Of a stretch of 64,000 nt of DNA, positions 1 to 64,000 are shown piece after piece. The stretch comes from Macrostomum lignano (Eukaryota): positions 17,130 through 81,129 of the forward strand of contig NIVC01003713.1 of NCBI GenBank assembly GCA_002269645.1. Direction: 5' to 3'. Position 1 is the first letter of the stretch. Every line of letters starts with the position of its first letter. The notes under the pieces are model-generated. The model ran no database searches. It had not been told where the DNA came from and was given only the letters and a program-made list of their open reading frames with translations. The translations under genes were made by a program, and so were the position numbers.

Positions 1-2
1 AG

Positions 3-1565
3 ATCTGTAAGCCTTGCAGAATAGGCCAAGTAAAGACTTTCGCCGAATTGCCAGAAAGCGAGTTTACTGAGCTGATCAATCAAGGTACACCTGTGTTACT
101 GCTTAGCACTCGAGACTCTGATCCCAAATGTACAAAGATTGGTGAGCAGCTAACTAACCAATTCAAATTTGACCACCAGCATGCTGATTCGATGGACAGC
201 TACGAACAAAAAGTCGCAAAATTCTTACTTGACGCGGAGACTCCGAACTCAAGCGAAGTGGCAATTGTCCATGAGATCGAAACAACAGTCAACTGTCAAC
301 AGCCGGTACTCGGTGGTGAGATTGTGACCGAGTCCGACCTCTACAGACCGCTGTATCGCCGGAAGAACGCAAAATCAACTAAACTGTACGTGTTCCACTT
401 GCAGTGCCCGACAGAGTGCGAAGACGAGGTCAGCTTCAACAAGACTGGTCTAAGCGATAAAAAGTCAACGTTGGAAAATAGCGAGTTTCACAGTTTTGTC
501 GTCGGCAAGAGTGGCGCCAACTGGCAAGAAGTGCTGCGAGCATTTCACAGTCTGGACACTGTTGAAGATTTGGCTAACCAAATCTCTAAGCATTGTTGCA
601 GTCTCCGGTCTCGGAAGATGACAGGATTGCCCAAAGCGGAATCACCGTCAACAGTCGCTTGTGAACTTGTTGATCAACCTCCATCAATTCCAACTGTGCC
701 GGAGGCTGCGCAGCAAGACGCATTGAATCTGCTCCAGTCGCTGCACACCAAACCATCCAGCGAGTGCGCCGAACCGAACGTATTCGTTTCAATCGTTATT
801 GGCAAATATGCCAATTCAAAAGCCAATCGAGTCGGCTTTGAAAAAGACAAGGAGTACTTTTTGGAAATTGCGCAACAACTCGGCTGCTCGACTGACAATG
901 TGCACACTCTGTGCCCAGCTAATGACTACGCGACAGCGGATGAAATTAAAGATTTTCTAAGAAACATCGCCCAGGACTATAAGAGTAAGTCAGTATTGCC
1001 TCGCTGCGTATTCTTGGCCGTCTCAGCCCACGGCAACAGAGCTGGTATTCGCGACTCTGACGATAATGAAGTCTCGGTAGAAGAATTGATGAAGGATCTA
1101 GCAAGTCTTGGCGGCTTCGTCCTGCTGCTCTATCAAGCATGTCGTGGATCGCGCTTTCACCCGATTCATCGTCAATCTGACCAGTTCTATACATTGCCGT
1201 TGGTTTTCAGTCTGGGCTTTGAGAATCCGAAAACCCTCGGCTGCAGTTTGCCGGCGCTAATTCCCAGATCCGCCGCCATCTTTGCTAGCATGGCGAACTA
1301 CGCAGCCTATAGGAATGAGGTCAAAGGCGGCTGGCTGCCCAGGGCTCTGCTGGACGTCAGCCGCCGCTCTGAATCTGTCAGTGTCAGACAGTTGGCCCAA
1401 TTGGTGCAAGCAAGGATTTGTGAAATGTCCGACAATGGCGCAATAAGATGCAGACAAGGTGGCTCAGTGTACGAGACCAGCATCCAGATTCAGTTTAGCG
1501 CTAACGAAGGCTGTGAGGACTTTGTCATCGAGACTGGCTTAGCAACAGGAGCTCAGCTATTTTAA
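3..1565 (+). CDS. Caspase-family (peptidase C14) protein, intronless in window, 5'-truncated by window edge
   Basis: The frame of ORF 48..1565 stays open back to base 3 (ICKPCRIGQVKTFAE-LPES). The C-terminal half has catalytic His-Gly (FLAVSAHG), QACRG and a small-subunit-like YAAYRNEVKGGWLPRAL. The N-terminal ~240 aa are unassigned. AATAAA occurs near 1710 and 1911. Confidence 0.85.
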   Translation: MCKPCRIGQVKTFAELPESEFTELINQGTPVLLLSTRDSDPKCTKIGEQLTNQFKFDHQHADSMDSYEQKVAKFLLDAETPNSSEVAIVHEIETTVNCQQPVLGGEIVTESDLYRPLYRRKNAKSTKLYVFHLQCPTECEDEVSFNKTGLSDKKSTLENSEFHSFVVGKSGANWQEVLRAFHSLDTVEDLANQISKHCCSLRSRKMTGLPKAESPSTVACELVDQPPSIPTVPEAAQQDALNLLQSLHTKPSSECAEPNVFVSIVIGKYANSKANRVGFEKDKEYFLEIAQQLGCSTDNVHTLCPANDYATADEIKDFLRNIAQDYKSKSVLPRCVFLAVSAHGNRAGIRDSDDNEVSVEELMKDLASLGGFVLLLYQACRGSRFHPIHRQSDQFYTLPLVFSLGFENPKTLGCSLPALIPRSAAIFASMANYAAYRNEVKGGWLPRALLDVSRRSESVSVRQLAQLVQARICEMSDNGAIRCRQGGSVYETSIQIQFSANEGCEDFVIETGLATGAQLF

Positions 1566-1934
1566 TTTCGGCTTTCTGCTGATGCTATAAACAAAACGAC
1601 TTAATGGTGCTTAATCTGCCATTTTTGTACTGTACTAGCAATTCGCACGTGTTCTTGCGCAAAATCTCGTCACTTTGTATTCTATATATTCTGAACAGCA
1701 TCTTCGTACAATAAACGCAGAGAGCCTAACGTGTACATACACACTCAGTTCTACCCAGTTCTAAAATTAAACCAGAGGGAAACCCGCCGGTTTTTTGGCT
1801 TTCGTCATGCTTTGTTTAATTAGACATAAATAGGTACGTAACTACGTAAACAGGCAAAATAATCTGTGCTAGTCACTCTCAGGATTAACCCTAATCTACT
1901 TTACGCCTTCAATAAACTACAACATACCTGCACT

Positions 1935-4530
1935 ATGGATAAACTATCAATCTACCCTATTCCCAGGATAAACTACCAATCTACCCTACCCAATGGATAA
2001 ACTACCAATATATCCTACCCCAATGGATAAACTACCAATATATCCTACCCAATTGGATAAACTACAAATCTATCCTATTGATAAACTACCAATGGATAAA
2101 CTACCGATCTATCCTACCCCATGGATAAACTACCAATCTATCCCACCCCAATGGATAAACTACTAATCTACCCCACCCCAATGGATAAACCACCAATCTA
2201 TCCCACCCCAATGGATAAACTACCATTCTACCTTACCCAAATGGATAAACTACTAATCTATCCCACCCAAATGGAAAACTACTAATCTACCCCACCCCAA
2301 TGGAAAACTACTAATCTACCCCACCCCAATGGATGAACTACCAATTTATCCCACCCAAATGGATAAACTACCAATCTATCCCACCCCAATGGATAAACTA
2401 CTAATCTATCCCACCCCAATGGATAAACTACCAATCTATCCCACCCCAATGGATAAACTACTAATCTATCCCACCCCAATGGATAAACTACCAATCTATC
2501 CCACCCCAATGGATAAACTACTAATCTACCCCACCCCAATGGATAAACTACCAATCTATCCCACCCCAATGGATAAACTACTAATCTATCCCACCCCAAT
2601 GGATAAACTACCAATCTATCCCACCCCAATGGATAAACTACTAATCTATCCCACCCCAATGGATAAACTACTAATCTACCCCACCCCAATGGATGAACTA
2701 CCAATTTATCCCACCCAAATGGATAAACTACCAATCTATCCCACCCCAATGGATAAACTACTAATCTATCCCACCCCAATGGATAAACTACCAATCTATC
2801 CCACCCCAATGGATAAACTACTAATCTATCCTACCCCAATGGATAAACTACTAATCTACCCCACCCCAATGGAAAACTACTAATCTATCCCACCCCAATG
2901 GATAAACTACTAATCTATCCCACCCCAATGGATAAACTACCAATCTATCCCACCCCAATGGATAAACTACTAATCTATCCTACCCCAATGGATAAACTAC
3001 TAATCTACCCCACCCCAATGGAAAACTACTAATCTATCCCACCCCAATGGATAAACTACTAATCTACCCTACCCAATGGATAAACTACCAATATATCCTA
3101 CCCCAATGGATAAACTACCAATATATCCTACCCAATTGGATAAACTACAAATCTATCCTACCCCATGGATAAACTACTAATCTACCCCACCCCAATGGAT
3201 AAACCACCAATCTACCCCACCCCAATGGATAAACCACTAATCTACCCCACCCCAATGGATAAACTACTAATCTATCCTACCCCAATGGATAAACTACTAA
3301 TCTATCCCACCCCAATGGATAAACTACTAATCTACCCCACCCCAATGGAAAACTACTAATCTATCCCACCCCAATGGATAAACTACTAATCTATCCTACC
3401 CCAATGGATAAACTACCCATCTATCCTACCCCAATGGATAAACTACCCATCTACCCTACCCCAATGGATAAACCACCGATCTATCCTACTCTAATAGATA
3501 AACTACCAATCTATCCCACCCAAATGAATAAACTACTAATCTACCCCACCCCAATGGATAAACTACCAATCTATCCCACCCCAATGGATAAACTACCAAT
3601 CTATCCCACCCCAATGGATAAACTACCAATCTATCCCACCCCAATGGATAAACTACCAATCTATCCTACCCCAATGGATAAACTACCAATCTATCCCACC
3701 CCAATGGATAAACTACTAATCTATCCTACCCCAATGGATAAACTACCAATCTATCCCACCCCAATGGATAAACTACTAATCTACCCCACCCCAATGGATA
3801 AACTACCAATCTATCCCACCCCAATGGATAAACTACCAATCTATCCCACCCCAATGGATAAACTACTAATCTATCCTACCCCAATGGATAAACTACCAAT
3901 CTATCCTACCCCAATGGATAAACTACCAATCTATCCCACCCCAATGGATAAACTACCAATCTATCCCACCCCAATGGATAAACTACTAATCTATCCTACC
4001 CCAATGGATAAACTACCAATCTATCCCACCCCAATGGATAAACTACTAATCTATCCTACCCCAATGGATAAACTACCAATCTATCCCACCCCAATGGATA
4101 AACTACTAATCTATCCTACCCCAATGGATAAACTACCAATCTATCCCACCCCAATGGATAAACTACCAATCTATCCCACCCCAATGGATAAACTACCAAT
4201 CTATCCCACCCCAATGGATAAACTACTAATCTATCCTACCCCAATGGATAAACTACCAATCTATCCTACCCCAATGGATAAACTACCAATCTACCCTACC
4301 CCAATGGATAAACCACCGATCTATCCTACTCTAATAGATAAACTACCAATCTACCTTACCCAAATGAATAAACTACTAATCTACCCCACCCCAATGGATA
4401 AACTACCAATCTACCCTACCCAATGGATAAACTACCAATGTATCCTACCTTATTGAAAAATATCTGTACTAATCTACCCTACCCCATGTATAAACTACTA
4501 ATCTAGTCGCCCTATAAACTACCAACCTAC
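1935..4530. repeat. 30-bp minisatellite (ATGGATAAACTACCAATCTATCCCACCCCA)n in ITPR intron 14
   Basis: Tandem copies visible directly; source of the spurious MDKLPIYPTP ORFs. Confidence 0.97.
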
Positions 4531-4551
4531 CCTCAGTAATAAACGACTCAC

Positions 4552-27700
<23,149 letters not shown>

Positions 27701-27914
27701 TGTGAACTTTAAATTCTAGATCCGCTCAGATCTTGGTTGCTAGCTGGAATTTTTGAAAAGAAGCATTTCTTCACAACTGACTCTTAAATTCCAATTATCA
27801 ACAATATTAATAATTTCAAATGAGTGACAGCAAAGAATTTCAAACAAATATTTTTAAACCGCATTTTTTCTAGTCATGACAAATGACTAGAAGAGGGAAG
27901 AAATAAATTTAAGT

Positions 27915-28122
27915 TTTCTGCAAGCAGAAATGTTTTCAGAGTCTTCTGCAAGCAGAAATGTTTTCAGAGTCTTCCGCAAGCAGAAATGTTTTCAGAGTCT
28001 TCTGCAAGCAGAAATGTTTTCAGAGTCTTCCGCAAGCAGAAATGTTTTCAGTCTTCCGCAAGCAGAAATGTTTTCAGAGTCTTCTGCAAGCAGAAATGTT
28101 TTCAAAGTCTTCTGCAAGCAGA
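27915..28122. repeat. 28-bp tandem repeat (GCAAGCAGAAATGTTTTCAGAGTCTTCT)n upstream of ITPR
   Basis: About 7 copies. Confidence 0.9.
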
Positions 28123-28242
28123 ATTTTTTAACAAATTTACAGGCATCTATTGAAATTGCCTCAATGTAATGTTTATAAATTTTAAAACGCAATTTTCATA
28201 GGCTATAATTCTTCAGAGATTTATCAATTTTTGTTGGGCTAA

Positions 28243-29568
28243 AATCCTGCGCCGCAATCCTGCGCAGTCCTGCGCCGCGAAGCTGTTCAACCGCATGCTG
28301 CTATCGCGGCTACAGCCTGTGCTGGACCCGTACTTGCGGCCTGAGCAGAACGGATTCCGGCCCCATCGCGGCACAGTGACGCAGATCCTGGCTCTTCGGC
28401 GAGTCATCGAGGAGGCGCGCATCCGCCAGTTGACCCTCATCCTGATCTTCGTCGATTTCAGGAAGGCCTTCGACTCGGTCGTGAGGGACGCGCTCCCAGA
28501 GGTGCTCCGTGCGTACAACGTGCCAGAGCTGCTGATTTCTGCTGTCATGGCGCTGTACCACGGCACGACGGCTGCTGTCTCAACACCGGACGGCCTATCG
28601 GATTTCTTCGAGACATCCTCCGGGGTGCTCCAGGGAGATACGCTAGCGCCGTTCCTATTTATTCTGGTGCTTGACTGGGTGCTACGGACTGCTCTGCCTT
28701 CCAACGACGACGGCTTCCTGCTGCGGCGACGCGTGGGTCGACGCCAACCGGAGAGACGGCTCAGCGTGCTTGGCTACGCCGATGACCTCGCCCTGCTGTC
28801 CTCGACCGTCGAGGGCGCCCAACGACAGCTGGATAGGCTGGTTGCCGTTGCGGCGAGCGTCGGCCTGGTGGTCAACACGCAGAAGACCGTCGTGCTATGC
28901 GTGCCGGACGACACCGAGGCTGCAATCTTCTGCCGAGGCGCTGACGGACAGGCGAGTGAGCTTCCAAGATGTCAGCAGTTCGTCTACCTCGGCGGTCTGG
29001 TTCCCGACGTTCGCGAGGATCTGCGGCGTCGCCGAGGACTTGCCTGGGCTGCCTTTCGTTCTATAAGGTCAGTCCTGCAGTCCGAGGCCCTACCGGACCG
29101 CCAGAGGGCGGCGCTGTTCCAGGCGGTGATCGAAACCGTCCTGTTATACAACGCCGAGACCTGGACGCTGACAGACTCGCTCGAGGCTCAAGTCGACGCG
29201 GCGCACGCTGGCCTGCTGCGCGCCGCCTTCAAGATCGGCAACGAGCGAGTCACCAACACGGCGCTCTACCATCGCGCCGGCCTGGCCCGTCCTAGCGATC
29301 TGCTGCGCCGTCGGCGACTCCAGCTGGCAGGCCACGTCATCCGCGCCGAGGCCTACTGTCCGGAGCCGGTGCAGGAGGTGCTGCTACTTACGTTGCAGGC
29401 ACCCTACCGGCGGGGACAAGCGAGGACACGGCGCTACGTCGACTGTCTGCTGGCTGACGCCGGCGCCCCGGACTCTGCCGGCGGTGCGGCCTTTGTTCGC
29501 GCCCAAGCTTCGAAGCGTGCCATCTGACGTTGCTTTTTACGACCCGGCAGCGTACTCTGTTGTTGTTG
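28243..29568 (+). mobile_element. 5'-truncated RTE-like non-LTR retrotransposon with uninterrupted RT ORF (28295-29527) and (TTG)n tail
   Basis: RT motifs EQNGFR, FVDFRKAFDSV, GVLQGDTLAPFLF, LGYADDL; TTGTTGGGCTAA flanks both ends (28231-42 / 29569-80). Confidence 0.93.
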
Positions 29569-30228
29569 TTGTTGGGCTAAGGAGAAATAAAAAACCATAA
29601 ATATATTAAATTGAATCAACCCATTGAACTCGAAGACACTATGCACAGCATAAAACTTAAAATTCAGGCAATGTACAAAGAAATTTTGACAATAAGCCCG
29701 CCATCCCAGACGAACACTATAATATAATGACAGGGGTACGCAAGCATAAGCAGCTGCCTTAGGCATGCAATTTAACCGCATTAATAAAACAAAACATTAT
29801 GCCACTACCCGGTGAAATTAATATAAAACAATAAGCATACGAAAAGTAGCGCAAATTCAAGGAAAGTGAAAAAGAAACAATAGCAATCTGGATACACATC
29901 AGTAAATGTTCTGGCACAATATGCTATTTTGATACTGGGAATGAAATTCAGTAAAGAAGTGACTAGAAAAGCTAACAAATGATACATAAAATACTATATA
30001 AAAATAGAGGAATGCGCGTGAAGCCTACTACTAGTAGACTAGAGACAATTAAAGCTAAAATAATATATTCTGCATATAGTAGTCAAACAGTTAAGACATG
30101 GACCCGTTCACCTCAATTGAGCATAAGATATGAATCTAAAAACGCAAACGCAAAAAAGCAAAAAATATTACAGCCATCATTATACTACTAACGACAGTAG
30201 CAAAACAGTAGTTACAGTAAAAATCAGT

Positions 30229-30411
30229 TTAAACAGGCGCTGGCCGCAATTCAGCCACGGTGAGTTGCATAACAGGCCGAGAGCTGCGAAAGGCTTCAGC
30301 AATGGCCCTGGCAGCTTGCTTATGCTCCAAGCCTTTCATTGGCATGCCGTCAACAGCCAAAATCACTTGGCCAACGCGTAGCTCGGCGCAGTCGTAGGCG
30401 CTGCCACCAGG
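30229..30411 (-). CDS. WHRN: Whirlin-like terminal exon (PDZ3 C-half), not in ORF track
   Basis: tttcag|PGGSAYDCAELRVGQVILAVDGMPMKGLEHKQAARAIAEAFRSSRPVMQLTVAELRPAPV*. Confidence 0.88.
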   Translation of the reverse strand, partial: PGGSAYDCAELRVGQVILAVDGMPMKGLEHKQAARAIAEAFRSSRPVMQLTVAELRPAPV

Positions 30412-33400
30412 CTGAAAATTTTTTATTTATAAAATTTAGATTCTCATAGAAAAATAAACCGAATGTTCAAATTAGCCTACTGATATAGGTAGAAAGTACG
30501 AAATTTTATCACCAAAAACTTCACTAAACGTTAAAAACATGCACCATTTTGCATATTAATTAGCCTACTGATATAAGTAGAAAGTAAGAAATTTTATAAA
30601 CTTTATTTATTATTTATAACTATAAAATTCATAAATTTTACAGTGCACTTCTGCCGTCATGAAATAAATCACCATAAAAACAAAATGTTGTTAATCTTTT
30701 TAGAATATAATACCAAACAAAAAAGTGATTCGACCTATTACCTATTAGACAAAAAAACAAAAAACACCAGACGGATCCGAGGCGCTATTCTCCATTAGCC
30801 AATAATACAGTACAATCATCAATATACTGAAAGTAAACCGCAATCAAACCTCAATAGCCGCCAGCCTTGGGAAATAGCAGCTTGGCGTATCAGCGCCGCC
30901 CTGAATAGACATGCCAAGCCTATTTGGCCGGGTCTTGGCCACGGCTATCACTTTGGTCACTGGGGCTGAGATCACCGCAGTGCGAGCGTCATGCGGGCCC
31001 TGCACTATTAAGGAGCCCTGCTCAGGCAGCTGAGCGAGGCCAAAGCGAAGCATTGCGTTTTTTAATTACTAATGTATAACGATCTATTTTCCAGATTTCA
31101 AATAATTTGATTCGTATTAAAAACAGCAAAAAAACAGTTAAAGGAAGAATACAATATTTCTGGAAAAAAACTATTAATCCGAAAGCCTTATTATATGACA
31201 GTTCTAAGCTATGGAATATCTGATGTTCGAATCAAAAAGATCCTCAGATTCCAGTCCCTACCCTCCCAGCTCCTCAGATTCTAGTCCCTACCCTTCCAGA
31301 TCCTCAGATTCTAGTCCCTACCCTTCCAGATCCATAGATTCTAGTCCCTACCCTCCCAGATCCTCAGATTCCAGTCCCTACCCTCCCAGATCCTCAGATT
31401 CCAGTCCCTACCCTCCCAGCTCCTCAGATTCTAGTCCCTACCCTGCTAGATCCTCAGATTCCAGTCCCTACCCTCCCAGATCCTCAGATTCCAGTCCCTA
31501 CCCTCCCAGCTCCTCAGATTCTAGTCCCTACCCTCCCAGATCCTTAGATTCTAGTCCCTACCCTCCCAGATCCTCAGATTCCAGTCCCTACCCTCCCAGA
31601 TCCTTAGATTCTAGTCCCTACCCTCCCAGATTCTCAGATTCTAGTCCCTACCCTCCCAGATCCTCAGATTCTAGTCCTTACCCTCCCAGATCCTCAGATT
31701 CTAGTCCCTACCCTCCCAGCTCCTCAGATTCTAGTCCCTACCCTCCCAGATCCTTAGATTCTAGTCCCTACCCTCCCAGATCCTTAGATTCTAGTCCCTA
31801 CCCTCCTAGATCCTCAGATTCCAGTCCCTACCCTCCCAGATCCTTAGATTCTAGTCCCTACCCTCCTAGATCCTCAGATTCTAGTCCCTACCCTCCCAGA
31901 TCCTTAGATTCTAGTCCCTACCCTCCCAGATCCTCAGATTCCAGTCCCTACCCTCCCAGATCCTTAGATTCTAGTCCCTACCCTCCCAGATCCTCAGATT
32001 CCAGTCCCTACCCTCCCAGATCCTCAGATTCCAGTCCCTACCCTTCCAGCTCCTCAGATTCTAGCCCCTACCCTCCCAGCTCCTCAGATTCCAGCCCCTA
32101 CCCTCCCAGATCCTCAGATTCCAGTCCCTACCCTCCCAGATCCTCAGACTCTAGTCCCTATCCTTCCAGATCCTCAGATTCTAGTCCCTACCCTTCCAGA
32201 TCCTCAGACTCTAGTCCCTACCCTTCCAGATCCTCAGACTCTAGTCCCTATCCTTCCAGATCCTCAGATTCTAGTCCCTATCCTCCCAGATCCTTAGATT
32301 CTAGTCCCTACCCTCCCGGATCCTCAGATTCTAGTCCCTACCCTCCCAGATCCTCAGATTCTAGTCCCTACCCTTCCAGATCCCCAGACTCTAGTCCCTA
32401 CCCTTCCAGATCCTCAGATTCTAGTCCTTACCCTAATCTGAATCTGGATCTGGGAGGCTGGCCCAGCAACTGAGGATCTGGGAGGCTTGCACAGCAACTG
32501 AGGATCTGGGAGGCTGGCCCAGCAACTGAGGATCTGGGAGGCTGCATCAGCAACTGAGGATTTGGGAGGCTGGCCCAGCAACTGAGGATCTTGGAGGCTG
32601 GCACAGCAACTGAGGATCTGGGAGGCTGGCACAGCAACTGAGGATCTGGGAGGCTGGCACAGCAACTGAGGATTTGGGAGGCTGGCCCAGCAACTGATGA
32701 TCTGGGAGGCTGGCACAGCAACTGAGGATCTGGGAGGCTGGCACAGCAACTGAGGATTTGGGAGGCTGGCACAGCAACTGAGGATTTGGGAGGCTGGCAC
32801 AGCAACTGAGGATTTGGGAGGCTGGCCTAGCAACTGAAAATATGGAAGCCTGGCCTTGACTAGTAAGGACTAGAATCTGAGGATCCGGGAGGGTAGGGAC
32901 TGGAATCTGAGGATCCGGGAGGGTAAAGGGTAAAGACTATAATCTGGGGATCCATGAGTTCGGTGACTCAAATTTCAGCTGTCAATTGCTTAAACAACTC
33001 TAAACTCACCTGCACATTGATAATTCTCGGCAGAGTCTGTCTCGTGTTCGCCCCGCCCTCGATAGCCAAGCCCAGAGTCGGCTGAGTTTTTCGCACGCCA
33101 GCACTGACCGGCTCCGTGATTGTCGAAGCGTCGATACCGAAATGTCGGGCATCGTTGCCGAAACCGGTGTCCGTGCCAGAATCGTGCTGAAATGTTGACA
33201 GCAACAATTTGCGTTTGGCCATCTTCATCTGCGCAGGCTTTTTGAGTGCTAATATAAAACTAATGGGACACGCCCTGTTTTATCGCGATAAAAATCCTTA
33301 CCTCCATCTACACAGGGGTGGACTGTGACTTAGTCTCCCTACCTCGCCCCCGCCTCCCATTTGTTCCCCTTCATCCCCGCTGCTACCCTTCTCCCTTCTC

Positions 33401-36400
33401 CACTCGCAGGTGAGGTGAGGCCTGGCTCTAAAAGGGCAAGAGAGAACTAGCCAGTATAGCCAGTCGGTTGAAGTGGACAAAATATGTTGATTAGAGGGGA
33501 CGTACGATCAGCAACTGAGGATGCAAGCAGATTAACGATAATTCATGGCTGGTGCGGCAAAAACAAAGAGACAGAAAGGTGAAAAACAAAATAATTGAGC
33601 AGGTGTCACCTGACAATACAGCGCTAGCCTTTACTTAAAACAAGTGACATTCCATCTGCACTTAAACTGAATTCCAATAAATGCCACGACTTCGATTCAA
33701 TATACTATAATCCCAGATCCTAGATCCCAGATCCTAGATCCTAGATCCCAGATCCCAGATCCCAGATCCTAGATCCCAGATCCTAGATCCCAGATCCCAG
33801 ATCTTAGATCCCAGATCCCAGATCTTAGATCCCAGATCCCAGATCCTAGATCCCAGATCTTAGATCCCAGATCTTAGATCCCAGATCCTAGATCCCAGAT
33901 CCTAGATCCCAGATCCCAGATCCTAGATCCCAGATCCCAGATCCTAGATCCCAGATCCCAGATCCTAGATCCCAGATCCTAGATCCCAGATCCTAGATCC
34001 CAGATCCCAGATCCTAGATCCCAGATCCTAGATCCCAGATTCTAGATCCCAGATCCTAGATCCCAGATCCCAGATCCTAGATCCCAGATCCTAGATCCCA
34101 GATCCTAGATCCCATACACGCCAGCAGCTCACCATGGTCCTAGCCTGCTGTTTAACCGGCGTCGTGTCCGTATCGTCGTAGCGTCGACCCGACGGCAGAA
34201 CGGATCCGCTGCGCGACGCCAGATTTCTGCGACTGAAATTCAATGCGAATATTCGATTTAGCTGGCTATTGCACAATATTTTGCATAATAATTTGCTTGC
34301 AGTGCTACTTGTAAGTAGGCGAAAAATACCAAATACGAGCGTATGTACGAGCTATTTCATACGTTTTATACCTTTAAATACAAAAGTGAAAATAGAGAAG
34401 AAAATCAGAAGAGATTGAACTGTTTTGCGGTTGTGCATTTAAACTGGGAAGGTTTGTTTATGCAGGAAATGGAACACAAGCGGGGGGACAGAAGCGGGAG
34501 GGAGAGAAGCGGGCGGGAGAGAAGCGAGAGGGAGAGAAGCGGGAGGAAGAGAAGCGAGAGGGAGAGAAGCGGGAGAGAAGCGGGCGGGAGAGAAGCGAGA
34601 GGGAGAGAAGCGGGAGGGAGAGAAGCGGGAGAGAAGCGGGAGGGAGAGAAGCAGAAGGAGAGAAGCGGGCGGGAGAGAAGCGGGAGGGAGAGAAGCGGGA
34701 GGGAGAGAAGCAGAAGGAGAGAAGCGGAGGGAGAGAAGCGGAGGGAGAGAAGCGGAGGGAGAGAAGCGGAGGGAGAGAAGCGGGAGAGAAGCGGGAGGGG
34801 GAGAAGCAGGAGAGAAGCGGAGGGAGAGAAGCGGAGGGAGAGAAGCGGAAGGAGAGAAGCGGAAGGAGAGAAGCGGGAGGGAGTGCCGGAAGGGATCAGG
34901 AAAACGCAAGCAAAAAGATTCAAACCTTCTCCGCTCCGGTCTGTCAACTTCGTCGTCCTCTGAGGCGACCAACACGACGCCTTCGTTGTCGCCGCCGGCG
35001 CCGCCATCAACTCCGTCGAAGTCCTCCTCCGGCTCAACCGGGATGGTGTTAATGAGCAGCTCCACTCCGCTATCGTCGCTGCCAGGCTGCGGCAGAGTCC
35101 TACCGCCATCTTTGCCATCTCTATTACGATCGTTAGACATGATCAGACTATCGTTAAGCTGCCGTATAGCCTCCTCAATGCCGTGGTTGTTGCCAGGGCC
35201 AGCCTGAGGACTATTGCTATAGACAGCGCGACGCTTCTTAGCAAATCGACCAGCTCGAGAACCGCGGCCGCCGCCGCCATTGTCAGTATCGGAGGATTCC
35301 TCCGGCGGGAAATAAGTCAAATATTGATTATCAGTGTCCGCATCGGCTTCGTAAGTTTGAAACAGCCTGTCGTAGGTAGGTCGGTCTGCCGGCCTGAGCA
35401 GCGGTCTGAGATGGGGATGAGCTCTAGGCGGATCCAACAGCAGGTGGCGCAGAGCCAATACTAAGCCTCTGACATCGACTTCACCGCGTTTGTACTCTTC
35501 TAGATAGTACACCAGACTGCCGGCCTGCTCGGGTGACACAATCTCGTTAGTCAGCTCGGCAACTAAACCGGCAATGTGCGGCTCCTGCTGCTGCTGCTGC
35601 TCCATCATGCTAGCCAGACTCCGGTCTTGCAGCAGCAGACTCGGCTCCGAACGCCAGCGCCCATTGTTAGACCCGGAACCGCCGCCGGCTGTGGCCTGGG
35701 AGAATAGAGAATTAGCAAAAGTAGACTTGGCGTAGGGCAGCTTGCCTACACGGCGAATGGTTAGCGATAGGCGAGGCGGCGAACATTTCAGACGGGCGAC
35801 CGCCTCGGAGTGGCTTTTGTCCAGTAGGGATTCGCCGTTCACTGACAGGATCTCGTCGCCAACGCGTAGGCCAGCCTGCGAAATGAAATGGAAAGTAAGT
35901 GCAATGCCGATATGTAGCGAAAACAGCTTTACACATAGGTTAATATTAATAGGTTAAAAAAGCTGAAAGGAAACAAAAGTGGCGAAGAAGGTAGAAGAGA
36001 GGTGGAAATGGAGAAAGGGGAATGGATAGGAGTTAACAGGAGGCGAAGAGGGATAACAGGGGGCGGAGGGGGTGGAGAGGGGAGAACAGGGGGCGGAGAG
36101 GGGATAACAGGGGCAGAGAGGGATTAACAGGTGCGAAGAGAGGATAACCTGGGCAGAAAGGGGATAACAGGGGGCGGAGAGAGAGAATAACAGGGATTAG
36201 AGAGGGAGGATAACAGGAATCAAACAAAGAGGATAACAGGGAGCGGAGAGGGGATACCAGGAGCTGAGAGGGGATAACAAAGGCGGAGAGAAAGGGGATT
36301 AGAGGGGCAGGGAAGGGATAACAGGGGCGGAGAGAGAGGGATTAGAGGGGCAGGGAGGGGATAACAGGGGCGGAGAGAGAGGGATTAGAGGGGCAGGGAG

Positions 36401-39400
36401 GGGATAACAGGGGCGGAGAGAGAGGTGGATTAGAGGGGCAGGGAGGGGATAACAGGGGCGGAGAGAGGGGATTAGAGGGGCAGGGAGGGGATAACAGGGG
36501 CGGAGAGAGAGGGGATTAGAGGGGCAGGGAGGGGATAACAGGGGCGGAGAGAGATGGGATTAGAGGGGCAGGGAGGGGATAACAGGGGCGGAGAGAGAGG
36601 TGGATTAGAGGGGCAGGGAGGGGATAACAGGGGCGGAGAGAGAGGGGATTAGAGGGGCAGGGAGGGGATAACAGGGGCGGAGAGAGAGGGATTAGAGGGG
36701 CAGGGAGGGGATAACAGGGGCGGAGAGAGAGGGATTAGAGGGGCAGGGAGGGGATAACAGGGGCGGAGAGAGAGGGGATTAGAGGGGCAGGGAGGGGATA
36801 ACAGGGGCGGAGAGAGAGGGGATTAGAGGGGCAGGGAGGGGATAACAGGGGCGGAGAGAGAGGGGATTAGAGGGGCAGGGGGAGGATAACAGGGGCGGAG
36901 AGAGAGGGGATTAGAGGGGCAGGGAAGGGATAACAGGGGCGGAGAGGGGATAACAGGGGGCGGAGAAGGGGATAACAGGGGGCTGAGAGAGAGGATAACA
37001 GGGGGCTGAGAGAGAGGATAACAGAGGGCTGAGAGGGGGTATGTAAAAGCATACTAAAAAGGGAAAAAGCACAACAAATTCCTTATCCCAAACCTGTTCA
37101 GCCGCAGAGAAGGGATCCACAGCGCTAACAAAAATTCCTAAACCATAATCCGCTCCGCCGCGGACAGACACGCCCAGAGGTTGGCCTTGAACCAGAAGCT
37201 GCTTAACCGGCGGTCCAGCAGCATCGGCATGCAGAGGCGGCGGCGCGGGCGGGCTGACGGGCCGGCCCTGGGCGTCAACCCAGGAGAACTGGCGCAGGCC
37301 GGACGAGTCGCCGGGCAGGTACGGCCTGCTAGGTGAGGCCGGCGATCGGAGCGCCAAACGAAGAGGTCGACCGGACTTTTGAGCAGATTTAATTAGCTAA
37401 AACAAATTGTTATGGCTTCGCTGTTGTGTGTACGCAATTAATAACTAATTTTTATTTAAATAAAATTAGTTTCACACGCTAATTAAATATGCAGATTTAG
37501 CTAGATGCAAGCAAACGCCTTCTATATCTACTGAGAACACAGTAATTCTTATCTGAAATTAAACATTTGCCAGGAAGATTTTCGGTTTTATGGCGACCGA
37601 CTATTTTTCAGCTGGCTTATCAGTTTGTAGAGCCGCATTGTAAAATACAACTGCTGCCTCCGCTGAACATAGTAGAAATTATTTATATCGTATCGTTATT
37701 GGGAGTGCTAATATTGGCACTTTATGAGGAAGTAAAACCGATATCGGTAGACAGTTATTAATGGAAGCAATTATTGTATATCGAAATACACGGGGAAGAT
37801 GATAGAGGGGAAGAAAAGAAAGGGTAAAGGGGAAGAGGAGAGAGGGGAAGACAGGGGAACAGGGGAAGATGGGAAGAGGGGAAGATGGGAAGAGGGGAAG
37901 AGAGAGGGGAATAGAGAGGGGAAGAGAGAGGGGAAGAGAGAGGGGAAGAGAGAGGGAAAGAGAGAGGGGAAGAGAGAGGGGAAGAGGGAGGGGAAGAGGG
38001 AGGGGAAGAGAGAGGGGAAGACGAAGGGGAAGAGGGAAGGAGGGGAAGAGAGAGGGAAAGAGGGGAAGAGGGGAAGAGGGGAGGAGGGGAGGGGAAGAGA
38101 GAGGGGAGGGAACAGAGGAGAGGGAACAGAGGAGAGGGAGATAACAAGGACAAGCACTAAGAACCGAGTTCCATCATTCCCCAAGACTAAGGCGTCCCCA
38201 ACAAAACAAATCCCCATTTACTTACAGCCACGGCTTCCCCATGCGCGAGTCCCGCAGCCGAAGTGTCGCCAACGCCGACCAGCTCGTCGCCGACCCGCAG
38301 CCCGCGCCTGTCGGCCTCGGAGTCCTCAACAACGGCAGACACATAGAGGCCGACTCCGTGCTCGGTGCCGCCGCGCAACGAGAAGCCGAAGCCTTGGCGC
38401 TCGTTTGGCGCCAGCTCGACGCCGCGTATTAGGCGCGACTGGGCTGCGGAGCCGTTGCTGGCGGGTCCCGGGGCGCTGGCTGTAAGGGGTTGACATTGTG
38501 GCAGCTTAGTGATTAGATACTGTAGATACGATAGCTGTTCTGTAGATGTGATAGCTGTTCTGTAGATACGATAGCTACTCTGTAGATGTGATAGCTATTC
38601 TGTAGATGTGATAGCTAACTCTGTAGATGTGATAGCTATTCTGTAGATGTGATAGCTATTCTGTAGATGTGATAGCTACTCTGTAGATGTGATAGCTATT
38701 CTGTAGATGTGATAGCTACTCTGTAGATGTGATAGCTATTCTGTAGATGTGATAGTTATTCTGTAGATGTAATAGCTATTCTGTAGATGTGATAGCTATT
38801 CTGTAGATGTGATAGCTATTCTGTAGATGTGATAGCTATTCTGTAGATGTGATAGCTAACTCTGTAGATGTGATAGCTATTCTATAGATGTGATAGCTAT
38901 TCTGTAGATGTGATAGCTATTCTGTAGATGTGATAGCTATTCTGTAGATGTGATAGCTATTCTGTAGATGTGATAGCTATTCTGTAGATGTGATAGCTAT
39001 TCTGTAGATGTGATAGCTAACTCTGTAGATGTGATAGCTAACTCTGTAGATGTGATAGCTAACTCTGTAGATGTGATAGAGCTCTATTCTGTAGACATTA
39101 TAGCTACTCTGTAGATGTGATAGAGCTCTATTCTGTAGACATTATAGCTACTCTGTAGATGTGATAGAGCTCTATTCTGTAGACATAGCTACTCTGTAGA
39201 TGCGATAGAGCTCTATTCTGTAGACATTATAGCTACTCTGTAGATGTGATAGAGCTCTATTCTGTAGACATTATAGCTACATACTCTGTAGATGTGATAG
39301 AGCTCTATTCTGTAGACATTATAGCTACTCTGTAGATGTGATTGAATTATAAAGCAACGTAAACTTCATGATATAAGAAAGCAGGTCTCACCCCTGCCAC

Positions 39401-39836
39401 CCAGGCTGCTGCCGCTGCTAGCACGATTCTTCTTTTGCTGCTTTTTCTGTCCATCCTCCTGCTGCGAAGCCGGCCTCATCAAAGGTAGAAAGTCCTGATT
39501 CTCGCACAGGTGCCTGAATCGTTTCTGATCGCCACGAGGCAGAGCTGTGGTTAGCAGAGGCACCAGCTCTGGCCGCTCGCTTATGTAAGGACCCAGCCGA
39601 TGGACCAGGGTTGGCACATCCCGATCGCGCTGGTACTGACTCAGAATGCTGGTGATGAGCACTCTGTCAGCCTGGGAGAATCCGCTCTCCAAGTAGCTCT
39701 GAATCTCTTGCACCAAAGGATTGTTGGACGCTACAGAGGGCGAAGGCTGGCTGTGGCCGCCGCCAGCTCTCAGTCCCATAGTTGAAGTTGAAGCAGCCAG
39801 CTTTGACTTTCTTTTAGCTGAAGAGATAATATTCAT
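30229..39836 (-). CDS. WHRN: Whirlin/PDZD7-like scaffold gene (HHD, PDZ1, PDZ2, HHD2, PDZ3). Exons 39836-39392, 38479-38226, 37396-37094, 35875-34926, 34232-34133, 33228-33010 (A), 31029-30850 (B), 30411-30229
   Basis: GFGFSLRGGTEHGVGLYVS; FSWVDAQGRPVSPP; LGVSVRGGADYGLGIFVS; LGLAIEGGANTRQTLPRII; terminal exon PGGSAYDCAELRVGQVILAV...AARAIAEAF...APV*. Exon phases are mutually compatible (1,0,0,2,0,0,0). Confidence 0.88.
30850..31029 (-). CDS. WHRN: Whirlin-like alternative exon B (second version of PDZ3 N-half)
   Basis: gctcag|LPEQGS...VIAVAKTRPNRLGMSIQGGADTPSCYFPRLAAIE|gtttga; phase 0-0. The acceptor position is the best guess. Confidence 0.72.
31238..32925. repeat. Composite minisatellite: 30-bp unit inverted (31238-32432), 28-bp unit (32447-32836), 30-bp unit forward (32868-32925)
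   Basis: Same families as 13458-14097; source of the SSDSSPYPPR pseudo-ORF. Confidence 0.95.
33712..34113. repeat. 7-bp repeat (GATCC[C/T]A)n in whirlin-like intron
   Basis: Direct observation. Confidence 0.95.
34485..34882. repeat. Purine-rich ~15-bp repeat (GGGAGGGAGAGAAGC)n
   Basis: Direct observation; intronic. Confidence 0.9.
36040..37045. repeat. Purine-rich ~41-bp repeat (GGGGCGGAGAGAGAGGGATTAGAGGGGCAGGGAGGGGATAACA)n
   Basis: Direct observation; intronic. Confidence 0.92.
37790..38150. repeat. Low-complexity polypurine (GGGGAAGAGAGA)n tract
   Basis: Direct observation; intronic. Confidence 0.88.
38520..39342. repeat. 20-bp minisatellite (CTGTAGATGTGATAGCTATT)n filling whirlin-like intron 1
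   Basis: Direct observation. Confidence 0.95.
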
Positions 39837-41667
39837 AGTGGCTTTGATTCTTGCAATCTTTTAACAGTGCCTTTGAAGCTATGCCTAGAAACTCAAACCT
39901 TAGAGAAAGAATATAAACCTGAAGCCTAATTAATTATTTATTAGATGGCAATCACGTGATTACCCCACTCTCCCATTTCTAGTGTCTCTATCCCTTGAGC
40001 CTTGCTCACTGACAAGCTCCAAGATATGCATTAATAATTAATTAGGGCATACGCCTAGGCCATGAAATTCTACAACTGCGACCTGCAATACCCAAATCTA
40101 ACCCTTAAACCTTCATTTTCGGACCAGTTGAGGCTGATAGGTCAGTTCCTGTGTTTTTGATTTAGCTGAAATGAACTAATTTTCATTTAGTTGGCAAAAA
40201 GTTAAGGATCTATTTCATCTTGCGAACAGCCTATTTAATGATGACTATCAGGGGCTGATAGAATTACAAAACAAAGGTCACATGATGACAATTAAATAAT
40301 CTGTACACATATATCACATTATCCAGTTTTATTGTCAAAACTAGCTCTCTGTAAAAGAGGTTGATTTCCATTGATTTTCAATTGATATGGAAAGTTGATT
40401 TATTGTTCAGGCTTTTTTAGTCTATTCAGCTAATAAAATGACCAACAAGCTTATGATAATTATTATTTAAAAAGACTAAGTATATCCAAGGTTCGATAAT
40501 ATGAATGGACTGCAGAACAGCCTTAATTGGTCTGAAAATGAGTGCTAAGCTATAGATTTGGTATACCATGATTTCTAGTTTAAAAAACTCTTTGAAAAGA
40601 TTCATATCCTACTTTTTTCTTAACCAACTAGATTACCTTTAATGAACTCCAAAATGCATTGTTTTTATAGAATTGAACCTAGAATGCATTAGAATTGCAC
40701 ATTAGAATTGCACTGACCAATAGAAACAAATATAGCAAGCAAAATTTTAATGTGTTTATTTGACTACTACTAATGTAGTAGTATCTAGACCTTTTTCTCA
40801 AAAAATTCTTCAGACAATACTCTGTATATTTTATCAAACAATTGTCTGAAATAAAGATTTAAAAATAAATTATAGTTAATAAAAAAATGAATTATACTAC
40901 TATATAATCTTGCTTTGCTCTAAGAATTTTGAGCATGTTGAGCACAGGATGTTAAGCACAGAGCATAGCTTTTTCTGGCATATAAAGTGGATTTGGGTTA
41001 GGGCTATAGTGTAAAGATGGCTATATATAAAGGCAAGAACTCTAGTAAGCCTCTAGTGAGTCTGAAAGAGCAATAAAAATACTTACAATAGCATTATTTT
41101 TTCAATAGAAAAATTCATTGTAAAATTGATTTTGTAATATTCAAAATACATTTTCTATCAATAGGACTAATATATTGCATTGCTAGCATCAATCCTTTAC
41201 TGCAAAAAACTGTCATGGAATCTGTTGCAAACAGTAGGTTTTTTTAATTTTTGCCTGTACTTTTAACCACATAGTAATTTAAACATGGCCCTTTCTAATA
41301 ACATATGTTAACACAGGTATTTTACCAAGATAAGACAAAAACTTTTGCCTTAAAATGACAAAAAAAGAATATAAAAAGCAAATAGAATACCATTGAAAAA
41401 CACAAGGTCCCAGGTTGAATAACTATTCTTCTGAATCTCTGATTTCTATAGAAGGTACCATAAGGCAATAGACTACAACAGAAAACAAAAGACAGCTAGA
41501 AGGCAGCAAGCAATAAACAAAGCAAAAGAAGTAGCAAATAAATATTGAAGCCAAAATAGATCAACAGATGGCACCATGTAGGAAGCAGATAGTAGTAGCT
41601 AACAGTAGGGTCTAATAGATAGCATTAGGTTGTAATTGATAGTATCAGGCTATAATAGATCATACAT

Positions 41668-41823
41668 GCGCAACTTTGGGAATCACCCGGCCGTTTCTAT
41701 TGGCAACATACACATGTAAGTCGCTATTGGCTGAGAGCAGTCACGTGACTACTATTCCGTCCAATAGCGACTTACATGTGTGTGTTGCCAATAGAAACGG
41801 CCGAGTGAATCCCAAGGTTGCGC
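41668..41823. other. 156-bp near-perfect inverted repeat (63-bp arms, 30-bp spacer with AGTCACGTGACT)
   Basis: Arm 41668-41730 matches the reverse complement of 41761-41823 with 4 mismatches by eye; contains four CCAAT/ATTGG boxes and a central E-box. Confidence 0.85.
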
Positions 41824-43102
41824 CCAAGCATGTAATAGATCATATCAGGCTTTATGCCTAGAGCATATAATATCAATCTGTTATACCAAATAGAACCTTT
41901 TATTGACTCATTGCTCACTTTTTATTGCTGATTGCTACTACTATCCAGTTGAGATATAATTTCCCACAAATATAGCTGCTAAGTATGCATTTTTGCATCT
42001 GGACTCTTTCTGACAAAGATGTATACACAATTTTGTAATATCACATTTTCTAATATATTGTAAAATAAATATTGTTAAAGTTTTCTATTGATAATATTAT
42101 TATTATTGCAATTCAAACTTGCAATGCCTTTTAAAATAAAGCTTTCTACCCTTTTACTTATTTTTGTTTTTTTGAGATCCTCAGGGAATAACAATAAATT
42201 TCCTAGGGTCCTTGCTAAGAAAATTCCCCAGATAATTAACATATCTACAATTGGCAGCTTTTAGTCAATTTGGTAACAAGACAATCCAACAACAGACAAT
42301 CTTGCAATAAATTTTTGTAGATTTAATGGATTTTAGGACTATATCTAATGTTTTATACATGTATATAGTATCTAAGATGCATCATACAATCGCAATGTAG
42401 GTTAATATAGTAATTAAATTTTATCTTCAAAGTTATTATTATGACTAAAGCTGCTTATTATGATACAATCCTATATAAATTGGACGTTAATATGCATATT
42501 AAATTTATGCATATATTTGTTGTTACATGTGAACTATAAAAATAAATAAGAGCCTTTAAGCAATTAATCATTAAGATTCTTTTTCCCATTAAGAATATAT
42601 ACTAGCAATCTTTGCCCCCCAATAGGGGACATCTAGATAGAATCTCTGTTCTCTATCTACAAGTAACAAAAAGACAGTAAAATAAAGCCTTCACAAACAC
42701 AATAGACATACCCTCTAAAAAACATCCCAAGACAGCAAGCATCCCCCAGATAGCAAGCATCCCCTAGATAGCAAGCATACCCCAGATAGCTGACATGTTG
42801 ACATATGTTTGAGGCAATGGCTAGAGTTCTGGCACTAGAACCCATTTTCTAAGGGCTATGCATGTAGCAGTCTTCAGTAGGCAGTTATCTGCTAATAAAA
42901 CCTTTGAACATTAGAATCTTGTTTTGAATCTTATCATTTCGTTTTGATCTTATCTTGAACAAAATCTCAATATCAACCACCCATTAAAAAAGTAAAATGT
43001 TTCTGCCATATTATACCCATAAATTGCACTACTGGAATACCACTGCCAGATCCATAGTCCTTAAAAAATGGGTTCTGGTGCCAGAACTCTAGCCATTGCC
43101 TA

Positions 43103-43450
43103 TGTTTGACATGGTGGCTCTTTAATATTTGACATGGTGGCTCTTTAATATTTGACATGGTGGCTCTTTAATATTTGACATGGTGGCTCTTTAATATTTG
43201 ACATGGTGGCTCTTATGTTTGACATGGTAGCTCTTTTTTTGGCATGGTAGCTTTCTTATGTTTGACATAGAGTCATATTTACATTTTACATAGTGGCTCT
43301 TTTATGTTTAACATGGTAGCTCTTTAATGTTTGACATGGTGGCTCTTTAATGTTTTACATGGTGGCTCTTTTATGTTTGACATGGTGGCTCTTTAATGTC
43401 TGACATGGTGGCTCTTTTAGGTTTGTCATGGTGGCTCTTTAATGTTTGAC
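43103..43450. repeat. ~22-bp minisatellite (TTTGACATGGTGGCTCTTTAAT)n
   Basis: Direct observation. Confidence 0.88.
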
Positions 43451-44653
43451 TATAATGTTTGCTTTTAAGGTATTGTAATTTTGCACTACTAAGATTCGAA
43501 CCTAGGTTGCTACATTAGTAATCTAGTCTGTTTGCATCTAGGCTATCTCTTTTCAATTGGAGATCATGAACTGTTGCCCTTATAATTCAATTCTTATAGC
43601 AAGTCAGTTAGAGTAAAAAGTTATGACATAATCAATTTCTTAGTCAGCTAGTATCAGTTTAAATTTAAGTTAGCAATATGGTTATACAATGTCAGTCAAG
43701 TCTTGTGTGCTTTTTTGACATTGTTTTCAACTTTTTTATGATGCAATCTTTATCAGAATTGGAATTCAGTCAGTCAGTTTTATCTCCAACATTCTTATAA
43801 AAGCATGTTTTTTGAATATTTAATCCCTTTAACATTGAGCAATTTCTTAGCCAAGATACATGTACTGTCCCGGAAAATTTCTGATCAAATGGTATAAGTT
43901 TAGAGAAAATTATTTGAGCCATTTTTTTCTAATCAATTTGCTAGTTGCATTGCCACTTACATGCATATATATTATAGTCTGCAAAATATAGAATGCAACA
44001 TATGGTTGTAACTATTCTATTTAGTTTAACAAATTCTATATAGATAAACATTTGCAAAATTTAAGAATATTAAAAATAATAATAGTAAATTGTATAGCTT
44101 TAATTAGGCCTAATAATCTGTGTAAATGCTAAATAGCTAATTAAATAGCTTTTACCCATATTACACCTTAATGCCAGATTGACAGTCACTAAATTAATTG
44201 TCACCAGATTGTCTGTTGCTAGATTGACTAGATACCCTATTGGCTATGCAATGCCAATGGCAATGGGGATGCCTACTTAAAGAATACCTTTTGTAATTAT
44301 ATAGGCCTAACTATTTCAAAACTAAAGTCATACAGTGCTCTAAACTAAAAGGTTTTAGTTAAAGCAAGGCAAGCTAGCTACTCATTCCAAAGTACTTGGC
44401 CTTGTGTCAGTGAGTGCTTAAAGTTAAATTAAATGTAAAGGTGTAAACCGTGTAAATATTAAATTTTGACAATGTATGTCTTTCTTCTAAAAACATAACC
44501 ACATTTAAATACATGTTTTTTGTTCCTAGTTTTATTAAAATTGAGCTAATGCCTAGACTAGACTTAGGCCTATAATAAGTGTTAAAAACCTTACAACCAA
44601 GTTCCAACTGGTCTAGAAATATATAAAGGCTAAAAAGCATCCAACTTGCAAGC

Positions 44654-44856
44654 AGGTGCAGGATCTAGGATTTTTTGACAAGGGAGGCAAGCTATACTAA
44701 GCAATGAGCACTACAACCCAATATTGGAAAACAGACTTGGCATATTTGCAGGCAGCCAGGCAGGCCCAAAAAGTGTGACCCAATTTTTTTGGCCACAGCT
44801 GAGGGCGAGATGGCGAGGGGGCATGGTCCCCATGGCCACCCCCTGGATCCGCACCT
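44654..44856. mobile_element. Decayed MITE-like element (AGGTGCGGATCCAGG-type TIR)
   Basis: Left AGGTGCAGGATCTAGG versus right CCTGGATCCGCACCT; no clear TSD. Confidence 0.4.
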
Positions 44857-46022
44857 CCATCCAAGGACCAAGAGCAGCACCAGGGTTTTTTTGTGCGCAG
44901 AGTGTGCGTATGCACCCTAAATTTTAAAATCGCACCCTGAAATTAAAAAAGTAGGTGCGGTTTAGGTGCAGTCTTATAACCATTTTCTTTAAAGGCTTAA
45001 CCATGCTTAAGCTATTTTTCATGCACTGCCTTGGCTTAAAATATGAAACAAAATAACTCTTTAAATCCTATATTAAGTCATATAGGCGATATAGCCTATG
45101 GCTATAGCCTTATGTAAGATATTAAAATATACATTCCCAGTTGTCTGAAACAAGACTCAAGAGAAATTGCACTCTGAGCCTTAAAATCGCACCTTGAAAT
45201 TTGGCATAAGGTGCGATTTCGCACCTTGTCTCTGGCGGAAAAAAAACCCAGTGAGCACCCTCTGATGTCATTGTAAGCCCTAGTTGTCGACCCATCGTTA
45301 CGCGTCTCAATTTTCGTCACAATATAGAATTTGTGCTTTTAGTTGACTGGTGGTCGTCGCACCACGCCCAATAAACTGTTCGAGTTCTTAGAAACATTTC
45401 ATAGAAAAAATATTTAAAAATAAAAAATCCATAGGCCGTTTATCACTACAAAAACTACCATTTCTACAGTATTTCTTTTACTCTTTACCAGTTTCTGGTG
45501 GATTTTAGGTAAAATGGCTTGTATTTATCTTTCAGCTTGTTATAATGCCATAAAGTACCGGACTGACTGATACGCATTGGTACACATGAAAACAAAGTAA
45601 ATGAAACAACAGCGCATTTCCTCCTGATCCCTGGGTTAACTGTGTTCTCCATGTGCGTTCAGCTGTCCCTGACCCGTAATTGAGGCTGATGAATAGCAGG
45701 TGATTGTTTTGTGGGTGACGCATGAGTGACTAAAAATGACGACTTGACATGCAAGTGATTAAAAATGACGAGTTACAGGTAAATCCTTAAAATTCAAGGA
45801 CTACTCAAGTAAAAGGATGGAAAAACTCGTTTCTTGAAAGATTTTAGGGGTAGGTTGTTCCGAAAAAATACACTTTTTCATCCCAATGACCCATTGTTCA
45901 TCTTTTGATACTCGTATGTTTTGCCTTAATTTCTAATTATAGCGATCTATATTGACATTCATTAAGCTTTTCGTTCCAAAAAATAGTAAGTCCGTCTGTC
46001 TGTCTGTCTGTCTGTCAGTCAG

Positions 46023-46600
46023 TCAGTCACTGTCAGCACTGGCACTGACAACATACACAGCTTCGCACTGTTCGGGATCCGACGCTGCGTGTGTCGCCAC
46101 CTCGCCGTCTTCGCCATCACGCTCGACTCTTGAGCTGCCCACGGACGCCTCCTCTGGTCCGCTTATCGACCTCTCGCCGATATTCGCGTACAACGCGTCG
46201 TCATCAGAGGCCGCCTGAGTCCGTCTCTGACGCAGGAAGTCGTTGATCCGCGTCTGAGCTTGCTGCCATTGCCGCATGTCCTCGGCGAGGGCGGCGTTGG
46301 AGATTCTGGCGGCGGCTGGGGACTGCGGGATGGGACGGGCAGCTCAATGACACTGTGATGGACAGCTCAAAGTTTTGGGATGGGCACTCAAGGATGCCGG
46401 GATGGGCAGCTTAAGGTTTAGGGACGGGCAGCTCAAGGATGCTGGGATGCGCAGCTCAAGGATGCTGGGATGCGCAGCTCAAGGATGCTGGGATGGGCAG
46501 TTCAAGGATGCTGGGTTTCAGATACAATCTCAGCTCTCACCATTTTGTCTCCATGGCTTTCGACGCTACTTGGAGTTTTGGACTGAAAGCAGCAAAACAT
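46023..46600 (-). CDS. Small two-exon gene, paralog 1 (119 aa): exon 46600-46541 MFCCFQSKTPSSVESHGDKM, exon 46322-46023 SPAAAR...EDMRQWQQAQTRINDFLRQRR...LYANI
   Basis: ATG-initiated 60-nt exon with gtgaga donor; cgcag acceptor in phase 0; same structure as the paralog at 54178-54670. The intron is a ~22-bp minisatellite. Confidence 0.75.
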
Positions 46601-47192
46601 GTTGCAGAAATTGCTTGAGGCAAACACTGGCTGTCATGTCAAACTGGCTACTTTCACGCCCAATATATCGCAGGTCTGCACCTTTTTAGCTTTTTTAGCT
46701 TTACAGATAAAAATCTTAAGCATGGTGTTGCGCCTGAACGAGCAGAAGAGACTCTGCTTGAGTGCAAAATGCACAAGTTAATCAGCCATGACAAACCAGT
46801 TTCAAATATTTGAAATGCACTTGCTAGCAGATGTGAATGTGCGGCCTGTGACCAGCCTCAGAGCTCAGGGTTTCACCTGCAGGTACCTTATCTAAAAGCA
46901 AAAGAATTTAATAAAGTGCACCAATTTAATGACTAGGTTCCGTAAAAATAAATACCGTCTCATACATATAATTTGCCTGAAATATGCATGTCTACAATAG
47001 CAATTTAGCTGCAACTTGTCGCAGAAATTTGGTGAGTAAAGCTTGAAGTAAAAAGCAAAAATATTTGATGGAGCTGCAGCGGCTGGGACGCCAACGCGAC
47101 CGCTGGGGAACTGCCGGGCTGCCGAGCGCCTCATCCAAGTGAAGTATTTGTTTGTCTCTTGGTTGTCTCGAGGTGGCCTGGCAGGTCTTTGT

Positions 47193-48060
47193 ATCCCACC
47201 GCTGCCACCAGTGAAGTACTTCTCCTTCTCGGGTTCTCGAAGATGTTCCTGAAAATGGAACCCGCTGCTCCTGAAGAAGCTAGATAGCACCGCAGTACTA
47301 CCTATCGATTTGCCTGAAAATGAACCTAAAACGTTGCCGTTACTTGGTAGGGTTGCTGCCACCTTGGTGTGCGGACTCGACGCGTCGGCAGAGTTGTCTA
47401 TCCGTCACCTGAAAGAAAATTAACAAAGTCGCTCGGAGCAAAGGCAAATCTGAAAATGTCTCGACAGTCGATCGTCTTAGTTGAATGCTGCTCGGACCTG
47501 AAAACCTGTAAAACCTGAAATGAGAGAGGAGAGCTCAGGGGCAGAGGCTTCACGAGTTAGCCACAATGCTCCGCGAGACGACGCAGTCTGGAGAAAATGG
47601 CTCGCAGATGCTCCGTATTTATAGACGAGCGGACCCCCAAAAGTCACGTGAGTTTCATGCGGTGAGCGCGTGAAACTTCCTTATTTGGGCATTGGAATCA
47701 TGCGAACGACGCGTGATCCAAGGCCAACTTCCAAATAAGGCAACCCTGTCACGAAGCAGTGGCGTGACTCAAGGTCAGTGGCCACGCTCAGAGTGCGTGC
47801 ACAGTCACGTGCTTATTCTGTGCTAAAAATAGAACCGTGGGCGGATGAGTCATCCTGTTTACTCCCTCTAGGCAGCCCTTACACTCCGCGCAGGTGATGA
47901 GTCATCCTGCTACGCCTCCTCAGCGCGAGTGGGAAGACATTGAGTGTGGCTGCCCGCGCCCGCTCAGGCGATGAGTCATCGGGCAGTAAACACTTAGGCC
48001 CAGCACAGGGTAACTCTCTCACTAGCTCAGGTGGACTGAGATACTGTGCAGCGGATCACA
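47193..48060 (-). mobile_element. Truncated LTR retrotransposon: LTR (~48060-47212, TGT...TTCA) plus tRNA-Leu PBS (47210-47193)
   Basis: Same TTCA-c-TGGTGGCAGCGGTGGGAT junction as at 25111-25133; TATAAATA ~400 nt upstream of the PBS in both copies. Confidence 0.72.
47616..47978 (-). promoter_or_regulatory. Dense promoter/enhancer motif cluster in the LTR: TATA, 2 CArG boxes, 4 AP-1 sites, MEF2 site, 2 E-boxes
   Basis: TATAAATA 47623-16; CCTTATTTGG 47679-88; CCAAATAAGG 47731-40; TGACTCA 47765-71; TGAGTCA 47846-52, 47898-904, 47972-78; CTAAAAATAG 47823-32; CACGTG 47645-50 and 47806-11. Function is inferred from consensus match only. Confidence 0.6.
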
Positions 48061-48108
48061 GCACTCTTAAGGAAAGCTAGTGAATGCTGCTGAATAGCCA
48101 GATAGCAG

Positions 48109-51100
48109 CCAGTCACTACACAAGCAGCTGCTGACATCGCCTCCAGCCCGCCGTACATGGCGGTTCAGCGAGACCATCTCCAGCTGGCGGACCAGCTGGC
48201 TGAAGACGACCAGACGGCCATTCAGATGGCCATCCGAGCTGGCTCCGACGACCTGCTGCGGCTGCTGCTGGCGGCCGGTGCTGACCCTTGGATTCTTAAG
48301 CCAAAGTACAAGCAAGCGACAGGCATTGGTGTCACTGGCCGGACAGGCGCGCAAGTCGTGAGTTTTTCTTTGTGATAGAACTCTTGGCATGTCAGTTCCC
48401 GTGATTCACATGTAGCGAACATACTTCTGAGCTGGTCCCCGTGATTCACATGTAACGAACATACTTCTGAGCTGGTCCCCGTGATTCACGTGTAGCGAAC
48501 ATACTCCTGAGCTGGTCCCCGTGATTCACATGTAGCGAACATACTCCTGAGCTGGTCCCCGTGATTCACATGTAGCGAACATACTTCTGAGCTGGTCCCC
48601 GTGATTCACATGTAGCGAACATACTCCTGAGCTGGTCCCCGTGATTCACATGTAGCGAACATACTTCTGAGCTGGTCCCCGTGATTCACGTGTAGCGAAC
48701 ATACTCCTGAGCTGGTCCCCGTGATTCACATGTAGCGAACATACTCCTGAGCTTGTCCCCCAACATGTGAATTCCGTGGCCTGCATGTTGCTGTAGTCTC
48801 GAACTGCCTCTTGATCCTCATCAGCCAGGTGATTCCGATGAAGAATCTGATGCTGGACTTGTTAGCCATGGCGAAAGCTACTGAGCGATCGCACCTTCTC
48901 GGCTCTACCGAATGCTTACCGGGTACAGGCCAGTTTGTGTCTTTATCAGCCTGTACACCAGATTCTCTTGTCTGTTCACCTCTCCGCTCCAACATTCTTG
49001 AGCTTTGGACTCATCTCAATGGTCAATTGGCACTCGAAGGAACACGTAGCAGCTTAGCGATTCTCCAGGAATCAGACAGCGGCAGACTGACTGGAAGTAG
49101 AGGACGCAGACTCTAGCAAGCCGGTTGAACTGCGCCAACGTTACCTTCTAACAGCACTCGGTATCGGAGAGCGCTAGTATTAGCAACGATGGCGTCCCAG
49201 ACACTTGAATATATAACCCCATTCCCGCTTGTCCGAGCCTCTCGCACCTTGCTAACAAATCGATGCTCAACTCTCAGCGCAGATGCAAGACACTACTCAG
49301 GAGAGGAAATGAAGCACTGAAGCACACGTGCAAAACCTGGAACTTTCCTCCTAAAGGCTGATCAAAGACGCAAGGAAAAGTTCAAAAACAATTTCTATGG
49401 CCGAGACTGCCAAGCAAGAATGAGTTTCTTCTGTGCACTTTTTGTGAGCTTGAGCTCATACGCTTGTAGATCGATTGCAAGTTCATTAACTTAATTATTT
49501 TGTTTTCATTTACTGACTGTTAAAAAATTTAATTGATAGCAGCTCAGTCGGATATTGGAGGCATCAGGTCCGGAAGACAGTCGGCTGTCGGCTCTTTGAT
49601 AGCTTCGTCACCTGATAAGGGAATTCTGCAGGGAGCTCTGTAGATTCAGAAGGACTCAATGACCAGCAGCAGCGGCTCCAGCAGCCCGGCAGTTCAGCAG
49701 CCCAGCAGCGGGCAGCTCAGCTCGCTGTCTCCCGAGCCTCAGCTCTCATCGGCCAGCGGCGGCTGCAACTTCAGGGACAGCTGTGACGACGGCGGTGGTG
49801 GTGGCATAGGCGGTGGAGGCGCTCATGGAGTCTCCCGAAGTGACGACGCCGCCCGTCAGCTGATCTCGTCAATCAGCGGCTCGGTGGAGGCGGGCCGCTC
49901 CGTGCTGGAGGAGGTCCGCAGTCGTCTCCGCCCGGTGGCCGGCGCTCGCACGGCAACCGCGGCAGCCTCGGCGGCCTTCGATGGTGACTTCAGGAGCCGC
50001 CTTCGGCACCCCAACGGGGCCGCTGCGGCATTGTCTTCGTCCGGCTTCGGCCTGGCGGACAACTTTGAGGCGGTCATCCGCCTGACGAGGCAGCGACTGC
50101 GGCCCGCGGCGGAGGGCCGCCGACCATCCGAGGCTGATGCGGCGGCAGCGGCTACGGCGGCTGCGGCGGCCGCAGATCCCGAAGACGAGGCGGCGCTGTG
50201 GGGCTCGCCGGACTTCGCCGACCTGCTGCGGCACCGGCGGAGAAGTCTCCGACCAGCTCAGGAAGCGCCGTCTTGGATAGCTGCGGCCGTGACGTCTCAA
50301 ACATCACACCAGCCACCGCACCAGCCACCGCACCAGCCACCGCACCAGCCACCGCACCAGCCACCGCACCAGCCATCGCACCAGCCACCGCACCAGCCAC
50401 CGCACCAGCCACCGCACCAGCCACCGCACCAGCCATCGCACCAGCCACCGCACCAGCCATCGCACCAGCCATCGCACCAGCCACCGCACCAGCCAACGCA
50501 CCAGCCGCCGCAGCTCGGTGACACGGACACGGACTCGCAGGCCGATTCGGAGATTCTCGACAGCGTCAGCGCCGTTGGTACTCCTGCGACAACCACAGAG
50601 GAGCCGCTGCAGCTCTGCGAAGCTGCAGAGGTCGGAGACGCCGCCTCCAGCGCCGGTCCTGGCTGTCGGAGTGAAGTCGGAGACTCGGATACGGCGCTGC
50701 AAAGATCGGCGGCGGCCGCCGCTCTCGCCGTGTCGACCAGCGCATTGAATTCGCTAGTGGTTTTTGACACGGGCAGCCTGCAGGGCGAGGCGGCGAGGCA
50801 GTGAGGATGGGACGGACTGAGGATGGGGCGGACTGAGGATGGGGCGGACTGAGGATGGGGCGGACTGAGGATGGGGCGGACTGAGGATGGGGCGGACTGA
50901 GGATGGGGCGGACTGAGGATGGGGCGGACTGAGGATGGGGCGGACTGAGGATGGGGCGGACTGAGGATGGGGCGGACTGAGGATGGGGCGGACTGAGGAT
51001 GGGGCGGACTGAGGATGGGGCGGACTGAGGATGGGGCGGACTGAGGATGGGGCGGACTGAGGATGGGGCGGACTGAGGATGGGGCGGACTGAGGATGGGG

Positions 51101-51625
51101 CGGACTGAGGATGGCGCGGACTGAGGATGGCGCGGACTGAGGATGGGGCGGACTGAGGATGGGGCGGACTGAGGATGGGGCGGACTGAGGAAGGGGCGGA
51201 CTGAGGATGGGGCGGACTGAGGATGGGGCGGACTGATGTTTCAGATGTTTACCCCGTTTGCCAACCCCTCATGAAACAGGATGTCTCCGCTGGCAGATTG
51301 GACATCAGACTTACCGCCAGAAGACCAGCCCGAATGCCAGCCCGAATACCAGCCCGAATGCCAGCCTGAGTGCCAGCCCGAACGCCAGCCCTCCCTGCAG
51401 GAGCTTCAGCACCTTCAAGAGCGCGCGGCGGCCGCGGTAGCGGCCCATTTTGAGCTGCTTGGGCTCGGGGACGCATCGTTGCGGCTGCAGAGGCGGCGGC
51501 GGAGGCGGCAGCAACGACTGGAGAGGCTGCAGCATTCGGGAGGCGGCGCTGATGAAGCGCAGAGGCTGAGCAGCTCGTCTCTTGATGAGCAGCAGCAGCA
51601 GGAGGAGGCGGTCAATACTGACTGA
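48109..51625 (+). CDS. Gene or gene fragment: ankyrin-repeat exon (~48109-48357), low-complexity exon 49644-50800 with (HQPP)n, terminal exon 51280-51625 with (QPEC)n
   Basis: DQTAIQMAIRAGSDDLLRLLLAAGADPW resembles an ankyrin repeat. Donor gtgagt (phase 0) matches ctgtag|ATT; ca|gtgagg (phase 2) matches aacag|G ATG. The 5' end is unclear. Confidence 0.5.
48395..48760. repeat. 40-bp tandem repeat (GTGATTCACATGTAGCGAACATACTCCTGAGCTGGTCCCC)n
   Basis: About 9 copies. Confidence 0.93.
48770..49430 (+). pseudogene. Possible decayed LINE (CR1/L2-like) 3' fragment
   Basis: Broken frames end in RRKEKFKNNFYGR, reminiscent of LINE ORF2 C-termini; weak. Confidence 0.3.
50805..51236. repeat. 16-bp minisatellite (GAGGATGGGGCGGACT)n forming an intron
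   Basis: About 27 nearly identical copies starting at the donor. Confidence 0.96.
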
Positions 51626-52209
51626 CAGGCCCGGGTGACAGCGGCGCGGTAATCCGGCAGAGCAGGGAGGGCTGAGGACAGTCGGGGTCCTGATGGGGGA
51701 GCCCCTGATTGAAGCACCGGGGCACCAGCTGTAGCGGCCTTTTCATGTATTTCAGTTTCGGTAACATTTTAGTGCTTCTGTTGACTGCTGTAAATACAAA
51801 AGTGCGCGGAGAGGCAGCAGTGGAGGAGGCGGGACATTCCGAAAAGTGAAATTGTAGTGTAAGTGAAATTCAATTAGCAATGAACATGGGATAGAAGTCG
51901 ATGGAGTCTGAATGCTTCATCAAAGATAATTCTTCGCCAATTGAGTTGTTTGACAACGCCTGGTGCTAAAATGACGAATTTACCTTAATTAGAATGATGC
52001 ATTTTGGTTATGATTTATTTACAATTGTCTTAGCTTCATTTTGTCAGTTTCCTGTTTTCCATTTAATAAGGACTGCCATTTAATAGCATCTGCTTTGCTC
52101 AAAAATCCAAAGTTACTAGGTGCCTACTCTTTAGTAGCACTGATTAAGGCTGAATTCGTTGCTTTTTCGGTGGGGCGAATTTTATTTGTTGTCACGTGAC
52201 TGGCGTACC

Positions 52210-53350
52210 GGTCCCAGAATCACCGGTGGGAGCTGCATCAAAGACCAGGAAGATCCAGCAATTTAGAGTCCCAGAATCTCCGGTGCGAGCTGCATCAAAG
52301 ACCAGGAAGATCCATCAATTAGAGTCCCAGAATCACCGGTGGGAGCTGCATCAAAGACCAGGAAGATCCATCAATTAGAGTCCCAGAATCTCCGGTGCGA
52401 GCTGCATCAAAGACCAGGAAGATCCATCAATTAGAGTCCCAGAATCACCGGTAGGAGCTGCATCAAAGACCAGGAAGATCCATCAATTAGAGTCCCAGAA
52501 TCTCCGGTGCGAGCTGCATCAAAGACCAGGAAGATCCATCAATTAGAGTCCCAGAATCACCGGTGGGAGCTGCATCAAAGACCAGGAAGATCCATCAATT
52601 AGAGTCCCAGAATCACCGGTGGGAGCTGCATCAAATATCAGGAATATTCAGCAATTAGAGTCCTAGAATCTCCGGTGGGAGCTACATCAAAGACCAGTAA
52701 GATCCAGCAGTTAGAGTCCCAGAATCTCCGGTGGGAGCTACATCAAAGACCAGGAATATTCAGCAATTAGAGTCCCAGAATCTCCGGTGGGAGCTACATC
52801 AAAGACCAGTAAGATCCAGCAATTAGAGTCCTAGAATCACCGGTGGGAGCTACATCAAAGACCAGGAAGATCCATCAATTAGAGTCCCAGAATCACCGGT
52901 GGGAGCTGCATCAAAGACCAGGAAGATCCATCAATTAGAGTCCCAGAATCACCGGTGGGAGCTGCATCAAATATCAGGAATATTCAGCAATTAGAGTCCT
53001 AGAATCTCCGGTGGGAGCTACATCAAAGACCAGTAAGATCCAGCAGTTAGAGTCCCAGAATCTCCGGTGGGAGCTACATCAAAGACCAGGAATATTCAGC
53101 AATTAGAGTCCCAGAATCTCCGGTGGGAGCTACATCAAAGACCAGAAAGATCCAGCAATTAGAGTCCTAGAATCACCGGTGGGAGCTACATCAAAGACCA
53201 GTAAGATCCAGCAGTTAGAGTCCTAGAATCTCCGGTGGGAGCTGCATCAAAGGCCAGTAAGATCCAGCAATTAGAGTCCCAGAATATCCGGTGGGAGCTG
53301 CATCAAAGACCAGGAAGATCCAGCAATTTAGAGTCCCAGAATCACCGGTG
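52210..53350. repeat. 56-bp tandem repeat (AGAGTCCCAGAATCACCGGTGGGAGCTGCATCAAAGACCAGGAAGATCCATCAATT)n
   Basis: About 20 copies. Confidence 0.94.
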
Positions 53351-53767
53351 GTTTTGTTAAGTTGCTTTTCAAGAGGTACGAGCGTACTTATAGAGTTTCA
53401 CTGCTCTCTGTACGTTTTCTTTAGTTTAACCCTAAATATTGCGAGCGTATTTAAACTAAGATGTGCTATGGTATTGATTTGAACAAAATCTTTCGTTTAG
53501 CCTGCTTAAATTAACAGAATTTTCAATACTAATAGTAATTTGCGCTATGATTGGCCAAAGCAATTGTATACAAGTAAGCTAACAAGGAGATTAATATTCT
53601 CACTTGAATGTTTACGCAGCTTCAATGATGCATGCATTAATACATGTAGATGGCTTAAAATTTAAGGTATTGCAATATTTGAATAAATTAAAATTGCACT
53701 GACAACTTATAGTACAATGTGCTGTACATCCTACTGACAGCGGCCACACTGTCAGTGTAAAAAAGTC

Positions 53768-54181
53768 AATCAGTCAGTCAGTCAGTCAGTCAGTCAGTCA
53801 GTCAGTCAGTCAGTCAGTCAGTCAGTCAGTCAGTCAGTCAGTCAGTCAGTCAGTCAGTCAGTCAATCAGTCAGTCAGTCAGTCAGTCAGTCAGTCAGTCA
53901 GTCAGTCAGTCAGTCAGTCAGTCAGTCAGTCAGTCAGTCAGTCAGTCAGTCAGTCAGTCAGTCAGTCAGTCAATCAGTCAGTCAGTCAGTCAGTCAGTCA
54001 GTCAGTCAGTCAGTCAGTCAGTCAGTCAGTCAGTCAGTCAGTCAGTCAGTCAGTCAGTCAGTCAGTCAGTCAGTCAGTCAGTCAGTCAGTCAGTCAGTCA
54101 GTCAGTCAGTCAGTCAGTCAGTCAGTCAGTCAGTCAGTCAGTCAGTCAGTCAGTCAGTCAGTCAGTCAGTCAGTCAGTCAG
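53768..54181. repeat. (CAGT)n microsatellite
   Basis: About 100 units; supplies the stop codon of the adjacent gene. Confidence 0.97.
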
Positions 54182-54670
54182 TTTCTGACAACGCCAACAA
54201 TGTCAGCATACACGACATCGCCTCCAGATTTTCGGTCTCCGCGCACCGCCAGAGTCGCAGCCTCGCCTGGGTTGCCAGCGGCCTCAGCTGATGCACAGCG
54301 TCGGCCCCTAGATGCGGTGCCCGGCTCGTCCAGCGCCTTCTTGTCGATGTCAGCGTAGACGGTTGCCCTCAGATTTCGTCGAGCTTCGCCTTCGCCATCG
54401 TCAGCGGCCTCAGCCTGAGAAGCCGCCGAGGTTGCGGAGCGTCGCCGGCGGAGGAAGTCGTTAAGTCGCGTCTGAGCTGCCTCCCACTGCCGCATGTCTT
54501 CGGCGAGGGCCTCGCTGACTGCTGAGCTTCTAGGAACTGCGGGAGACTGTGGGATGCACTGCATTGTATAGTTTAGTATACATAGTATTGCCTAATCTCA
54601 TTGGGAGTTTTGTACTCACCGGTTTCTCTTCACTGCTGTCTCGAGTTCTGGGTCGAAGACAGCAGAGCAT
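54178..54670 (-). CDS. Small two-exon gene, paralog 2 (139 aa): exon 54670-54620 MLCCLRPRTRDSSEEKP, exon 54546-54178 SPAVPR...EDMRQWEAAQTRLNDFLRRRR...TVYADI...VVYADIVGVVRN*
   Basis: In-frame TAA upstream of the ATG; gtgagt donor; cacag acceptor in phase 0; homology to paralog 1. Confidence 0.78.
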
Positions 54671-54699
54671 GATGTTGTTTCCGTTTTCTTGTGTCCGTT

Positions 54700-54903
54700 A
54701 TTGTTGTTCCTGTTCCTGTTGTTGTTGTTTTTGCTGTTGTTGCTGTTGTTAGTTGTTGTTTCTGTTGTTGTTGTTGTTGTTTCTGTTGTTGTTGCTGCAG
54801 TTGTTTCGGCTGTTGTTGCTGTTGTTGCTGTTGTTGCTGTTGTTGCTGTTGTTGTTACTGTTGTTTCTGTTGTTGTTGCTGTTTTTGCTGTTGTTGCTGT
54901 TGT
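54700..54903. repeat. (TTG/CTG)n trinucleotide tract, probable 5' UTR of paralog 2
   Basis: Direct observation. Confidence 0.85.
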
Positions 54904-55401
54904 TAAAAAATCATGAAGTCTGAAACGGACTGACTACTGAAACGTAAGTGAGTTATCGAACCGAAATTCCTTTATAGCTTTCGAAATCAACGTGTCCTGT
55001 TAAGAGGTAACCAAACCAACTGGCTGGGGCCAATATAAATGTATTTGCGCACTAGAAAACTGTTGTGTATCTTACACTGGCAGATACACTGCGCACTGCA
55101 TTTATATACAAGTATCGAATGTCTAATTAAATCTGCATGCAGTCATGAGGTCTCACAAATGGACACAAAAAGCGAGGAGAGGAAATTAAATATATTTGCA
55201 CAGAGCTTCCACACCTGCCCGCCCTTGGGAGGGGGGGGGATGGGGCGGAGCTCATTCGAGCTTCGGGCATGAAGTTTGCAAAAATGCAAAGACAGTTCTG
55301 AACGCAGCCTGCCTGTCTGTGAGAACAGAACGAAACAGTTCTGTGCATATCTGTTTGTTGTGCGCAAAGTCTGTCCCTGTTATTCTAATTTTAAATATCT
55401 T

Positions 55402-56575
55402 TGGGTTTAGGTTTGAGTTGGGGTTGGGGTTGGGGTTGAGGTTGGGGTTGGAGTTGGGGTTGGGGTTGGGGTTTGGGTTTGGGTTGGGGTTGGGTTGAGG
55501 TTGAAGTTTGGGTTTGGGTTGGGGTTTGGGTTTGGGTTGGTGTTTGGGTTTGGGTTGGGTTTGGGTTGGGGTTGGGGTTGGGTTTGGGGTTGGGGTTGGG
55601 TTTGGGTTTGGGTTTGTGTTTGGGTTTGGGTTGGAGTTGGGGTTGGGGTTGGGGTTTGGGTTTGGGTTTGGGTTTGGGTTGGGGTTGGGTTGAGGTTGAA
55701 GTTTGGGTTTGGGTTGGGGTTTGGGTTTGGGTTGGTGTTTGGGTTTGGGTTGGGGTTGGGGTTTGGGTTGGGGTTGGGTTTGGGTTGGGGTTGGGGTTGG
55801 GGTTGGGGTTGGGGTTGGGTTTGGTTTAGATTTTGGTTGGGGTTGGGGTTGGGGTTGGGGTTGGGTTTAGATTTGGGTTGGGGTTGGGGTTGGTGTTGGG
55901 GTTGGGTTGAGGTTGAAGTTTGGGTTTGGTTTGGGGTTTGGGTTTAGATTTGGGTTGGGGTTGGGGTTGGTGTTGGGGTTGGGGTTTGGGTTTAGATTTG
56001 GGTTGGGATTGGGGTTGGGGTTGGGGTTCGGGTTCGGGTTCGGATTCAGGTTGGGGTTGGGGTTGGAGTTTGGTTTTAGATTTGGGTTGGGGTTGGGGCA
56101 GGGACTACTTAAACTAGGGACGGGAAAGTGGCCAAATATAGTTGGAGGCTGGTTTTTTCTAGTGCTCCCTAGAACTTATTATTGAACGTAGAAAGCTGGG
56201 TTTTTCGCCATCCTGTACAGAATTTATCCCTCTACAAGATTCAAAACTCGATTTTTGTCAACCTTCATTCTGATAGAAGCAGTGAGCTTTTTTACAGGAC
56301 CCCCTTTTTCGGGAGTTTAACATAGCAAACGCCCTATTGAAATGTCTAGGGTTTCTGCACACGCATCATCGCTAATAACATAAGCTTTAACATAAACATA
56401 ATTAGTTTAAGTAGTCCCTGGGTTGGGTTGGGGTTTGGGTTGGGGTTTGGGTTGGGGTTTGGGTTGGGGTTAGGGTTGGGGTTGGGGTTGGGGTTGGGGT
56501 TTGGGTTGGGGTTTGGATTGGGGCTGGGCCAATGGTTTGGGTTTGTTTCTGGGTTTGGGTTAGCATTAGGGTCGC
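55402..56575. repeat. Degenerate (GGGTT[T/G])n G-rich array, split by a MITE
   Basis: Hexamer-like G-runs at 55402-56098 and 56421-56575. Confidence 0.9.
56099..56420. mobile_element. 322-bp non-autonomous hAT-like MITE
   Basis: Perfect 18-bp TIR CAGGGACTACTTAAACTA / TAGTTTAAGTAGTCCCTG; flanks GGTTGGGG / GGTTGGGT (7 of 8, uninformative inside the repeat). Confidence 0.7.
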
Positions 56576-57274
56576 TAGTCAAGTGTCGTGGATCGCCTAC
56601 TTGAAGTAGGAGCTAAGAAAAAGCCTTCGAGTTAAGAGTATCCATTGGGATGACGCTGGTGTTTTTAATTAATTTTCAGTTTAATCAGTAATTTTTAAAA
56701 ACGTATTTAAGGATTTAGACAAGTCCTTGACAAGATTTTGATTTGTATCAGACTGCGTTGTGATCTTGCAATGGAATTGAAGAATATTGCTGTTATTGAA
56801 GAGTTTATAATGAGTGGTGATCAGTCACTCAAAAACTCCCACTTCTAGACACTGGGGAACAAGTGCCTAGGTATAAACAAAATCGAATAACTCTTAGCTC
56901 GTACTGCAGCGGATCCTCTTGAGGTTGGTATTCGGCAGTAGTATACGTTTTTTTGACACAAAGCCGATTTCCTTATGGCGAAATACATAGTAAGTACAGG
57001 CCCAAAAAAATGGCAGAGTCTGAAATTTGCCGTGCACGCAAACTAGCTTTTACGCAATGAATTAACCAATTAGCTGAATCACTTTTACGCAAACACCTGT
57101 CTATCCACCTAAATTCTATCCGCAATGAATGCAGCTAATTACAAGCCCAACCAAAATTCAATTTGACACAAAGCTTATTTCGCGTATAACTTAACGCATT
57201 TAAATTCTTCTTTTCAAGCAGTATTGTATATTTCAACTAGATACAAACACAATTTGACGCACAAATTAGCGAGT

Positions 57275-57838
57275 TTACAAATATTGAGGCAGCACTCGTA
57301 AAACAAAATTGCGTAATTTAGCATACAAGTATCGAAACGAACCAGTGCGAATTATATTCCGTTTAAAAACGCTTCGAATAAAACACTCTAGGTTTCCTCT
57401 GGTAGTCAACTTATGAAAAATATAAAAAATTACCCAAAATCCACAACTTCCACTCTGTGGGTCTTGGATAGCAAAGCGACTATAACACCAATTTTTCGAA
57501 TTTCCACATTCTTTTCCTAGCCATTTTGCTATTCTTGGCAATGGTACTAGACCAAGAGAATCAAAATATTCACCAAGTCGTTTGCTACCGCGACCTGCTC
57601 GATGACCATAAACCCAAACGCATACCCAATGTTTTCCGGGCAGGTTGGAGACGTCAGTATTAACGATAAAAAAATAGTCTTTACCGTCTAAAGGTAAGCG
57701 TCTAAGTCCACCAACAAAGTTTTGAGGAAAAACACCAAGAAATACAACATTTAAAAAATGTGCGCACAATTTCGATACAACATTGCGAAGGAAGCGATCT
57801 GTTACACCACGATCTAGGATAGAATCAATTACTTCCAT
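57275..57838 (-). CDS. Adenain-like cysteine maturation protease
   Basis: FIVNTD...PGKHW (His), EYFDSLG (Asp), IQDPQSGSCG (Gln/Cys). Confidence 0.92.
   Translation of the reverse strand: MEVIDSILDRGVTDRFLRNVVSKLCAHFLNVVFLGVFPQNFVGGLRRLPLDGKDYFFIVNTDVSNLPGKHWVCVWVYGHRAGRGSKRLGEYFDSLGLVPLPRIAKWLGKECGNSKNWCYSRFAIQDPQSGSCGFWVIFYIFHKLTTRGNLECFIRSVFKRNIIRTGSFRYLYAKLRNFVLRVLPQYL

Positions 57839-64000: not shown

What the first reader, a model, noticed from the sequence alone, without database searches (positions are those of the whole stretch)
30229..33228. Two alternative first halves for whirlin PDZ3, suggesting a ligand-specificity switch
Seen: exon A (33228-33010) ends VRKTQPTLGLAIEGGANTRQTLPRIINVQ and exon B (31029-30850) ends VAKTRPNRLGMSIQGGADTPSCYFPRLAAIE. 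Both are phase 0-0 and both stop exactly where the single terminal exon (PGGSA...) must begin. Established: this half contains the carboxylate-binding loop and the betaB strand that contact the ligand. Exon A matches the vertebrate whirlin PDZ3 pattern. Inference: tandem exon duplication with mutually exclusive use gives two PDZ3 pockets.
Basis: partly seen in the sequence, partly recalled or inferred. Interest (0 to 1): 0.7.

Follow-up and report, generated by a model that had tools for sequence, protein, structure and literature searches.

The report
Duplicated spare exon in flatworm whirlin PDZ3
The whirlin gene of the flatworm Macrostomum lignano carries an old, still intact second copy of the exon for the first half of its third PDZ domain. 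This copy could swap in to make a variant binding pocket, but no transcript evidence yet shows that it is used.

Summary
The window carries a whirlin-type gene on the minus strand and comes from Macrostomum lignano or a very close relative.

- **Two candidate exons.** Exon A and exon B (31029-30850, 180 nt) both encode the first half of PDZ3. Both are phase 0-0 with AG/GT borders, and both abut the single terminal exon (30411-30229).
- **Correction.** The transcript-derived GenBank proteins start exon A at 33186 (...RTM|HDSGTD), not 33228. Exon A is therefore 177 nt, almost the same length as B.
- **B is a real, old paralogue of A.** It is the best non-self match to A in the window. It adds as many PDZ-profile bits as A does. 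Joined to the terminal exon it models as a whirlin PDZ3 fold.
- **B has not decayed.** Synonymous sites between A and B are saturated, yet the frame, splice sites, family-invariant residues and exon-like G+C are kept. B is intact in all three M. lignano copies, with 4 synonymous and 2 conservative changes and no indels.
- **What is not shown.** Use of B, mutual exclusivity with A, and a ligand switch are all untested. Both annotated mRNAs join A directly to the terminal exon. No exclusivity mechanism was found, and the class-I histidine lies in the shared exon.

Verdict: a new member of a known kind, and a candidate only.

The parts
34133..34232 (-). Constitutive exon e5, the last exon before the A/B pair. 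It ends in phase 0 with donor ATG|gtgagc.
   Evidence: Gene model. Its peptide RRNLASRSG...QQARTM is present in PAA74142.1 and PAA79224.1.
33010..33186 (-). Exon A (177 nt, 59 aa): HDSGTD...LGLAIEGGANTRQTLPRIINVQ. It encodes betaA to betaC of PDZ3. Acceptor acatttcag|CAC, donor CAG|gtgagt.
   Evidence: Annotated proteins begin this exon at HDSGTD. A+T scores 37.6 bits on Pfam PDZ and E 8e-28 against whirlin PDZ3 6y9n. The AF2 model has mean pLDDT 82.
33187..33228 (-). It is in frame but absent from the annotated mRNAs.
   Evidence: The sequence is identical in all three copies, so an alternative acceptor is not excluded.
32446..32837 (.). A 28-bp minisatellite of 14 copies in the A-B intron. 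Its core is the reverse complement of part of the neighbouring 30-bp unit.
   Evidence: Also present, with other copy numbers, in L002.
31238..32434 (.). A 30-bp minisatellite of about 40 copies in the A-B intron, inverted relative to the 28-bp array and to two 30-bp units at about 32930-32865. Together these form a foldback-like arrangement.
30850..31029 (-). Exon B (180 nt, 60 aa): LPEQGS...KTRPNRLGMSIQGGADTPSCYFPRLAAIE. It is a diverged duplicate of exon A. Acceptor cctcgctcag|CTG, donor GAG|gtttga.
   Evidence: - Sequence and translation.
- Similarity to A.
- B+T scores 37.8 bits on Pfam PDZ, against 25.5 for T alone.
- PDB whirlin PDZ3 hit at E 6.5e-19.
- AF2 model has the PDZ fold. Foldseek's top hit is whirlin PDZ3, TM 0.94, rmsd 1.0 A.
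- Intact in L002 and L003.
- G+C 0.59 against 0.27-0.30 in the flanking intron.
31051..31053 (-). An in-frame ATG 8 codons upstream of exon B's acceptor (MLRFGLAQ|LPEQ...), preceded by in-frame stops. It is a possible start if transcription begins inside the intron.
   Evidence: ORF 30844-31053. The sequence is conserved in all three copies.
30229..30411 (-). Terminal exon T: PGGSAYDC...GLEHKQAARAIAEAF...PAPV*. It encodes alphaA, betaD-E, alphaB (including the class-I histidine) and betaF of PDZ3. It is shared by both variants.
   Evidence: T alone scores 25.5 bits on PDZ. Present in both annotated proteins.

Best explanation
Exon B is an ancient tandem duplicate of the exon that encodes the first half (betaA, carboxylate-binding loop, betaB, betaB-betaC loop, betaC) of whirlin PDZ3. 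It has been kept as coding sequence.

The most likely use is as an alternative to exon A in a minor or cell-type-restricted mRNA (e5 to B to T). That mRNA would encode a whirlin with the same scaffold and the same alphaB helix but a different edge of the peptide groove.

Shown: the duplication, the coding integrity, the fold compatibility and the signs of constraint.

Inferred: that B is spliced at all, that it replaces A rather than joining it, and that the binding preference changes. Any change would more likely be fine-tuning than a change of class.
For: **Duplication in place**
- The exons are adjacent, with the same phases, and end at the homologous residue (...PRIINVQ| and ...PRLAAIE|). 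They are 177 and 180 nt long.
- A and B are each other's best non-self match in the window.

**PDZ competence**
- B adds 12.3 bits to the PDZ profile score of T; A adds 12.1.
- B keeps every residue that is invariant in whirlin PDZ3 first halves from chiton, moths and others: K, LG, I, GGA, T, PR.
- The AF2 model of B+T is a PDZ fold with 68 residues at pLDDT >= 90.
- Its best structural matches are whirlin PDZ3 crystal structures, TM 0.94, rmsd 1.0 A.

**Old but not decayed**
- A/B nucleotide identity by codon position is 0.55/0.70/0.39. dS is about 1.5-1.9 and dN about 0.5.
- The frame is nevertheless open. B has G+C 0.59 and GC3 0.63, like the constitutive exons, inside intron of G+C 0.27-0.30.
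- 180 nt of intron composition stays stop-free in only 0.7% of trials.

**Constraint since the M. lignano copies split**
- B is intact in all three copies, with AG and GT kept.
- It has 4 synonymous and 2 conservative changes (binomial P 0.04 against 3:1 neutral expectation).
- It has no indels, against 29 indel events in 1360 flanking intron columns.

**Splice-site competence**
- B's donor AG|GTTTGA is the same unusual type as the donors of constitutive exons e3 (CAG|gtttgg) and e4 (AAG|gtttga). Both of those junctions are present in the annotated proteins.

**No other source for B**
- No paralogue with a B-type half was found among 1.84 billion representative proteins, which include M. lignano's annotation.
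Against: - No transcript evidence for B. Both annotated M. lignano mRNAs join A directly to T.
- That annotation is RNA-seq-guided and keeps alternative coding sequences (PMC5730564).
- The three copies are only 2-7% diverged, so the constraint tests are weak. Substitution density in B is 3.3% against 5.6% in intron, P 0.12.
- No exclusivity mechanism was found. A+B+T is in frame, so nonsense-mediated decay cannot enforce exclusivity.
- B's donor is not of the majority GT[GA]AG class, which accounts for 65% of M. lignano donors (PMC8629364).
- No B-like exon lies in the 526-bp homologous intron of the chiton Liolophura, so B is not deeply conserved across phyla.
Confidence: 0.45

Rival explanations
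1. Exon B is an unused relic. It is a duplicated exon, perhaps formerly alternative, that is no longer spliced and has not yet decayed.
For: - Only A-containing mRNAs are annotated at two loci, despite an RNA-seq-based annotation that keeps alternative coding sequences.
- B's donor is not of the majority class.
- B's substitution density among the copies is not significantly below that of intron.
- Many unannotated tandem exon duplicates exist in other genomes (PMC9013439, listed).
Against: - Synonymous saturation between A and B, together with an open frame, conserved fold residues and an exon-like G+C island in AT-rich intron, implies long maintenance.
- Changes among the copies are biased towards synonymous, with no indels.
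- A relic would need to have lost its function very recently.
Confidence: 0.3
2. Exon B is the first coding exon of a short PDZ3-only product. The transcript would start inside the A-B intron and use the in-frame ATG at 31053. Alternatively, the M. lignano spliced leader, which ends in ATG, would be trans-spliced onto B's phase-0 acceptor, giving M-LPEQ...
For: - An in-frame ATG lies 8 codons upstream of the acceptor, preceded by stops.
- The roughly 100 nt upstream of B are almost invariant in the three copies.
- The spliced leader ends in ATG, and 30-39% of genes are trans-spliced (PMC8629364; PMC5730564).
- PDZ3-only whirlin-like gene models exist in a chiton and in moths. A 16.6 kDa single-PDZ whirlin-like protein is reported from mussel shell (PMC7141649).
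- Mammalian whirlin has a short isoform holding one PDZ domain (PMC7094393).
Against: - B's acceptor (GCTCAG) does not match the motif enriched at trans-splice acceptors, [T/C]TNCAG.
- No such short gene is annotated at L002 or L003.
- There is no promoter evidence.
Confidence: 0.15
3. A and B are included together, either constitutively or as a cassette. The result is an extra orphan half-domain ahead of a B+T PDZ3.
For: A+B+T is in frame. Pfam then calls the PDZ domain on B+T.
Against: - Both annotated proteins lack B.
- An unpaired betaA-betaC half-domain is unlikely to be tolerated next to a complete PDZ.
Confidence: 0.05

Closest known systems
Tandem exon duplication with mutually exclusive or substitution splicing (for example the human tandem duplicated exon substitution events and the Ate1 7a/7b pair; PMC9741552, PMC8373072, PMC7797038, PMC9013439)
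   Same: - Two adjacent homologous exons of nearly equal length and identical phase encode the same structural segment.
- The divergence is old but the frame is preserved.
- The expected product differs only in the homologous stretch.
   Different: - Exclusive use is not demonstrated here.
- No competing RNA structure, steric limit, U2/U12 incompatibility or frame-dependent decay was found.
- 'PDZ domain' has no occurrence in the human-catalogue papers listed.
Splice variation inside a PDZ domain: PTP-BAS/PTPN13 PDZ2a/b (a 5-residue insertion in the beta2-beta3 loop; PMC7094393)
   Same: - The change would fall inside a PDZ domain and include the betaB-betaC loop.
- It would plausibly tune ligand affinity or preference rather than remove the domain.
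   Different: - PTP-BAS uses a small insertion, not replacement of the whole first half of the domain.
- That case has been tested biochemically; this one has not.
Known whirlin isoforms: the vertebrate long isoform with three PDZ domains and the short isoform holding one PDZ domain (PMC7094393; PMC2873905)
   Same: - It is the same gene family, and the best hits are whirlin PDZ3 structures.
- Isoform diversity centres on which PDZ modules are present.
   Different: - The known isoforms add or drop whole domains.
- None of the papers found describes two versions of PDZ3 itself.

Membership tests
PDZ domain (Pfam PF00595) | Profile score above the curated cut-off | tested here: met
   A+T scores 37.6 bits and B+T 37.8 bits against a cut-off of 23.2. 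T alone scores 25.5, so each first half adds about 12 bits.
PDZ domain (Pfam PF00595) | Six-strand, two-helix PDZ fold | tested here: met
   The AF2 models have the order E-E-E-H-E-H-E with pLDDT >= 90 over most of the domain. The B+T model superposes on whirlin PDZ3 crystal structures at rmsd 1.0 A. These are predictions, not experiments.
PDZ domain (Pfam PF00595) | Carboxylate-binding loop (x-Phi-G-Phi) and peptide binding | tested here: inconclusive
   The motif is present in both exons (A: T-L-G-L; B: R-L-G-M). Binding was not tested and cannot be tested with these tools.
Whirlin/PDZD7 family | Three PDZ domains, with PDZ3 at the C-terminus closest to whirlin PDZ3 | tested here: met
   The gene model encodes three PDZ regions. 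The best solved relatives of both variants are whirlin PDZ3 entries (6y9n, 6y38, 6kz1, 1ufx), ahead of PDZD7.
Whirlin/PDZD7 family | Harmonin-homology domains (HHD1, HHD2) flanking PDZ1-2 | not tested
   Conserved stretches sit at the expected places (e1; e4 after PDZ2), but no profile or structure test was run.
Tandem-duplicated mutually exclusive exons | Adjacent homologous exons with the same phase and similar length | tested here: met
   The exons are 177 and 180 nt, both phase 0-0. Identity is 37% over 43 aligned residues (43% over 44 in the global alignment), and each is the other's best non-self hit.
Tandem-duplicated mutually exclusive exons | Both exons conserved with intact splice sites in related genomes | tested here: inconclusive
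   B is intact in three paralogous M. lignano copies, but these are only 2-7% diverged. It is absent from the homologous chiton intron. No other Macrostomum genome was reachable.
Tandem-duplicated mutually exclusive exons | Exactly one of the two exons in each mature mRNA | not testable with these tools
   Only A-to-T mRNAs are annotated. No RNA-seq access.
Tandem-duplicated mutually exclusive exons | A mechanism enforcing exclusivity (steric, U2/U12, competing RNA structure, or frame-dependent decay) | tested here: not met
   - The A-B intron is 1980 nt.
- Both donors are GT-type U2 sites.
- A+B stays in frame.
- The best intron-intron duplexes are no better than shuffles, z from -0.4 to +1.7.
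- Protein-factor-based regulation remains possible.

The most novel reading that the evidence does not exclude
A flatworm whirlin uses an old pair of interchangeable exons to build two versions of the same PDZ domain on one scaffold. The swap replaces the carboxylate-binding loop, betaB, the betaB-betaC loop and betaC, and keeps the alphaB helix. This would be, as far as the papers searched show, the first half-domain exon swap inside a PDZ domain. It would also be a natural experiment on which half of the groove sets partner choice.
Probability: 0.4. Interest if true: 0.55.

Novelty: new member of a known kind. Interest (0 to 1): 0.4.

Why it matters
If exon B is used, one scaffold protein of sensory and ciliated-cell complexes would carry a switchable third PDZ pocket. 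That would give a clean natural pair for asking how the betaB side of the groove contributes to PDZ partner choice, separately from the alphaB side.

It would also add a case to the short list of splice changes inside PDZ domains. A 2012 review calls these 'considerably less reported' (PMC7094393).

If exon B is not used, it is an ordinary unannotated duplicate exon. In practical terms, the exon is missing from the public M. lignano annotation, and the junction test is cheap because RNA-seq data already exist.

Tried and rejected
1. **B+T against 5.8 billion proteins: no hits.** This is uninformative. The same index also missed the M. lignano protein when queried with A+T, and hit lengths tracked query length.
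2. **B alone against the PDB and Pfam: no hits.** A alone also gave none against Pfam, because a 60-residue half-domain is too short.
I did not try another route.
4. **Docking/selector RNA pairing** between the unique intron segments: no duplex better than shuffles (the first attempt, timed out).
5. **B-like exon in the chiton Liolophura locus:** none.
6. **A donor paralogue for B in M. lignano or elsewhere:** none in the representative search. P0244, from an unnamed assembly (GCA_013332655.1), has a B-like loop (GGCDTPMSSFPR) but is a single, differently structured gene in another organism.
7. **Literature searches** for a whirlin PDZ3 exon pair or whirlin in flatworms: nothing relevant.
8. 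**Rejected readings of B:**
   - Part of a mobile element: it has no transposon similarity and is PDZ3-like.
   - An antisense gene: only frame 0 of the minus strand is open.
   - A chance ORF: see the E-values and profile scores above.
Full report
**What is in the sequence**

Terminal exon T (30411-30229) encodes PGGSAYDC...PAPV followed by a stop.

I rebuilt the whole gene from the sequence. The exons are e1 39779-39392, e2 38479-38226, e3 37396-37094, e4 35875-34926 and e5 34232-34133, followed by A or B and then T. All borders are GT-AG, and e5 ends in phase 0. Both A and B are therefore phase 0-0, and either one reads through into T.

**Which organism, and a correction**

A search with the full-length model found a near-identical protein, PAA74142.1, from Macrostomum lignano. 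Its cluster mate is PAA79224.1.

- Their loci are L002 and L003, on two contigs of assembly GCA_002269645.1. Both have the same exon order and the same downstream neighbour, an IP3-receptor gene.
- The window differs from both at 2-7% of alignable bases. It is therefore a third copy of this locus in M. lignano, a known hidden polyploid, or in a very close relative (PMC5730564, PMC10468722).
- Both GenBank proteins read ...QQARTM|HDSGTD... The acceptor in use for exon A is thus at 33186 (acatttcag|CAC), not 33228.
- Exon A is then 177 nt, against 180 nt for B. This strengthens the case for duplication.
- Both proteins join A directly to T and lack B.

**Is B really a PDZ3 half, and a copy of A?**

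- A and B align at 37% identity over 43 residues (E 6e-6).
- Against all six frames of the 64-kb window, each is the other's best non-self hit (E 0.004-0.007). These hits rank above those to the first halves of PDZ1 and PDZ2 of the same gene.
- T alone scores 25.5 bits on the Pfam PDZ profile. A+T scores 37.6 and B+T scores 37.8.
- Both combinations hit solved whirlin PDZ3 structures first.
- In an alignment with whirlin PDZ3 from a chiton and several moths, B keeps every invariant residue of the first half: K, LG, I, GGA, T and PR. It has one extra residue in the carboxylate-binding loop and one in the betaB-betaC loop.
- AlphaFold2 models of A+T and B+T both give the PDZ topology at high confidence.
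- The B+T model superposes on whirlin PDZ3 crystal structures at rmsd 1.0 A, with a target-normalised TM-score of 0.94.

**Has B been maintained?**

*Deep time.* Between A and B, nucleotide identity by codon position is 0.55/0.70/0.39. dS is about 1.5-1.9, which is saturated, and dN is about 0.5. A copy that had drifted neutrally that far would have lost its frame.

B instead has an open frame, AG and GT borders, and G+C of 0.59 with GC3 of 0.63. That matches the constitutive exons, although the surrounding intron has G+C of 0.27-0.30. Random 180-nt strings of intron composition stay stop-free only 0.7% of the time. No second gene with a B-type half was found that could have donated B recently.

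*Recent time.* B is intact in all three copies.

| Measure across the three copies | Exon B | Comparison |
|---|---|---|
| Amino-acid identity to the window | 60/60 (L002), 58/60 (L003; His to Arg, Val to Leu) | Exon A: 59/59 in both |
| Synonymous : non-synonymous changes | 4 : 2 | Other exons pooled: 26 : 20 |
| Indels | 0 in 180 nt | 29 events in 1360 flanking intron columns |
| Variable sites | 3.3% | Flanking intron: 5.6% (P 0.12) |

The splice sites of B are unchanged in all copies. Each of these tests is weak on its own, but together they point the same way.

*Splice sites.* B's donor, GAG|gtttga, is not the commonest M. lignano type (PMC8629364). However, constitutive exons e3 and e4 of this same gene use CAG|gtttgg and AAG|gtttga. 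Both of those junctions are present in the annotated proteins.

**What is not shown**

I found no transcript containing B.

- The GenBank annotation comes from an RNA-seq-guided assembly that keeps alternative transcripts unless their coding sequence is identical (PMC5730564). Only A-type products are on record for both loci.
- This excludes 'A and B always together'. It is mild evidence that B is rarely used, restricted to some cell type, or not used at all.
- The protein searches cannot settle the question. The word index missed even the known M. lignano protein when queried with short sequences.

No means of enforcing exclusivity is visible. The intron between A and B is 1980 nt. A+B+T stays in frame. 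Both donors are ordinary GT sites. No pairing between intron segments beats shuffled controls.

**How it would work if used**

The swapped half supplies the carboxylate-binding loop, betaB, the betaB-betaC loop and betaC. The shared exon T supplies alphaB, including the histidine that reads the -2 Ser/Thr of class-I ligands.

I mapped the exons onto the groove described for the paralogous PDZD7 PDZ3. There the pocket residues are Leu868, Ile870 and Ile872 in the loop and betaB, and Val924 in alphaB (PMC9317961). Of the three pocket residues in the swapped half, only the second changes (Leu to Met).

The other differences are:

- Exposed betaB residues change (Ala to Ser; Glu to Gln).
- An Arg is inserted before the LG of the carboxylate-binding loop.
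- The betaB-betaC loop is one residue longer and more aromatic (NTRQT-L in A, DTPSCYF in B).
- The betaC strand changes (RIINVQ in A, RLAAIE in B).

This predicts altered affinity, or altered preference at upstream ligand positions, rather than a change of ligand class. That prediction rests on general PDZ knowledge and was not tested here.

**Rivals**

1. *Relic exon that is no longer spliced (0.30).* It fits the annotation. It fits poorly with the long maintenance of the frame and the exon-like composition.
2. *First coding exon of a PDZ3-only product (0.15).* An in-frame ATG lies 8 codons upstream of B's acceptor. Alternatively the M. lignano spliced leader, which ends in ATG, would be in frame on B's phase-0 acceptor. 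PDZ3-only whirlin-like products are annotated or reported in molluscs and moths. Against this, B's acceptor does not match the motif enriched at trans-splice sites.
3. *Co-inclusion of A and B (0.05).* Both annotated proteins contradict it.

**Comparison with what is known**

The anatomy is that of tandem exon duplication with substitution splicing, a well-known kind (PMC9741552, PMC9013439, PMC7797038). Splice changes inside PDZ domains are rarely reported. The textbook case is a 5-residue loop insertion in PTP-BAS PDZ2 (PMC7094393). The known whirlin isoforms add or drop whole domains. I found no report of two versions of whirlin PDZ3.

I therefore rate this a new member of a known kind, and still only a candidate. 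The junction-read test on existing M. lignano RNA-seq would decide it.

Noticed in passing
window 31238-32837 (also about 32865-32930); L002 19104-19967: The A-B intron holds two adjacent minisatellite arrays (28-bp and 30-bp units) whose cores are reverse complements of each other. Two inverted 30-bp units sit at the far end, giving a foldback-like arrangement. As RNA it could form a long imperfect hairpin that brings A's donor close to B's acceptor. Copy numbers differ between the paralogous loci.
   Followed up: partly
window 33710-34114, 34478-34883, 36067-37038, 37891-38107, 38520-39342: Every intron of the whirlin gene carries its own tandem-repeat array, with periods of 12-44 bp and up to 45 copies. 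This fits the repeat-rich M. lignano genome.
   Followed up: no
window 37093-37088, 34925-34920, 30849-30844: Three donors in this one gene are GTTTG[AG] (e3, e4 and exon B), with T at positions +3 and +4. This is an uncommon class next to the GT[GA]AG majority reported for the species.
   Followed up: partly
window 28295-29527 (+) and 10582-11433 (+): Two copies of a reverse-transcriptase ORF (Pfam RVT_1, E 6e-24 for the first). The first lies between whirlin and the IP3-receptor gene, where L002 and L003 have only 1.2-1.6 kb of spacer. It is therefore an insertion specific to this copy. The second lies among the IP3-receptor gene's exons.
   Followed up: partly
window about 4500-27700 (-): A multi-exon IP3-receptor gene (N-terminus [21 protein letters not shown]...) starts about 2.5 kb downstream of whirlin on the same strand. 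L002 and L003 have the same neighbour. The short spacing in those copies raises the possibility of a shared transcription unit in this trans-splicing species.
   Followed up: no
window 57275-63891 (-): A run of same-strand ORFs includes an integrase-core plus chromodomain protein (59651-60643; Pfam rve and Chromo). Several neighbouring ORFs of 160-290 aa have no Pfam match. This is probably a mobile element and was not characterised further.
   Followed up: partly
window 48-1565 (+): A 505-aa ORF with a caspase domain (Pfam Peptidase_C14, E 1e-13).
   Followed up: no
L004 1663-2013 (GCA_013332655.1, contig JAAUYJ010124242.1): An unnamed organism's whirlin-like PDZ3 (P0244) has a betaB-betaC loop of the exon-B type (GGCDTPMSSFPR, same length). 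It has no intron at the A/T boundary; a short intron sits after ...VRVRK instead. The B-type loop is therefore not unique to Macrostomum.
   Followed up: partly
L003 24196-24207, against window 30229-30240: The third copy has one extra T just before the stop codon. Its annotated protein therefore ends PAPVLN instead of PAPV.
   Followed up: no
L001 (Liolophura sinensis) 1-19273; P0002-P0006 (Lepidoptera): In a chiton and several moths the PDZ3 part of whirlin is annotated as a separate short protein of 155-193 aa with its own start. The chiton's upstream two-PDZ part is called as a different gene. These are either real short isoforms or split gene models.
   Followed up: no
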